64,000 nt of DNA from Spirochaetota bacterium. GTDB lineage: Bacteria; Spirochaetota; Spirochaetia; Treponematales; Treponemataceae. The position numbers were made by a program, and so were the translations under genes. The DNA lies in assembly GCA_029569885.1 (NCBI GenBank), contig JAKQSN010000034.1, positions 1,137 through 65,136 of the forward strand, in the 5' to 3' direction. The notes below the pieces were generated by a model. The model was not told where the DNA came from and did not search any database. It was given only the letters and a program-made list of their open reading frames with translations. Each line of letters begins with the position of its first letter. Position 1 is the stretch's first letter. Below, piece by piece: positions 1 through 64,000 of this stretch.

Positions 1-1406
1 TCGGGCAGGACGCATTCGTCGTCTCTGAGTTTTATGTGTTCATCGGTCAGTGCGCCAATGTCGGTCCGTTTTCCGGAGGAGTTTCCCAGGCACCACAAGG
101 CTTGGACTGCGGCTCCCATGGCAGCGGCTTCGTCGCTTGCCGGCCGTTTGATGGGCAGGTTCATGACGTTCGCGGCAATCTGGCGCCACAGGGCGCTCTT
201 TGAGCCGCCGCCGATGAGCCTGATTTCCCGTGCGCGGAAGCCGAGCGCCTGGAAGGCTTCAAGGCCGATCCGCATGCCGAAGATGGCCGACTCCATTGCG
301 GCGCGGGCGATGTTTTCGCGGGTGCAGTTGGCAGCTGTCATTCCCATGATGCTTGCCCGTCCGTTCGGAAGGTTGGGGGTGCGCTCGCCGTTGAAAAAGG
401 GAATGAATACGACACCGCTGGAGCCGATCGGCGCTTTCGAGGCGCATTCGTCGAATTCTTTAACGCCGAGGCCGAACAGGGCGCGCGTCTGCTCGGTGGC
501 GACGGTGCAGTTCATGGTGCACAGGAGGGGCAGGTAGCCGCCGGTAGACGAGTTGAAGCCGGAAAGGCCCTTGTCGGGGTCGGCGAGGGGGCTGTCGGAG
601 TAGCCGTACAGGGTGCCCGATGTGCCGAGACTCATGGTCAGGAAGCCGTCCCGGACGGTTCCGGTCCCGATGGCTCCCATCATGTTGTCGCCGCCGCCTG
701 AGGAAACGGGTATGCCTCCCGGAATGCCAAAATGGAGGGCTGCATTCCGGGAAACGTTCCCGGCGGCTTGACTCGAGTCGATAATGTCGGGAAGGAGACC
801 GGCAAGATCGGGGTCTATGATGCCGCAGATACGTTGAGACCATTGGCGCCTGGCGCCGTTGAAAAGAGCTGTTCCGGATGCGTCGCCGCATTCCATTATG
901 TAATTCCCTGTAAGGAGGAAATTCAGGTAGTCGTGAGGGAGCATGATATACTTGAGCTGTGCATATGCAAGCGGTTTGTGCCGCTTGAGCCACAGAATCT
1001 TCGGGGCGGTGAAGCCGGGAAGCATCAGGTTGCACACTTCGGCGATGACTGCGTCGTTGCCGCCGGCTGCTTCGGTAATCAGACGGCATTCTTCTGCGGT
1101 CGATGTGTCGTTCCAGAGTTTTACGTTGTAGACGGCTTTTCCGTCTGCGTCGAGAGGAACGAATCCGTGCTGGTGGCCGGAGACGCCGATCGCCTGGATC
1201 GAGTCGCGTTCAGTTTGCGAAAACGATGCAAAACAGCGGGTCAGTGCTTCGTCGTACCATTCGGCTTTCTGTTCCCGTGTTCCGTCGTTGTGCGCTATCA
1301 TGTCGAGGCTTTCCTGAGCGCTTGCAACGACTTTTTTCGCTTCAGGATCGTAGAGAATGACTTTCATGCTCTGGGTTCCCATGTCGATTCCGGCTACTGT
1401 TTTCAT
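1..1406 (-). CDS. xylB: xylulokinase (FGGY carbohydrate kinase), 3' end runs off the window
   Basis: Manual translation from ATG at 1406: MKTVAGIDMGTQSMKVILYD...; FGGY motifs GGGDNM, SLGTSGT, PFFNGERTP and LIGGGSKS; RBS AGGGAG upstream. Absent from the ORF track because it is truncated. Confidence 0.85.
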   Translation of the reverse strand, partial: MKTVAGIDMGTQSMKVILYDPEAKKVVASAQESLDMIAHNDGTREQKAEWYDEALTRCFASFSQTERDSIQAIGVSGHQHGFVPLDADGKAVYNVKLWNDTSTAEECRLITEAAGGNDAVIAEVCNLMLPGFTAPKILWLKRHKPLAYAQLKYIMLPHDYLNFLLTGNYIMECGDASGTALFNGARRQWSQRICGIIDPDLAGLLPDIIDSSQAAGNVSRNAALHFGIPGGIPVSSGGGDNMMGAIGTGTVRDGFLTMSLGTSGTLYGYSDSPLADPDKGLSGFNSSTGGYLPLLCTMNCTVATEQTRALFGLGVKEFDECASKAPIGSSGVVFIPFFNGERTPNLPNGRASIMGMTAANCTRENIARAAMESAIFGMRIGLEAFQALGFRAREIRLIGGGSKSALWRQIAANVMNLPIKRPASDEAAAMGAAVQALWCLGNSSGKRTDIGALTDEHIKLRDDECVLP

Positions 1407-1462
1407 GTGCCTCTCTCCCTTTCTGTATAGAGTATAGGCTGGCCTCCTCGGCAACGGTATGG

Positions 1463-1500
1463 TCTAAGCTGATTTTTTATATCTAAAATTGATATTTTTT
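1463..1500. promoter_or_regulatory. putative AraC-type direct-repeat binding site
   Basis: TCTAAGCTGATTTTTT and TCTAAAATTGATATTTTT, with TGAT cores 20 bp apart, in the divergent xylB/araC gap. Confidence 0.45.
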
Positions 1501-1523
1501 CACTATTCAGCTACACTATACGC

Positions 1524-2447
1524 ATGAAGATTGAGGATTCTGTTTTTGTGTACCGGCTTTCCGGCGGGGACCGGCTTTCCTGGCACGGCCGCTACCATGC
1601 CCACGAAGCCCATGAATTCGAAATCCACTTTTTTATTGAAGGGGCGGGGCAGTTCCAGTGCAACCGCACGCGGTATCCCATTTCGCACGGTACTCTTTTT
1701 CTAACCGGTCCGCGCGAGTTTCATTCTATTATACCAGAAACAGGGCCTGATGCACGTCCGACGCCTCTGTCCTGGTATGCGTTTCTCTTCTCGTTCAGTC
1801 CGGATGCTCTGCCTGAATATGCCGAACTTGCCGAACGGCTCGAGTACGCCCTTTCATCCAGAAAGACGGTTCTTTCTATAGATGCCAACTTCCGGTTCCA
1901 GTTCGAGGACTTGTATCAACTTGCCCGCTCTCCGGACCGCGCGTTCCGCGATTCGGCCCGGCATCTTCTTTCGAGTTTCCTGTGGCGGTGGTTTGGCCGC
2001 AGCACACAACCTGACCCGCGCGATGGCACACATCCTGCCTCGCGCGATGGCACACATCCTGCCTCGCGCGCACCTGACCCGCGCGCGCAACTTTCAAGCG
2101 GACATGCCGAAAAAGCGCACGTGGAAAAGGCGCTGTCGCTCATGCAAAAGCAGGTGCGCGAGAATCTCCGGGTCGAAGACATCGCCTGGAAACTCGGCCT
2201 TTCAACAGAACACTTCATCCGCATCTTCCGCAATCAGGTTCGCATGACCCCCGGCCAATACTTTACCCGGCTCAAGGTGGAAGGCGCATCGGGCCTCCTC
2301 ATGTCGTCCGATAAATCCGTCGGCGAAATTTCCGACTGGTTCGGCTTCGAGAACCAGTTCCACTTCTCCCGCATTTTCCGGAAATGCACCGGCATGTCTC
2401 CCCTCGAATACCGGAAAACCTATTTGCAAGTTGTGGACTTCAACTAA
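1524..2447 (+). CDS. AraC family transcriptional regulator (cupin + HTH)
   Basis: N-terminal cupin (HAHEAHEFEIHFF...H); C-terminal AraC signature FGFENQFHFSRIFRKCTGMSPLEYRK. Confidence 0.92.
   Translation: MKIEDSVFVYRLSGGDRLSWHGRYHAHEAHEFEIHFFIEGAGQFQCNRTRYPISHGTLFLTGPREFHSIIPETGPDARPTPLSWYAFLFSFSPDALPEYAELAERLEYALSSRKTVLSIDANFRFQFEDLYQLARSPDRAFRDSARHLLSSFLWRWFGRSTQPDPRDGTHPASRDGTHPASRAPDPRAQLSSGHAEKAHVEKALSLMQKQVRENLRVEDIAWKLGLSTEHFIRIFRNQVRMTPGQYFTRLKVEGASGLLMSSDKSVGEISDWFGFENQFHFSRIFRKCTGMSPLEYRKTYLQVVDFN
2009..2085 (+). repeat. in-frame 24-bp tandem duplication in the AraC linker
   Basis: CGCGCGATGGCACACATCCTGCCT at 2017-2040 and 2041-2064, flanked by two copies of ACCTGACCCGCGCG. Confidence 0.9.
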
Positions 2448-2525
2448 CCGAAACCTGTGATATACTTGTCGAAACCTTACACAAATCGGTAAGGCCAGAC
2501 ATTCCATAGTACAGGGAGGATTCAC

Positions 2526-3572
2526 ATGTCCCACGCATTCATTCGCCCTCTCGCATCATTTCTGTTGCTTATTACCCTCTTCTTGGCTCTTACCGTATCG
2601 TCCTGCGCCAAAAAGGACACCCGGCTTGCCGTCGACACACAGGGGCGGACCGTCGTCGAACGGTATGGACAGCTGCAAGTAATCGGCACCAACCTCTGCA
2701 ATTCGGAAGGCACACCCGTACAGTTACGGGGCATGAGCTCCCACGGCCTGCAGTGGCACGGAAAATACGCAAATCCGGCCGTACTCCGCTGGCTCCGTGA
2801 CGACTGGAACGCGCAGCTCTGGCGCGCAGCCATGTACCTCACCGAAGGCGGCTACGTCACGAATCCCGCGCTCCGCCAGAAAGTCGTCGATTCCGTAGAA
2901 GCCGCAACCGAAGTCGGCATGTACGTCATCATCGACTGGCACGTCCACAAGGACCGCGATCCCCGCGCCTACCAGGACCGCGCTGTCGCATTCTTTACCG
3001 ACATGGCCCAGCGCTACGGCGACCGGCCCAACGTCATCTATGAAATCTGCAACGAACCGAACGGGCCCGATGTTACCTGGTCCGGCTCGATCAAACCCTA
3101 CGCAGAAACCGTAATTTCCGCAATCCGCCAACACGACCCGGACAACATCATCATCGTCGGCACCCCAAACTGGAGCCAGGACGTCGATGCCGCAGCACTC
3201 GACCCGATAACCGGACAGACAAACATCATGTACACCCTTCATTTCTACGCAGGCAGCCACGGCGACGAATTGCGCGCCAAAGCCCAAACCGCCCTCAAAG
3301 CCGGCCTTCCCCTGTTTGTCACCGAATGGGGCACCACACTCAATACCGGCGGCGGCGAATGCTTCCACGACAAAAGCCTCGAATGGCTATCCTTCATGAA
3401 AAAACACAACATTTCCTGGGCCAACTGGTCCGTCAACAACAAAGGCGAAGCCTCCGGCGCTCTCGTGTTCAACGCAGACCGCGACGCAAAAGGTTCCTGG
3501 AAACTGGAAGACCTCTCTCCAAACGGCGTGTTCATGCGCTCAGTTCTCAGAAACGAAATCAAAATCAAATAA
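2526..3572 (+). CDS. GH5 endoglucanase (GH5_2-like), predicted lipoprotein
   Basis: QLRGMSSHGLQW, IIDWH, YEICNEP (acid/base), LHFYA, FVTEWG (nucleophile); lipobox LTVSSC. Confidence 0.92.
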   Translation: MSHAFIRPLASFLLLITLFLALTVSSCAKKDTRLAVDTQGRTVVERYGQLQVIGTNLCNSEGTPVQLRGMSSHGLQWHGKYANPAVLRWLRDDWNAQLWRAAMYLTEGGYVTNPALRQKVVDSVEAATEVGMYVIIDWHVHKDRDPRAYQDRAVAFFTDMAQRYGDRPNVIYEICNEPNGPDVTWSGSIKPYAETVISAIRQHDPDNIIIVGTPNWSQDVDAAALDPITGQTNIMYTLHFYAGSHGDELRAKAQTALKAGLPLFVTEWGTTLNTGGGECFHDKSLEWLSFMKKHNISWANWSVNNKGEASGALVFNADRDAKGSWKLEDLSPNGVFMRSVLRNEIKIK

Positions 3573-3575
3573 AAC

Positions 3576-3705
3576 GAGGCACAACGACCCTCGACGGGGC
3601 GCGTGCAGACGGCCGGAGCCCCGGCGCGAAAAACCTTCCGGGGCGATTCTCGTCCCGACGCATGCTTCGCATGAACGGGAACCGATCGGGCAGGATGTTG
3701 CCGGC
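3576..3705 (+). repeat. structured intergenic element, copy A
   Basis: Shares ordered motifs and a stem layout with 25179-25299. Confidence 0.55.
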
Positions 3706-3760
3706 AGCGGAATTTTTTCGTTCGTAAACCGGTAAACCTGCAAAATCGATCAAATTTCAT

Positions 3761-3789
3761 TTGACAGATCAAAAAGCAGGGGGTAGTAT
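3761..3789 (+). promoter_or_regulatory. sigma70-type promoter of the sugar ABC operon
   Basis: TTGACA-17 bp-TAGTAT. Confidence 0.75.
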
Positions 3790-3801
3790 AAAGCAACAAA
3801 A

Positions 3802-3836
3802 GGCAACCGGTTGCCATAACTGGCAACCGGTTGCTA
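3802..3836. promoter_or_regulatory. tandem LacI-type operators
   Basis: Palindromes GGCAACCGGTTGCC (3802-3815) and TGGCAACCGGTTGCTA (3821-3836), centres 20 bp apart, downstream of the promoter. Confidence 0.75.
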
Positions 3837-3857
3837 AGAGTCAAAGAGGAGAGAAAC

Positions 3858-5132
3858 ATGAAGAAATTTCTAGTAGTGTGTGCCGCCGCAGCAGTCCTGC
3901 TCAGCGGATGTGCAAAGAAAGCGGAAACCGCAAAACAGGCCGAGTCGGCCGGTCCGCTCGTCGTATGGTCGTTCACCGACGAGATCAAGAACATGATCGA
4001 CAAGTACTACCTCGTCGACAATCCCGGAAAACAGATCGAATACTCGCTCACCCCGACCGATCAGTTCCCCAACAAGCTCGACCCGGTTCTCGCTTCCGGT
4101 TCCGGCGCTCCCGACGTCTTTGCTCTTGAAGACGCATTCGTACGCAAGTACATCGAATCCGGCCTGCTCCTCGACCTGAGCGATATTGCCGCCGAAGTCA
4201 AGGGCAAATCCCTTGCCTATCCGATCGAAGTCGGATCCTACGAAGGCAAGGTATACGGTCTTTCCTGGCAGGCAACCCCCGGCGCAATGTTCTACCGCCG
4301 CAGCCTCGCCAAAAAGTACCTTGGCACAGACGATCCCAAAGAAGTACAGAAATACATGTCCAGCCTCGACAAGTTCGTCGAAACTGCGGGTGTTCTCAAG
4401 TCAAAGTCCGGCGGCAAGTGCGTAGTTGTTTCCTCCACCGGCGATATGTTCATGCCCTTTAAAGGCGCACGCAAAGATCCGTGGGTTGTCGGCGGCAAGC
4501 TCGTCATCGATCCTGCAATGGTCTCGTACATGGAAATGGCAAAAACCCTTCGCGACAAGGGCTACGAAGGCCGCTCGCAGCAGTGGTCCGAAGGCTGGTT
4601 CAATGGTATGAAGGGAACGCTCAAGGACGAATCCGGAAAAGACGTAGAAGTATTCTCCTACCTCCTCCCCACCTGGGGTCTCCACTATGTTCTCAAGACC
4701 AATGCGCCTGACACCAGCGGCGATTGGGCTATGATTCCCGGACCGGCTCCTTATCGCTGGGGCGGTACCTGGATTGCAGCGTACAAGGGAACCAAGAATG
4801 TTGCAGCAGCCAAGGAATTCATCAAATACGTAACCTCCAGCGACAGCTTCCTGGAGCGCTGGGCAAAGGACACCGGCGACGTTGTTTCCAACACCGTTGT
4901 AACCGCAAAGATCAAGGACAGCTACTCCGAGCCCTTCCTTGGCGGTCAGAACCACTATGCAGAATTCGTCGACATGGCAAAGAATGTAGACGGCAAGCTG
5001 ACCCAGGGAACCGACCAGGCTATCGAAGCTCTGTTCAACGAAGCGGTTATTTCCTATGTAGAAGGCGAAAAATCCAAAGATAAAGCAATCGCAGATTTCA
5101 AGAGCCAGGTTAACGCCCAGCTCGGACTCTGA
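3858..5132 (+). CDS. sugar ABC transporter substrate-binding lipoprotein
   Basis: RBS GAGGAG then MKKFLVV...LLSGC lipobox; SBP_bac_1-like motifs (APDVF, MFYRRSL, WGGTW). Confidence 0.9.
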   Translation: MKKFLVVCAAAAVLLSGCAKKAETAKQAESAGPLVVWSFTDEIKNMIDKYYLVDNPGKQIEYSLTPTDQFPNKLDPVLASGSGAPDVFALEDAFVRKYIESGLLLDLSDIAAEVKGKSLAYPIEVGSYEGKVYGLSWQATPGAMFYRRSLAKKYLGTDDPKEVQKYMSSLDKFVETAGVLKSKSGGKCVVVSSTGDMFMPFKGARKDPWVVGGKLVIDPAMVSYMEMAKTLRDKGYEGRSQQWSEGWFNGMKGTLKDESGKDVEVFSYLLPTWGLHYVLKTNAPDTSGDWAMIPGPAPYRWGGTWIAAYKGTKNVAAAKEFIKYVTSSDSFLERWAKDTGDVVSNTVVTAKIKDSYSEPFLGGQNHYAEFVDMAKNVDGKLTQGTDQAIEALFNEAVISYVEGEKSKDKAIADFKSQVNAQLGL

Positions 5133-5347
5133 TGTCTGTACGGCCGGCCCCTCCGCCATGTGCGGCCCGGGACCGGCTCAACCGATATGCTCCCTGCGGA
5201 GATTGCAGGGAGCAGCATCCATCAATCCGGGGCGCGGTGAAGGTTTCCGATCCGCGCTTTTTTTATACCTGCTTTCGGGAATTCCGCCGGAAAACTTCGG
5301 CTGATGTACGATACTCCTGAACGCAGATTTGTCATGGGGGAAAACCG

Positions 5348-6340
5348 ATGAAGCAAAAAGCCGTAAGTACCGAACGGCGGCTAAACCGGTGGGGCTATGT
5401 ATTCGTCCTGCCGTTCGTGCTCGTATATTTTACTTTTCATTTTTATCCGACCGTTTATACCTTCATTTTGTCCTTCACCGATTTAAGAGGGCTAAGGTCC
5501 GACTTTACTCTTGTCGGCCTGGAGAACTTTGCAAAACTGGTCCGGGATCCCTATTTCTGGGGAGCTGTTCAGAATACGTTTATCATGTGGGGATTCAATT
5601 TTGCACCGCAGCTCGGGATCGCCCTGCTGCTCGCTATCTGGTTCTCCGATCTTCGACTGAATCTGAAAGGTGTAAGCCTGTTCAGGGCTGTTATCTATAT
5701 GCCCAACCTGCTGACAGCGGCGTCTGTCGCGCTCCTGTTCCGCAGCCTGTTTGCCTATCCGATCGGACCGGTAAATCAGTTCTTGCAGAATACGCTCGGC
5801 ATTTATCGAGAAGTCGTCCGCGACGGCCAGGTTATCTACGAAGCGTTCAACTTCTTTCGAAATGTCACCGCCTCTCGGGTGATTGTCGCATTCATCCAGT
5901 GGTGGATGTGGTACGGACACACCCTTATCATGCTAATGGCAGGCATCACCAGTATCTCCTCGACGCTGTACGAATCCGCGCTTGTAGACGGCGCCAACAG
6001 CCGCCAGACAACGTTCTACATCACACTGCCGCTGCTTCGTCCAATGATGTTGTACATACTGGTCACATCTATGATCGGTGGTATGCAGATGCTCGATGTT
6101 CCGTTCCTGCTTACCGATATGCGCGGAGCTCCGGACTTTAAGATTCGGACAACCAGTGTGTATCTCTATAACATGGCATTCCAGGGCCGCAACGATTATG
6201 CGTATGCAGCCGCAATCTCCATAGGTATATTCGTTATCACTATCATTCTTGCCCTGCTAATTTTCTTCTTCCTGCAGGACCGAAGCGAACTGAAAACGCA
6301 TGTCGCCAAAGCTTCGGAAAAGAAGGGAGGTAAAAAATGA
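5348..6340 (+). CDS. carbohydrate ABC transporter permease (MalF-like)
   Basis: Multiple TM helices; EAA motif LYESALVDGAN. Confidence 0.92.
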   Translation: MKQKAVSTERRLNRWGYVFVLPFVLVYFTFHFYPTVYTFILSFTDLRGLRSDFTLVGLENFAKLVRDPYFWGAVQNTFIMWGFNFAPQLGIALLLAIWFSDLRLNLKGVSLFRAVIYMPNLLTAASVALLFRSLFAYPIGPVNQFLQNTLGIYREVVRDGQVIYEAFNFFRNVTASRVIVAFIQWWMWYGHTLIMLMAGITSISSTLYESALVDGANSRQTTFYITLPLLRPMMLYILVTSMIGGMQMLDVPFLLTDMRGAPDFKIRTTSVYLYNMAFQGRNDYAYAAAISIGIFVITIILALLIFFFLQDRSELKTHVAKASEKKGGKK

Positions 6341-7179
6341 AATCAAGACAATCCGCTCTGTTTATACACCGCTTTATCTGTTATTCCGTCATGGTTATTC
6401 TGTTTGTGCTGGCGGTTGTGCCGATTTATCTTCTGCTCATTAATGCAACCCGCTCCACCGCTCAAATTAACGAAGGTCTAAGCCTTATCCCCGGCAACAA
6501 TATTGCCTACAACTGGAATGCTCTTACCCGCCGGGGCTTCAAGATCCAGCAAGGATTCTACAACAGCGTCTACCTTGCGTTCTGGATGACGCTGTTTGGT
6601 GTCTATTTCTCGGCAATGACTGCCTACGGACTTCATGTGTACCGTTTTATCGGCCGCCGATTTCTGTGGGGACTCATCCTGCTGGTTATGATGCTGCCGT
6701 CGTCGCTGTCGTTTATCGGTTTCTACCAGTTCATGGCGCGTATCAAGCTTACGGATAATTATCTTGCGCTCATCATACCGACGATCGCCTCGGCAGGTAC
6801 GGTTCTGTTCCTCCGCCAGTACTTGTCGTCGATTCTGTCTATGGAACTGGTCGACGCGGCGCGCATAGACGGAGCCGGCGAGATACGGACGTTCAACACC
6901 ATTGTTCTGCCAATTATCACGCCGGCACTTGCCACTCAGGCGATATTCTCGTTTGTCGGTTCCTGGAACAACTTCTTTACCCCCTTCGTTCTGCTTTCGA
7001 CCGAATCCAAGGCCACGCTTCCGATGCTCGTTCAGAAGCTTCGCGGCGACATTTACCGGACCGAGTACGGCGGAATCTATCTGGGAATCGCTGTTTCGAT
7101 CATTCCCATTCTGATTTTTTATGCGTTCATGTCCCGGTATATCATTTCCGGCATCACCATGGGTGGTGTAAAAGAATAA
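6337..7179 (+). CDS. carbohydrate ABC transporter permease (MalG-like)
   Basis: ELVDAARIDGAGE motif; C-terminal GITMGGVKE; ATGA overlap with the upstream permease. Confidence 0.92.
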   Translation: MKSRQSALFIHRFICYSVMVILFVLAVVPIYLLLINATRSTAQINEGLSLIPGNNIAYNWNALTRRGFKIQQGFYNSVYLAFWMTLFGVYFSAMTAYGLHVYRFIGRRFLWGLILLVMMLPSSLSFIGFYQFMARIKLTDNYLALIIPTIASAGTVLFLRQYLSSILSMELVDAARIDGAGEIRTFNTIVLPIITPALATQAIFSFVGSWNNFFTPFVLLSTESKATLPMLVQKLRGDIYRTEYGGIYLGIAVSIIPILIFYAFMSRYIISGITMGGVKE

Positions 7180-7204
7180 ATGCCGTTCGGCGGAGGTTTT
7201 TATC

Positions 7205-8830
7205 ATGCTGCGTGTCAAGAATCCGGTACTTCCCGGATTCCACGCCGATCCCTCGATTCTGAGAGTCGGCAACGAATACTACATAGCTAACTCGACGTTC
7301 GAGTGGTATCCGGGCGTGGAGATACACCGCTCGAGGGATATGGTCACCTGGGAAAAGGTTGCCTCTCCCTTGTCGGAAAAACGGCTCCTGGACATGGATG
7401 GAGCCCTTGCCTCCTGCGGCATCTGGGCTCCCTGTCTTTCCTGGTCGGACGGTCTTTTCTATCTGATTTACACGAATGTGCGCTCCTGGAACGCCGGAGC
7501 CTGGAAGGATACGCCGAATTATCTTACGACTGCTTCTTCCATTGAAGGGCCTTGGTCAGATCCGGTGTATTTAAACTCGTCAGGATTCGATCCGTCTCTT
7601 TTTCATGACGACGACGGCAGAAAATGGCTCGTCAACATGGAATGGGATTGGCGCAAAACCGGATCGCATCAGTTTTCTGGCATTCTCCTGCAGGAGTACA
7701 GCACCGAACAGAAAGCACTGGTTGGCCCAATACAAAAAATTTATCCCGGTTCAGAAATCGGCATGGTAGAAGGGCCCCATCTGTACAAAAAAAACGGATG
7801 GTATTATATTTTCGCTGCGGAAGGCGGCACATCGTACGAGCACGCAATGTCAGTCGGTCGATCGCGTTGTTTGACCGGTCCGTACGAGTTTCATCCGCAT
7901 AATCCGCTGCTCTCCAGTTACGGTCATCCGGAAATTCGTCTGCAGAAGTCCGGCCACGCCAGCTGGTGCGATACGCCCGACGGTCGAAGCTACCTGGCGT
8001 TTTTATGCGGCCGTCCGCTTCCCGGAACCCTGGACTGCGTTCTTGGTCGGGAAACGTCTATTGTCGAACTCGAATGGCGCGACGACTGGCCATATCTGAA
8101 GCCTGCTCCCGGCGAGGAACTGTTTCCCTCCGGGGCGGTCAGAAACTGGCCGGCCGACAGCTTCGAGCCTCCGGTTATTCTTGACGAGTACCGGAAGAAA
8201 GGTGAATTTCCGCCTGCAACAAAGAGCATTGAATATCGCTTCGACGGTTCTGCAATCCATCCGGATTTCAAGAACCTCAGGACTGAACGCGATCCTGAAG
8301 TGTATTCGCTGACATCCAGACCGGGCTTTCTTTCGCTGCGCGGCGGACAATCTCCGGTGTCCCACTGGGGCCAATCGCTGCTTGCCCGCAGGCAGACTGA
8401 TTTTTCTTTTTCTGCAGAAACAAAGCTCGAATTTGCGCCGACAAGTTTTCAGCATCTTGCAGGCTTGTGCTGGCGGTACGATGAAACGAACCAGTACCTG
8501 TGCGCCCTGACCTTCGATGAAAATCTCGGCAGGGTGCTGAAAGTACTCACCTTCGTCGACCGTCAGTTTATGCATTACGACCCTGTTCCCGTTCCTGGCG
8601 ACGGTCCCGTGTGGCTTGGTCTGACGGTTCAGGTCGATTCGGGCCGGTTCCGGTATTCTCCGGACGGAAAAACCTGGCGCATACTCAGGCCAGTCCTGTC
8701 TGCTGCAGTGCTCTCCGACGAATTCGGCGGTATGGGGTTTACCGGAGCGTTTACCGGTATGTTCTGCATCGACACTCTGGATTATACCGCCAGAGCGTAT
8801 TTCGAATCGTTCAAATATACGGTTCTGTAA
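7205..8830 (+). CDS. GH43 beta-xylosidase / arabinofuranosidase
   Basis: NPVLPGFHADPSI, WAP, GFDPSLFHDDDG, EGPHLYK; C-terminal beta-sandwich ending GFTGAFTG. Confidence 0.92.
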   Translation: MLRVKNPVLPGFHADPSILRVGNEYYIANSTFEWYPGVEIHRSRDMVTWEKVASPLSEKRLLDMDGALASCGIWAPCLSWSDGLFYLIYTNVRSWNAGAWKDTPNYLTTASSIEGPWSDPVYLNSSGFDPSLFHDDDGRKWLVNMEWDWRKTGSHQFSGILLQEYSTEQKALVGPIQKIYPGSEIGMVEGPHLYKKNGWYYIFAAEGGTSYEHAMSVGRSRCLTGPYEFHPHNPLLSSYGHPEIRLQKSGHASWCDTPDGRSYLAFLCGRPLPGTLDCVLGRETSIVELEWRDDWPYLKPAPGEELFPSGAVRNWPADSFEPPVILDEYRKKGEFPPATKSIEYRFDGSAIHPDFKNLRTERDPEVYSLTSRPGFLSLRGGQSPVSHWGQSLLARRQTDFSFSAETKLEFAPTSFQHLAGLCWRYDETNQYLCALTFDENLGRVLKVLTFVDRQFMHYDPVPVPGDGPVWLGLTVQVDSGRFRYSPDGKTWRILRPVLSAAVLSDEFGGMGFTGAFTGMFCIDTLDYTARAYFESFKYTVL

Positions 8831-8849
8831 GGCGGTTTACTGTACTAAC

Positions 8850-9866
8850 ATGGTTACAATCTATGACATTGCCAAGGCAACAGGTTTTTCTCCTCCGTCG
8901 GTATCCAAAGCGCTTAACGGTACCGGCGGTTTGAGTGCCGAAAGCCGTGAGATAATACTCAAGACTGCAGTCGAAATGGGGTATACCCCGAATATGACTG
9001 CACGGGCTTTGTCGACCAGCCGCTCGAACCTGATTGGCGTTATATATGAAGACTATTACATGCTCATGGGTTTCAAACACCCGTTGTTCAGCGAAATTTT
9101 GAACAGTTTCAGAACCGTTATCGAAAACGGCGGGTACGATCTTCTGTTCCTCTCGCGTACGCTGGGGGAACGGAAGATGACCTATTCCGACCACTGCAGA
9201 TTCCGGAATGTCGACGGCGTACTGATTCTGAACCCTGTTCCGGGCGATCATGAAATATTCCGGCTGGTTGATACCGGAATACCCTGCGTGTCTGCGAACG
9301 AACCAATAGCAGGCATCAGTACTGTCATCACCGAAAATATCAGCGGCGCCAAGGAAGGCATGGACTATCTGATGCGGCTTGGACACCGCAAGATAGCCTG
9401 TATTTCAGGGCCGCTCCTTAAAACGGCACCTGCGGCCATGGAACGGCTGATTGGATACCGGGAATCGCTTGCAGAGAACGGAATCGAATACGACGAAAAC
9501 CTTGTGGAAGAAAGCCGTTTCTGGCACGCCCAGGCAGGCTATGAGGCAGCTGTGCGCTTGCTTTCGCGCACAACCGGATTTACCGCAATCTTTGCCGGAA
9601 ATGATACGCTCGCGAACGGTATTAAGCTCGCTCTTGAAGACAACGGCATCTACATCCCTCATGACGTTTCGCTGATCGGCTTTGACGGCGACGATAACGG
9701 AGCGTTCATGACTCCTGCGCTGACAACCATGCGTCAGGACAGTGCGTTAATCGGCGCAAAAGCGGCAGAAATTCTTATCCGGAGGCTTTCAGGCCATCTG
9801 GAAGTAGAAACGGTCCGTATTCCGGCAACCCTTCTTGAACGCGGGTCCTGCAGACCCCTGCTGTAA
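8850..9866 (+). CDS. LacI family transcriptional regulator
   Basis: MVTIYDIAKATGFSPPSVSKALN HTH, hinge YTPNMTARAL, periplasmic-binding-fold core. Confidence 0.95.
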   Translation: MVTIYDIAKATGFSPPSVSKALNGTGGLSAESREIILKTAVEMGYTPNMTARALSTSRSNLIGVIYEDYYMLMGFKHPLFSEILNSFRTVIENGGYDLLFLSRTLGERKMTYSDHCRFRNVDGVLILNPVPGDHEIFRLVDTGIPCVSANEPIAGISTVITENISGAKEGMDYLMRLGHRKIACISGPLLKTAPAAMERLIGYRESLAENGIEYDENLVEESRFWHAQAGYEAAVRLLSRTTGFTAIFAGNDTLANGIKLALEDNGIYIPHDVSLIGFDGDDNGAFMTPALTTMRQDSALIGAKAAEILIRRLSGHLEVETVRIPATLLERGSCRPLL

Positions 9867-9924
9867 AGCGAATTCTCCCGGTTATTACGGCTCTATCAAA
9901 AATCGGATAGTTTTGAAAGAGCCT

Positions 9925-10425
9925 CTATTGTTTTTCGTACTTTTCCGTCTCGTCATGAATATGTTCAAGCGTAACGCCAGCCTGCTTGAACATGGCAATG
10001 GTATCGGCGCAGTCGTGGTATCGGCGCTCTGCAACTACGCGCAGTATACCGCAGTTGATTATCAGCATCGCGCAGGTGCGGCAGGGCGTCATCTTGCAAT
10101 ACAGCGTCGCTCCGTCTATTGCGATTCCCCGCTTTGCTGCCTGGCAGATCGCATTCTGTTCAGCGTGTACGGTCCGGACGCAGTGCTGGGTAACCGTCCC
10201 GTCCTCGTGCTGCATTTTTTTGAACTGATGCCCGACTTCATCGCAGTGGGGGAGCCCCATCGGACTTCCGACGTAGCCGGTTACCAGAATCTGGTTGTCG
10301 AGTGCAATAACGCACCCGGATCTGCCGCGGTCGCAGGTTGCTCTTTTGGCAACGGTTCTGCACACTTCCATAAAATATTCGTCCCAGGTTGGCCGGACGT
10401 ATCGCTCGCTGCTTTGTGTATTCAT
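9925..10425 (-). CDS. dCMP deaminase family protein
   Basis: RPTWDEYFM, HAEQNAI and PCRTC zinc motifs. Confidence 0.9.
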   Translation of the reverse strand: MNTQSSERYVRPTWDEYFMEVCRTVAKRATCDRGRSGCVIALDNQILVTGYVGSPMGLPHCDEVGHQFKKMQHEDGTVTQHCVRTVHAEQNAICQAAKRGIAIDGATLYCKMTPCRTCAMLIINCGILRVVAERRYHDCADTIAMFKQAGVTLEHIHDETEKYEKQ

Positions 10426-10562
10426 ACTGGCACAATACTAGCACGGCGCCCGTTCGCAGGCAATAATCGGCTCTCCGAAAGCAGAAAAAATCATGCGCGG
10501 ATCAGTCATCCATAGTGCATACCTTGTTTGACTTTTACAGCGGTTATGAGGATATTATTGTT

Positions 10563-12947
10563 ATGCCAGAACAAACCATTGTACCGATCGAGCAGCTGCT
10601 CCCCAATAAACTGTTTCTTATACCATTGATGGGCCGACCGATATTTCCCGGCATTTTTACTCCCGTGATGATCAACAATCCGGACGACGTGAAAGTGATC
10701 GAGGAAGCCTATTCGGGCGACGGTTTCGTCGGTATCAGTATGATCCGCACCGAATCCGAACAGCCGACAGTTTCGGATCTTCACGAAGTAGGTACGGTTG
10801 CCCGCATTATCAAGAAAATCAATCTCCCCGACGGCGGAGTCAATATTTTTATTTCAACCCTCAAACGCTTCCACGTGCGAAAGATCGTGAGCGAGCGACT
10901 TCCAATGCTTGCGATAATCGATTATCTCGAAGACGAGGAGGACGACACCTTCGAGGTCAAGGCTCTCACTCGCGCGCTGATCGGCGAAATGAAGGAAATA
11001 TCCGAAAATAATCCGCTTTTTTCGGAGGAAATGCGCCTGAACATGATCAATATCGATCATCCCGGCAAAATAGCGGACTTTATCGCGAGCATCCTGAATA
11101 TCGAAAAAGCCGACCAGCAGCGTATTCTGGAAATCAAAAATGTCAGACAACGCATGGAGCAGGTTCTGGTGTTTATCAAGAAAGAACAGGAACTGCTGCG
11201 CGTCCAGAAGAAAATTCAAACCGAAATTAACAGCAGAATAGAAAAAAATCAGCGAGACTATTTCCTGCGCGAAGAACTCAAGGCAATCAAGGAAGAGTTG
11301 GGCATGACCACCGACGCCAAGAGTTCGGAATACCAGAAGTTCAAGGAAAAAGTCGAATCGCTCAAATTTGAAGGTGAAATAAAAGAAGCCGTAGACGGCG
11401 AGCTCGAGAAATTCGCGCTCATGGATTCCAATTCGGGTGAATACATCGTTACACGCAATTATCTGGAGACAATCGTGAATCTTCCCTGGCACGAGCCTGC
11501 TCCGGAAGCCTACGAGCTTGCTTCCGCGCGTTCGGTGCTGGACGGCGATCACTATGGTCTCGACGACGTCAAGAAGCGAATTATTGAATATCTTGCGGTC
11601 CGCAAGCTCAAGAAGGACACAAAAGGTTCGATCATTCTGCTCGTCGGACCGCCCGGCGTCGGCAAAACAAGCGTTGGCCGCTCCATCGCCCGCGCAATGA
11701 ACAAGCCCTTCTTCCGCTTTTCGGTGGGAGGCATGCGCGACGAAGCCGAAATCAAGGGCCACCGGCGCACCTATATCGGGGCAATGCCCGGCAAGATTAT
11801 TCAGGGTCTCAAGATCGTCAAACACAAGGCTCCCGTTTTTATGATCGATGAAGTCGATAAAATGGGCCAGAGCTATCAGGGCGATCCTTCAAGCGCCCTG
11901 TTGGAGGTGCTCGATCCGGAGCAGAATGTATCGTTCCGCGATCATTACCTGGATCTCCCGTTCGATCTGTCGAACATCCTGTTTATCCTGACGGCGAATA
12001 CGCTTGATCACATACCGGGGCCCCTGATGGATCGTGCAGAAGTGATCCAGCTCTCCGGCTACATCGATACCGAAAAGCTCGAAATTGCCCGGAAGTATTT
12101 GATTCCCCGGAGCCTGGAACGGAACGGACTCGGGAAGAGCCAGGTCAAATACTCGGCCGACTCGCTTTTATTCATTGCGAACGGCTATGCCCGCGAAGCA
12201 GGTGTGCGCAACTTTGAAAAAAACCTGGACAAGATCCACCGGAAATATGCAACGAAAATCGTGTTCGGCGAATCCGAAGCGAAAGAAAAGTTCTCGCCCG
12301 GAAAAGTCGAAATAGAGGAAATGCTCGGCAAGCCAATATTCCGCGAAGACGGCGAGAAAAAAGCCGACAGGCCCGGTACGGCGGTCGGCCTTGCCTGGAC
12401 CAGTATGGGCGGTGATACGCTCATTATCGAAGCGATAACAAATCCCGGCAAGGAAGGCTTCAGCCTCACCGGACAGATGGGCGACGTCATGAAAGAGTCC
12501 GCGTCCATCGCATGGTCCTGGGTCAAGCACTACCTGACCGAAAGCGGTGCAATAACCAACGACTGGTACGAAAAGCAGACCATACATCTGCACATTCCCG
12601 AAGGTGCCACTCCCAAGGACGGTCCTTCGGCCGGCATCACTATGGCGACAGCGCTTCTTTCGCTCGCCCGCGGAAAAACTATCCGCAAGGCCTTGGCTAT
12701 GACCGGCGAACTTTCGCTTACCGGACAGGTGCTTCCCATCGGCGGCCTGAAGGAAAAAACCATTGCCGCCCGACGGAACGGCATCAAGGAAATCATCATC
12801 CCGAAAGCGAATGTTCGCGATCTGGACGATATCCCCGAACATGTGAAAAAAGGCGTCGCTTTCCATCCGGTTACCAGAATGGAAGACGTTATCGAGATTG
12901 CTTTCGGCAAAAGCAAAAAAGATACCCGGGCGGCTTCGAAAAACTGA
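10563..12947 (+). CDS. lon: ATP-dependent Lon protease
   Basis: Walker A GPPGVGKTS, HRRTYIGAMPG, catalytic PKDGPSAG, IGGLKEK; start chosen after RBS GAGGA. Confidence 0.97.
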   Translation: MPEQTIVPIEQLLPNKLFLIPLMGRPIFPGIFTPVMINNPDDVKVIEEAYSGDGFVGISMIRTESEQPTVSDLHEVGTVARIIKKINLPDGGVNIFISTLKRFHVRKIVSERLPMLAIIDYLEDEEDDTFEVKALTRALIGEMKEISENNPLFSEEMRLNMINIDHPGKIADFIASILNIEKADQQRILEIKNVRQRMEQVLVFIKKEQELLRVQKKIQTEINSRIEKNQRDYFLREELKAIKEELGMTTDAKSSEYQKFKEKVESLKFEGEIKEAVDGELEKFALMDSNSGEYIVTRNYLETIVNLPWHEPAPEAYELASARSVLDGDHYGLDDVKKRIIEYLAVRKLKKDTKGSIILLVGPPGVGKTSVGRSIARAMNKPFFRFSVGGMRDEAEIKGHRRTYIGAMPGKIIQGLKIVKHKAPVFMIDEVDKMGQSYQGDPSSALLEVLDPEQNVSFRDHYLDLPFDLSNILFILTANTLDHIPGPLMDRAEVIQLSGYIDTEKLEIARKYLIPRSLERNGLGKSQVKYSADSLLFIANGYAREAGVRNFEKNLDKIHRKYATKIVFGESEAKEKFSPGKVEIEEMLGKPIFREDGEKKADRPGTAVGLAWTSMGGDTLIIEAITNPGKEGFSLTGQMGDVMKESASIAWSWVKHYLTESGAITNDWYEKQTIHLHIPEGATPKDGPSAGITMATALLSLARGKTIRKALAMTGELSLTGQVLPIGGLKEKTIAARRNGIKEIIIPKANVRDLDDIPEHVKKGVAFHPVTRMEDVIEIAFGKSKKDTRAASKN

Positions 12948-12993
12948 CAGAGTTCAGAAAAGTCAATTTTTCACCCCTCGCACACAGTACAGA

Positions 12994-13030
12994 CAGTCCC
13001 GGAGTTCGGCTTCGGGACTGTTTTTATTTC
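12994..13030 (+). terminator. intrinsic terminator after lon
   Basis: CAGTCCCGGAG-TTCGG-CTTCGGGACTG followed by a T tract. Confidence 0.75.
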
Positions 13031-13052
13031 TGTGAACGACACCCGCTCTCTG

Positions 13053-13685
13053 TCAAAATTCTCTGTGCGCAAAAAGCGCGCATGAAACTGCGAATGATAC
13101 AGCCTGAACAGCGAGTGCGATTGCGACTATCGAAGAAAGCATAATCAAAGATGTAACTCTTTCTGTTACAATCGAATTTTCCGGACGCATCATTTCCCTG
13201 GCAGCTGATACCGCAGCCGAATTGACGATCATAACAATAAAATTAATCCAGCGGGTTTTGTCGTATCCAAGGCGGAACTGAAACGGAAGCGAAATGCCGG
13301 TGGTCAGACAGGAAGCAAAAATTGCCAGAACAGTGTCGACCGCTTCCGGTGCGCGCACGGGTAGCCCCAGAAACGAACCTGCACTGCCGGCAGCGAACGC
13401 GAGTAACAACGTTGCGAACGCAACGAGCAAACACGAAAGATACCGCGACAAAACCCATTCGCTCCGCGATACTGGCAGCGACAGGTAAAAACGCTCCTGT
13501 GCGTATTTGTAGTCGTACATTCCTGAATAGGCGACAAAGTAGTACGTCGGCATACACAACAAAAAAACCCCGACCGGCGAACTCCCGTGCATCGCAACCA
13601 AAGCCGCACCGATGCAAATGAGCGACGGTACAGTCGCCTTCGATTTCAATATTGCAAGCACATCCTTATATACCAGCGTGTACAC
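13053..13685 (-). CDS. ABC-2 type transporter permease
   Basis: About six TM helices, SLPVSRSEWVLSRY motif, downstream of the ABC ATPase. Confidence 0.82.
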   Translation of the reverse strand: MYTLVYKDVLAILKSKATVPSLICIGAALVAMHGSSPVGVFLLCMPTYYFVAYSGMYDYKYAQERFYLSLPVSRSEWVLSRYLSCLLVAFATLLLAFAAGSAGSFLGLPVRAPEAVDTVLAIFASCLTTGISLPFQFRLGYDKTRWINFIVMIVNSAAVSAAREMMRPENSIVTERVTSLIMLSSIVAIALAVQAVSFAVSCALFAHREF

Positions 13686-14721
13686 GATAATCCTCCCTTG
13701 TGGAATAGATCATGATATCGTCAAGACTAGCGCGTTCTGTAACTATCCCGGTAGCATCAGCAAACGGGAGGTCCGATTTCTCCGCTCGACGTTTTGCCCC
13801 TGCTCCGTCCAGATAGCCGGCAGTGTTCGGCTCCCTTTCCCTTTCAGGATATCGGGGCCCGAACAGGGCGGTAAAGGAATGTTCGTCGCGCCTGATACCG
13901 ATACAGCACGTTGTGTTACCGGCGTGCGGCGCACCGCCGGCCAATTCATCCGCCGGGGTCCCTGCATGCGCGCCCGCATGCTCGCCCGCAGGCGCGCCGG
14001 CAGGCGCGAAATACGGAGCAAGTACGTCGGAGGACAGCAATTGAATAGAGCCTTTTACGATACGGTACGATTCTTCGATTTCGGTTTTTGTTTTTTCAAA
14101 AACGACGCGACCCCTGTCCAACAGAACCACACGGTCTGCGATGCGGTTCAAGTCCTCGGTTATGTGCGTCGAAAAAAAGACGCTCCGGTTTTCCTCTTGC
14201 ATAAAGCCGAACAGCTCATCCAGGAATTCGCTCCTGAAAACGGGATCCAGACCGCTGGTCGGTTCATCCATCAAAATTAGTTCGGCGTTGTGCGACGTGG
14301 CGATTGCCAGCATCAGTTTAATTTTCATGCCTTTGGAAAACTCGGCTATTTTCTGCTTTTCGTCGAGACCGTAACGTGCAAGTCGACTCCGGTATTCTTC
14401 CCGGTCCCAGCTGCGGTACAGCGGTCCGACAATGCGTCCGGTTTCGCCGGCGGTGAGGTCTTCGTTCAAAAATGTATCGTCGTGAACAAAGCCGATGCGT
14501 TCGCGGATTGTCCGGTCCGAGGGGCTGCCGCCAAGGAGCGAAACTGTCCCGGAATCTGGGCGCGCAAGGCCGAGCATAATTCTGATTGTCGTTGTTTTTC
14601 CTGCACCGTTCGGGCCGATGAAGCCCAGCACTTCGCCTTTGGGCAGGGTGAAGCTGACGCCGTCCAACGAAAAACTCCGGTATGTCTTGCGCAGATTGCG
14701 TACTTCAATTGCTGTTTCCAT
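13666..14721 (-). CDS. ABC transporter ATP-binding protein (YtrB-like) with a low-complexity insertion
   Basis: GPNGAGKTT, FSKGMK, LILMDEPTSGLD, STH; Ala/Gly/Pro-rich insert near the C-terminus. Confidence 0.92.
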   Translation of the reverse strand: METAIEVRNLRKTYRSFSLDGVSFTLPKGEVLGFIGPNGAGKTTTIRIMLGLARPDSGTVSLLGGSPSDRTIRERIGFVHDDTFLNEDLTAGETGRIVGPLYRSWDREEYRSRLARYGLDEKQKIAEFSKGMKIKLMLAIATSHNAELILMDEPTSGLDPVFRSEFLDELFGFMQEENRSVFFSTHITEDLNRIADRVVLLDRGRVVFEKTKTEIEESYRIVKGSIQLLSSDVLAPYFAPAGAPAGEHAGAHAGTPADELAGGAPHAGNTTCCIGIRRDEHSFTALFGPRYPEREREPNTAGYLDGAGAKRRAEKSDLPFADATGIVTERASLDDIMIYSTREDYRVHAGI

Positions 14722-15097
14722 GTGTATCCTCCAGCAACAAAATATCGAGTGCCTTTTTAATGTCTTTTGCGTCGATTCTCGCCTGTTTAGCCGCTTCGAT
14801 TGCGCGGGCGAGATGCGCCTCTATCTCTGTCATTTTTCGTTCACGGAATGCGTTCTGATTCCGCACTGCCACGAAGCTGCCGCGCCCCGGGACTGTCTGC
14901 AAAATCCCTTCGGCTTCAAGGTCGTCGTAGGCGCGCTTGACGGTGATGACGGAGACTCGCAGTTCTGCTGCGAGCTGCCGGATCGACGGAAGCTGTTCTC
15001 CTTCCGTAAGTGTGCCGTCGAGGGCCTGGTTGCGGATTTGGTCTTCTATCTGGGCATAAATCGGACGCGGCGATGCGTTTTGAATAAGAACGTTGAT
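14705..15097 (-). CDS. GntR (YtrA subfamily) regulator, apparent ATC start
   Basis: Frame reads INVLIQNASPRPIYAQIEDQIR...LPSIRQLAAELRVSVITVKRAYDDLE...PGRGSFV; AGGAGG lies 6 nt before ATC; no in-frame ATG/GTG/TTG before the upstream stop. Confidence 0.85.
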   Translation of the reverse strand: MNVLIQNASPRPIYAQIEDQIRNQALDGTLTEGEQLPSIRQLAAELRVSVITVKRAYDDLEAEGILQTVPGRGSFVAVRNQNAFRERKMTEIEAHLARAIEAAKQARIDAKDIKKALDILLLEDTHGNSN

Positions 15098-15146
15098 CCT
15101 GTGCCTCCTGTGCGCTGGTTGATGATCTGTTCGTGCTTGAATATTA

Positions 15147-15189
15147 CTGTTATATAACGAATATATACAGACAGTGCGCAGCTTGTCAA
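15147..15189 (-). promoter_or_regulatory. promoter with overlapping YtrA-type operator
   Basis: TTGACA (15189-15184) then TATATT 18 bp downstream; imperfect palindrome CTGTTATATAACGAATATATACAG at 15147-15170. Confidence 0.65.
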
Positions 15190-15216
15190 GCTTGGAGATG
15201 CGCTTTCAGACAATAC

Positions 15217-15332
15217 GCCGCCGGAAGATGCGCCGCCAGGCGATGGGCCGCCAGGCGATGGGCCGCCTGCTGATGCACCGCCAAACGATGCACGTCGGCT
15301 GCCGATGCACCGCCAGACGATGCACGTCGGCT
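15217..15332. repeat. degenerate ~15-bp tandem repeat
   Basis: Units GCCGCCAGGCGATGG / ACCGCCAGACGATGC, about seven copies. Confidence 0.8.
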
Positions 15333-15357
15333 GCTGGAGGAAAACTCCTGCAGGAGG

Positions 15358-17613
15358 CTACACAATTTCCAGGATCGTGCTCTTCAAGTTTCCGATGCGG
15401 GAGTCGTGGCCGACGAGTATGTCGAACTCCCCGGGTTCAAGGACGGTCTTTCCGTTTCTGTCGACAAGCGAGAGCGCGTCGGTTTCGAGCGTAATCTCCA
15501 CTGTGGCTGTCTGACCGGCAGGTATGAATACTCGCTTGAAGCCTTTCAGCTCGCGCACCGGTGTTACGACCGAAGCGATTCTGTCGGCGGCATAGAGCTG
15601 GACAGTTTCAGTACCATCAAGGCTTCCGGTGTTTGTAACAGAGACAGTTACCGTGACGGTGTCGCCGGCAGAGGCGCGAGAAGCAGAAAGCTTTGGCGTT
15701 TCATAGCTGAATGTTGTCCAGCCGAGTCCTTCGCCGAAGGCGAACAGCGGATCCCGGGGGCAATCGCAATAGGCGCCGTCGTGCCAGCCGGGGAGCTGGT
15801 TGTAATACACCGGAAGCTGGCCGGTTTTACGGGGAAACGATATGGGAAGCCTTCCCCGGGGCTCGGAGAGTCCGAAGATGATTTCGGCAATCGCTTGTCC
15901 GCCATAGATGCCGGGATTGAATGCTTCGATAACTGCATTCGATGCGCACGCGACCCTTTCGAACTCCAGCGGTTTGCCGTTGATCAGTACTGCGGTGAGC
16001 GGAATCTTCCGTACCGAAGCGACTTTGGACAGCGATTCGACCAGTCTGTCCTGGGCGCCGGTGAGCGCCAGATCGGAGCGGTCGTGCGTTTCACCGTTCA
16101 GGATAAGGGTGTCGCCAACGCACACTATTATTGCATCGGCGCGTGCAGCAATTTCGCAGGCTTCCGCTATCTGCTCCTTTGCAGGATCGAGGATGTCGCA
16201 GCCTTTGTGCCACAGAACTTCGACGCCGAAGTGTCCGGCAATATCCCTGACTCCTTCGAGCAGCGTGGTAACCCTAAGCTCTGGTATGGAATCAAGGGCG
16301 GGGACCGGGTGGGTAAAGAACGTCCAGTCGCCAAACTGGGCCCGGACTGAATCCGCGTTCGGTCCGATGACTGCTATCCGCTTGACTGATTTTCCGGCGG
16401 CATCGTTTCCGGTGCGGAGCGGAAGAGCTGGAACTCCTGAAAGATCTTCATTCTTGAGAAGGACGATAGAGTCGCGTGCAGCGTCGAGCGCGAGAGCGCG
16501 GTGTTCGCTGCAGGCAAATACAGCGCGTGCTTTTTCCGCTTGGGGATCTTCGGCTGTTGGGAGGGTCAAAATTTTCTCTGGTACGTCGAACAGGCCTGCG
16601 CGGAATTTGACGGCGAGGATCCGTGTGACTGCATCTTCTATCTGCGCAATGTCTGCCTTTCCGTCGCGGACGAGGGCAAGCATCGATTCGTAAAACTCCG
16701 GAGAAGTCATTATCATATCGTTTCCCGATTCAAGGGCGATACGGGATGCATCTTTCATGTGTGCGGCCATTTTTTGTCGGCTCATCAGGCTGGTGGTATT
16801 CATCCAGTCTGTCACGACGAACCCGTCGAAACCGAGTTCATTTTTTAAAATATCGCGCAAAAGCGTTTCGTTCGCCGAGCAGGGAACGCCGTCCACCGGA
16901 TTGTAGCCGGCCATGAAGGTCAGGCATCCGGCTTTCACCGCCTCGATGAACGGCGGCAAGAAGTTTGTCCGCACGTTCCTGATCGAAACCGGAGCATCGT
17001 AGGAATCCCGGCCTCCGGTGCTTTCGCCGTACGCAATATAATGCTTTGCACAGGCGATAATGCTGTCGGGATTTCTGGTGTCGGTTCCCTGGTAGCCGCG
17101 GACCATTGCCGCTCCGAGGCGTCCGGCAAGAAGTTTGTCTTCGCCGAATGTTTCGTTGATGCGTCCCCATCTGAGGTCCCTGCCGAGGCAGAAAACCGGC
17201 GAAAATGTCCAGTGAAGCCCTTCGGCGGCGACTTCTTTTGCTGTTGCGCGCGCAACGCGGTATGCAAGGTCTTCATTCCAGGAACAGGCGAGCGCGAGCT
17301 GGGTGGGAAAAACGGTTGCGCCGTTGTGAAGGCCGTGTCCGTGTATTGCGTCAATGCCGAAAATAACCGGAATCCCCAGACGGTTTTTGGTAGCCAGACG
17401 CTGCAGCCGGCGCGCATTGTCTCCAAGCACATGCAAAAACGAGCCGGCTCCCCGAACCGCCCATTCATCTGCAGTTTTCTCCGGTACGACGCTGTAGCTG
17501 ATCTGCACCATCTGGGCGATTTTCTCTTCCAGAGTCATCTCGTTCAGCAGCAGCTGTATCCGTTTGGTTTCGGGGAGTGTCGAATCAAGCCAGGGTCGGT
17601 TCGGTATGCTCAT
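15358..17613 (-). CDS. GH3 beta-glucosidase/beta-xylosidase
   Basis: MTLEEKIAQM, DAIHG, RDLRWGRINETFGED, KHY, VVTDW nucleophile, C-terminal Fn3-like domain. Confidence 0.93.
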   Translation of the reverse strand: MSIPNRPWLDSTLPETKRIQLLLNEMTLEEKIAQMVQISYSVVPEKTADEWAVRGAGSFLHVLGDNARRLQRLATKNRLGIPVIFGIDAIHGHGLHNGATVFPTQLALACSWNEDLAYRVARATAKEVAAEGLHWTFSPVFCLGRDLRWGRINETFGEDKLLAGRLGAAMVRGYQGTDTRNPDSIIACAKHYIAYGESTGGRDSYDAPVSIRNVRTNFLPPFIEAVKAGCLTFMAGYNPVDGVPCSANETLLRDILKNELGFDGFVVTDWMNTTSLMSRQKMAAHMKDASRIALESGNDMIMTSPEFYESMLALVRDGKADIAQIEDAVTRILAVKFRAGLFDVPEKILTLPTAEDPQAEKARAVFACSEHRALALDAARDSIVLLKNEDLSGVPALPLRTGNDAAGKSVKRIAVIGPNADSVRAQFGDWTFFTHPVPALDSIPELRVTTLLEGVRDIAGHFGVEVLWHKGCDILDPAKEQIAEACEIAARADAIIVCVGDTLILNGETHDRSDLALTGAQDRLVESLSKVASVRKIPLTAVLINGKPLEFERVACASNAVIEAFNPGIYGGQAIAEIIFGLSEPRGRLPISFPRKTGQLPVYYNQLPGWHDGAYCDCPRDPLFAFGEGLGWTTFSYETPKLSASRASAGDTVTVTVSVTNTGSLDGTETVQLYAADRIASVVTPVRELKGFKRVFIPAGQTATVEITLETDALSLVDRNGKTVLEPGEFDILVGHDSRIGNLKSTILEIV

Positions 17614-17764
17614 ATACGCTCCGTTATTAAAAGTTTCTGTCAGAAACAAATATAGTCCGGAATGGTTTTCTGTGCAAGAGTGAGGCCCGGAACAAGCGCA
17701 CATCTTCTGCCTCTTGAGGAAAGCGGTCCAAACAGGTAGTATTGGCCTGAACGGGAGTTGCACT

Positions 17765-19807
17765 ATGCTGAATACAATGAGAAATATTGGAATAATGGCG
17801 CACATCGATGCGGGAAAAACTACCACATCGGAGCGCATCCTTTTTTATACGGGTAAAATTCACCGGATTGGTGAAATTGATGATGGCCAGGCGACGATGG
17901 ACTGGATGTCCCAGGAGCAGGAACGGGGTATTACAATCCAGAGCGCCGCGATCACGACATACTGGCGCGATCATCAGATCAATCTTATCGATACGCCCGG
18001 GCATGTCGATTTTACGGCGGAAGTCGAACGATCTCTCCGCGTCCTGGACGGATCCGTTGCAGTTCTGTGTGCCGTCGGCGGCGTGCAGCCCCAGACTGAA
18101 ACTGTCTGGAGGCAGGCGGACCAGTATTCCGTTCCCCGCATTTGTTTCGTCAATAAAATGGATCGTGTCGGGGCAGATTTTTTTAGAGCACTTGACGATG
18201 TTCATGAAAAATTCGGCGCAGTGTGCCTGCCTCTGCAAATTCCGATAGGGCAGGGCGGCGATTTTGAGGGTGTAATCGACCTGGTGCGAATGCGCGAAAT
18301 TCGCTGGGATGCGGACTCCGAGGGGGAAAAGATGGAATTTTCTCCGGTTGCTCCGGAGCGTACCGAAGAGGCCGGGAACTGGCGTGAAAAAATGCTGGAC
18401 GTGATCTCTTCCGGTTCTGACGAAATAACCGAGCTTGTTCTGGACGGCAAGGATGTACCGGAAGAGCTGATTGTAAAAGAGATACGAAAAGGGGTACTCT
18501 CCCGGACCTTCGTCCCGTTTTTATGCGGTGCATCCCGCAGAAATCAGGGTATCCAGCCGCTGATCGACGCAATCGTCGATTATCTGCCTGCTCCGGACGA
18601 GGTTCCGGCGGCAGTGGGCTTTCATACCAAAAAAGAGGAAGAAGTGCAGATTCCCTGCACTCCGGACGGAGTAGCGCTCGGTCTGGTTTTTAAAATCCAG
18701 TACGACCGCGAAGCCGGTTCGCTGTGTTATGTTCGCATGTATTCCGGCAAGATAAAAAACGGTGACCAGATATACAATGTCGGAAAGAAAAAACGGGAGC
18801 GCGTTAACCGGATTCTCAGAATGCACTCCAACAAATCAGAACCAATGGATTCGGTGGAAGCAGGAGATATCGCGGTTTTTATAGGCCCGAAGCTCGCGCA
18901 GACCGGCGATACGCTCGGGAGTGAAGGTATGCCGATTCTTCTGGAAAAAATGCATTTTCCAGAACCGGTGATCTCCGTTTCGATTGAACCGAAAACGATG
19001 TCCGAGCGGGATAAGCTCAAGGAAACGCTTGAAGTTCTTTCCCGGGAGGATCCAACCTTTACAAGCCGGGAAGATGCGGAAACCGGCCAGTTGATCATAT
19101 CCGGTATGGGGGAGCTTCATATTGATGTGCTTGTTACCCGCATGATACACGATTTCAAGGTGCAGGCACGCGTCGGCAATCCGCAGGTTACGTATCGGGA
19201 ATCGGTCACTGCGACGGTTGAGCATTCCGAACTGTTCAGCAAAAATCTTGGAGGCAAGGATGTCGCTGCGGGAGTTACAATTCGTGTGGAACAGCTTCCG
19301 CGCGGAAGCGGAAACCGTTATGTAAATATGGTAAAGAAGTCGGCAGTTCCGGAAGATATCTTTGATGCGATCGAGCAGGCGGTAACAAGCGCGTTCCAGT
19401 CGGGTATCCAGTACGGATATCCCTGCGCAGACGTTGGCGTGACGCTTGTGGCTGTCGATTACAACGAACTGACCGCAACTCCGTTTGCATTCACGTCGGC
19501 AGCATCGATGGCGTTCGACGAAGCCTGCCGGAAAGCGTCGCCGGAGCTTCTGGAACCGGTAATGAATGTAGATATTCTGTGCCCGAAAGACTTTGTCGGA
19601 GATGCAATGAGCCAGATTACCCAGCGCGGAGGGCTTATATCGAGTCTGGAATCGAAACCGTCGGTCGAGGTTGTTCATGCGCAGGCTCCAATGGCAAAAA
19701 TGTTCGGTTTTTCGACTTCTTTGCGTTCTGTAACCCAGGGAAGAGCCTCGTTCGGTATGACCTTCTCCCATTTTGAAGTCAAAAAAGGCGGGCTTGGCCA
19801 GTTCTGA
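17765..19807 (+). CDS. fusA: elongation factor G paralogue (spirochaete EF-G2-like)
   Basis: AHIDAGKTT, ERGITI, DTPGHVDF, NKMD, SGMGELH; divergent domain IV. Confidence 0.93.
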   Translation: MLNTMRNIGIMAHIDAGKTTTSERILFYTGKIHRIGEIDDGQATMDWMSQEQERGITIQSAAITTYWRDHQINLIDTPGHVDFTAEVERSLRVLDGSVAVLCAVGGVQPQTETVWRQADQYSVPRICFVNKMDRVGADFFRALDDVHEKFGAVCLPLQIPIGQGGDFEGVIDLVRMREIRWDADSEGEKMEFSPVAPERTEEAGNWREKMLDVISSGSDEITELVLDGKDVPEELIVKEIRKGVLSRTFVPFLCGASRRNQGIQPLIDAIVDYLPAPDEVPAAVGFHTKKEEEVQIPCTPDGVALGLVFKIQYDREAGSLCYVRMYSGKIKNGDQIYNVGKKKRERVNRILRMHSNKSEPMDSVEAGDIAVFIGPKLAQTGDTLGSEGMPILLEKMHFPEPVISVSIEPKTMSERDKLKETLEVLSREDPTFTSREDAETGQLIISGMGELHIDVLVTRMIHDFKVQARVGNPQVTYRESVTATVEHSELFSKNLGGKDVAAGVTIRVEQLPRGSGNRYVNMVKKSAVPEDIFDAIEQAVTSAFQSGIQYGYPCADVGVTLVAVDYNELTATPFAFTSAASMAFDEACRKASPELLEPVMNVDILCPKDFVGDAMSQITQRGGLISSLESKPSVEVVHAQAPMAKMFGFSTSLRSVTQGRASFGMTFSHFEVKKGGLGQF

Positions 19808-19874
19808 TTTTTCAACCCCGAGCATCCAGCTGTCGGAGTCGGGGTTCAGCCCACAAAAAATTTCCCCTTCGAGC

Positions 19875-19902
19875 TTGTCAGTTTCCGCTTTCGTGGTATA
19901 CT
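19875..19902 (+). promoter_or_regulatory. sigma70-type promoter
   Basis: TTGTCA-16 bp-TATACT upstream of the receiver gene. Confidence 0.5.
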
Positions 19903-19961
19903 TGTTTTTGTAAGAGCCTCAAGTAATAAAACGTAAAACAAAACAGGTCCTGGAGACTCAC

Positions 19962-20390
19962 ATGCGAATTCTTTCAGTGAATTGTACGGTTATCACCGGA
20001 AAGGTGCTTTCGTGCACTCTGGGGCGGTTTGGCCACTCTGTTTGCAGCGTAACGCGCTGCGAAGACACAGAGGTGCTACTGCAAAGAGAAAGCTTCGATG
20101 GTATTATTCTGGATACCGGTGTTCCCGGCTCGGAATGCAGCCTCTCGTTGATTCAGTGGTATCGAACGGCGCTGTTATGTCCTGCCGGTTCGAAAATACC
20201 GTGCATAGTGCTTGTCGACCGCAGCGATTCTGCCGCCCGCCTTGCCGCAGAAAGCATTGGTGCAGCAGGGATTGTCGAAAAGCCCTTTACCCGGGATGTT
20301 CTATTATCCGCGGTTATACGTTGCTTTTTTCCAGTTCGCTCCGTGCAAAAGAATACTGCCTGCATAACGATTCAAAGCATTTCCGGATAG
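19962..20390 (+). CDS. atypical single-domain receiver protein
   Basis: REC-like pattern (MRIL, FDGIILD, IPCIVLV, GAAGIVEKPF); RBS GGAG. Confidence 0.7.
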   Translation: MRILSVNCTVITGKVLSCTLGRFGHSVCSVTRCEDTEVLLQRESFDGIILDTGVPGSECSLSLIQWYRTALLCPAGSKIPCIVLVDRSDSAARLAAESIGAAGIVEKPFTRDVLLSAVIRCFFPVRSVQKNTACITIQSISG

Positions 20391-22665
20391 CGACCGGGTC
20401 TCGCGATTCGACCGATTTGCCGAGTACCGATGCTGCCTCTCTCAACGCAGCGCACCCGACGTTTGCCGAAGCTCCTTTGATTTTATGCGCAGAGATGCTC
20501 AGTCCGTCATAGTTTTGCGTCCGCAGAGCTTCTGACATGTTGGTTATTTCCGCAGGGATTTCGGCCAGAAAGGCACGAACGACGGTCCGCACGAGTGCTG
20601 CGTCGTTGCCGGTACGTTCAAGAAGCGCAGCCCTGTCGAATATCTTCCGGCCTCCTTGCGCCAGATCGATCAGGTCGGCCAGGGTTTGCGCAAGCTCGGC
20701 CGGACGCACCGGTTTTATCAGATATGCATCCATACCCGCTTCCAGGCATTTTGCATGCTCTTCCGCCGACGTGTGCGCGGTAAGCGCGATTACCGGCAGG
20801 CGACCGGAACTGTGCTTCTTGTTCGCCTGCTCGAACGCCCGTATTTTTCTGGTTGCCTCGTAGCCGTCCATTACCGGCATCTGGCAATCCATCAAAATCG
20901 CATCGTAGGTGTTCTGCATGCGTGCTTCGAAGGCTTCCTTGCCGTCGTGCGCGATATCTGTAGAACAACCTGCTTTTTCCAGCATTTTTTGAGTGATTAT
21001 TCTGTTTGTCGTGTTGTCTTCCGCAATCAGGATGCGTCTGCCTCTCAGAACCGTGTTCTCTGTCTCTTGCGCATCCGCAACCGGTGGTATCGACAGGTCT
21101 GTGCCGGGGGCAACCTTGACGGTAAAACTGAAAATTGAACCGGACGGCTGATTCGGTTCATAGGAAATTGTGCCGCCCATAAGTTCGGTCAGCTGCCGCG
21201 ATATTGCAAGACCGAGTCCGGTACCGCCGTGCTTTCGCGTGGAAGAGCTGTCCAGCTGGGTAAACGGCGTGAACAGCAGGTTCCTCTTTTCGAAAGCGAT
21301 ACCGATTCCCGTGTCGGTGATCGAGAACCGAAGCTGTTGATTCTCGCCCCCCTTCGTTTCGTATTCGACCGAAATGTGCACAGCACCTTCTTCTGTAAAT
21401 TTGAGCGCATTTCCCAAAAGATTTTGCAGAACCTGTCTGATTCGCGCGGCATCGCCTGAAACGAGATGCGGAACTTCCGGGGAAACGTTGTGCGTCAGGC
21501 GCAGTTTTTTTCCCTCGGCAAGAGGCATGAGCAGCGATATGGAAGAGATGACGAGATCCCGAACGTTAAACGGTTCTTGGGTGACCGTCATGCGGTGTGC
21601 TTCGATTTTTGAAAAATCCAGAATATTGTTGATGATCGCCAGAAGAGATTCGCCCCCGTTTTTAAGAAGTTCTGCATACTGCCTCTGGCTGCCGGTCAGC
21701 TCGGAATCCAGCAAAAGACTCGCCATGCCGATTATTCCGTTGAGCGGTGTGCGTATTTCATGACTGATAGTTGCAAGGAATGCGCTTTTTGCTGCGTTTG
21801 CCGCTTCTGCCTGGATCACCAGCTCATTCGCACGGACGCTTGCAATTTCCAGGTTCTTGTTGGAACGTAACAGTTCTTCCTCTATGTTTTTTTGGTCGGT
21901 AATATCCCAGTTTGTTCCGATCATGTGGCCCGGGTGTCGGGCTGAATCTGATTGATACAGTGCGAAGGATCTGATTGTGTGAACGCTGTTGTCGGGCCAG
22001 ATAATGCGGAATTCTCCGCTGTAATCGCAACCGGTTTCGATGCAGCGCTGTATTTCTTTTTTTTGGAAATCTGCGTCGTCAGGGTGTATGCGCTGTGCGT
22101 AGGCTGTGGCGCCGTCGGGAAATTCTACCCGGTCTGCCCCGTAGAGGCGATACATTTGGTCGTCCCAGTGTTCTTCTCCGGTCGTGATGTCCAGATCCCA
22201 GATTCCGACGCCTCCTGCGCGGGTTGCGAGGCGCAGCCAGTATGTGGTATGCGCCAGCTGCTCTTCGGTTTCTTTTAGCGAACTGATGTCGACAAAGCAC
22301 TCAAGGTACTTGTCTCGATTCTTGTAGTACACGGGAATGACCGATTTCAGGACGGTTCGCATTCCTCCGTCAACGCGGAGGATTTTGTCTTCGAACGGCT
22401 CCTTGAGCAGGTCGTTGTTTTGCGCAGGGCAGAACCCCTCCGGTGCGGTGCATAAAAACCGGCAGCAGCGTTTCCCCTTCATAGCTTCAGTCGGGGCTCC
22501 GAACAGTGTGGACATGGACTGATTCACTGTTTCGATAGTGCAGGTTTCGCGATCGATGATCGCAATGCCGACGGGAAGCGCGCCAAGCACCATGTTCTGG
22601 AGGTTTTGCAGTTCCTTGTTTTCTTTCTGCAGTCTGAGAATTTCCTGGTTTTGCGTGTCTGACAT
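20314..22665 (-). CDS. hybrid histidine kinase (PAS-PAS-HisKA-HATPase-REC-Hpt)
   Basis: SHEIRTPLNG, NLLGNALKFT, DTGIGI, GGTGLGL, ILMDCQMP, Hpt AHKIKGASANVG. Confidence 0.95.
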   Translation of the reverse strand: MSDTQNQEILRLQKENKELQNLQNMVLGALPVGIAIIDRETCTIETVNQSMSTLFGAPTEAMKGKRCCRFLCTAPEGFCPAQNNDLLKEPFEDKILRVDGGMRTVLKSVIPVYYKNRDKYLECFVDISSLKETEEQLAHTTYWLRLATRAGGVGIWDLDITTGEEHWDDQMYRLYGADRVEFPDGATAYAQRIHPDDADFQKKEIQRCIETGCDYSGEFRIIWPDNSVHTIRSFALYQSDSARHPGHMIGTNWDITDQKNIEEELLRSNKNLEIASVRANELVIQAEAANAAKSAFLATISHEIRTPLNGIIGMASLLLDSELTGSQRQYAELLKNGGESLLAIINNILDFSKIEAHRMTVTQEPFNVRDLVISSISLLMPLAEGKKLRLTHNVSPEVPHLVSGDAARIRQVLQNLLGNALKFTEEGAVHISVEYETKGGENQQLRFSITDTGIGIAFEKRNLLFTPFTQLDSSSTRKHGGTGLGLAISRQLTELMGGTISYEPNQPSGSIFSFTVKVAPGTDLSIPPVADAQETENTVLRGRRILIAEDNTTNRIITQKMLEKAGCSTDIAHDGKEAFEARMQNTYDAILMDCQMPVMDGYEATRKIRAFEQANKKHSSGRLPVIALTAHTSAEEHAKCLEAGMDAYLIKPVRPAELAQTLADLIDLAQGGRKIFDRAALLERTGNDAALVRTVVRAFLAEIPAEITNMSEALRTQNYDGLSISAHKIKGASANVGCAALREAASVLGKSVESRDPVAIRKCFESLCRQYSFARSELEKSNV

Positions 22666-22681
22666 ATTTCCCCGCTGTGTG

Positions 22682-23077
22682 TCAGTCGATCAGATTCAGC
22701 GTGTTGAGGCTTTCGACGAGTTTTTCCTTGTCGATCGGTTTGACCAGGTAGACGTCGCATTGTTCGCGGAATGCGCTGATGATATTTTTTTTGTCGTCGA
22801 GGGCGGTTGTCATGATAATTTTGACTCCGTCGCGAGCGGCGATTCCCCGTTCTTCTTCAATGTCCCTAATTTTTTTCAGTGCTGCCTGTCCGTCGAGTTC
22901 GGGCATCATGATGTCGAGGCATACCAGCGTAAAGGGACTTCCTTCTTCAAATGCCGATCTGAATGCGTTTACTGCCTGCAAACCGTCCGTGCAGACTGTG
23001 CACTCGCCGTAGGTTTGCAAAAAGCCTTGCAGTAGAATTCTGCTGGTAAAATCGTCGTCGGCAATCAATATCTTCAT
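22682..23077 (-). CDS. single-domain response regulator
   Basis: ILIADDD, CLDIMMP, MTTA, YLVKP. Confidence 0.93.
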   Translation of the reverse strand: MKILIADDDFTSRILLQGFLQTYGECTVCTDGLQAVNAFRSAFEEGSPFTLVCLDIMMPELDGQAALKKIRDIEEERGIAARDGVKIIMTTALDDKKNIISAFREQCDVYLVKPIDKEKLVESLNTLNLID

Positions 23078-23264
23078 GTACCGTTTCCTCCCGGAAAGAT
23101 ATGCGAGTTTCTTGCAAAAGTCGGTTGCTTTTGCAAGAAGCTCTTGGAGTTCAATAACAAGTCTTTATAATACAATAACTTGTTGTTGAACTCCATATAC
23201 ATTATTTGTTGCAATTACAAAAATCACTGATTTTTGCAATTGCCTCATGCGTGATGCAATTAAT

Positions 23265-23300
23265 GGGCACCTCTAAAAACTTCAGTTTTTAGAGGTGCCC
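23265..23300. mobile_element. 36-bp palindromic miniature element (MITE/IS-end scar) with a TAAT direct repeat
   Basis: GGGCACCTCTAAAAAC-TTCA-GTTTTTAGAGGTGCCC, perfect 16-bp inverted repeat, flanked by TAAT on both sides. Confidence 0.6.
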
Positions 23301-23322
23301 TAATGATAGTCCAAGAAACGTT

Positions 23323-23460
23323 CGTGCGCCAGATGTGTGTGCGCGCACATGTGCGCCAGACGTGTGCACCAGCGGCACCAGCGGCACCAGCTGCACCTGC
23401 GGCGCCCGCTGGATGGCTGCACCAGCGGCACCAGCTGCTCCCGCTGGATGGCGGGTGCCA
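23323..23460. repeat. GC-rich short tandem repeats upstream of gltX
   Basis: GTGCGCCAGA x2, GCACCAGCG 9-bp units, CCCGCTGGATGGC x2. Confidence 0.8.
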
Positions 23461-23528
23461 TCGGTCATCTTGTCCAATCGGCTGCAGAAAGGGTATACTT
23501 TCTTGGCTCAAATCGAAGGAGAATACCA

Positions 23529-25073
23529 GTGGAAGCTCGTGTCCGTTACGCACCGTCCCCAACCGGGATGCAGCATATCGGCGGTGTCCGCACCGCGTTG
23601 TTCAATTACCTGTACGCCCGCTCTGTAGGCGGAAAATTTATTCTGAGACTCGAAGATACCGATCAAACCCGCTACGGCGAGGAATATGTCCGCAACCTGT
23701 ACGATACTCTTGGCTGGCTCGGCATAGACTGGGACGAAGGCGGCGACAAGGGCGGTCCTTTTGCCCCCTATGTGCAAAGCCAACGGTTCGACCTGTATAA
23801 AAAGTACGCGCTTGAACTGGTGGAAAAAGGGCAGGCCTACTATTGCTTCTGCGACGAGGAACGTCTGGAACGTATCCGGAAAATTCAGACCATGAACAAA
23901 ATGGCTCCGGGCTACGACCGCCATTGCCGCTCCCTTTCTCCGCAGGAAGTGAAGGAAAGCCTCGACGCCGGCAAACCCTTTGTAATCCGGCTCGCAGTTC
24001 CGCTCGAAGGTTCAACCAAATTCCACGATCAGCTTCTTGGCGACATCGAGTGGAAGAACGAAGACGTCAATCCCGATCCCGTCCTGCTGAAAAGCGACGG
24101 CTTCCCGACCTATCACTTGGCAAATATCGTAGACGATCATTTTATGGAAATTACCCATGTCATGCGCGCGCAGGAGTGGATTCCCTCGACGCCGCTCCAC
24201 GTCATCATGTACAAGGCGTTCGGCTGGGAACATCCCGAATACTGCCACCTGCCGATGGTCATGGGCCAGGACGGCCAAAAACTGTCAAAACGCCACGGCG
24301 CAACCAGCTGCAACGAATTCCGCAACAACGGCTATCTGAAAGAAGCGATTATCAACTACGTCGCCATGCTCGGCTGCTCCTACGAGGACGGGCGCGACAT
24401 GTTCACGCTCGAAGAGCTTGGCAAGCTGTTCATGATGGAGCACATCAACAAGGCTCCTGCCGTGTTCGACTATAAAAAACTGGAGTGGTTCAACGGCCAG
24501 TACATGCGGCTCAAAACCGACGACGAGCTGTTCGACCTTACCTGGCCGTTTATCGCGAATTCCGGCCTGTTCGGCGGATGCGGCGAAGGCGAACAGAACA
24601 GTCTCGAAGCGCGAAAATCTGCAGGACTGTTGTTCGCCGATCAGACGCTGCTTGTTCCGACTGCAGCCCAAAAGGACACTCTGATGAAGGTTATGCCGCT
24701 CATCCGCGAACGCCTTCATTTTCTTACCGACGCACCTGCGATGGTCGCTTTTCTGTTTGGCGAACCCGTCATTCCCCCGGCAGAAGAAATTGTCCCGAAA
24801 AAGCTCGATGCGGCCAAAACGCGCGAAGTGCTGCGTGCCGCAAAGGATGTAATCGCAAAAATTGGCGGTCTGACCGAAGAACAGGCGAACGAACTTTTCC
24901 ATGCTGCCGCAGAAGCCCTTGGCGTCAAACTTGGCGACCTGATGATGCCCATCCGCATGGCGGTAACCGGAAGCCGCGTGTCTCCACCGCTTGTCGGTTC
25001 AATTCAGATTCTTGGTATCGAAGCCTCTCTTGCCCGCATCGACCGGACGCTTGCCGAACGTTTTCCCGGCTGA
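23529..25073 (+). CDS. gltX: glutamate--tRNA ligase
   Basis: RVRYAPSPTG, HIGG, RLEDTD, KLSKR; GTG start after RBS AAGGAG. Confidence 0.96.
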   Translation: MEARVRYAPSPTGMQHIGGVRTALFNYLYARSVGGKFILRLEDTDQTRYGEEYVRNLYDTLGWLGIDWDEGGDKGGPFAPYVQSQRFDLYKKYALELVEKGQAYYCFCDEERLERIRKIQTMNKMAPGYDRHCRSLSPQEVKESLDAGKPFVIRLAVPLEGSTKFHDQLLGDIEWKNEDVNPDPVLLKSDGFPTYHLANIVDDHFMEITHVMRAQEWIPSTPLHVIMYKAFGWEHPEYCHLPMVMGQDGQKLSKRHGATSCNEFRNNGYLKEAIINYVAMLGCSYEDGRDMFTLEELGKLFMMEHINKAPAVFDYKKLEWFNGQYMRLKTDDELFDLTWPFIANSGLFGGCGEGEQNSLEARKSAGLLFADQTLLVPTAAQKDTLMKVMPLIRERLHFLTDAPAMVAFLFGEPVIPPAEEIVPKKLDAAKTREVLRAAKDVIAKIGGLTEEQANELFHAAAEALGVKLGDLMMPIRMAVTGSRVSPPLVGSIQILGIEASLARIDRTLAERFPG

Positions 25074-25178
25074 CCTGCCGGGTTGACCTGCCTCACGAGC
25101 CGCAGCACGAGCTGGTACAAGAAGCGGTTCGCCGGATGTTCCCGGCGGGGAGGCTCTCTTTTCCTTTCGTACAATGTT

Positions 25179-25299
25179 GAGGCACGGAGCGCCTCGACGG
25201 GCGAACGCGGAACGCTCGGAGCCACCTCGAAGAAAGATGCACGGGGAGCGGTTCTCGATCCCGCAAGGGACCGGCCCTGTACCGGGTGCGCGCCCGAGC
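25179..25299 (+). repeat. structured intergenic element, copy B
   Basis: Homologous to 3576-3705; contains a TCCC-GCAA-GGGA GNRA hairpin. Confidence 0.55.
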
Positions 25300-25305
25300 T
25301 TCCTG

Positions 25306-25494
25306 TTATTCCATCCTGAACAGGCTAGACCAGGTTCTGCGAAGATTTTTTCGTTGCCGTACCCGGTTCATGAGCGGTTGAAACCGCTCAAGCAGTCCGG
25401 CTGCTTCGCTGATCAGAAAAAGCATAACAAACGGTGAAAAAAACACGATATACAGGAATGATCCGATAGTATGTAGAATTGTTTTCCTTTTCAT
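25306..25494 (-). CDS. small membrane protein (62 aa)
   Basis: GGAGG 5 nt before ATG; MKRKTILHTIGSFLYIVFFSPFVMLFLI (one TM helix) and a basic tail. Confidence 0.5.
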   Translation of the reverse strand: MKRKTILHTIGSFLYIVFFSPFVMLFLISEAAGLLERFQPLMNRVRQRKNLRRTWSSLFRME

Positions 25495-25579
25495 CAGTGC
25501 CTCCACTTTCTGTATTATTCGACACAAATATAACAAAGATGTTGCATAAAAAGTACACCGCGACACCCAAAAATAGGCT

Positions 25580-26713
25580 ATGCTGTACTGTATGCTTACA
25601 ACAATCATGCGGGCTCTCGGTATGTATCGCGAAACGGTGTCTCGGGATTGCATGATCACGGGGAAAAACTTCGAATTCTGGAATTTTCTTGGCGAACGGG
25701 CTCCGGAAACCACTTTCGACCTTTTTGATGTATTCCCCGAGCTCGTCGGGCGAGAAACCGAGATTTCATGCCTTCTTTCTTCAGTCGGCGGTGTACTCAG
25801 GCTCCCGGCTGTCCGGCATGGGGTAGTGTGTTTTAATCTTTCAGTGCTTTCTCCTCCGGTCGGTTTTGAATGCGGGCTGATAATTCTTCAGGATATTTCG
25901 AATGATCTTGTGCATCATCATGCGGTTCTTCAAAAAAGAAACGAACTAGTGTTCCTGAACCGTCAGATCGAACTTCGCAATGCCGAGCTGGCTGAAGCCG
26001 GGCAAAAGCTGGACCGCATCATGAATATGCTTCGGGATGAAAGCCATGCGCTGAATCTTGAAGTGCTCAGGCAAACCCGGGAGCTCCATGATTCCCGCCT
26101 GTGCGCTATCAACACGCTTGCACAGGCAGCCGAGTTCCGCGAACAGGAAACTGGGGGTCACCTGTACCGTATCGGACGTTCCTGCGTTCTTATTGGTAAA
26201 AAGCTGGGAATGGAACGGTCTGCACTCGAGACCCTCTTTTATGCGTGTCTTTTGCATGATGTCGGAAAAATCGGCATTCCTGATTCAATTTTGCTCAAGC
26301 CGGGCTCGCTTGACGAAGACGAATGGGATATCATGCGCCGCCATACATCCATTGGGGCCGCGCTGTTGTCTAAAAATCGCCATAAGTTGTTCGATGCTGC
26401 CCGCGATGTTGCGTTATCGCATCATGAAAAATGGGACGGCACAGGCTATCCTGAAGGAATTTCCGGATACTCCATTCCCTTGGTGGCTCGAATTTGCGCT
26501 GTGGCAGATGTGTACGACGCTCTTGTTTCTGCACGCATCTACAAAAAAGCCTGGCTGCCCGATGATGCAGTTCGTACTATTATCAGAGAATCCGGCACCC
26601 GCTTTGATCCTGCAGTTGTTTCTGCCTTTATAGCGGTGTATCCCGAAATTCACCAGCTGGAAAAGCATTCCGACGAGGAAATTGACGAGCTGGAACCGGA
26701 GTTCGATACATGA
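25580..26713 (+). CDS. HD-GYP cyclic-dinucleotide phosphodiesterase with N-terminal PAS-like and coiled-coil regions
   Basis: ETGGHLYR, LHDVGKIGIPD, HHEKWDGTGYP, VADVYDAL, RIYK. Confidence 0.92.
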   Translation: MLYCMLTTIMRALGMYRETVSRDCMITGKNFEFWNFLGERAPETTFDLFDVFPELVGRETEISCLLSSVGGVLRLPAVRHGVVCFNLSVLSPPVGFECGLIILQDISNDLVHHHAVLQKRNELVFLNRQIELRNAELAEAGQKLDRIMNMLRDESHALNLEVLRQTRELHDSRLCAINTLAQAAEFREQETGGHLYRIGRSCVLIGKKLGMERSALETLFYACLLHDVGKIGIPDSILLKPGSLDEDEWDIMRRHTSIGAALLSKNRHKLFDAARDVALSHHEKWDGTGYPEGISGYSIPLVARICAVADVYDALVSARIYKKAWLPDDAVRTIIRESGTRFDPAVVSAFIAVYPEIHQLEKHSDEEIDELEPEFDT

Positions 26714-27567
26714 TGCACAACACAATTCTCTCGGAACGGGTGGCATCAATTCTGGCGTTTCTTTCGCTTCTGTCCGGACCTGTCCTGACATCTGTCGATC
26801 CTTCAATTTCTGGCGACATCGGCTCTCTGCTGGACTTTGCGCAAAACCCGACGCGTGAAAAGATTTACCGGATTAAATCGCTGATTCGCGTGTATGCGAT
26901 TCTGTTTGCCTGGGGAGTGTTCTCCAGTGATCAGAATCTGGATCGGGAAACCGACGAGTTGCTCCTGTATCTTGATTCTCTTGTACCTAATTCGAGTTTT
27001 TTGCTTGCACGGCGGGAATTCGTTCCCCGGACTCTCGGTGCTGTCAGCGTACGGAAAGCGCTGGCCGTACCGTTGTTCGGCTATCATCGGCCGGAAACGC
27101 CGCCGCGCGGTCCCGGGCATGTGCTATGTTATCAATCGGTTGAATCCGGCGAAACCGGTACAATCGAAATTCTACGCCTTGACCGAAACGCGACAGTTTC
27201 CTACGAAGGTTTGGGTACGCGGCTGTCGACATCCAATCCGCGTCTGTGCGTCAGAATTGCCAAAACGGGACACGACCCCTTGGTTACTCTTGTTCCTCCA
27301 TTTTCCCGGAACCATTGTACCCGCTTTTCCAATGGCCGGTATGAGCTGTTTTTGGCTGATTCCCCTCTGGTATATTCTGGAAAAGCGGACCGGCGCGGCA
27401 AAAATTGCGATCTGTACGATCCGCTCGAGTTCCGCTATGTCTACTTTTTTCCCCCGGAAACGCAACGTCCGGTACGATTTCTCCGCGACGTGCTTACGTC
27501 AATGTATGGATTTACAAAAGATACGGTTGAGCCGATAGTGTCCGCAATTACTGAAAAACTGCCTTGA
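26710..27567 (+). CDS. hypothetical protein
   Basis: 285-aa ORF coupled by an ATGA overlap to the HD-GYP gene; no motif recognised. Confidence 0.65.
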   Translation: MMHNTILSERVASILAFLSLLSGPVLTSVDPSISGDIGSLLDFAQNPTREKIYRIKSLIRVYAILFAWGVFSSDQNLDRETDELLLYLDSLVPNSSFLLARREFVPRTLGAVSVRKALAVPLFGYHRPETPPRGPGHVLCYQSVESGETGTIEILRLDRNATVSYEGLGTRLSTSNPRLCVRIAKTGHDPLVTLVPPFSRNHCTRFSNGRYELFLADSPLVYSGKADRRGKNCDLYDPLEFRYVYFFPPETQRPVRFLRDVLTSMYGFTKDTVEPIVSAITEKLP

Positions 27568-29113
27568 ATGTGACGCTTCTGTTTTTTATCCGGTCTTCTT
27601 CGGTTTTTTCTTCGGCAACAACCGGTTCCGCAACACCGACTCCCCGTGCGCTCACATATTCAACCAGCGGCGCGTTGATCTCGATAAATGCGTCAAGCGC
27701 CATGTTTGCCCGCTCTTCGCTTATCCGGATTCCTGCCTCATCCTGTATCGATCCGGCTGAATGTCCGGTAATTTCTACCGTAGCGGTAAAACCTTCCTTT
27801 TTTGACTCCTCGACAAGCAGCGAGACCAGTTCGCCCGCTTCCATGAGTATTTGCCCCTGACCGTCCCGAAGGCTTCCTGAGTCTTGTTCGAAGTACACAT
27901 TATATGCGGCAAGCCTGCGGGCAATTTCCAGCAAGTGTTCCGGTATGTTTCGTTGAGGTGCTGCAGGAGGTTCCGAAAAATGCGGAGACCAAAAGGCTTC
28001 TTCGGAAATGGTAAAATCGTCGAGTTGTAGACCGTGTTCTGCGATTATCTGTTCAAGGCTGCGCGCTCTGGCGTCTCTCAATACCGAGAGTTTGACCGTC
28101 CTGAATGTGCGTGTCGTAGAAATAAGCTGAATGCCTGTTTCGGCATCGATGGCGTCGATGCATCGGTTCTCTTGGCCGGTTTTCAGCGCATGCTTTACTC
28201 CGAAAAATCCCGCTGCGAGGGCGACTATCGTCAGAAACACAATGGCGAATACCGGTTTTTTGTGTTTTGTTTCGCGAATTTTGCAGGAAAGGCAGGCTTC
28301 CAGAAGCTCTGTATCCTTTTCAAACGGGAGCGTATCGCCGCGAAACGATTTCAATGCGCCGGCAAAACGAACATGAATTGCTTCGAGCGTGTGCTGCATC
28401 AGTGTGCGGACTGAAGGTTCGGGTGTTCCGCGGATAATCAGCGCGAGCGAGGCTTTCGGACCTTCTTCGACAAGGATTGTGTAATCGCCAGTGTTGATCC
28501 CCTGTACACCGCTTGTCTCGGCAAGCTGAAGCGAATCGCCAATATACTGGCGGATTGCCGTCAGCATGGAGCTGACCATATCGTCATCGGCAGTAGCGCA
28601 TCCCGCTCTGGATACGCTTTTCAGGAGCAAGCCGGTGTTTTTATGAATCAGAAATGCATGATCGATGCTGTACTCCATTGTATGGGCAAGCATAATCTCC
28701 AGGAACGGTTTTCCTGTTTTTATGGATTCGAACCGCCAGACAAGCCGCTGTACAGAAAAGACAGACTCCAGGCCAGAGTTCATATTGGCCATCATTTCCG
28801 CAAGCATTTTTGCCATCGCCTTGCGGATTGCGCTCCCGATTACCGGAAACAGTGCTCCGGAAAGAATTTCCGGATCTTTTTGCACCGAAAGACCGATTGC
28901 GTCTTCGGTCAGCGGTGTCATTGCAGAGGCTATGGCCTGCCGTTGTTCGCCGGATTCATCCAGCGCCTCGGGAAGCATTTGGGCAAGCGTTTCCGGCGTG
29001 ACCGACGCGCCTCGCAGTTTTTTTCCCAGTTGTTCAAGGGTTTTTCGTTCGCGCGGATCAAGATCCACGATTGCTTCTTCGATACGAACCTTGAGAGCCT
29101 CATTTTCAGTCAT
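27548..29113 (-). CDS. membrane protein: helical N-terminus, longin/roadblock-like domain, TM, C-terminal OmpA/MotB-like domain
   Basis: TM PVFAIVFLTIVALAAGFFGV; OmpA-like VYFEQDS...ITGHS...ISEERA...ARGVGVAEP...NRSVTF. Confidence 0.8.
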   Translation of the reverse strand: MTENEALKVRIEEAIVDLDPRERKTLEQLGKKLRGASVTPETLAQMLPEALDESGEQRQAIASAMTPLTEDAIGLSVQKDPEILSGALFPVIGSAIRKAMAKMLAEMMANMNSGLESVFSVQRLVWRFESIKTGKPFLEIMLAHTMEYSIDHAFLIHKNTGLLLKSVSRAGCATADDDMVSSMLTAIRQYIGDSLQLAETSGVQGINTGDYTILVEEGPKASLALIIRGTPEPSVRTLMQHTLEAIHVRFAGALKSFRGDTLPFEKDTELLEACLSCKIRETKHKKPVFAIVFLTIVALAAGFFGVKHALKTGQENRCIDAIDAETGIQLISTTRTFRTVKLSVLRDARARSLEQIIAEHGLQLDDFTISEEAFWSPHFSEPPAAPQRNIPEHLLEIARRLAAYNVYFEQDSGSLRDGQGQILMEAGELVSLLVEESKKEGFTATVEITGHSAGSIQDEAGIRISEERANMALDAFIEINAPLVEYVSARGVGVAEPVVAEEKTEEDRIKNRSVTFKAVFQ

Positions 29114-29615
29114 TCTGCGTTTCCACCATACGGATCGCGATCGCTTCGAATGCTTCTTCGACGCCCATTCCTGTTTTTGCGCTGGTGTTCAGCACCATCT
29201 GACCCGGTTGCGTCAAGCCGGTTTCGGTTCCTTCCGGAACTGCCCAGACATGTGCAAGATCATATTTATTCAGAAGCAGTACCGAAGGCGTATCCGGAAA
29301 GAATTGTTTCATCTGTGCAGATATGGATTGTGCGGTTGCGATGGTTTCGGGGTTGGTACCGTCGGCGACAACAAAATAGCCAGACATTCCCTTGAGGTAT
29401 GTATCGATGATTCTGTGAAAATCATCGCTTCCTTCAAGATCCCAGATGACAAGCAGTATTTCTTTGTTGCCGTCCAGTATGAGGTTTTTCTTTTCTATTT
29501 TGACGCCGATCGTTGTGATGTATTCATCGGAAAAAATATTTTGGACATACTTGCGTATCAGACTTGTTTTTCCGACGCCGAAGGTTCCCAACAGGCAAAT
29601 TTTCTTTTTAATCAT
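29106..29615 (-). CDS. Rab/Ras-like small GTPase
   Basis: G1 GTFGVGKTS, G2 YITTIGV, G3 IWDLEG, G4 NKYD, G5 TSAKTG; 169 aa. Confidence 0.93.
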   Translation of the reverse strand: MIKKKICLLGTFGVGKTSLIRKYVQNIFSDEYITTIGVKIEKKNLILDGNKEILLVIWDLEGSDDFHRIIDTYLKGMSGYFVVADGTNPETIATAQSISAQMKQFFPDTPSVLLLNKYDLAHVWAVPEGTETGLTQPGQMVLNTSAKTGMGVEEAFEAIAIRMVETQND

Positions 29616-29875
29616 CGAGTAAAGTCCGTATTGAGTGCATGTACTGGCATGTGCTTACAACGCATGATATGTTTATGATAATACGGAAACAGGTATCCTG
29701 CAATCCTGAATGAACAGCCGATATACAATCCTTCAAAAGATGTGGTAGTATGAGGGATACAACATACGTGCCTCGGGATAGGCATAGCCGATATCCCCTG
29801 GAACGTCGGGCTGATCCGAACAGCGGCAGCCTGCCGTTTCTTGCCTCCAGCGGGGCCGAAGGAGAATCCTTACAA

Positions 29876-31231
29876 ATGGAAGATCACTCGATTTCAATGG
29901 AAAAAATCGTAAGCCTGTGCAAAAGGCGCGGTTTTGTATTCCAGTCCTCCGAAATCTACGGCGGACAAAACGGTGCCTGGGACTACGGTCCACTCGGCAT
30001 AGAACTGAAAAACAACATTCAGAAAGCCTGGTGGAAAGAGATGACACAGCTGCATGACAGCATTGTCGGTCTCGATGCCGCCATTCTTATGCATCCCCGC
30101 GTATGGGAAGCTTCCGGCCATGTCGCCAACTTTTCTGATCCGCTTGTCGACTGCAAGGACTGCAAGAGCCGCTTCCGGGCAGACGACGACACCCAGATAT
30201 CGCCGGAAAATGTCGCCGCGCGAAAATGCCCCAAATGCGGTGGACCGCTGACCGAACCCCGTTCGTTCAACCTGATGTTCAAGACTACCATTGGTCCCGC
30301 GGAGGATTCCTCTTCCGTGATCTACCTCAGACCTGAAACAGCACAGGGTATTTACGTCAACTACAAGAATATCGCCCAGTCGAACCGCCTCAAGATTCCC
30401 TTCGGAATTGCGCAGGTGGGAAAGGCGTTCCGCAACGAAATCGTAACCAAGAACTTTATTTTCCGCACCTGCGAATTCGAGCAGATGGAAATGCAGTTTT
30501 TCGTCAAACCCGGCGAAGACGAGAAGTTCTTTGAATACTGGCGGGAACAGCGCATGAGCTACTATCCGAAATACGGAATCCGTAAGGAAAAGCTCCGCTG
30601 GCATCATCACGAAAAGCTCGCTCATTACGCCAAGGACGCCTACGACATCGAATTTGAATTCCCGATGGGATTCCAGGAGCTTGAAGGTATCCACAACCGC
30701 ACTGATTTTGATCTTACCCAGCATACCAAGTACTCGGGTAAAGATCTTCAGTATATCGACCAGGATAACGGCAACGAGCGCTACATCCCGTACATTATCG
30801 AAACCAGCGCCGGATTAACCCGCAATGTGCTTATGTTCCTCTGCGATTCCTACGAAGAAGAAAAAGTAGCCGACAAGGGCAACGATGACGACTGGCGAAC
30901 CGTTCTCCGATTCCACCCGCTTATTGCTCCGGTAACGGTTGCGATCCTTCCGCTCATGAAAAAAGACGGACTTGCAGAGCTTGCACAGGATATCCGCAAC
31001 GAACTGAAAGAAGACTTCATGACTGATTACGACCAGTCCGGCGCCATCGGCAAGCGATACCGCCGCCAGGATGAAATCGGCACACCGTTCTGCGTCACCG
31101 TTGACTACGATTCCAAGGAAGACAATACGGTAACCCTCAGGTTCCGCGACTCCATGGAGCAGATCCGGGTTCCCCGGTCCGAGCTTGCAGCCCGGATTCG
31201 AGCGGAGATAAAGAACTACAAGCGGGTGTAG
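29876..31231 (+). CDS. glyQS: glycine--tRNA ligase (alpha2 type)
   Basis: [45 protein letters not shown]. Confidence 0.96.
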
Positions 31232-31298
31232 CCCTGCGGTCCCGAATCCGGCTTGCGCCAGATTCGGGACAAGCACAGCGGCATTCCGTTCCAACGGC

Positions 31299-32468
31299 AT
31301 GGCAGATACTAATCGGCTACACAATATAAATACTTCCCGCATACTCCGGACAATCTGGCTTAATCCGGGCATCAGCCGCATCAAGGTCGCCGAACTGCTC
31401 GATCTTGACCGTTCCACGGTAACCAAAATCATGCAGGTTGTCCTCGACCGCAATCTGGTTGTAACCGCCGGAAAGAACGCTGATCAAACCGGGGTAGGGC
31501 GCAGGCAGATCAGCCTGAAAATTAACGGCGACATCGGTGTCGTTCTTGGTCTTGAGGTTCAGGACACCCGCTATTCTGCAGTAATAACAAGCCTTTCCGG
31601 TAACGTTATCCATTCCTTCGACGGCTTTTTCCGGGTAAACCGTGAGAATCTGGTTCCGCACATACGAGACCTGATCTCGCGTGCGAAGGATGTTATGGCG
31701 GACTCCAACATTCCGCTGCTCGGAATCGGTATTGGACTTCCCGGAATCATAGATCCGTACACTGGAATAATCAAACGATCGAATTCCTTGGGCATCAGTA
31801 CTCCGTTCATGGTTCGCGACGAACTTGTCCGCTCGATTCCCGAGCCGGTGTTTATAGAAAACGATGCAAACTGCTGTTGTTGGGGAGAACTGGCCTTCCG
31901 TCAGGAAAACCGCAACCGCAATTTTATGGCAGTGCTCGGTGAATTCCGCGATTATGCACCGGACTGTGAACGCCTTCACGGGCTCTCTATTGGGACGGGC
32001 CTTGCCATACGCGAGCGGGTGCTCCACGGAGATCATTTTACCGCGGGGGAATTCCGTACGGTATACGCAACTGCGCAGACCGGACAGTTTACTGTTCCGT
32101 ATTCGGAATTAAAACGACTACCGGACGATGCAGAGGTTTTGGACCGGGTGTATAGCGAGCTGGCCCGAAACCTTGCCTTCCTTGTCAACTGCGTCGACCT
32201 TACCAAAGTTGTCTTCACTGGCGATCTACCTGCGCACCAGGGCCGCCTCAAGGAGCTTCTGGAGCAGGCTATTGCCGAAAACTGGATCTATGATCTTGAC
32301 CGCAACCTTATAGTCGAGTTTTCCGAAGACGGGAGCCGCTCAGTCTGCATTGGCGCGGCAGGTCTTGTCGTCGAGAAATTCTTTTCGGTCCCGGACATGG
32401 TGGACCGTTTTCACGAACTGGTCGGATACGATTTGTTCGAACACATCATGACTCAGGGGATACTCTAG
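31299..32468 (+). CDS. ROK family transcriptional regulator
   Basis: N-terminal HTH (ISRIKVAELLDLDRSTVT, GRR), GIGIGLPG, IENDANC. Confidence 0.88.
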   Translation: MADTNRLHNINTSRILRTIWLNPGISRIKVAELLDLDRSTVTKIMQVVLDRNLVVTAGKNADQTGVGRRQISLKINGDIGVVLGLEVQDTRYSAVITSLSGNVIHSFDGFFRVNRENLVPHIRDLISRAKDVMADSNIPLLGIGIGLPGIIDPYTGIIKRSNSLGISTPFMVRDELVRSIPEPVFIENDANCCCWGELAFRQENRNRNFMAVLGEFRDYAPDCERLHGLSIGTGLAIRERVLHGDHFTAGEFRTVYATAQTGQFTVPYSELKRLPDDAEVLDRVYSELARNLAFLVNCVDLTKVVFTGDLPAHQGRLKELLEQAIAENWIYDLDRNLIVEFSEDGSRSVCIGAAGLVVEKFFSVPDMVDRFHELVGYDLFEHIMTQGIL

Positions 32469-32470
32469 AA

Positions 32471-33502
32471 ATGGAATACATAGCGCTCGGAAAAACCGGA
32501 TTTATGGTATCCCGCACTGCGTTTGGCGCATTACCGATTCAGCGGGTAACCGATATGGCAGAAGCGGTATCTCTTGTCCGTTTCGCGTACGACAGCGGTA
32601 TCAATTTTTTTGATACTGCCCGGTCGTATTCCGACAGCGAAGAAAAGATCGGACTTGCAATGGACGAAATTCGCAAGGATGTGATCATTGCAACAAAGTC
32701 TCCCGCCCGTAACGGTAAGGACCTCCTGCGGGATCTGGAAACCAGCCTCAAGGCGCTCCAAACCGACTATATTGATTTGTACCAGCTGCACAACCCTTCA
32801 TTTATACCGCTCCCTGACGGTGAGGACGGCCTGTACAACGCCCTTGCCGAAGCGAAAAAAGACGGAAAAATCCGTTCATTCGGTATTACCAACCACTCGC
32901 GCGCTCTTGCGTTGTCGGCACTGGAATCGGGACTCTACGAAACAGTCCAGTTTCCATTCTCCTACCTCGCCTCTGAAGAAGACATTGCCTTTGCGAATCT
33001 GTGTGCGGCTCGAGATGTCGGGTTCATCGCAATGAAAGCACTCGGTGGTGGACTTATCCGAAACATACCGGCTGCCTTTGCCTGGATGCGCCAGTACGAA
33101 CAGGTTGTGCCCGTCTGGGGAATCCAAAAAAAAGAAGAATTGCAGGAGTTTATCGACCTTGAAACGGCTTGCCCTGTTCTTGACGACGCTCTGAAAGCAG
33201 TCATTGAGGCAGACCGGCGGGATCTTGCCGCAAACTTTTGCCGCGGCTGCGGCTACTGCCTTCCCTGTCCAGAGAATATCCCGATTCATAATGCCAACCG
33301 CATGCGCGAACTCTTGCGCCGTTCGCCGACCGCCCAGTGGCTTACCCCCGAATGGCAGGAATTGATGGGCCGTATCGAAAACTGCACAAAATGCGGCGTA
33401 TGCGCCAAACGCTGCCCGTACGGCCTTAAGCCGTATGAAACCCTTCCCGCGCATCTTGCCGATTACCGGACCTTCCTCCCTGAGTCGCACAAGGCACCCT
33501 GA
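32471..33502 (+). CDS. aldo/keto reductase with a C-terminal 4Fe-4S domain
   Basis: GINFFDTARSY, IATK, YIDLYQLH; CRGCGYCLPCP and CTKCGVCAKRCP. Confidence 0.9.
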   Translation: MEYIALGKTGFMVSRTAFGALPIQRVTDMAEAVSLVRFAYDSGINFFDTARSYSDSEEKIGLAMDEIRKDVIIATKSPARNGKDLLRDLETSLKALQTDYIDLYQLHNPSFIPLPDGEDGLYNALAEAKKDGKIRSFGITNHSRALALSALESGLYETVQFPFSYLASEEDIAFANLCAARDVGFIAMKALGGGLIRNIPAAFAWMRQYEQVVPVWGIQKKEELQEFIDLETACPVLDDALKAVIEADRRDLAANFCRGCGYCLPCPENIPIHNANRMRELLRRSPTAQWLTPEWQELMGRIENCTKCGVCAKRCPYGLKPYETLPAHLADYRTFLPESHKAP

Positions 33503-33562
33503 GTGTTCCTGTTTCCCTGTCCGGGAGCCCTGAACCGGGAGCCGGGGAGAATCCTGATTCGA

Positions 33563-35527
33563 TTATTCCAGCGTTTCCAGTTCTTTCAGCCAGAGTGCGG
33601 CGCTCGCGTCGCTCGGCATGCGCCAGTCGCTGCGGGGCGAGAGGCTTACGCTGCCGACTTTCGGGCCGTCGGGCAGGCATGACCGCTTGAATTGCTGTGC
33701 AAAGAAGCGTTGTATAAAAATCCGGAGCCATTTGAGTATTGTTTCGCGGGGGTAGTCCGGGGCGAAGGCCTGTTCCGCAAGGAACAGTATCTTTGCAGGA
33801 GAGGCTCCCCAGCGCGTCAGGTGGTACAGGAAAAAGTCGTGCAGTTCGTACGGGCCGATAATGTCTTCAGTCTTTTGGGAAATCTCGCCATCTTCGGGAG
33901 GGAGGAGTTCCGGGCTGACGGGAGTGTCAAGAATCGAACGCAGCACTGCAGCCAGCTTTTTCCGGTCGGCTTCCCGGTCCGGTTCTGGGATAAGCACTTC
34001 CGGACTGTCTTGGAACCAGGCAACCAGATGCCGCACGAGCGTTTTCGGCACCGATGCGTTGATTCCGTACATCGACATGTGGTCGCCGTTGTACGTTGCC
34101 CAGCCGAGTGCAAGTTCGGACAGGTCTCCCGTACCGATGACCAGAGCGCCAGTCATGTTTGCCTTGTCCATCAGTATCTGCGTCCGCTCCCGCGCCTGTG
34201 CGTTCTCATAGGTCACGTCGTGTGTGTCCGGATTCTGCCCGATATCCTTGAAATGCTGTCCAACAGCCTTATGAATCTTGATTTCTTCGCACGAAGCTCC
34301 CAGAAGTCCTGCCAGCTTGAGCGCGTTTCCCTTGGTCCGTCCGGTCGTGCCGAAGCCGGGCATGGTGATTGCCTGTATTCCGCTGCGGTCCAGACCGAGC
34401 CGGTCGAACGCGCGAACTGAAACCAGAAAGGCGAGAGTAGAGTCGAGCCCTCCCGAAAGCCCGATAACAACCGAAGCGGAACCGGTATGCGAAAGCCGCT
34501 TGACCAGGCCCGCTGTCTGTATGGAAAGAACGTCGTTGCAGCGTTCATCGAGCATATCCTGTGCCCGCGGGACGAACGGATGCGGATCGATTTTCCTGAA
34601 CAGCGTGTATCCTTTTGTTGCATCGATGCCGTGAAGAATCGGAAAGCGGGCGCGGTGCCAGCCTTCGAGCTGGGTAAAGGTGTTCATTCTCCTGCGTTCA
34701 GAAAGAAGTTTGCGGACGTCGATATCGGTAATCGTCAGACCGTGAGAAAATAGTTCACTTTCGGCCAGAATGGCACCGTTTTCGGCAATCAGCGAGTGTC
34801 CTGCAAACACCATGTCGGTGGAAGACTCTCCGGAGCCTGCGTCGGCATAGATGTACGCTCCGACGGTTCGCCCGGACTGGGAGGAAACCAGCATGCGCCG
34901 GTATTCCTTTTTGCCAACAGTTTCGTCGCTTGCCGAGAGGTTGGCGAGTATCAGCGCTCCCGCGTATGCGTGGAATGCAGATGGCGGACCCGCTACCCAC
35001 AGGTCCTCGCATATTTCGACCGCAAACGAAATTGAGTCGTCGGTATCATGTGTAAATAAAATCTTTGTCCCGAATGGAACTTCATAGGGTCCGAAAAGTC
35101 CTTCGTTCAGTATTTCGGTGCGTTCCGGAGCCGGTGTGAAGTGGCGAAGCTCGTAAAACTCGCCGTAGTTCGGGATGTGTGTTTTGGGGACGATGCCCTG
35201 GATGCGTCCGTGTGAGATGACGGCGGCGCAGTTGTAGCGCGCGTTGCCCCGCACGAAGGGGAAGCCGACGATGGTGGTGATCGAGAGGTCCCGGGTTTTT
35301 TCCGCTATGAGGCGTACGGCGGACAGGGCGACTTTGCCGAGGAGTTCCTGTGAAAAAAGGTCGCCGCAGGTGTAGCCGGTGATGCAGAGTTCGGGAAAAA
35401 CGACCAGGCGAACTCCGGCGTCCGACGCTTCCTTGATGAGGGCGAGTATGCGGGCGGTGTTTTCTCCGCAGTCTCCGACGATGCATTCGGGTGTCGCAGC
35501 GGCGACTCTCAGGAATCCGTGTATCAT
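33563..35527 (-). CDS. nadE: glutamine-dependent NAD+ synthetase
   Basis: Nitrilase domain (FPEL, K, EICEDLW); SGGLDST, ENAQARERT, QQFKRS. Confidence 0.95.
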   Translation of the reverse strand: MIHGFLRVAAATPECIVGDCGENTARILALIKEASDAGVRLVVFPELCITGYTCGDLFSQELLGKVALSAVRLIAEKTRDLSITTIVGFPFVRGNARYNCAAVISHGRIQGIVPKTHIPNYGEFYELRHFTPAPERTEILNEGLFGPYEVPFGTKILFTHDTDDSISFAVEICEDLWVAGPPSAFHAYAGALILANLSASDETVGKKEYRRMLVSSQSGRTVGAYIYADAGSGESSTDMVFAGHSLIAENGAILAESELFSHGLTITDIDVRKLLSERRRMNTFTQLEGWHRARFPILHGIDATKGYTLFRKIDPHPFVPRAQDMLDERCNDVLSIQTAGLVKRLSHTGSASVVIGLSGGLDSTLAFLVSVRAFDRLGLDRSGIQAITMPGFGTTGRTKGNALKLAGLLGASCEEIKIHKAVGQHFKDIGQNPDTHDVTYENAQARERTQILMDKANMTGALVIGTGDLSELALGWATYNGDHMSMYGINASVPKTLVRHLVAWFQDSPEVLIPEPDREADRKKLAAVLRSILDTPVSPELLPPEDGEISQKTEDIIGPYELHDFFLYHLTRWGASPAKILFLAEQAFAPDYPRETILKWLRIFIQRFFAQQFKRSCLPDGPKVGSVSLSPRSDWRMPSDASAALWLKELETLE

Positions 35528-35577
35528 GGTACTAATTGTATACAAAAAATGGTCAAACCGCTATACTGTTTTGCATT

Positions 35578-36798
35578 ATGAACAAGGCACTTGAAACACT
35601 CAAAGAACGCGGATTTTTCCAGCAATGTACCGATGCCGAAGGCCTTTCGGCGCTTATGGAAAAAGGGCCCGTCACGTTCTACGTCGGCTGTGATCCGACC
35701 GGTCCGAGCCTGCATATCGGCCACATGGTTCCCTTTTTTGCCCTGAGGCACCTCCGGGAAGCCGGACACCAGGGCATTGCGCTCGTCGGCGGCGGCACTG
35801 CGCGCATCGGCGATCCTTCCGGAAAGACTGAAATGCGCAAGATGATCAGCTACGACGAAATCGATCGCAATTCGGCGGCGATCGGCGCCCAGCTCGACCG
35901 CTTTATCGGATTTGACGGGACAACGGCTTACCTTGAAAACAATAAGAACTGGCTCGCCGAGCTTAACTATATCGATTTTCTCCGGGACATCGGCTCCCAT
36001 TTTTCGGTCAACCGTATGCTTACCTTCGAAGCGTACCGCAAGCGGATGGAAACGGGCTTGAGCTTTGTAGAGTTCAATTACCAGCTTCTCCAGAGCTACG
36101 ACTTCCTGCAGCTGAACGAGCGGCACGGCGTTGCGCTCCAGATCGGGGGCGACGACCAGTGGGGCAATATCGTTGCGGGCATCGAGCTGATCAGGCGGGT
36201 GAACGGCAACGAGGTGTACGGCCTGACGTTCCCGCTGATTACCACAAGCGACGGCAAGAAGATGGGAAAAACCGAAAAAGGCGCGCTTTTCCTTGATCCG
36301 GCTGTGACGAGTCCCTATGATTTCTTTCAATACTGGCGAAATGTTACCGACGTGGATACCAGAAAATTCATGCTTCTGTTCACCTTTCTTTCCGTTTCCG
36401 AGATTGATGCGGTGATGGCCGGCAATATCAATCAGGCAAAAGAACGGCTTGCATACGAAGTGACTGCGCTGATTCACGGAAAGGATGAGGCCGACCGTGC
36501 GCTCGCCGGAGCGAAGGCAGCGTTCGGCGGCGGCGGGGACAAGGCGTCCATGCCGACTGTTTCCCTTCCGCGCGAGCGATTCGACACGGGAATTGGTGTA
36601 ATTGACCTTTTTTTTGAGGCAGGGCTTGCCGGTTCCAAAAGCGACGCCCGGAGGCTCGTCGAACAAGGCGGCGCCGTTGTTGCGGATTCTGTTGTAACCG
36701 ATGTAAAGGCGGTGATCGGCGTTTCTGTCCTGGATGCAGACGGAGAAGTTATGCTCCGCGCCGGGAAAAAGAAGTTTGTCCGGGTAATTACGGCGTAA
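35578..36798 (+). CDS. tyrS: tyrosine--tRNA ligase
   Basis: YVGCDPTGPSLHIGH, QIGGDDQWGN, KMGKT, C-terminal S4 domain. Confidence 0.97.
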   Translation: MNKALETLKERGFFQQCTDAEGLSALMEKGPVTFYVGCDPTGPSLHIGHMVPFFALRHLREAGHQGIALVGGGTARIGDPSGKTEMRKMISYDEIDRNSAAIGAQLDRFIGFDGTTAYLENNKNWLAELNYIDFLRDIGSHFSVNRMLTFEAYRKRMETGLSFVEFNYQLLQSYDFLQLNERHGVALQIGGDDQWGNIVAGIELIRRVNGNEVYGLTFPLITTSDGKKMGKTEKGALFLDPAVTSPYDFFQYWRNVTDVDTRKFMLLFTFLSVSEIDAVMAGNINQAKERLAYEVTALIHGKDEADRALAGAKAAFGGGGDKASMPTVSLPRERFDTGIGVIDLFFEAGLAGSKSDARRLVEQGGAVVADSVVTDVKAVIGVSVLDADGEVMLRAGKKKFVRVITA

Positions 36799-36799
36799 A

Positions 36800-36868
36800 C
36801 GGCTGCCCGCGGGATGCCCGGTTGCGGGCTGCCCGCTGGATGCCCGCTGGTTGCCCGGTTGCGGGCTG
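36800..36868. repeat. GC-rich ~11-14-bp tandem repeat between convergent genes
   Basis: GCCCGCGGGAT / GCCCGCTGGAT / GCCCGGTTGCGGGCT units. Confidence 0.75.
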
Positions 36869-37267
36869 CTAGTATTTTTTCTTCCCGAACAAGGCTTTGA
36901 AAAAATCGACGATGGCGTACCAGATGCGCAGGAAGATATTCGGATTTTTCAGGCGTTCGAGGCGTGAATATGCAGCCATGAGTTCTCCGTCGGTAAAAGG
37001 AACCCGAAGCGTGTTTTCTTCGATTTCGAGTTCCAGTTCGCCGATTCGGTCGGTTGAGTCCAGAATGACCGCGTCGATTGTATTCCAACCAAGGCGTTTC
37101 GCCGCTTCATAGCGGCGTCGGCCTGCAATCAGCACATTGTCGCTGTTGAGCGTGATCGGGTTCATCAGCCCGTAACGCTTCATGCTGTCCATTAACGCCT
37201 GAATGTCTTCCTCGGGATTTTTGCGTATGCGCCGTTTGATCTTGATATCTTTCAGGGCAATGAGCAT
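36869..37267 (-). CDS. stand-alone ParB N-terminal (CTPase-fold) protein
   Basis: LMDSMKRYGLMNPITL, LIAGRRRYEAAKRLG, EIEENTLR; no HTH. Confidence 0.85.
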   Translation of the reverse strand: MLIALKDIKIKRRIRKNPEEDIQALMDSMKRYGLMNPITLNSDNVLIAGRRRYEAAKRLGWNTIDAVILDSTDRIGELELEIEENTLRVPFTDGELMAAYSRLERLKNPNIFLRIWYAIVDFFKALFGKKKY

Positions 37268-37335
37268 CCGGCTCCTCCTTCAGGCGCCTCCTGAAAAATT
37301 GTGTTCCAGGAAGCTGCTGTATCGCTGATTTGCTG

Positions 37336-39918
37336 TTACTCCAGAAGCGGATTAAAGGCCGGCTCCTGCAGTTCCGACTTGCCTTCTTCAATTATATCAC
37401 GCTGTGTCTGCATATCACTTGTTTCTGTTTCCGATTCGCTGTGTACACCGGTGGGTACCGGGTCTGTGAAAATATCCGGATCGAGCATCAGACCTGTTGT
37501 ATCGACTATGATCGGTTTTTGTCCGACAGAAAGGCTTTCGGTCTGCAGCCGGTCGATTGCAAGGCGTTTGAGACTTTCAACATTTTCGTGATATTCGCAG
37601 TAGCTGTGCGGCTGCGTTCCCTCAAGATAGTATAAGGTTTTTGTTCCGTCGGTGCATGACGAGGTCGGTAGCAGGCCCGATTTTGCGCATATTGTGGCAC
37701 TGACAAGCCCGGTCTGGGGTTTGACAAAATCCCGGTACGGCAGCCCTTCATGTATGCTGTTCATAAAATCTCCCCAGGCGGGGCCAGCGAGCGTCGCACC
37801 GGTATTGTCCAGTCCGAGCGAATAGCCGCGGCTGTCAAAACCGAACCATATCGCAGTCGTGTAATATGGCGTGTATCCGACAGTCCATGCGTCGGCCCAG
37901 TTTTGCGTAGTTCCGGTTTTCCCTGCTGCGGGCATGACAAATCGTTTTCCGGTGGCATCTCTGAAGGTAAACTTCCGTTCATATCCAGATCCCCAGCCCA
38001 AAGTGCCCTGCTTGATGGTGTTTTTAAGCAAATCTGTCATGATAAAGGCGTTTTGCGGACTGATGACCTGGATGGCCGCTCCGCTCCGTTTTTGTTCAAG
38101 TCGAAGGTCTTTTTCCCGGTCAATGATTGTTTTGCCGTTTCTGTCTTCCACTGAACGGATGGCAATGGGGGTGACTTCCTTGCCCTGGTTTGCAAAAGTT
38201 GCGAACGCCTTTGCCATTTGAATCGGCGCGACGCTGATAACACCGAGCCCGAGCGAATGGACGCGGGGAAATACTTTTTCGATCTGAGCCTTGTTTTTGA
38301 TTCCGAGCAGAGCGGCCGAGCGCTGTATTGCAGCGTCGAAACCGATACTGTCCAGAATACGGATTGACGGAACGTTCATAGAGTTTGCGAGCGCTTCCCA
38401 CAGGAGAACGGTTCCTTTCCATTCGCCCCTGAAATTGAGGGGGGTATAGGGAATATTGTCCTCGTTGTAGAATACGACCGGGGTGTCGCTTATCTGCGAA
38501 CCTGCCGTGAATTTTCGCGAGTCGATTGCCGCTGAATAAAACAGGGGCTTGAAGGTGCTTCCGGGCTGGACGTAGGCCTGGGTTGCCCGGATAAGCTGGT
38601 TTGATTCGTCGAACTTGCTGCCCCCGACAAGGGCTGTAATGTAGCCGGTGTCGTTGTCGATTGCGACTAGCGTTCCTTCTATCGTTGTTTTTGCGGCAAC
38701 CGACTGCACCTTTGCGTTCGCCTTGTTGCTTTCGATTTTAAGTCTGTCCAGACCGGTTATGAGACTGAGCATATCCACGACGGGGTTTATCTTGTTACGG
38801 TACAGTGAAACCGATTTAACATTGAGACGTTCCGCGGAAACGGCGAGCGGCGGGATATTGAATGTCAGGGCGAGCAGTTCGGTGATGCGTGCATATTCGT
38901 CTCCTTCCGCAAAGCGGGCTGAACTGGAGCGCTTGAAACGGTTGTTGGCGGTTGTGAGGTATTCCTGCATTACCTTTTCAGCCGCTTCCTGATGCCTCAG
39001 ATTGAGCGTCGTGTGCACCGTATATCCGTCGGAATAGATGTCCATGGTACCGTACATCATGCTGGTAAGTTCGCGAAGGACATATTCCGAGAACCAGCGG
39101 GCCTTGTCTTCGCGGGTGAGCCATACGGAAGTAGCCGTTCGGGAATAGTCGAAATTTGCCCAGTAATTGCTGAAAGATTCCTCTGCTTCTGTTTTTTCCA
39201 GATACCCGAGTTTTACCATCTCGTCCAGAACATATTTTTGCCGATCCATGGCCCGGTTCGGGTGCTCGAAAGGATTGTAGAATGCAGGATTGGAAAGCTG
39301 GATAACGAGCATGCACGCTTCTGCCGGTGTTATTTCGCTTGCGGGATGTCCAAAATAGAATTTTGAGGCGGCGTTTACGCCGTATGTTCCGCAGCCAAAA
39401 TACATTTTATTCAGATAGAGTTCAAGAATTTCGTCTTTCGAGTAGCGCCGCTCCAGCTGGAGGGCCCACCATAATTCCTTGAGCTTTCGCGTGATGGAAA
39501 TATCGCTGCGGTCAAGATAGAGCGTGCCGGCTACCTGCTGTGTAATGGTGCTTCCGCCTCCCAGCGATCGCCCGGTCAGCTTTCCGAACACTGCCCGACC
39601 GATGGCCTTGATGGTGAATCCCCCGTGCTTGTAGAAAACCTGGTCTTCACGCGTAAGCAGCGCTGCAACCATGTGCCGGGGGAGCTTGTCGAGGCTTATC
39701 ATTTCCCGCTTTTCTGTCGACGCAAACTCTGTAATTAGTTCGCCATTGACATCGAGAATGCGGGTTGGAAGAGCGGGATTGAATTCGCTGAAATTCTCCA
39801 TATTCTTGAGGTTAATCGTTGCAGCAAGGGCTGTACCCAGAGCTGCTCCTGCAAGAACCGAAAACAACAGAATGGCAATCATCGTGATGGAAAAAGCGCG
39901 TCTTTCTTTGGAAAACAT
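37336..39918 (-). CDS. penicillin-binding protein 1A (class A PBP)
   Basis: Transglycosylase motifs REDQVFYKH, GGSTITQQ, RKLKE; transpeptidase STFK, SMN, KTG. Confidence 0.94.
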   Translation of the reverse strand: MFSKERRAFSITMIAILLFSVLAGAALGTALAATINLKNMENFSEFNPALPTRILDVNGELITEFASTEKREMISLDKLPRHMVAALLTREDQVFYKHGGFTIKAIGRAVFGKLTGRSLGGGSTITQQVAGTLYLDRSDISITRKLKELWWALQLERRYSKDEILELYLNKMYFGCGTYGVNAASKFYFGHPASEITPAEACMLVIQLSNPAFYNPFEHPNRAMDRQKYVLDEMVKLGYLEKTEAEESFSNYWANFDYSRTATSVWLTREDKARWFSEYVLRELTSMMYGTMDIYSDGYTVHTTLNLRHQEAAEKVMQEYLTTANNRFKRSSSARFAEGDEYARITELLALTFNIPPLAVSAERLNVKSVSLYRNKINPVVDMLSLITGLDRLKIESNKANAKVQSVAAKTTIEGTLVAIDNDTGYITALVGGSKFDESNQLIRATQAYVQPGSTFKPLFYSAAIDSRKFTAGSQISDTPVVFYNEDNIPYTPLNFRGEWKGTVLLWEALANSMNVPSIRILDSIGFDAAIQRSAALLGIKNKAQIEKVFPRVHSLGLGVISVAPIQMAKAFATFANQGKEVTPIAIRSVEDRNGKTIIDREKDLRLEQKRSGAAIQVISPQNAFIMTDLLKNTIKQGTLGWGSGYERKFTFRDATGKRFVMPAAGKTGTTQNWADAWTVGYTPYYTTAIWFGFDSRGYSLGLDNTGATLAGPAWGDFMNSIHEGLPYRDFVKPQTGLVSATICAKSGLLPTSSCTDGTKTLYYLEGTQPHSYCEYHENVESLKRLAIDRLQTESLSVGQKPIIVDTTGLMLDPDIFTDPVPTGVHSESETETSDMQTQRDIIEEGKSELQEPAFNPLLE

Positions 39919-40057
39919 ACTAGTAATAAAACCATAAACCGGCTGTTGTTACAAGCAAGATAGATGTGTATGTCGGGCTTGGCGGAGAAATCACGTATGC
40001 ACCGGCAGGTCGGGTGTGACAATATGAAGGTGTGCGGTCGCTACATCTGTTCAGGAC

Positions 40058-40145
40058 AAAAAAAAAGAGCCGGTATATTTCAACCGGCCCGCCCATCAGG
40101 CTATCGGACAGCCAGTGGGTGGGAGGGGAACCAGCTGCCCGATAC
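40058..40145 (-). ncRNA. candidate small RNA with an anti-SD loop
   Basis: 14-bp stem (with GU pairs) closing loop UUCCCCUCCCACCCA, followed by a GCCGGU hairpin and a U9 tract. Confidence 0.6.
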
Positions 40146-40149
40146 TTCA

Positions 40150-40176
40150 ATATCGGTTTGTAGCGCATTTTCTTGA
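40150..40176 (-). promoter_or_regulatory. sigma28 (FliA)-type promoter
   Basis: TCAA-N15-ACCGATAT versus consensus TAAA-N15-GCCGATAA. Confidence 0.65.
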
Positions 40177-40182
40177 GAAAAT

Positions 40183-41166
40183 TTATCGGGATTCGGTTAC
40201 TTTTATGTCGACAATCATGGAAACCGTATAATCATGCCCTTTTTCGGCCAGAACCGATCGAGTCAGCTCGTAGTCCCCAATTCTGAACAGTACCAGGTGC
40301 TCGCCCGGAGACAACTGCAACGGTATGGTTCTGTTTTCTATCTGTACGTCGTCGACAAAAATTTCTGCCGTATCCGGGGCTGCGAGAAACAGCAACGGTG
40401 TCGTATCCTTGAGCGCGACTTCCAGTTCAGTGACTCGTGCCTGCTCGACAGTAAACATTCTCACTTCGCTGCGGTACTGTTCGGATACTACAGAAAGCTG
40501 GTGCGTTCCCGGCGGGAGGATTACCATATCTTCGGCGATATTGTAGATGGTTTCGTCAACTCTGATACTGACCGGGGATTGTTCTTCTCCGGGATACACC
40601 AGTTTCAGGGTAAAACCGCCTTCGTCTGCCAACAAGGGTTTGATGCGGGTATGAAATATCAGGTTCTCGATATTTTCGGGAAGACCTTTCATAACCGGCA
40701 GGAGCCGCAAAACCAAAGGTCCGCTGGAAGGGTTTACAACAGCCGAAAGCACTGTCGAGTAGGGACTGGTTTTTAGCCTGTGGTTTTTCTGGAGCGGAAT
40801 CTGGATTACGGTGGCAATTCGCGACGGCAGGGTTTGCAGCGCGAGCTGATCGGCACGGTAATCGATTTTTCCGGGGGCCGGGGCAGGCGCAGGTTGTGTG
40901 TACAGTCCGTAGGCCATAGAACCGGAATATTCGAGGATTTCCTTCGGCATCCGGATTTCGATTTCCACACCGCGCAGAAAACGGGTGTCCAAGGGAAATA
41001 CAATGCCTACTGCGTCATTGTAACCCAGTTCGACAGAAGCCGGAGCAGGATTTGCAATGTCAAGGGAGACGACTGTCATTGACCGTACCCGGAACGAATC
41101 GGCTGAAGAATGGCTGGCGAGTGCAACGAGCAACATTCCGGTCAAAAAGACACGAGAAAAGTGCAT
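40183..41166 (-). CDS. secreted hypothetical protein with PEGA-like C-terminal regions
   Basis: Signal peptide; beta-rich segments LPPGTHQLSV and LSPGEHLVLF. Confidence 0.7.
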   Translation of the reverse strand: MHFSRVFLTGMLLVALASHSSADSFRVRSMTVVSLDIANPAPASVELGYNDAVGIVFPLDTRFLRGVEIEIRMPKEILEYSGSMAYGLYTQPAPAPAPGKIDYRADQLALQTLPSRIATVIQIPLQKNHRLKTSPYSTVLSAVVNPSSGPLVLRLLPVMKGLPENIENLIFHTRIKPLLADEGGFTLKLVYPGEEQSPVSIRVDETIYNIAEDMVILPPGTHQLSVVSEQYRSEVRMFTVEQARVTELEVALKDTTPLLFLAAPDTAEIFVDDVQIENRTIPLQLSPGEHLVLFRIGDYELTRSVLAEKGHDYTVSMIVDIKVTESR

Positions 41167-41170
41167 AGTA

Positions 41171-42106
41171 TCAATTCCCTTTTATAAACCCGGTCGGATT
41201 TTTCGGAACCCCATTCTCGTGAATTTCAAAATGGAGATGGGGCCCGGTCGATTGTCCTGTCGACCCGACTGTACCTAGAATAGTACCGGATTTGACCGAT
41301 TGCCGCAACTCGATTTTTATAGAAGACAGGTGTCCGTAGAGGCTTTCCCTGTTTCCCGAGTGCAGTAGTATCACGTAATTTCCGTACACAGGATCGTATC
41401 CTGTATCCTTTACAGTACCTGGCGCGCAGGCACGGACCGGCGTTCCTGCCGGGGCTGCCAGATCGATACCCTTATGGAACACCAGGTTGCCGGTTACGGG
41501 GTTTTTTCGCATACCGAACGTGGATGTTACCATGCTTCCCGCGAGCGGAAAAATGAATGAGGGAGATAAGAAAAAGGCTCTGACCGTTCCGTTGAAAAGG
41601 AGATCGGGAATACAATGTACCGCACGTTTGCCTCCGTCAGGCATATAGAGAGTGAACGAAATAATTGAATCGTCTGCAGGATCGAACGAGGATAAAAGCA
41701 GGGTTTCGAGCGGGCTTGAAGAAATGTCCGGCAGATACAGTCCGGGGAGCGTGGGCAAAACCAGCATTTTCCCGGCAATCGGCTCGTTCATTGATGCAAT
41801 GCGGTTCAAACTCGCGATTGCATCGTAGGGGATACTGCAGCGGGCTGCGATTCCCAGAAGCGAATCCTTAGAGCTTGCGCGATATGCATATAACGATAGT
41901 GGGAGCGCATCCCCCGTTTTTCCGGATGCGAGCTCTTCTCGTGCAGCGGATACATCGTCGCTGTATTGCGCGAACACTGGGTTCGTTGCTGACAGAACCG
42001 GTATTTCCGGGTAGGGCAGGGCAGCAGTGTCAGCGGTTGCTAATCGCCCCGTGATCAGGAGCGCCAGAACAGGCAGCAACCGGCTGTAAAAACAACGTGC
42101 GTGCAT
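41171..42106 (-). CDS. LysM / M23 family peptidase
   Basis: LysM-like DSLLGIAAR...IASLN; HKGID and GPHLHFE zinc motifs. Confidence 0.88.
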   Translation of the reverse strand: MHARCFYSRLLPVLALLITGRLATADTAALPYPEIPVLSATNPVFAQYSDDVSAAREELASGKTGDALPLSLYAYRASSKDSLLGIAARCSIPYDAIASLNRIASMNEPIAGKMLVLPTLPGLYLPDISSSPLETLLLSSFDPADDSIISFTLYMPDGGKRAVHCIPDLLFNGTVRAFFLSPSFIFPLAGSMVTSTFGMRKNPVTGNLVFHKGIDLAAPAGTPVRACAPGTVKDTGYDPVYGNYVILLHSGNRESLYGHLSSIKIELRQSVKSGTILGTVGSTGQSTGPHLHFEIHENGVPKNPTGFIKGN

Positions 42107-42114
42107 CCGCCGTA

Positions 42115-42522
42115 TCAGTGCTTTGTTCTGGTATCGTTCTGCACGCCGAACGCGAGATACCCGTATCCGATAAACGTCAGTACGAGAATTCCAGCTGCAG
42201 CAAGTCGTTGATACTGCAGGACAAGCAAAGCAGAAACTGCAATCCCTGTCAGAATAACCGTCTTTCGTACAATCGACAGGATAAATCGGCGCGGATCGCG
42301 GAGGTAGGATTGCCTGATTCGGGATGCAGTGAGCATAATGACAAGCAGCGAACACAGTATCGCACACACTGCGGTATATGCGCCCGGGTTAGCATCCGCC
42401 AGTTTCCAGAGCGGAAATACAATGATGCATGCTGCCGCAAGACACACAAGCAAAAGAAGCGCCAGCCTGAGTACCGAGGCTCCAATAGCAGCATAGCCTT
42501 TCAGAATCTTTTTCAGAATCAC
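42115..42522 (-). CDS. hypothetical membrane protein
   Basis: About four TM helices; GTG start after AGGAGG. Confidence 0.7.
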   Translation of the reverse strand: MILKKILKGYAAIGASVLRLALLLLVCLAAACIIVFPLWKLADANPGAYTAVCAILCSLLVIMLTASRIRQSYLRDPRRFILSIVRKTVILTGIAVSALLVLQYQRLAAAGILVLTFIGYGYLAFGVQNDTRTKH

Positions 42523-42794
42523 CGGTCTGATCCTCCTGTCGGTAGATACCAAAAGCCGATTTCAAAAGTCGGTTGGTTTTTCTCCATGTACATCTAAGGT
42601 TGCGCTTTCAAACCTTTCCGAGTTTTGACAACGTCTCACCATACAACGGAACTGTTCTGCGCCGCCAGAGGGCAGACAGCCGGCGGATAAAAAAGGCGTA
42701 TCCGGACCGGACTCCGGTCGACGGATACGCCTGTACACCCCGAAAAAACCGGGATTGCTGATGTTCGTCAGCCGGCATGCAACCGGCCGGAAAA

Positions 42795-42965
42795 TCACTC
42801 TTCGGAAATTGCCTCGACAGGGCACACTCCAGCGCAGGCGCCGCAGCTTACACAGGTATCAGCATCAATAACTCTCTTGTCGTCTTTCTCGCTGATCGCA
42901 CTGGTCGGGCATTCGCTTTCGCAGGCTGCACAATTGATGCAGGCATCGGAAATTTTGTAGGCCAT
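42795..42965 (-). CDS. 2[4Fe-4S] ferredoxin (56 aa; not in the ORF track)
   Basis: MAYKISDACINCAACESECPTSAISEKDDKRVIDADTCVSCGACAGVCPVEAISEE; two CxxCxxCxxxCP motifs; RBS AAGGAG. Confidence 0.95.
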   Translation of the reverse strand: MAYKISDACINCAACESECPTSAISEKDDKRVIDADTCVSCGACAGVCPVEAISEE

Positions 42966-43113
42966 GAATTATCTCCTTGACGGTTGATGGATAAATAAAT
43001 ACCGTATTCTTCCGGAAAATACAAGATACCGGGCAGCCTGCACCTTCTGTTTTACACAGCTTCCAGTTGTCAATCAGGCTTATCTGGTATTTAATGGATA
43101 CGAGGGGATACCA

Positions 43114-44868
43114 GTGCGCGAAGGCGAACAGCTTATAAAGAAGAATTTGGATTTTATCAACATCCTGCCCTCTTGGGCTCAGGAACTGTCGGTCAAGTAT
43201 TGTTCCAAAACGGCAAATCTGTACTTTATTCATGGGAATATCAGGGATTTTCTTCCTCATAAAATGAACGAGGGCGAATTCATGTTCGTCAAGATACAGG
43301 ACTACATCTCCGAAGTCCTGTTCGGAAACCGCGACATCATCGTGTTTTACGACAAATCGAGCGGCGTCTCGTTCTGTATGTCCCAAATGGAAAAAGACTA
43401 CCTGAAAACGATGACCGCCCGGTATCCGAACGTTCCGCACGAGGATTTTCTTTCCAAGGATCCCGTCAAGGCCTTCGATTATCTGGAGCGCTACTTCGTC
43501 ATGAATATTCCCAACGATGTCCGCATCGTGCTGATCATCGATTATGCCGAAACCATCATTCCCGCCGATGAAATCGGCCACCTTGACGAAGTCGACCGCT
43601 ACTGCCTGGTTACGCTCAACCGGTGGTCGCACGAACCCCAATTTACCCGGGGCGACATTTCCGTCATCATGATGACAGAAAACCTGACCGACATAAACCC
43701 GCGCCTTTCCGCGTCTCCGTCAACGGTAAAAGTATGCATCCCGTTCCCCAGCCATACGGTTCGAACCCAATTTCTTGAATTTCTTGCGAGCCGGGACATG
43801 CTCATCCTGGAGCGGGGCCTCAACGCAGAACGCATCGGCGCGCTTACCTCGGGCCTCAACCTTCTGAACTTGAATCAGCTCGTGGCCGAATCCTACCAGG
43901 AAGACCGCCCGATCAGCCTGGATTACCTTCGAAACAAAAAACGGGGCATCATCGAAAACGAAGCGGCGGGCTTGCTCGAATTCGTGGATACGGAACACGA
44001 TCTTTCGTATGTTGCGGGCCACGATTTTGTCAAAAAAAGATTCCAGAGCGCTGCACGCGCCCTCAAGCAAAACCGTACCGACGTGCTGCCGATGGGCTAC
44101 CTTATCGCAGGCCCCATCGGGACTGGTAAAACCTTTCTTGTTTCGGCCTTTGCGGGCGAAATCGGCATTCCGATGGTCAAGTTGCGCAATTTCCGTTCCA
44201 AATGGCAGGGCGCCACCGAATCGAACCTCGAAAAAGTCCTGAATATCCTGCGGGCCATGGCGCCGGTCGCCGTCATGATAGACGAAGCCGATGCCTTCCT
44301 TGGCGACCGCGAGAGCGACGGAGACTCGGGCACCTCGAATCGCGTATTCGCGCAGATCGCAAGCTTTATGGGCAATACCGAATACCGCGGAAAAATCATC
44401 TGGTTCCTGATCACCTGCCGCCCCGACCTGCTGCCGATCGACCTCAAACGGCAGGGCAGGGCCGAGGAGCACCTTGCGCTCTTTTATCCGGAAACCCTCG
44501 ACGAAAAAGTTGAACTCTTCAAAACACTGCAAAGAAAACTGGATATAAAGGTAAAAGATTTTCCCCTATCCGAAATTTTCAGGAATTTTAAATTCGAGGT
44601 GTCGGGGGCCGATATCGAAGCGATTCTTGTTCGAGCCAAGATGACGGCAACCATGGATAACCGCGCGATTGTTACCCGCGAAGATATGGAAGAAACTGTG
44701 CGCGACTTTATCCCGCCGGCGTATCCGTACGAAATCGAACTGCAGAACCTCGTTGCCATACTTGAATGTACCAGCCGTGAAATGGTTCCGGCGAAGTATC
44801 AGAGAATGGAGCGGTCAAAACTGGCTGCCGAAATCCGGGAGCTCAAGCAGTTGCTCGGAGAAAAATAA
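43114..44868 (+). CDS. AAA+ ATPase with a degenerate N-terminal AAA-like domain
   Basis: Walker A GPIGTGKT, Walker B VMIDEAD, SRH LKRQGR. Confidence 0.9.
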   Translation: MREGEQLIKKNLDFINILPSWAQELSVKYCSKTANLYFIHGNIRDFLPHKMNEGEFMFVKIQDYISEVLFGNRDIIVFYDKSSGVSFCMSQMEKDYLKTMTARYPNVPHEDFLSKDPVKAFDYLERYFVMNIPNDVRIVLIIDYAETIIPADEIGHLDEVDRYCLVTLNRWSHEPQFTRGDISVIMMTENLTDINPRLSASPSTVKVCIPFPSHTVRTQFLEFLASRDMLILERGLNAERIGALTSGLNLLNLNQLVAESYQEDRPISLDYLRNKKRGIIENEAAGLLEFVDTEHDLSYVAGHDFVKKRFQSAARALKQNRTDVLPMGYLIAGPIGTGKTFLVSAFAGEIGIPMVKLRNFRSKWQGATESNLEKVLNILRAMAPVAVMIDEADAFLGDRESDGDSGTSNRVFAQIASFMGNTEYRGKIIWFLITCRPDLLPIDLKRQGRAEEHLALFYPETLDEKVELFKTLQRKLDIKVKDFPLSEIFRNFKFEVSGADIEAILVRAKMTATMDNRAIVTREDMEETVRDFIPPAYPYEIELQNLVAILECTSREMVPAKYQRMERSKLAAEIRELKQLLGEK

Positions 44869-44988
44869 GGGTCGCCGAAATCGCGCACAAGGCAGCGAAA
44901 CCGCGCGAACCAAACGTGCGTGCACCTGCCCCCAACCCTGCGCGCGCGTATCCAAGCCTGCGCGTGCGAGCCAAACGTGCGCCCGCTG

Positions 44989-45984
44989 TTATGCGCCGTC
45001 GAAATCGCGCATTAGACGCTCGACCAGCATACCTGCAATATCGAGTCCAGTCGCTTTTTCGAGCGCTTCGAAACCCGGGCACGCATTGATCTCGCACACC
45101 GGAAATTCCTCCGTGCCAAAGAGAAAATCTACCGTTCCGTACCAGAGGCCTGCTTCCCGCGCGATCCTGAGGACCTCGGAAGAAAGCCGTTCAACCAGCG
45201 CTTCGCAGTTTTCAGGAATTCGCACTAATCCGCCCTCGCTCGCGTTGGACACGAATGAGTCGTCCTTCCCGCGCCGTTCGACGCACGCGACTATCTCGCC
45301 CCCGGCGAAAAAAAAACGGAGATCGCGTCCGGCCGATTCTGCCACAAATTCCTGGAATATGTACGGCTCGCTTCGAAGGAGCGGTGCGAGCGCTTCAAGG
45401 TCGGCAGGCCCTTTGACGAGCGCCACCCCACGGCCACGGCTCCCGAATCTCGGTTTGGCAACAAACGGATAGCCAAGCGGTGACTCACCAGCTGTACACA
45501 TCGCACCAACCAGCCCGCTCGCACCAACCCCGAGCGGCGACTCACCAGCTGCACACATCGCGCCAACCAGCCCGGCTACGCCCGCCCGCCCGCCCGCACC
45601 AACTACCGGCGCGAAGGTTCGGGGCGCCTGAATGCCGAGCTTATCCAGAAATCGTGCGCACTCGAGCTTGTCCAGCGCAAGGGCAACCGCCTTCGAACCG
45701 TTCACACACCGGAAGCCCGCTTCTTCGAGCCGCTGAATCGATCCGGGATCGACATTGCCTCTGACCAGGCACACCGCATCCGCGGGGGAAAAACCTCCCG
45801 CGGGAAAAAAATCATCCGCGGGGGAAAAACCTCCCGATACCAGGCGATCCACATCGCAGGGGAGCACAAACAAAATATGCACCCGTTGCCGGGCGCATGC
45901 TTCCACAATTCGGTGTGCGGGATAAAAAGAGCGGAGCCATTCGTAGTCGCCGGTCTTCAACCCATAGACGACTACCAGACGCAT
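44989..45984 (-). CDS. RimK/LysX family ATP-grasp ligase with internal duplications
   Basis: VAKPRFGSRGRGV, FQEFV, GRDLR, SNASEGG, VDFL, CEINACPGF. Confidence 0.85.
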   Translation of the reverse strand: MRLVVVYGLKTGDYEWLRSFYPAHRIVEACARQRVHILFVLPCDVDRLVSGGFSPADDFFPAGGFSPADAVCLVRGNVDPGSIQRLEEAGFRCVNGSKAVALALDKLECARFLDKLGIQAPRTFAPVVGAGGRAGVAGLVGAMCAAGESPLGVGASGLVGAMCTAGESPLGYPFVAKPRFGSRGRGVALVKGPADLEALAPLLRSEPYIFQEFVAESAGRDLRFFFAGGEIVACVERRGKDDSFVSNASEGGLVRIPENCEALVERLSSEVLRIAREAGLWYGTVDFLFGTEEFPVCEINACPGFEALEKATGLDIAGMLVERLMRDFDGA

Positions 45985-45985
45985 A

Positions 45986-46543
45986 TTACTCGTCCTTGGG
46001 CCAGGTAAGGGTCTTGGAGCACAGCTCGGCAATATTTTTTGCAGTTTTTGTCGCGTCAATTTGCGGTACACCTGCTTCGTGGTTCAGCGACTTAGCGAAA
46101 AACTTTTCCATAGAATCGAAGACGTCCGGCAAAGAATAGAACAGAAACGCAAAATTCATGCCTTCCGGGCGCAGAACCGTAAAAGCCGAAATCGCCTGCT
46201 GCGGCTCCTTGTTGTACATAATGCGCGTCTGATTTTTCGCCACAACAATATTCGCCTCGGTGAACCGCATCGGCACCAGATGTTCCTTCTCGCGGCAGTA
46301 CGGCTCGATCATCTTGTTCGGATACGTCGGGGGCTCGACAAGCACATACATCTTTTTCCCGTTCGTCTGGAACGTCAGACTGTCCCCGGAAGAATACAAA
46401 TCCTTAACCGCGGAATACGAAATGACTTCGTAAATGCTGTATGCAGAATCCTGCTTGAAGAAGGACGATACAATGTACCCCTCATCCATCGGGAGCTTTC
46501 CCTGCATGTACGCCTCAAACAAATCCATCGCTCTTACAGCCAT
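45986..46543 (-). CDS. hypothetical protein
   Basis: 185 aa, RBS AAGGAGG; stop lies 1 nt before the RimK-like start. Confidence 0.75.
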   Translation of the reverse strand: MAVRAMDLFEAYMQGKLPMDEGYIVSSFFKQDSAYSIYEVISYSAVKDLYSSGDSLTFQTNGKKMYVLVEPPTYPNKMIEPYCREKEHLVPMRFTEANIVVAKNQTRIMYNKEPQQAISAFTVLRPEGMNFAFLFYSLPDVFDSMEKFFAKSLNHEAGVPQIDATKTAKNIAELCSKTLTWPKDE

Positions 46544-46712
46544 CTGTTCCTCCTTGGTGTCTCTATTCCCAGTATATGGCACTTTAACCATCGACGCAAC
46601 CGCGGATTTTTTTTAACCGAGCCCACTCAAAATTGAAGCAGCCAATCCCAATCGGGGCGATACTCGGCCGGTCGGAGCTCCCTCCGGCGAACGAATCAAC
46701 TCGGGCGGGAAA

Positions 46713-47110
46713 CTAGTTCCCCTGATTCTGTATTCCGGGAGCCCCGGATGATTCCTTCCGGTATTCTCCGGGATATTCAGTCCACTTTTGGTTGTTCAGC
46801 GAGTAAACTTTCAACGTCCCGGCTTGAATCCTGAATTTCATCAGCGTGTTGTATTGATGCGCGGGGCGATCACGCAGAACAACTCTTGGTTCTCTCCATC
46901 GAAATAGGCGACGCTCCGGAACGAGTTTTCGGCTTCCACCTCGTATTCCTGATACCTGTTCCGGCTGATTTCAAAATACCGTGTTCCCTGATAGTCGTCG
47001 ACTGCGTTCTGAATGACGTATTTCCCGCAGATGTCGCTATCCGAACAGAACCCGGACGCGGCAGCGATCAGACTGAAGGCCAGGACGGCGATGTGTTTCC
47101 GTAAAGTCAT
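46713..47110 (-). pseudogene. probable frameshifted secreted protein
   Basis: Signal-peptide ORF stops at 46841, but a shifted frame continues HQYNTLMKFRIQAGTLKVYSLNNQKWTEYPGEYRK to TAG at 46713; total length is 1 nt short of a multiple of 3. Confidence 0.5.
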
Positions 47111-47150
47111 GGACACAGTATAGCGATTGCGTTCGGTTCCCGAAAGAGTG

Positions 47151-47651
47151 CTACTGCTGCGCAGGCGCATCCTTTTTCTTGGCTTCGCTCAGTATCAGGG
47201 CTATGCCGCCGAAGGTGACGGAAAGGTCTGCTACGTTCAGGATGCCGGTTCTGAGCCGTCCGATGCCGAAATTCAAAAAATCAACGACGGCGAAATTATT
47301 GAAGGACCGGTCGATCAGATTGCTCAAGCCGCCGGCGACAATGGTCGTCAGGAGGATGATCCTGAGCGGGTTCCGCTCCCTGAACAGGCAGTACCCGAGA
47401 ACAAACAGGCAAATGCCGACCGGGATGACCAGAAGGAGCGCGTACTTGACCGCGATCGGCCAATTCCTGCCGAGGCTCAGAAAGGCGCCGGTATTTTCGG
47501 TATAGGTGATGATAATGATATCCTTCAGGAATCCTGTCGGAGGCCGGCCCTGTAGATACAGCTCGGCCAACAGCTTTGTGATTCTGTCGGCAGCAAAATT
47601 AACGGCAAATGTGATGCATACAAGCACATACGGTGCAACCGGTTTTTTCAT
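47151..47651 (-). CDS. lspA: lipoprotein signal peptidase II
   Basis: DRITK, NTGAFLS, SNLIDR, VVDF, NVAD. Confidence 0.92.
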   Translation of the reverse strand: MKKPVAPYVLVCITFAVNFAADRITKLLAELYLQGRPPTGFLKDIIIITYTENTGAFLSLGRNWPIAVKYALLLVIPVGICLFVLGYCLFRERNPLRIILLTTIVAGGLSNLIDRSFNNFAVVDFLNFGIGRLRTGILNVADLSVTFGGIALILSEAKKKDAPAQQ

Positions 47652-47808
47652 TTTGCTCCTCTTCCCGGAAGCATCCGTTCCGGAGGTTCATTTTAATCGC
47701 GGCAGGGCATATCGGCAAGCGGACAACGAATCTATCCTGGCAGTAGTTGAGCAGGCTTTAAAATAAAAAAACCGTAACCCTTGAGGATTACGGTTTTTAT
47801 TGAAAAAC

Positions 47809-47947
47809 TGAGCCACGATGGATTCGCCTTCCAGCTCCGCGCATCGTGCGCGTCGCTTCCAGGCCGCCTCAAGGTTCTGTCGCCGCCATCCCTGGCGGCT
47901 TTTCCTCCCCTCGGTCGGCGAACCTTTCGGTTCGAATCCATCGTGGC
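47809..47947. repeat. tRNA 3'-end direct and inverted duplications enclosing a REP-like palindrome
   Basis: 47809-47826 identical to 47993-48010; 47929-47947 is the reverse complement of 47996-48014; GCCGCCATCCCTGGCGGC at 47882-47899. Confidence 0.8.
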
Positions 47948-47953
47948 AAGAAT

Positions 47954-47992
47954 AAAAAAAAAGACCCGAATCTTTCGATTCAGGTCTTTTTT
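47954..47992. terminator. bidirectional intrinsic terminator after tRNA-Lys
   Basis: A tract, GACCCGAATC/GATTCAGGTC stem, T tract. Confidence 0.75.
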
Positions 47993-48065
47993 TGAGCCAC
48001 GATGGATTCGAACCATCGACCCACGCCTTAAAAGGGCGTTGCTCTACCTACTGAGCTAGTGGCCC
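47993..48065 (-). tRNA. tRNA-Lys (UUU)
   Basis: GGGCCACTAGCTCAGTAGGTAGAGCAACGCCCTTTTAAGGCGTGGGTCGATGGTTCGAATCCATCGTGGCTCA; cloverleaf, anticodon TTT, CCA not encoded. Confidence 0.96.
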
Positions 48066-48215
48066 GGTTGTTTGACAACGAAAACGAGAATAGCCTGAAG
48101 GGAGTTTTTTGTCAATATCGAGGGCAAAAAAAATACAAGATAAGCGTGCCGATTTAAAAAGTCGGAAAATTTGAAAGAGCCTCATGCGAGAAATCAGGGG
48201 TGCTGCAGGTTTGGA

Positions 48216-49394
48216 TCAGTATTCCATGCTTATTTGGAGTTCCATGTTTAATAGGGGGCGTTTTCCCGGTTCTCTTCCGAGTTCCCTGCCGTACATGGCA
48301 AAATCGATGGTAAAGAAGGATAAATCCAGTCCAAGACCGGATGACAGGTACGTTTCGCTGATGCCTGCGCGGAGGCTGACTACATCCAGCAGTCGCAATT
48401 CGGTTCCCACAGCGGCTTCGAGCACCGGATTTCTTGCGGCGGGCTTGAAGCGGTCAAGAATGTTCCGGTAATCGGCCATGACACGGAATTCAGTAACGGT
48501 AATCCAGTTTTCCGGCAGGGGAATTCTGATTGTTGCGCCTGCGTCCAGTTCAGGTTCCAGCCGGTCGCTTCTGGTGTCGCCGGCAGGCACTCCGTCAAGG
48601 TAATCGGTGAAGGTTGCATAGCTGGAAATATATACGGGCGTAAATGCGTTACGGCACACAATGCCGACGTTAAGGAGCGATCCGAACCGGTACAGGAGGC
48701 CGGCATCCACTCCGAAGCCGGTTGCCAGTATGGTTGGTATGTTCTGGGGCTTGAAACCTTCGCTGCCGGTAAAGGTAGAAAGTACTGCTATCGCAGTTCC
48801 GGATTCGGTCAGGAAGGTTTGGAAAAAACCCTTGAGCTGCAGTCCAACGGCAAGTGCGTGCTTTTTGTGTGTCAGGACGTCCAGGCCGTAGGCGCCGACA
48901 AGCTGCAGTTCTTCTCCGGCCAGGACAGTTGCGCTTGTAATGGAGGGAATCGAGGCGTTGACTACGCTCCGGTTGAAAAGGCCGAACCCGAAGTTGCGGT
49001 CGACCAGGCCGAACGCAAGCGGACCGGTTATGGACGATCCCAGATGTATTCCTTCGTTTTTACTTATCAGATCCAGGATTCCGTCAGTAAGATCGTCTGC
49101 CTGAAGCACGGATGCCAGGTCGAACAGGGGGCCGGAGGCATTGACTGCCAGCCGGGCGATGGACCATTCCTTGTCTACGGCAGCAAGAGCTGCGGGATTG
49201 GTTGAAAGTGTGTCGAAGCCTGCCTGCATCGAGCTGTATGCTCCGCCAAAGCCGGCAAGCCGGGCTGAGACTATCTCCGGGGTGACCGGAGTGAAGTTCT
49301 GTGCAGCGAGCGGGCTGGCCGATGCCAGGATGAGGGCTATCAGAAGGTGTTTGGCAGTGAAACGGGAGCGAATCAATGGTGTATACGGAATCAT
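48216..49394 (-). CDS. FadL/TraF-like outer-membrane beta-barrel candidate
   Basis: Signal peptide; SARLAGFGGAY...NPAALA plug motif; amphipathic strands; terminal aromatic residue. Confidence 0.65.
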   Translation of the reverse strand: MIPYTPLIRSRFTAKHLLIALILASASPLAAQNFTPVTPEIVSARLAGFGGAYSSMQAGFDTLSTNPAALAAVDKEWSIARLAVNASGPLFDLASVLQADDLTDGILDLISKNEGIHLGSSITGPLAFGLVDRNFGFGLFNRSVVNASIPSITSATVLAGEELQLVGAYGLDVLTHKKHALAVGLQLKGFFQTFLTESGTAIAVLSTFTGSEGFKPQNIPTILATGFGVDAGLLYRFGSLLNVGIVCRNAFTPVYISSYATFTDYLDGVPAGDTRSDRLEPELDAGATIRIPLPENWITVTEFRVMADYRNILDRFKPAARNPVLEAAVGTELRLLDVVSLRAGISETYLSSGLGLDLSFFTIDFAMYGRELGREPGKRPLLNMELQISMEY

Positions 49395-50110
49395 ATCGGA
49401 CTTCCTCCAAGAAGATCTGCCAGATTAAAGCCGCCGATTGAGGCCGCTTCCAGGTCTTCTGCCGAGCGCTGGTCCAGAGCAGTTTTTACATTCAGAACCA
49501 GCTCGATTTTTGCCTGTTGGTCTGCAGGCAGGGCGGAGATGTCCGGATTGTCCTGTTCCAGAATTTCCATGAGAAGACCGGTGCCGATGTCTTTTGCAAC
49601 GTCCGCTGCTACAACAGCCGATGCGAGCACCAGTGTTTCCACCGGTGCCTGTTCGAGTGTTTCCCGATCGGCAAGAAGAGTCTGGACCGCACCTAACTGG
49701 ACGGTGTTGTCGAATGCGTCGAACGCCTGTTCGATAAGCGCGTCCGTGTCGGCGCCGTCGGTACCTGCTTTTGCCGCAATCGCGGTGAGATCGGAGAGCT
49801 TGACTGTTGCAGTTGTCGCCAAGTTGAGGATTGCTGTTTTGTCGTCCAGCGCGAGGTTCGTTATCTCGGTTGTATCTTTTCCGGAAAGAACTTCCAGCAC
49901 TTCTTTTGCAAGGGCGGAATCTCCGGCAGCGTCGGTTTTTGCCAATGCGACCAGATCGCTGGTTTTTGTGCGTGATGAAAGATTGACCGAATCGCGCGCC
50001 AGGGACGCAGCCAGAGAGGTGGTGTACAGCTGCCTGCAGGATGCGCATGATACTGCTGCCACTATTCCCGCGATTGCCAGTGCGAGGGGCATCGGCGTGA
50101 TGCGTTTCAT
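49391..50110 (-). CDS. hypothetical helical lipoprotein
   Basis: Lipobox-like AAVSCASC; acidic and Ala-rich; 4-bp overlap with the barrel gene. Confidence 0.7.
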   Translation of the reverse strand: MKRITPMPLALAIAGIVAAVSCASCRQLYTTSLAASLARDSVNLSSRTKTSDLVALAKTDAAGDSALAKEVLEVLSGKDTTEITNLALDDKTAILNLATTATVKLSDLTAIAAKAGTDGADTDALIEQAFDAFDNTVQLGAVQTLLADRETLEQAPVETLVLASAVVAADVAKDIGTGLLMEILEQDNPDISALPADQQAKIELVLNVKTALDQRSAEDLEAASIGGFNLADLLGGSPI

Positions 50111-50169
50111 ATCTGGCCTCCTTGTTTCAGTTTAAACCATGATCCGGTAAAGCTCAACCGGAAATCTTT

Positions 50170-51567
50170 TTATTGCGCGCACGTTCGGCTCAATCGGGCG
50201 ATTCCGGGCGAGTCGAGCTGTACCCGGATTTCGCTTCCGGGATGGGGTTCCGGTGTTGCTGTGCCCGGCGGCAGGAGCAGTTCGGCTTCGAGATAGTTTT
50301 CGGTAAGGATGTGGATAGATCCGTTTCCTGTTTTTTTTTCGACGATGGCTGCGAGTTCTTTTCCGATCCAGGATTCGGTGTAGTGGCGGCGGTTTTCCTG
50401 GGCAAGGGCGGTGAGTCTGTCAACCCGTTCTGTTGCGATTCGTTCCGGTATGTGCGGTTTCATGCTCCAGGCTTCTGTGCCTGGCCGGGGCGAGAAGGGA
50501 AAGGCGTGGATCCATGCGAATTCGGCTGTTTTGCAGAGGGTGAGGGTGTGTTCGAAATCTTCGTCTGTTTCGCCGGGATATCCGGCGATGATGTCGCAGG
50601 CGAGGAAGGGATTTTTCTTGACTGTGCGGAGGATGGATACGGCTTGTGCGACATCTTGTGCGCGGTAGGGTCTTCGCATGCTTTCCAGGATGCGGTCGCT
50701 GCCGGATTGGACGGAAAGGTGGAAATGGGGACGGATGCGCGGGTTGGTCAGGATGGGTGCGAGTTCGGCGTTGACCCGTTCGGGATAGAGGCTTGATATG
50801 CGTATTGCGATAGAGTCTGTTTTGTCGAGGATGCGGGCGAGCAGTCCTGCGAAGTCGATGCCCCGGGAGCGGTACTGCGAGAGGTTGACTCCGGTCAGGA
50901 CGACTTCTTTCCATCCGGCGATTTCGATGCGGCGGATTCGTTCGATCGCTTCTGCGGCGTCTATGGAGACCGATTTGCCCCGGGCCAGGCGGATGCGGCA
51001 GTAGGAGCAGGCGTTGTTGCATCCGTCCTGGATTTTTATTGAGGCGCGGGAATGGGCGATGAAGGTGTCGGTAGCCAGTGCGAAGGTGTGGGATGTTTGG
51101 CCGTCTGTTTCCCGGGCCCGGGTGCAGAAGGATTCGAGTATTGCCTTGACGGGCTCTCCGGGATTGCGGGTTTCCCGTTCCAGAAGGAATTCGGGAAGTT
51201 CGGCGAGTGCTCCTTTGACGGAGCCCGGGAAGACGATGACGCGGGGATCGATTGCGGCGATAGAGGCCTGTTCGACTTCGGCGTAGCAGCCGGTGACCAG
51301 GACGGGAGAGGCCGGATATTTGCGCAGAAGAAGCCTGATGAGTCTGCGCGCCTTCTGTTCTGCCTTACCGGTTACCGTACAGGTGTTGATAATAGATAAA
51401 ATCGGTATACCTACCGGTAGGTATACTGCGCTGTCGCTTTGATTGTCGCCCGAGGTTTCTCTTCCAAGGTCCGGCTTAAAACCGGCTTTGCTGAAGGCAT
51501 CTGCTATGGATTCTGTTTCAATCTGGTTTAGCTTGCAGCCGAGCGTTTCGAAATGGATGATTTCCAT
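50170..51567 (-). CDS. mtaB: tRNA t6A37 methylthiotransferase
   Basis: TLGCKLNQIE, INTCTVT, TGCYA, radical SAM CNNACSYC, FSPRPGT. Confidence 0.9.
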   Translation of the reverse strand: MEIIHFETLGCKLNQIETESIADAFSKAGFKPDLGRETSGDNQSDSAVYLPVGIPILSIINTCTVTGKAEQKARRLIRLLLRKYPASPVLVTGCYAEVEQASIAAIDPRVIVFPGSVKGALAELPEFLLERETRNPGEPVKAILESFCTRARETDGQTSHTFALATDTFIAHSRASIKIQDGCNNACSYCRIRLARGKSVSIDAAEAIERIRRIEIAGWKEVVLTGVNLSQYRSRGIDFAGLLARILDKTDSIAIRISSLYPERVNAELAPILTNPRIRPHFHLSVQSGSDRILESMRRPYRAQDVAQAVSILRTVKKNPFLACDIIAGYPGETDEDFEHTLTLCKTAEFAWIHAFPFSPRPGTEAWSMKPHIPERIATERVDRLTALAQENRRHYTESWIGKELAAIVEKKTGNGSIHILTENYLEAELLLPPGTATPEPHPGSEIRVQLDSPGIARLSRTCAQ

Positions 51568-51593
51568 AGTAGTACCTGCAATGGAGGCGGCGG

Positions 51594-52214
51594 TCAGAGT
51601 GCAGCCAAAACACGGGCTTTTCCGCGCGAAGCATCCTGCAGGCTGGAATCAAGCTCCAGCGCCCTGTTATAGGCTTCAAGAGACTGCCGGTATTCTTTTG
51701 CCATTTCCCGTGCATACCCCAGTCGCACCCACCAAGCCGCCTTTGTTTTTTCTAGCTCGACTGCGGTAGAGAAGGCAATGTCCGCATGGCGGAATTGTCC
51801 CTGCCGCAGATAGATTTCTCCCATAAATGCGTATGTGCTGGAAATGCGGGTTCCGTTCGGTGCGTTGCTTATATATTCCTGAAAAAGACGCAGGGCTTGT
51901 TCGTTCAAACCAAGATAAAAGCGCGCTTCTGCCTGTATTTCGATAAGGCGGGGGTCATAGCGGGATATGGTTCTCCCTTTCTCGGCCCAGGTTTCCGCCT
52001 CCTGGTATCGGCCGGCGGCGACAAGCGCCCAGCATAAAACGACATGGCTTTCCAGGCTGGACGGATTTGCGGTGATTTCTTCGAGGCACACAGCAATCGA
52101 TTCTGCGTACTGTGCCTGGCGATACAACACCAGCGCGTCTTTTTTGGTTTGACCGGCTGCGGGAGAAAGTATGGCGACAACGAGCACTGCAGCGTAAAAG
52201 AGCGTACGAAGCAT
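51594..52214 (-). CDS. TPR repeat protein with a signal peptide
   Basis: Repeated TPR consensus (e.g. AWWVRLGYA...AYNRALELD). Confidence 0.85.
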   Translation of the reverse strand: MLRTLFYAAVLVVAILSPAAGQTKKDALVLYRQAQYAESIAVCLEEITANPSSLESHVVLCWALVAAGRYQEAETWAEKGRTISRYDPRLIEIQAEARFYLGLNEQALRLFQEYISNAPNGTRISSTYAFMGEIYLRQGQFRHADIAFSTAVELEKTKAAWWVRLGYAREMAKEYRQSLEAYNRALELDSSLQDASRGKARVLAAL

Positions 52215-52217
52215 TCT

Positions 52218-52577
52218 TTACCTGTTCATGGTGCAAATGCCGCTGAAAAAGCATCCGCTTTCCAGTACAACTTCGGGTGCGGAAATATCTCCGTGCAAGC
52301 TTCCGGAACTGAATACATGCACCATCTGCTGTGCTTCTACGTTTCCTTCGACGGAGCCTTTGATGACGACTCGTTTTGCCTTGATTTCCGCTTTGACGCT
52401 GGCCCCTTTTTCGATGAGCAGGTCGCTGGTTGCATCAATTTTTCCGGTGACGGTGCCTTTGATCATAAAGGGTTCTTCGAAGTTGATCGTGCCGGTAAAA
52501 TCTATATCGGGGGAAAGTACGGTATCGTAATCTTCTTCATCCAGGTCAAGAAGGTCGTTATCTGTATTGTCTACCAT
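52218..52577 (-). CDS. bactofilin (polymer-forming cytoskeletal protein)
   Basis: TVLSPDIDFTGTI...IKGSVEGNVEA...GSLHGDISAPEVVLESGCFFSG beta-helix pattern. Confidence 0.9.
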   Translation of the reverse strand: MVDNTDNDLLDLDEEDYDTVLSPDIDFTGTINFEEPFMIKGTVTGKIDATSDLLIEKGASVKAEIKAKRVVIKGSVEGNVEAQQMVHVFSSGSLHGDISAPEVVLESGCFFSGICTMNR

Positions 52578-52588
52578 AATTTAAGATA

Positions 52589-53323
52589 CTAGCCGTCTTT
52601 GGAGAGATCGGTCAAGCTGGTACAGACGGTATTCCAGGCATCCATGAAGTCCGAACGCATCCCGGGGGCATACGGATTCAGTGTCTGCATGTCGAAAAAC
52701 AGTTCCGGCGAATCTTTGGCAACCTGTCTGCAAATTGCAAGCAATTTCCGGTACCAGAGCGTACCGATCGGGGTTTCATCTATCCCCATGGCATTGAGCG
52801 TTCGTCCGATCATGTGCGTTAATGCCTGGCTCATTGCGGCCTGGCGATCGTGTTCTTCGGGTGTCATTTCGACGACCATGATACCGAGCGATCTGAAGTA
52901 GTGCAGCCACTCCTGATACCGGGCGTCGGCCATTCGTACGGGATGCATCATCATTGGAAGACCAGAAAGGCCTTCCTTTGCCGATTCGGGGCCGAACATG
53001 GGGTGCGTTGCCATGATTTCCACCGATTTGGGCAGGCGTTCCTTCATCCATCGTACCGGTTCCATTTTGACGGAACAGGTGTCAATGACGAGCGTTCCCG
53101 GTTTGAGGCGGCTGGCCATCCGGTCCAGCATCTCGGGCATGGTTCGTATGGGTACGCACAGGAAGAGTACCGGAAGCGTGCACAGTTCATCGAAAGACAG
53201 CAGCTCGCAGGGCGGCTGTGCAGGAATTGTTCTGGTATATCCGTACACTTCCCAGCCGTGTGCAAGAACCCGTGTCCAGAACGTACCAAAGCGGCCAAGT
53301 CCGATGATTCCAGTCTTGTTCAT
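52589..53323 (-). CDS. tyrA: prephenate/arogenate dehydrogenase
   Basis: GIIGLGRFG, DTCSVK, HPMFGP, EEHDRQAAMSQALTH. Confidence 0.88.
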   Translation of the reverse strand: MNKTGIIGLGRFGTFWTRVLAHGWEVYGYTRTIPAQPPCELLSFDELCTLPVLFLCVPIRTMPEMLDRMASRLKPGTLVIDTCSVKMEPVRWMKERLPKSVEIMATHPMFGPESAKEGLSGLPMMMHPVRMADARYQEWLHYFRSLGIMVVEMTPEEHDRQAAMSQALTHMIGRTLNAMGIDETPIGTLWYRKLLAICRQVAKDSPELFFDMQTLNPYAPGMRSDFMDAWNTVCTSLTDLSKDG

Positions 53324-53439
53324 GAGTGCAGGCTAAAGGCAACTGGCCGGGGATGTCAATCGGTACTCCCTTGCGGAAAACGTTCGCGAAGAGTATCCTG
53401 TAGTTCGACTTTTTGAACAATTTATTAGGAGATAACGAT

Positions 53440-54444
53440 ATGCAATTCATCGAATCCATGAAAGCGACTGCAGTCGCGTATCAGAACCGGCTGGTTTTGC
53501 CGGAAGGAACCGAACCGCGCACCGTGCAGGCAGCCCGAAAAATTATCGACGCGAAAATCGCACAGGAAGTAATCCTGCTCGGTGAAGAGTCTGCGGTTGC
53601 ATCGGTTGCCAAAGCTGCCTCTGTCAGCCTCGACGGCATTACCGTGATCAATCCCGCAACCTCGGCTCTGCTCGCCGATTTCGCCGCTGCATACTATGAA
53701 AAGCGCAAAGCCAAGGGAATGACTCCGGAGCAGGCTAAAATCGATATGGCCGGAAGCCTCCGCTTCGGCGCGATGATGGTGCGTAATGATCTTGCCGACT
53801 CCATGGTTGCCGGAGCCGAGAATACCACCGCCGACGTGCTTCGCGCTGGTCTTACCGTTATCGGTACTGCTCCCGGAACGAAAACGGCCTCTTCCTGCTT
53901 TGTGATGCAAATGAAAGACTCCTCCTGGGGTTCGAACGGTCTGATGATTTTCTCCGACTGCGCCGTTATTCCCACTCCGTCCAGCGAACAGCTCGCAGAC
54001 ATTGCGGTATCTGCGGCGAAAAGCTGCCGCGAGTTCATCGGAACCGATCCGGTTGTTGCGCTTCTTTCGTTTTCCACAAAGGGCTCAGGCGGCAAGGACG
54101 AAAATGTGCTTCGCGTGCAGGAAGCCGTCCGCCTGCTTGGCGAGCGGAAACCCGATTTCGCCTTTGACGGTGAACTGCAGGCCGATGCCGCCCTCGTACC
54201 CTCAGTTACGCAAAAGAAAGCTCCGGGCAGCCCGATAACCGGAAAAGTCAATACAATCGTATTCCCCGATCTTGGAGCCGGAAACATAGGCTACAAGCTT
54301 GTCCAGCGGCTCGCTGGAGCGGAAGCCTACGGTCCCTTCCTGCAGGGCTTTGCCAAACCCATTTCCGATCTTTCGCGGGGGTGCTCTGTTGAGGATATTG
54401 TCGTGACTGCAGCGGTTACCCTGGTCCAGGCCGGAAAGCGCTGA
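53440..54444 (+). CDS. pta: phosphate acetyltransferase
   Basis: LVLPEGTEPR, FSDCA, ALLSFSTKGS, DGELQADAA, FPDLGAGNIGYK, DLSRG. Confidence 0.95.
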   Translation: MQFIESMKATAVAYQNRLVLPEGTEPRTVQAARKIIDAKIAQEVILLGEESAVASVAKAASVSLDGITVINPATSALLADFAAAYYEKRKAKGMTPEQAKIDMAGSLRFGAMMVRNDLADSMVAGAENTTADVLRAGLTVIGTAPGTKTASSCFVMQMKDSSWGSNGLMIFSDCAVIPTPSSEQLADIAVSAAKSCREFIGTDPVVALLSFSTKGSGGKDENVLRVQEAVRLLGERKPDFAFDGELQADAALVPSVTQKKAPGSPITGKVNTIVFPDLGAGNIGYKLVQRLAGAEAYGPFLQGFAKPISDLSRGCSVEDIVVTAAVTLVQAGKR

Positions 54445-54455
54445 GACCAGGAGAT

Positions 54456-56393
54456 ATGGGAACCAGTTCTTTTCAGGCACAGTTCAAGCGCGTACTGGAG
54501 GCCGGGCAGAAACGCGACTACAAGAAAGCAATCATCCTTCTTGAAGACATGGCTGCCCGCGGCCTTGCCGAGGAACATCCTGAAATTCTTCTGTACCTTG
54601 CGCGCTCATGGCATTCAGAATCCATGTTTGCCCGAGCCGTCAGTTGCGCCCGTTCATATCTTGCCCTCAGTCCGGAAGACGGCGCCGGCTGGTTTTTTTT
54701 GGGCCGGTCGCTGTTTTCAAACGGCGATTTCGAACGATCGGTTCATGCGTTCAGAAAAAGCCTGGAATACAATCCGGTATCGATCGATGCCCGCACCATG
54801 CTGGGCTTTGCGCTGCTCAAATGCCGCAAGCCTTCACTTGCCCGCTCCATATTCGAACAGGCGCTGAACGACGATCCGGACAACGAAAAGCTGAACCAGG
54901 GATATCGCAATGCCCTGTTTGTCGAGGCCGTGCGAACCTACCGCAGGGGCGATGCGGAAACAGCCCGTCAGATGCTCACGTTTTTAATCAATAACGATAT
55001 CGACGGCGTCGTTCCCCGCCTGTATCTGGGGCATGCGCTCCGCGATCTTGGGTACACGGCCGAGGCGATGGGGCAGTACGAAGCTGCAATGATGTTTGCT
55101 CCCGACGATCCGTCTCTTGTCTGGTATCCGGTTTCGGCACTGGTACAGAGCGGAAATATGGAGGGCGCACTCAGATTGATGCAGGACCGCGGTCTGTCTG
55201 CGGGGGCGGAAGATCCATCCGGGCCGGCTGTCCTGCTGACTATCATCAAAAACCATATAGACAGGGAAGAATGGTCCGGGGCTGTAGAAGCGTCCCGGTC
55301 TTTTATCAAAGCGCATGGAGATTCTGCCCAGGTTCAGTCTCTCATGGCCGAGGCTTTCAGAAATCTGGGAAACACGCACCTTGCGCTTGCGCACTTTCGC
55401 CGCGCGCTTTCGCTCGACCGCAGCAATCCTTCGCCGCATTACGGGATTTTGATGGTACACATCGGCATGCGCGACTGGGTGTCTTTAGCCGCCGCGGTTG
55501 CAGAGGCGGCCAAAGCCGGCTGCGATCCTGATGCGTTATCTTTGTACCGAGTTCTTGCCCGTTCCCACCTCGACATTCCTCCCGAAGATATTCTTTCTGA
55601 AATTCAACAGGAAATCCATACCGCCGGTGCTATTCCCGAACTGTTCCTTGCGCTCGCCCTTACGTATTACCGTCTGGGACTCCCCGACCTCGCTTCCGGC
55701 TGGTATCACAAAGCGCTGGAAATTGATCCGGACGACGAAGAAGCGAGCATCGGATTTATTGCCTGTTGCGAAGCGCTGCTTACCGATGGCGGATCCGACA
55801 GGGCGTCCACATCTTCTCGTGCCAAGACATTGGAAAACGCGTATCAGGCGTATCTTGAGCGCTGGAGCGACAATACCGCAATCCGGCGCGACTACATCAG
55901 GTTTCTTGCGGATCGTGAGCGGTGGGGCGAAGCTGCGGATGCAACTGAACAGCTCCTCTCGGGTGAGCGTTCTGCTGCATTGGAACGGCAGCTTGCCCTG
56001 TTCAGGAGAAAGGCGGGGCAGTATCGGCAGGCAGCTATTCTGTACCGGGAACAGCTCCGGTCGGACCCGGAAAACCGTACGCTTCTTGCCAATCTGGTGT
56101 TTTGTCTCGATCGTATGGGCAATTCTGATTCAGCTTTAAAACTGATGCAGAAAGCCAATCGAGTTTTCAAGCCAGACGCAAATGCACTGCTTATCGAGGG
56201 GCGCCTTCTCGATCACGCAGGTGAACATGATCAGGCTCTTGAAACATTCCGGAAAGCCGTTGACCTTTTCCCCGGTGATTTTCGCTGTTGGGACGAGATT
56301 GCTGCAGTGTACGAAAAGAGAAATATTCATGAGATGGCCGCAGTCTATCGACAAAAAGCTCGTGATGTCGCAAAAAAAGCGGTTGTTCGTTAG
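54456..56393 (+). CDS. large TPR repeat protein
   Basis: Multiple TPR-like helical repeats over 645 aa. Confidence 0.82.
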   Translation: MGTSSFQAQFKRVLEAGQKRDYKKAIILLEDMAARGLAEEHPEILLYLARSWHSESMFARAVSCARSYLALSPEDGAGWFFLGRSLFSNGDFERSVHAFRKSLEYNPVSIDARTMLGFALLKCRKPSLARSIFEQALNDDPDNEKLNQGYRNALFVEAVRTYRRGDAETARQMLTFLINNDIDGVVPRLYLGHALRDLGYTAEAMGQYEAAMMFAPDDPSLVWYPVSALVQSGNMEGALRLMQDRGLSAGAEDPSGPAVLLTIIKNHIDREEWSGAVEASRSFIKAHGDSAQVQSLMAEAFRNLGNTHLALAHFRRALSLDRSNPSPHYGILMVHIGMRDWVSLAAAVAEAAKAGCDPDALSLYRVLARSHLDIPPEDILSEIQQEIHTAGAIPELFLALALTYYRLGLPDLASGWYHKALEIDPDDEEASIGFIACCEALLTDGGSDRASTSSRAKTLENAYQAYLERWSDNTAIRRDYIRFLADRERWGEAADATEQLLSGERSAALERQLALFRRKAGQYRQAAILYREQLRSDPENRTLLANLVFCLDRMGNSDSALKLMQKANRVFKPDANALLIEGRLLDHAGEHDQALETFRKAVDLFPGDFRCWDEIAAVYEKRNIHEMAAVYRQKARDVAKKAVVR

Positions 56394-56524
56394 TTCTGCT
56401 TAAGTAGCTTCAGTATTTATTTACAGAAAAAAAGAAATTATATTCTTTTTATTGCATAAATATGCGCTGATGCAATATACTGCTAAAGCGTTTTACCCTA
56501 TACGCAAAATGGAGGAGATTTTTT

Positions 56525-58105
56525 ATGAAGAAAATCATCACGTTCTTGACTTCTGCCCTTCTGATTGCCTCAATGGTTTTTGTCAGCTGCGGCGGAGCCT
56601 CGGCTTCCAAAGGCGCCGAGTTCATTATCGGAAACGGAACCGAGCCCCAGAGTCTCGATCCTTCGAAAATCGAAGGCGTTCCCGAGCATCGTATCTACAT
56701 GGCCCTGTTCGAAGGTCTTGTAGCCTATAATCCCGAAACCGCGAATGCGGAACCGGGCGTTGCCGAAAGCTGGACTATCAGTCCCGACGGTACTGTCATC
56801 ACCTTCAAGCTCCGCAAGGCAACCTGGAGCGATGGCGTTGCGATCACCGCAAAGACTTTCGTCGATTCATGGCTCCGCACGCTGGATCCGGAAACCGCTT
56901 CGAACTATGCCTACATGATCGGCATGGTTGTTAAAGGCGCCGACGCATACAACACCGGAAACGGTCCCCGTGAAGGTGTCGCAATCAAGGCTGTGGACGA
57001 CTACACCTTCGAAGTGACCCTGACCGGTCCGGCTCCGTATGCCCTCGACATGATGGCGCATTATGCGTTCAGCCCCCTGCCGATGCACGCCATCGAGAAA
57101 TTCGGCGCCGACTGGATCAAGCCCGGCAATTTTGTCGGTAATGGACCGTTTGTGCTCGAAGACTGGGCTCCCCAGGAGAAGCTGACTGTTGTTCCGAATG
57201 CAAAGTACTGGGACAAGAAGAATGTATTCCTTTCGCGCATCACCTTCCTTCCGATCGACGATAACAACACCGCCTATTCGAAATTCCTCGCTGGAGAAAT
57301 CGACTGGAACGCGAACCCGCCCTTGTCGATGCTTGATGAAATCAAGCTTCGCGACGATTACGTTGTAACTCCGCAGGTTGCGACCTATTACTATGTATTC
57401 AACGTAACCAGGGGACCGCTCCAAGACGTCCGTGTCCGCAAGGCGCTCAACATGGCAATTGATAAGCAGGAACTTGTCGACAAGGTTATGAAAGCCGGAC
57501 AGCTTCCCGCAGATTCGATCGCTCCCGTGATGGCCGGCTATACCCCTGCCAGGGGCAATCCCTATAATGTCGAAGCCGCGAAAGCTCTTCTTGCCGAAGC
57601 AGGGTACCCGAACGGAAAAGGTTTCCCCAAGCAGACTGTTATTTACAACACGAGCGAAGCCCACAAGATCGTTGCCGAATACATTCAGCAGGTTTGGAAG
57701 ACTACGCTCGGGATCGACATTCAGATCCAGAACGTCGAATGGAAAACCTTCCTTGATCAGCGCCATAACCACGACTTTGAAATTGCCCGCGCCGGTTGGG
57801 TCGGAGACTATCAGGATCCGAACACCTTCCACGAGATGTTCCTGACCGGAGCCGGAAATAACGACGGAGCCTACTCGAATCCGAAGTATGACGAGCTTGT
57901 CCGCAAGGCAGGAACCATGCCCGGCGGTGCGGAGCGCATGCAGGTTCTCCATGATGCAGAAGAGATTCTCATTACCCAGGATCAGGCTGTTATGCCTCTG
58001 TACTTCTACGTTGATCAGCACCTGATCGATACGTCAAAGTGGACCGGCTGGTACCCGAACTCGCTCGGAATCCATCCCTATAAGGGAATGAAGAAAGCAA
58101 AGTAA
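56525..58105 (+). CDS. oppA: oligopeptide ABC transporter substrate-binding lipoprotein
   Basis: Lipobox FVSC; EPQSLDP, LFEGL, GNGPF, RAGWVGDY. Confidence 0.93.
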   Translation: MKKIITFLTSALLIASMVFVSCGGASASKGAEFIIGNGTEPQSLDPSKIEGVPEHRIYMALFEGLVAYNPETANAEPGVAESWTISPDGTVITFKLRKATWSDGVAITAKTFVDSWLRTLDPETASNYAYMIGMVVKGADAYNTGNGPREGVAIKAVDDYTFEVTLTGPAPYALDMMAHYAFSPLPMHAIEKFGADWIKPGNFVGNGPFVLEDWAPQEKLTVVPNAKYWDKKNVFLSRITFLPIDDNNTAYSKFLAGEIDWNANPPLSMLDEIKLRDDYVVTPQVATYYYVFNVTRGPLQDVRVRKALNMAIDKQELVDKVMKAGQLPADSIAPVMAGYTPARGNPYNVEAAKALLAEAGYPNGKGFPKQTVIYNTSEAHKIVAEYIQQVWKTTLGIDIQIQNVEWKTFLDQRHNHDFEIARAGWVGDYQDPNTFHEMFLTGAGNNDGAYSNPKYDELVRKAGTMPGGAERMQVLHDAEEILITQDQAVMPLYFYVDQHLIDTSKWTGWYPNSLGIHPYKGMKKAK

Positions 58106-58313
58106 CAGAAGAAAATCTTCTGTCTGCAAAATGGATTCTGATGGCCGTGTCATCGGTTTTTTCCGATGATACGGCCGGTTCACTGAAACCGGCTTAAGTC
58201 CGGTTTCGGGGCCGGACCAGCTTGAAGCCTGATCGTTCATGCGATTCTGCCGACTGTTTTTCCGGCCCTCAGTTTTTTTAGTGCGCAAATCAAATTCTTC
58301 CAGAGGCATTTTC

Positions 58314-59243
58314 ATGTCAAGATTTATTATTCGCCGGTTGCTCAGCCTTATTCCGACATTATTTATTATTGTTACGCTGAGCTTTTTTATTATCCGCATC
58401 GCCCCCGGTGGGCCTTTTTCAAGTGAAAAGCAAGTACCTCCGGAAGTCCTGCAGAATATTCTTAAAAAATACCACATGGATGAACCGCTTCCAATGCAAT
58501 ATGTACGGTATTTGAAGGATATGCTGAAAGGAGATCTTGGCCCGTCATTCCGGTACAAGGATTACAGCGTCAATGAATTGATTGGCAAGAGTTTGCCGAA
58601 TTCGATGTTCCTTGGCGTTGTTTCGCTTGCCCTTGCGCTTGTATCAGGCATTGCGGTCGGCATCGTTTCTGCCCTCAAACAAAACTCCTGGGCTGACTAT
58701 CTTTTTATGTCAATTGCTGTCGTTGGTATTTCTCTTCCGCTTTTTGTCATCGGTCCCATACTGATGTTTATTTTGGCAACATGGCTTGATCTGCTTCCTA
58801 CTTCGGGCTGGATTACTGACCGGAACGGTCTTAAAACGCTAATAATGCCTGCGCTTACTCTTTCGTTTCCTTATTTTGCCTATATCGCTCGCCTTTCACG
58901 CGCGAGCATACTTGAAATACTGCGTTCCGATTATATCCGTACTGCCCGGGCAAAGGGCCTCAAGGAGTCGGTCGTTGTCGGAAAACACGTACTCAAGGGA
59001 GCAATGCTTCCCGTAATAAGCTATCTCGGACCTGCCTTTGCAGGAATTATCACCGGATCTGTCGTTGTGGAAAAAATATTCCTGGTACCGGGGCTTGGCG
59101 GTTTTTTCGTCAATTCGGCACTCAATCGGGATTATACCTTGATAATGGGCACTGTAATTGTGTATTCGGTAATTCTGGTGCTTATGAATTTCGTCGTTGA
59201 TATTCTCTACGGCGCAATCGATCCGCGAATTTCGTACAAGTGA
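58314..59243 (+). CDS. oppB: oligopeptide ABC permease
   Basis: APGGPF, GDLGPSF, DYIRTARAKGL, DPRI. Confidence 0.94.
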   Translation: MSRFIIRRLLSLIPTLFIIVTLSFFIIRIAPGGPFSSEKQVPPEVLQNILKKYHMDEPLPMQYVRYLKDMLKGDLGPSFRYKDYSVNELIGKSLPNSMFLGVVSLALALVSGIAVGIVSALKQNSWADYLFMSIAVVGISLPLFVIGPILMFILATWLDLLPTSGWITDRNGLKTLIMPALTLSFPYFAYIARLSRASILEILRSDYIRTARAKGLKESVVVGKHVLKGAMLPVISYLGPAFAGIITGSVVVEKIFLVPGLGGFFVNSALNRDYTLIMGTVIVYSVILVLMNFVVDILYGAIDPRISYK

Positions 59244-60313
59244 GGACTGTGATGGAGAATACTGTGAACAATACCGCAGCCAAAGACACGAACGAATTCG
59301 ATCAGACAGTGAAACCGGTTTCGCTGTGGGCTGATGCCTGGAAACGCCTGAAAAAGAATAAAATGGCGTTAGCCGGCTTGTGGATAACAATCGCCTACAT
59401 ACTGATAGCCGTTCTGGCTCCTGTGTTACCGTTCTATCCCTATGAGGAACAGGTTATCGCACACCAGAATCTGCCGCCATCGCTAAAGCCCGCCGGCGAA
59501 GTGATGCTGCGTTCAACTGAAGCCTATATGTATAAAGTGGCAAAAAAAGAAAAGCGGACCGGCCTTAGCGAGGAGCAGCAGTTTAAGCTTGCAGAAATGC
59601 AGGAAGATGTCAGAACGAACCCGGTGCACCAGAGACGATACCTTCTCGGTACTGATGCCTTAGGCCGCGACACGCTTTCGCGCGTTATTTACGGCGGTCG
59701 AGTATCTATCATGATCGGCTTTATCGGAACGATTACTGCCCTGCTTGTCGGAATCTTGATCGGCGCAATAGCAGGATATATCGGAGGATGGGTCGACAAT
59801 CTTATCATGCGGTTTGTCGATATTATGTACGGTCTTCCGTACATGCTTATCGTTATCATTATGATGGCGATTCTCGGGCAAAATATTTTTATTCTGTTCA
59901 TTGCAATTGCTCTTGTTTCATGGCTTACCATTGCACGCGTCGTGCGCGGCCAGGTAATCAGTCTGAAAAGTGCGGAGTTCATCGAAGCAGCCCGTTCCAT
60001 GGGTGCACGAAAACGCCGAATAATTGTTAAGCATCTGCTTCCGAGCACTATCGGCATCATAATCGTGTATTCGAGCCTGTCTTTGCCGAGTTTTATTATG
60101 AACGAGAGCTTTCTCTCGTTCCTTGGTCTTGGCGTGTCGGCTCCGCTGGCTTCCTGGGGATCCTTGGTGTCGGAAGGCGTCAGCACGATGACCCTGTATC
60201 CCTGGCAGCTGTTAGTGCCTGCATGTACTATGACCATATTTCTGTTCGCCATGAACTTCCTTGGCGATGGTCTGCGCGATGCGTTCGACCCGCAGAGTAA
60301 AAATCGCCTCTAG
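59240..60313 (+). CDS. oppC: oligopeptide ABC permease
   Basis: LGTDALGRD, EFIEAARSMGA, ESFLSFLGLG, GDGLRDAFDP. Confidence 0.94.
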   Translation: MRTVMENTVNNTAAKDTNEFDQTVKPVSLWADAWKRLKKNKMALAGLWITIAYILIAVLAPVLPFYPYEEQVIAHQNLPPSLKPAGEVMLRSTEAYMYKVAKKEKRTGLSEEQQFKLAEMQEDVRTNPVHQRRYLLGTDALGRDTLSRVIYGGRVSIMIGFIGTITALLVGILIGAIAGYIGGWVDNLIMRFVDIMYGLPYMLIVIIMMAILGQNIFILFIAIALVSWLTIARVVRGQVISLKSAEFIEAARSMGARKRRIIVKHLLPSTIGIIIVYSSLSLPSFIMNESFLSFLGLGVSAPLASWGSLVSEGVSTMTLYPWQLLVPACTMTIFLFAMNFLGDGLRDAFDPQSKNRL

Positions 60314-60324
60314 GAGTTTCCAGG

Positions 60325-61308
60325 ATGACAGACAACGTTATTTTACGGGTCAAAGACCTTAAAACGTATTTCAAGCTCGACGACGGAATATTGAAGGCTG
60401 TCGACGGAGTAAGCTTCGATCTTCATGCGGGAGAAACCCTGGCGATTGTCGGCGAATCCGGTTCCGGCAAGAGCGTAACCAATCTTTCGATCATGAACCT
60501 TGTGCAGAGCCCTCCGGGCTGGATTGCCGGCGGAGAAGTCTGGTTTAACGGGAAGGATATTCTGAAAATGCCTCCGGAAGAAATCCGGACGATTCGGGGT
60601 AACAAGATCTCCATGATTTTCCAGGATCCGATGACCAGCCTTAATCCCTTTCTGAGAATCTCGACCCAGATGATCGAGACCATCGTACTGCATCAGGGAC
60701 TCTCCAAAAAGGATGCGAAGGACAAGGCGATTGAAATGCTCAAGATGGCGGGAATCCCTGCCGCCGAAAAGCGTGTCGACAATTATCCCCATCAGTTTTC
60801 AGGCGGTATGCGGCAGCGCGTTATGATCGCCATGGCCCTGAGCTGCAATCCTGAAATATTGATTGCCGACGAACCGACGAGTGCTCTGGACGTTACGATT
60901 CAAGCCCAGATTCTCGATTTGATCGGAGACCTCACAGCCCGGCTTGGTACTGCGGTTATTATGATTACGCATTCCCTTGGCGTAGTAGCTGGAATGTGCG
61001 ATACCGTCTGCGTCATGTATGCAGGCCGCGTCGTTGAACAAGGTCCGGTCGGGACGTTATTCTCCAATCCAAAACATCCGTATACCAAGGGTTTGATCAA
61101 ATCGGTTCCCAGGCTGGACAAGACTAACGATCAGCGGTTGTATTCAATAACCGGTCAGCCGCCGAATGTTATCAATCTTCCCGAGTGCTGCCCGTTCTAT
61201 CCGCGCTGCGAGTTTGTGAAAGAGGTATGCCGAAATACGTATCCCGCCACTGTTCATACGGCCGATGGTCTTGATGTCAGTTGCTGGCTTTATCCGGAGG
61301 AACACTGA
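60325..61308 (+). CDS. oppD: oligopeptide ABC ATPase
   Basis: [31 protein letters not shown]-terminal Cys cluster. Confidence 0.95.
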
Positions 61309-62306
61309 TGTCAGATCAGGATACACTACTTGAGGTTAAAGACCTCAAACTGCATTTCCCTTTTAGGGATGGATCATTTTTCAACGCTCAAAAAGGATAT
61401 ATTCGTGCTGTTGACGGAGTCTCCTTCAAGGTTCGCAAAGGCGAAACTCTTGGACTGGTAGGTGAGTCCGGCTGCGGAAAATCCACGACTGTACGGGCTA
61501 TCGCTCAGTTGTATAAACCCACCTCGGGCAAGGTGCTGTTCAAAGGCCTCGATCTGGTTTCTGCATCATCGAAAGAAATGATGCGGGCACGCAAGGACAT
61601 GCAGATGGTTTTCCAGGATCCATACGCATCACTCGATCCGCGGATGACTGCCGGCGATATCATTGCCGAGCCGCTCGAAATTTTTAATGGGAGAAAGATT
61701 ACCAATTACAGCAAGAAGGAAATGGTCGAACGGGTGGAGTACCTTATGGGAAAGGTCGGCCTTTCTCATTTTTTCCGGAACCGCTATCCGCACGAATTTT
61801 CCGGAGGACAGCGTCAGCGCATCGGCATTGCTCGCGCTCTGGCGCTCAATCCGGAACTGATTCTTGCAGACGAGCCGGTCAGTGCGCTCGATGTGTCTAT
61901 CCAGGCGCAGATTCTTAATCTGTTCAAGGATCTTCAGGAAGAGCTCGGTTTGACCTATCTCTTTATTGCGCACGATCTGGCCGTCATCCAATATATTTCG
62001 ACGCGAGTCGCGGTCATGTATCTGGGAATCATCGTGGAAGTCGCTTCTTCAAACGATCTGTACCGCAAGCCCCTGCATCCGTATACCCAGGCACTGCTTT
62101 CGGCAGCTCCAATTCCCGATCCGGAAATTGAACGGAAAAGGCAGCGGATCATCCTGACCGGAGACGTCCCGTCCCCCGACAAGGAGCGGCACGAATGTTA
62201 TTTTTACGACCGCTGTCCAAAGCGGATGGATCGGTGCAAGAAAGGTATTCCTCCGCTTATCGAACAGTCAGACGGGCATCAGGTTGCCTGCTTCCTGTAC
62301 GAGTAA
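61308..62306 (+). CDS. oppF: oligopeptide ABC ATPase
   Basis: [33 protein letters not shown]. Confidence 0.95.
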
Positions 62307-62377
62307 CGGACAGGAAGCGCAAACGGAGCCTGAATTTTTCGGGTGTGCGAACGGAGCCTCAGTGCTTTGAATGTGCG

Positions 62378-62824
62378 TCAGTTTTGAACTGAAAGATCGC
62401 TCTGCTTTTCGAGTCTTTCGATGAGCGGAGCGATTTTTTTTTCCGGAGCGATTTCCACAACCTTGGTGCTTCCGTCCACAAATTCGACAGTGATTCGCAT
62501 CCATACCGTTTTACGGAAGCCGCGTTCGAAACGTGATGCGTGAATTGAACGAACGTCAGAAAAGTTCCAGGAGCTCGAATGTGCGGCAAAGGTCAAACCG
62601 ATCCGATGAGAAACGATGTTGCCTTCAGTGTCGAAACGCCACGCATCCTCGACAAGCGAAAGTCCGAGGCAAACGAATCCGACCGCAAGCGGGAAGAGTG
62701 AGTTGCCATTTTCCATGCGGTCCAGAACATGGACGGCGAACGAGCTGATGCTGAAAACTACATACACAAGACGGGTAGCAAACGATAATAAGCTGAATTC
62801 GATCCGTTCTGAAACTGTTGACAT
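62378..62824 (-). CDS. hypothetical membrane protein (two TM helices + small beta domain)
   Basis: Two hydrophobic helices then a beta-rich tail; start uncertain. Confidence 0.55.
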   Translation of the reverse strand: MSTVSERIEFSLLSFATRLVYVVFSISSFAVHVLDRMENGNSLFPLAVGFVCLGLSLVEDAWRFDTEGNIVSHRIGLTFAAHSSSWNFSDVRSIHASRFERGFRKTVWMRITVEFVDGSTKVVEIAPEKKIAPLIERLEKQSDLSVQN

Positions 62825-62943
62825 ACTGCGACTATACGAACCGGAACCTGCTGTGTCAATCAATACAATGCAATTGCACAAGTAACCGAGAATTGCCAAA
62901 TCCCGGTTGAGATTGTGCCGTCAGTGACTTATACTGAATTGAA

Positions 62944-64000
62944 ATGAAAAATTATCAATTCAATAGCCGCTTTTTTTTACTTGTTTTATTGTCGTTACTG
63001 CCGTTTTCTTTTTTTGCCGAATCCGAATTAGCCCAGAATGTTATGACTATTTGGACGGACAGGGAAGGCTTGCCCTCCGATACAATTCTTGATGTTGTAC
63101 AGGACAGTGTCGGATATATCTGGTTAGCTTCGTATGATGGTCTAGTGCGATTCGACGGCGACAAATTTTCGGTTATGAGCGAGTCTTCCGACGGTTTCGA
63201 CGGAAAAAGTGCACGCGTCCTTGAACTTGGCGAAGACGGTTCTTTGTGGATAGGAACCAACACTGCCGGCTTGTACCGGTATGCCAAAGGTGCATTTACT
63301 CACTACGGAAAAGAACAGGGACTGCCGGATCTTTCGGTTCGATCTCTTGCAATCGATTCCGGAGGGCGCGTGTGGGTCGGTACGGCTAACGGTGTTTCGC
63401 GTCTCGAAGGCAAATCATTTGTTTCCGTTGTACCAGCCGGTACGCCCGCTTTCGGCATAGCCAATTTTTTGATACCGCTGCACGATGGATCCGTCATTGC
63501 GGGAACCAATCTTTCCGGTCTGTGGCTTATATCGTCTCAGGGTTTGCGTCCGTATCTTGAAACACAGGGGATGAAGGAATGGTCGTTTTCTGCCGGCATG
63601 CTCGACAGAACCGGCCAGCTCTGGCTTGGAACCAGTACCGGCCAGATTTTCAGAGTGTCGCAGAATTTGATTCGCGACCGAATAAACCTTGAACAGTTGT
63701 CCGGCTCCAGTATCAATACATTCTATACAGATAATGCGGGGTATATGTGGATAGGCACGGACAGGGGAATCGTGTCTCGTACCGGTACCGATTTTGAGTT
63801 CTTTTCCGAACAGCAGGGCTTGCCGAGCAATGTTGTTTCATCGCTCTGGCGGGACCGTGAGGGAAATCTGTGGGTTGGAACCGAACGCGGGGGCCTGGTA
63901 AAGTTCAGCGCCGGCAAATTCGTAAATACGTCCCGCGAGGATGGCCTAATCAGCGATGCAGTAAATGCAGTTACAGAAGATCGCTATCGAAGCGTCTGGG
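62944..64000 (+). CDS. ligand-binding beta-propeller (Reg_prop) sensor protein, partial
   Basis: Manual translation: signal peptide, then repeats GLPSDTILDVVQDSVGYIWLASYDGL, GSLWIGT, GRVWVGTANG, GNLWVGT; runs off the window. Confidence 0.88.
   Translation, partial: MKNYQFNSRFFLLVLLSLLPFSFFAESELAQNVMTIWTDREGLPSDTILDVVQDSVGYIWLASYDGLVRFDGDKFSVMSESSDGFDGKSARVLELGEDGSLWIGTNTAGLYRYAKGAFTHYGKEQGLPDLSVRSLAIDSGGRVWVGTANGVSRLEGKSFVSVVPAGTPAFGIANFLIPLHDGSVIAGTNLSGLWLISSQGLRPYLETQGMKEWSFSAGMLDRTGQLWLGTSTGQIFRVSQNLIRDRINLEQLSGSSINTFYTDNAGYMWIGTDRGIVSRTGTDFEFFSEQQGLPSNVVSSLWRDREGNLWVGTERGGLVKFSAGKFVNTSREDGLISDAVNAVTEDRYRSVW

Follow-up and report, generated by a model that had tools for sequence, protein, structure and literature searches.

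A spirochaete locus resembling Group 1 Rup small-GTPase systems, with a predicted longin/roadblock membrane partner and an HD-GYP output

Do the four genes that lie between gltX and the glycyl-tRNA synthetase gene of a sludge spirochaete make up one signalling system and, if so, of which kind? The window, which is the whole analysed stretch of 64,000 nucleotides, carries them as two convergent pairs (Table 1). An initial annotation had described both pairs as coupled through overlapping genes, and all four open reading frames and the overlap within each pair are as given there; the GTPase and membrane-protein genes overlap by 8 bp (ATGACTGA) and the HD-GYP and P4 genes by 4 bp (ATGA). The convergent 3' ends of the P4 and membrane-protein genes also share 20 bp (27548-27567). 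As read from the sequence, translation of P4 is coupled to that of the HD-GYP gene.

Table 1. Features of the locus and its flanks, in positions of the window, with the evidence for each
Feature	Position	Strand	Evidence or remark
Class I Glu/Gln tRNA synthetase	23337-25073		Flank
HD-GYP output protein, 377 aa	25580..26713	+	Pfam HD_5 9.1e-34
Rup-associated predicted PAS-fold 'A' domain and C-terminal helix, residues 1-135	25580..25984	+	AF2, hhalign
Gln118 codon (invariant)	25931-25933	+	Alignment
HD-GYP catalytic domain, residues 179-346	26114..26617	+	HD_5, intact motifs
P4, 285 aa, no family assigned	26710..27567	+	Coupled to HD-GYP gene
Membrane partner 'Unc-TM-OmpA', 521 aa	27548..29113	-	Pfam, NCBIfam, hydropathy
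OmpA-like (peptidoglycan-binding type) domain, residues 405-515	27569..27901	-	Pfam/NCBIfam, alignment
Single transmembrane helix, about residues 286-306	28196..28258	-	Hydropathy
Predicted longin/roadblock-fold domain, residues 146-280	28274..28678	-	AF2 model
Rup-type (Rab-like) small GTPase, 169 aa	29106..29615	-	Pfam Ras 2.6e-28, G motifs
Class II synthetase with HGTP anticodon domain	29750-31231		Other flank

The GTPase, which matches Pfam Roc (1.2e-21) as well as Ras, carries the motifs G1 (GTFGVGKT), switch I (YITTIGV), G3 (WDLEGS), G4 (NKYD) and G5 (SAK). The position of Ras G12 is taken by Phe and G3 is without the catalytic Gln. Among 80 homologues, its own sequence included, GxxxxGKT, T35, WDxxG, NKxD and SAK vary little or not at all, while the position of the G3 Gln is held by Glu in 42 and by Gln in only 8. 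The closest solved chains are Rab35, Rab1B and Rab5 (E about 5e-21), in agreement with the label 'Rab-like' that the protein had first received; the predicted GTPase is Rab-like by best similarity only. It lacks two marks of the eukaryotic Rab family, the G3 Gln (DLEGS) and the prenylation site, the protein ending ...VETQND with no C-terminal Cys. Its gene is present in single copy and is the sole Rup-type GTPase gene in the genome.

The membrane protein consists of a 285-residue cytoplasmic part, one transmembrane helix (hydropathy maximum 2.65, residues 285-310) just preceded by a Lys/Arg-rich stretch, a periplasmic juxtamembrane module and an OmpA-like domain. Its cytoplasmic domain has no Pfam longin or Robl_LC7 match at E 0.1 or better, and a profile of it found no match among PDB sequences. 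The AF2 model, with a pLDDT of about 90 over this part and strands and helices across residues 146-249, contains the beta-beta-alpha-beta-beta-beta-alpha sandwich of the longin/roadblock fold. VIA-align places Fuzzy at the top (7q3d_C, Z 13.1, rmsd 2.9, 124 aligned), followed by the VAMP7 longin domain (Z 12.9), Mon1/Ccz1 (Z 11) and MglB (3t1r_A, Z 10.8, rmsd 2.6, 107 aligned). The best 50 PDB matches are all longin/roadblock, and Foldseek gives the same families. Residues 146-280 thus model as a longin/roadblock fold, as the description 'longin-like' had anticipated. At the other end of the protein, the Pfam OmpA match (PF00691, E 3.9e-4, 21.2 bits) lies under the 27.2-bit cut-off; an NCBIfam PA1041-type peptidoglycan anchor is found at 1.9e-7, and weak further matches are to the TssL long form (6.7e-4) and ZorB/MotB (4.8e-4). 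The motif reads GHSA, in place of the usual GHTD, followed by ISEERA, in which the Arg of LSxxRA is kept, and several relatives have a precomputed PF00691 match. Because of the score under the cut-off and the degenerate GHTD, peptidoglycan binding is not assured in this lineage.

The 377-residue protein is laid out as a PAS-like 'A' domain, a coiled-coil linker and an HD-GYP domain, and translation may in fact begin at the ATG of 25592, in line with the starts of relatives. Both signature motifs, HD and GYP, are preserved in its sequence (LLHDVGK, HHEKWDGTGYP), and it is predicted to be an HD-GYP c-di-GMP phosphodiesterase; the genome contains 20 GGDEF matches and c-di-GMP is therefore in use. 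The A domain matches no solved protein or Pfam family by sequence, and no Pfam PAS model matches the HD-GYP protein at E 0.1 or better; one relative gives a weak PAS_4 match (8.8e-4). Its AF2 model (pLDDT 94.8) has as its best 50 structural matches PAS, LOV, PYP or phytochrome PAS domains throughout, led by PYP (Z 10.8) and by the PAS/HD-GYP protein DvhD (PDB 9rc0; residues 1-135, Z 9.5, rmsd 3.8, 125 aligned). The N-terminus therefore models as a PAS fold, and 'PAS-like', the term used at the outset, is a fitting one. The protein shares with PAS-HD-GYP phosphodiesterases such as DvhD the PAS fold, the connecting helix and the HD-GYP domain, but differs from them in that its PAS-like domain is without a Pfam PAS match and comes from a Rup-adjacent family.

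This last point rests on jackhmmer, which connects the HD-GYP N-terminus with a domain encoded directly after Rup GTPase genes in other phyla, and on an hhalign comparison of independently built alignments of the spirochaete and canonical A domains (95.3%, E 2.4e-8, 109 columns). In the loci examined, the PAS-like A domain belongs to a family encoded next to Rup GTPase genes. Gln118 is kept in all nine spirochaete A domains, and the canonical residue with which it aligns is Gln in 33 of 34 copies. It is spaced one heptad from a conserved Leu at 125/126, a spacing also to be expected if Gln118 were a polar residue buried in a signalling coiled coil. Elsewhere the A domain is fused to a histidine kinase, a sigma-54 activator, a nucleotide cyclase, an HD-GYP domain or a PP2C phosphatase, and an occurrence on so many outputs is what input domains usually show. 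Cyanobacteria have stand-alone A-domain proteins of 125-137 aa which are without an output, yet keep the Gln.

These features recall the Group 1 Rup neighbourhood published by Wuichet and Sogaard-Andersen (Genome Biol Evol 7:57, PMC4316618), a computational catalogue of 2014-15 that described a four-part system and proposed a membrane signalling complex in which the Gln would be supplied in trans. In common with that type, the spirochaete locus has a Ras/Rab-like GTPase lacking the G3 Gln, a GTPase neighbour made of a conserved unknown domain, a transmembrane helix and an OmpA domain, and an output protein whose N-terminal region bears an invariant Gln. Members of the cytoplasmic-domain family are likewise encoded at loci of the published type in cyanobacteria, acidobacteria and Nitrospira; in the protein library a profile of the domain finds 6110 cluster representatives, and at least 583 species genomes contain it. 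We conclude that the four genes probably represent a variant Group 1 Rup system in a spirochaete, an assignment made by motifs and gene context. The assembly had initially been put forward as a candidate new system; it is not a new kind, being already in the literature (PMC4316618). The published type differs in having the GTPase gene downstream of the membrane-protein gene, whereas here it lies upstream, and in its outputs, for which the paper names GGDEF/EAL fusions and kinases, whereas the output here is HD-GYP and sits in a convergent operon with the extra gene P4. Spirochaetes are absent from the text and tables of that paper, which assigns a fold neither to the 'Unc' domain nor to the N-terminal region of the output and states that no MglB-type partners are predicted for Rup GTPases. 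Our literature search found no biochemistry for any Group 1 Rup system.

A further difference is that the cytoplasmic coiled-coil protein of Group 1 Rup loci was not found. It is encoded in 76 of 78 non-spirochaete loci and in none of 9 loci of the spirochaete clade, and we did not find it in the window's own genome (89.6% complete) nor in 4 related spirochaete genomes, with a positive-control genome scoring 4.5e-72. P4, on the other hand, has no match in Pfam, NCBIfam, PADLOC or Atlas, and its homologues, at 8 spirochaete loci, are found only alongside the Rup system; P4 is lineage-specific. It may be an accessory that replaces the coiled-coil protein. Specific to this locus are the coiled-coil component that was not found, the lineage-specific P4 and the tail-to-tail overlap of the operons.

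Two families of GTPase regulators are also comparable. MglA-MglB of Myxococcus and Thermus and the actinobacterial conservon (CvnB/CvnD, MfpB/MfpD) likewise pair a Ras-superfamily GTPase with a roadblock-fold regulator encoded beside it, but the GTPase here is of Rup and not MglA type, and the predicted roadblock/longin domain, with no Robl_LC7 sequence match, is part of a putatively wall-anchored membrane protein and not a soluble dimer. The eukaryotic longin Rab GEFs (Mon1-Ccz1, TRAPP, Fuzzy-Inturned/CPLANE) provide the best structural matches (Z 11-13.1), and the nearest solved relatives of the GTPase are Rabs; the likeness, however, is one of predicted fold at 7-16% identity, and here there is no heterodimer partner and no prenylation site.

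Whether the two operons belong together can be judged from a gene-neighbourhood survey of the homologues. Their opposite strands in the window, with no shared promoter, might suggest that they are unrelated neighbours and that only the GTPase/membrane-protein pair is a system, but we consider this highly improbable, and the comparative data contradict it. The four-gene arrangement recurs in 8 other spirochaete loci (43-54% identity) whose outer flanks differ, and it is therefore beyond chance; the convergent 3' ends overlap by 20-26 bp in six relatives that have both genes intact. P4 strictly co-occurs with the GTPase and the membrane protein: among 201 sampled genomes of the family, each of the three is present in the same 3 and in no other. 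In other spirochaete families A-domain genes read in the direction of the GTPase or the membrane-protein gene, and the GTPase gene is followed, within the same operon, by the A-domain-HD-GYP gene. Gene order is reshuffled across these families with the partners still together: one locus (L102) encodes on a single strand the membrane protein, A-PP2C, the GTPase and A-HD-GYP, and another (L099), also on a single strand, A-kinase, a P4-like protein and the membrane protein. Both the GTPase and the membrane-protein gene are present in 80 of 86 fetched loci, and are adjacent in all 80; no GTPase gene is seen in the remaining six, of which three stop at the membrane-protein gene or shortly after it and three extend 0.7-5.8 kb further. 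The comparison shows that GTPase, membrane protein, A-domain output and P4, as predicted gene families, are inherited together. The HD-GYP gene, whose link to the GTPase pair was part of the initial annotation, is by the same comparative reasoning functionally tied to it, because its N-terminal domain is the conserved, Rup-specific A domain and the gene shares an operon with the GTPase in other spirochaetes.

That annotation had also envisaged contact between the GTPase and the N-terminal domain of the HD-GYP protein. The prediction of this complex gave an ipSAE of 0.60, against 0.01 for the best control, with at least 96% of contacts common to three runs and a partner pLDDT of at least 82. 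Of 80 solved complexes 58 attain the pass mark, as do 2 of 110 mismatched pairs, but at an ipSAE of 0.60 or below just 7 of the 80 solved complexes passed, together with both passing mismatches. The model thus lends the proposed contact weak support, and binding of the GTPase to the A domain is suggested at that strength.

With moderate confidence, we interpret the four genes as one signalling system working as follows. The membrane protein, probably dimeric, would be fixed to peptidoglycan via its OmpA-like end, and its longin/roadblock domain would serve as the platform on which the GTPase docks and by which its nucleotide state is set; we consider a role as GEF or recruiter likelier than one as GAP. 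In its GTP-bound form the GTPase would bind the PAS-like domain of the HD-GYP enzyme and, through the connecting helix, alter c-di-GMP hydrolysis. Gln118, on this helix, may complete the Gln-less active site of the GTPase, in which case the effector would also be its off-switch. In a bolder version, which is conceivable but doubtful, the locus would run a full eukaryotic-type cycle of GEF, GTPase and effector/GAP across the envelope: the longin domain would load the GTPase according to the state of the periplasm or wall, the PAS-fold domains would be a new class of effector giving Q118 in trans, so that each output would time its own activation, and P4 would stand in for the coiled-coil protein.

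The same parts can be read in the opposite direction, with the PAS proteins as ligand sensors and GAPs or regulators, the membrane protein as the GTPase effector, altering the hold on the wall or outer membrane, and the HD-GYP protein as a parallel PAS output not controlled by the GTPase. Ligand sensing is typical of PAS domains, a GAP role would agree with the invariant Gln (PMC4316618), and OmpA-like domains on one-pass inner-membrane proteins of the MotB and TssL types, to which the weak matches above belong, are mechanical anchors. Against it speak the stand-alone A domains, which lack any output, and the constant N-terminal place of the A domain on outputs of widely differing kinds, which suggests that it receives a common signal; we regard this reversed reading as unlikely. 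The GTPase might instead act by recruitment and not by allostery, the GTP-bound form merely bringing the HD-GYP enzyme to places that the wall-anchored longin protein marks, such as poles or the division site, and so creating local c-di-GMP sinks at an unchanged catalytic rate. Localisation is the main way in which longin/roadblock platforms and Rab-like GTPases act in the Rab, Rag and MglA systems, and the predicted fold here is of that kind; moreover, the GTPase has no lipid anchor and so needs its membrane partner for positioning. PAS-helix-output is, however, the classical allosteric layout, and outputs such as sigma-54 activators gain little at the membrane; we regard recruitment alone as decidedly unlikely.

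Group 1 Rup systems are widespread and known from computational cataloguing, and the present locus is limited as a discovery by the system being already in the literature. What is added to PMC4316618 are modelled folds for the Unc domain (longin/roadblock) and for the output N-terminus (PAS). The spirochaete form would be a reduced one that has no coiled-coil protein and whose output is a simple enzyme activity open to assay (c-di-GMP hydrolysis), and is for that reason convenient for testing the GEF/GAP question and the supply of Gln in trans; it also adds one unexplained component, P4. If the longin/roadblock fold in the constant neighbour of Rup GTPases is true, the pairing of small GTPase and platform that is central to eukaryotic trafficking would be general in bacteria too.

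Two tRNA synthetase genes enclose four genes arranged as two convergent pairs. The initial annotation had described these pairs as coupled, and its description holds as written for coordinates, overlaps, family matches and the single transmembrane helix. The genes of the GTPase and the membrane protein share 8 bases (ATGACTGA), and the overlap between the HD-GYP gene and P4 is ATGA. At their 3' ends, P4 and the membrane-protein gene meet tail to tail with a 20-bp overlap (27548-27567) and no terminator between them; six related loci (L002 and L007-L011) retain an overlap of 20-26 bp, at about 45-55% protein identity. The convergent layout is seen again in eight spirochaete loci with differing outer flanks, the overlap being counted in the six where both genes are intact. 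Scans for promoters (2 promoter-like sites, 3.9 expected) and terminators (12 terminator-like sites, 6.5 expected, none at gene ends) were uninformative.

Features of the GTPase locus and its flanks, in window coordinates
Feature	Position	Strand	Length	Match or remark
Class I Glu/Gln tRNA synthetase gene	23337-25073			One flank of the four genes
HD-GYP gene	25580-26713	plus	377 aa	HD_5, 9.1e-34
P4 ORF	26710-27567	plus	285 aa	No family match
Membrane-protein gene	27548-29113	minus	521 aa	OmpA-like C-terminus, one hydrophobic helix
GTPase gene	29106-29615	minus	169 aa	Pfam Ras, 2.6e-28
Class II synthetase gene	29750-31231			Other flank

The locus had been put forward as a candidate trans-envelope signalling system; its novelty is not supported, since the neighbourhood of Group 1 Rup GTPases has already been published (Wuichet and Sogaard-Andersen, PMC4316618). 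These GTPases are defined as Ras-like proteins without the G3 Gln, and their conserved four-gene neighbourhood encodes, besides the GTPase itself, a coiled-coil protein, a protein in which an unknown conserved domain precedes one TM helix and an OmpA domain, and an output protein (GGDEF/EAL or kinase). The N-terminal region of the latter carries an invariant Gln, proposed to be supplied in trans to the GTPase (PMC4316618). Spirochaetes are absent from the text and tables of that paper, and our literature search found no experimental follow-up of Group 1 Rup systems.

We surveyed gene neighbourhoods by calling ORFs in 86 loci and searching them with the proteins of the window. The gene of the membrane-protein homologues has a Ras-family gene adjoining it in 80 of the 86 fetched loci (in the genome of L099, a spirochaete locus, the GTPase gene lies on another contig). 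Outside this clade the loci usually run from the coiled-coil gene through the membrane-protein gene and the GTPase gene to one or two output genes. Of 78 non-spirochaete loci, 76 have the coiled-coil gene, and the outputs of such loci begin with one of two domains, A (about 128 aa) or B (about 150-190 aa). The window differs from the published set in the coiled-coil protein, which searches did not find in its 89.6%-complete genome or in four related genomes, while a control genome gave 4.5e-72. The four genes are a real, coherent signalling system, a variant of the known Group 1 Rup kind. A reading of the locus as anti-phage defence was rejected, PADLOC having returned weak MotB-type and HD-type matches alone.

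Across 80 homologues of the GTPase, the G1, G4 and G5 motifs are invariant and the residue following the G3 Gly is Gln in 8. The equivalent of Ras Gly12 is Phe in the window (codon 12, 29580-29582), and 75 of the 80 Rup homologues have either Phe or Tyr there; a bulky aromatic residue at this position would be expected to keep out a RasGAP-type arginine finger. Because Rab35, Rab1B, Rab5 and others like them are the solved proteins most similar to the window's GTPase (E about 5e-21) and the translation has no C-terminal Cys, the earlier label 'Rab-like' stands as a description of similarity and not of family membership.

The membrane protein has a single hydrophobic helix (residues 285-310), an OmpA match at its C-terminus of 3.9e-4, under Pfam's cut-off, and a match to a peptidoglycan-anchor model (1.9e-7). 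Its cytoplasmic domain matches no Pfam model by sequence, and a profile search of PDB sequences was empty. Residues 1-285 were modelled with the help of 22 homologues; the model is helical and poorly defined up to residue 145, and residues 146-280 form a confident beta-beta-alpha-beta-beta-beta-alpha domain. The best structural matches of this domain are longin or roadblock proteins throughout, headed by Fuzzy of CPLANE (Z 13.1, rmsd 2.9, 124 aligned) and including VAMP7 longin (12.9), Sec22 (12.5), Mon1/Ccz1 (about 11), TRAPP Bet5 (11.0), an Asgard roadblock (10.9) and MglB (10.8). Residues 146-280 are thus predicted to adopt a longin/roadblock fold, as the initial annotation had guessed. The cytoplasmic-domain profile collects 6110 cluster representatives, of which 2275 match with an E-value no higher than 1e-30, and the family occurs in at least 583 species genomes of many phyla.

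On the periplasmic side, the juxtamembrane module (residues 306-400) had no Atlas hit. Between TM helix and OmpA-like domain, the window's protein has one copy of a periplasmic module of ~70 residues, of which long distant homologues of 683-894 aa (P0023, P0024 and P0027) have 1-5 extra copies. The OmpA-like domain (27569-27901) is degenerate in this spirochaete clade, with GHSAG in place of the canonical GHTD, and wall binding is putative. Treponema peptidoglycan contains ornithine where most Gram-negative bacteria have diaminopimelate, and the change to GHSAG might relate to this ornithine-type wall.

In the HD-GYP protein, the HD and GYP motifs read from the translation are intact. Its ORF opens with two in-frame ATGs (25580-25592), and since the alignment of relatives begins at the second (Met5, 25592), the annotated start may lie four codons upstream of the true one. 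An iterative search seeded with the N-terminus reaches the A family, and the spirochaete and canonical (non-spirochaete Group 1 Rup) A alignments, built separately, match each other over 109 columns (hhalign probability 95.3%, E 2.4e-8). This homology to a Rup-associated family supports the proposed link of the HD-GYP gene to the GTPase pair. The invariant Gln is Q118 of the window's protein, present in 9 of 9 spirochaete A domains, and the aligned Gln is kept in 33 of 34 canonical copies. An A-domain profile found nothing among PDB sequences. The suggestion that this region is PAS-like was borne out by its model (pLDDT 94.8), a PAS fold that leads into a long helix (107-134) bearing Q118: the best structural matches are all PAS domains (PYP, Z 10.8), and a PAS/HD-GYP structure aligns over the whole model (Z 9.5).

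At the C-terminus, proteins carrying A or B have a histidine kinase, sigma-54 activator, nucleotide cyclase, HD-GYP or PP2C domain, a pattern typical of a shared input domain. The two domains may be distantly related, the hhalign comparison with B giving E 0.0022 and 13% probability for the spirochaete A domain and 0.4% for the canonical one. In cyanobacterial loci (e.g. L016:9191-9592 and L058:9167-9580) a stand-alone A protein of 125-137 aa, which keeps the invariant Gln, is encoded directly after the GTPase gene; in L016, L058 and others a separate B-domain output gene follows.

Pfam, NCBIfam and PADLOC searches with P4 gave no match, its Atlas model is poor (pLDDT 0.38) and the matches of that model are meaningless, and in hhalign comparisons with the families of the coiled-coil protein, A and B, its own family reached probabilities of 0.1%. 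A signal peptide was considered and dropped because the N-terminal hydrophobic stretch is not conserved among relatives. P4 evolves fast, with 31% identity between same-genus homologues in genomes where the adjoining membrane protein matches at 1e-115 or better. Its conserved core is Pro/Gly-rich (P106, L109, G110, PLFG 121-124, R127 and P128).

Across spirochaete families the gene order varies and the partners remain. A closed genome (L102) encodes on one strand the membrane protein, an A-PAS-PP2C protein, the GTPase and an A-HD-GYP protein; another locus, L101, has the membrane protein, the GTPase and an A-PP2C protein plus a convergent A-HD-GYP gene. In a third family (L099:6337-9587), one strand carries an A-domain histidine kinase, a P4-like ORF of 108 aa and the membrane protein. 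Of 201 genomes sampled from the window's family, the same 3, all of one genus, have the GTPase, the membrane protein and P4; across the phylum, the membrane protein is present in 25 of 401 genomes. A quick, unrooted tree places all 21 spirochaete sequences on one side of a well-supported branch and the nine convergent-type sequences in one group (support 100), a topology that better fits old inheritance with much loss than recent transfer.

Metagenomes of activated sludge and anaerobic digesters, from 13 studies, contain the window's stretch. In two RNA libraries, contigs with 99% identity span the two gene junctions and parts of each of the four genes, with DNA carry-over possible; two other RNA libraries gave contigs of 5-15 kb that resemble DNA, and RNA-library coverage is no proof of transcription.

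The initial annotation had the GTPase control c-di-GMP turnover, and we predicted the complex of the GTPase with the A domain. The ipSAE was 0.60 (0.59-0.61 in three runs), as compared with 0.01 for the best of three controls, with at least 96% of contacts common to the runs and a partner pLDDT of at least 82. Of 80 solved complexes, 58 met the pass mark, and of 110 mismatched pairs, 2 did; only 7 of these solved complexes, and both of these mismatches, passed with a score of 0.60 or less. This lends the proposed contact weak support and, given the genomic prior, the predicted complex modestly raises the odds that the two bind; the output gave no interface, and it has no bearing on the role of Q118. 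For that residue, the retention of the Gln in output-less stand-alone A domains pulls towards the idea of a Gln supplied in trans. Pulling against it, Q118 and the conserved Leu 125/126 lie one heptad apart, a spacing that would suit a polar residue buried within a signalling coiled coil.

In the mechanism that we propose, a wall-anchored longin platform would dock the GTPase and set its nucleotide state, the GTP form would bind the PAS-like domain of the HD-GYP protein, and this binding would change HD-GYP activity via the connecting helix. The 20 GGDEF matches in the genome indicate that c-di-GMP is in use in this organism.
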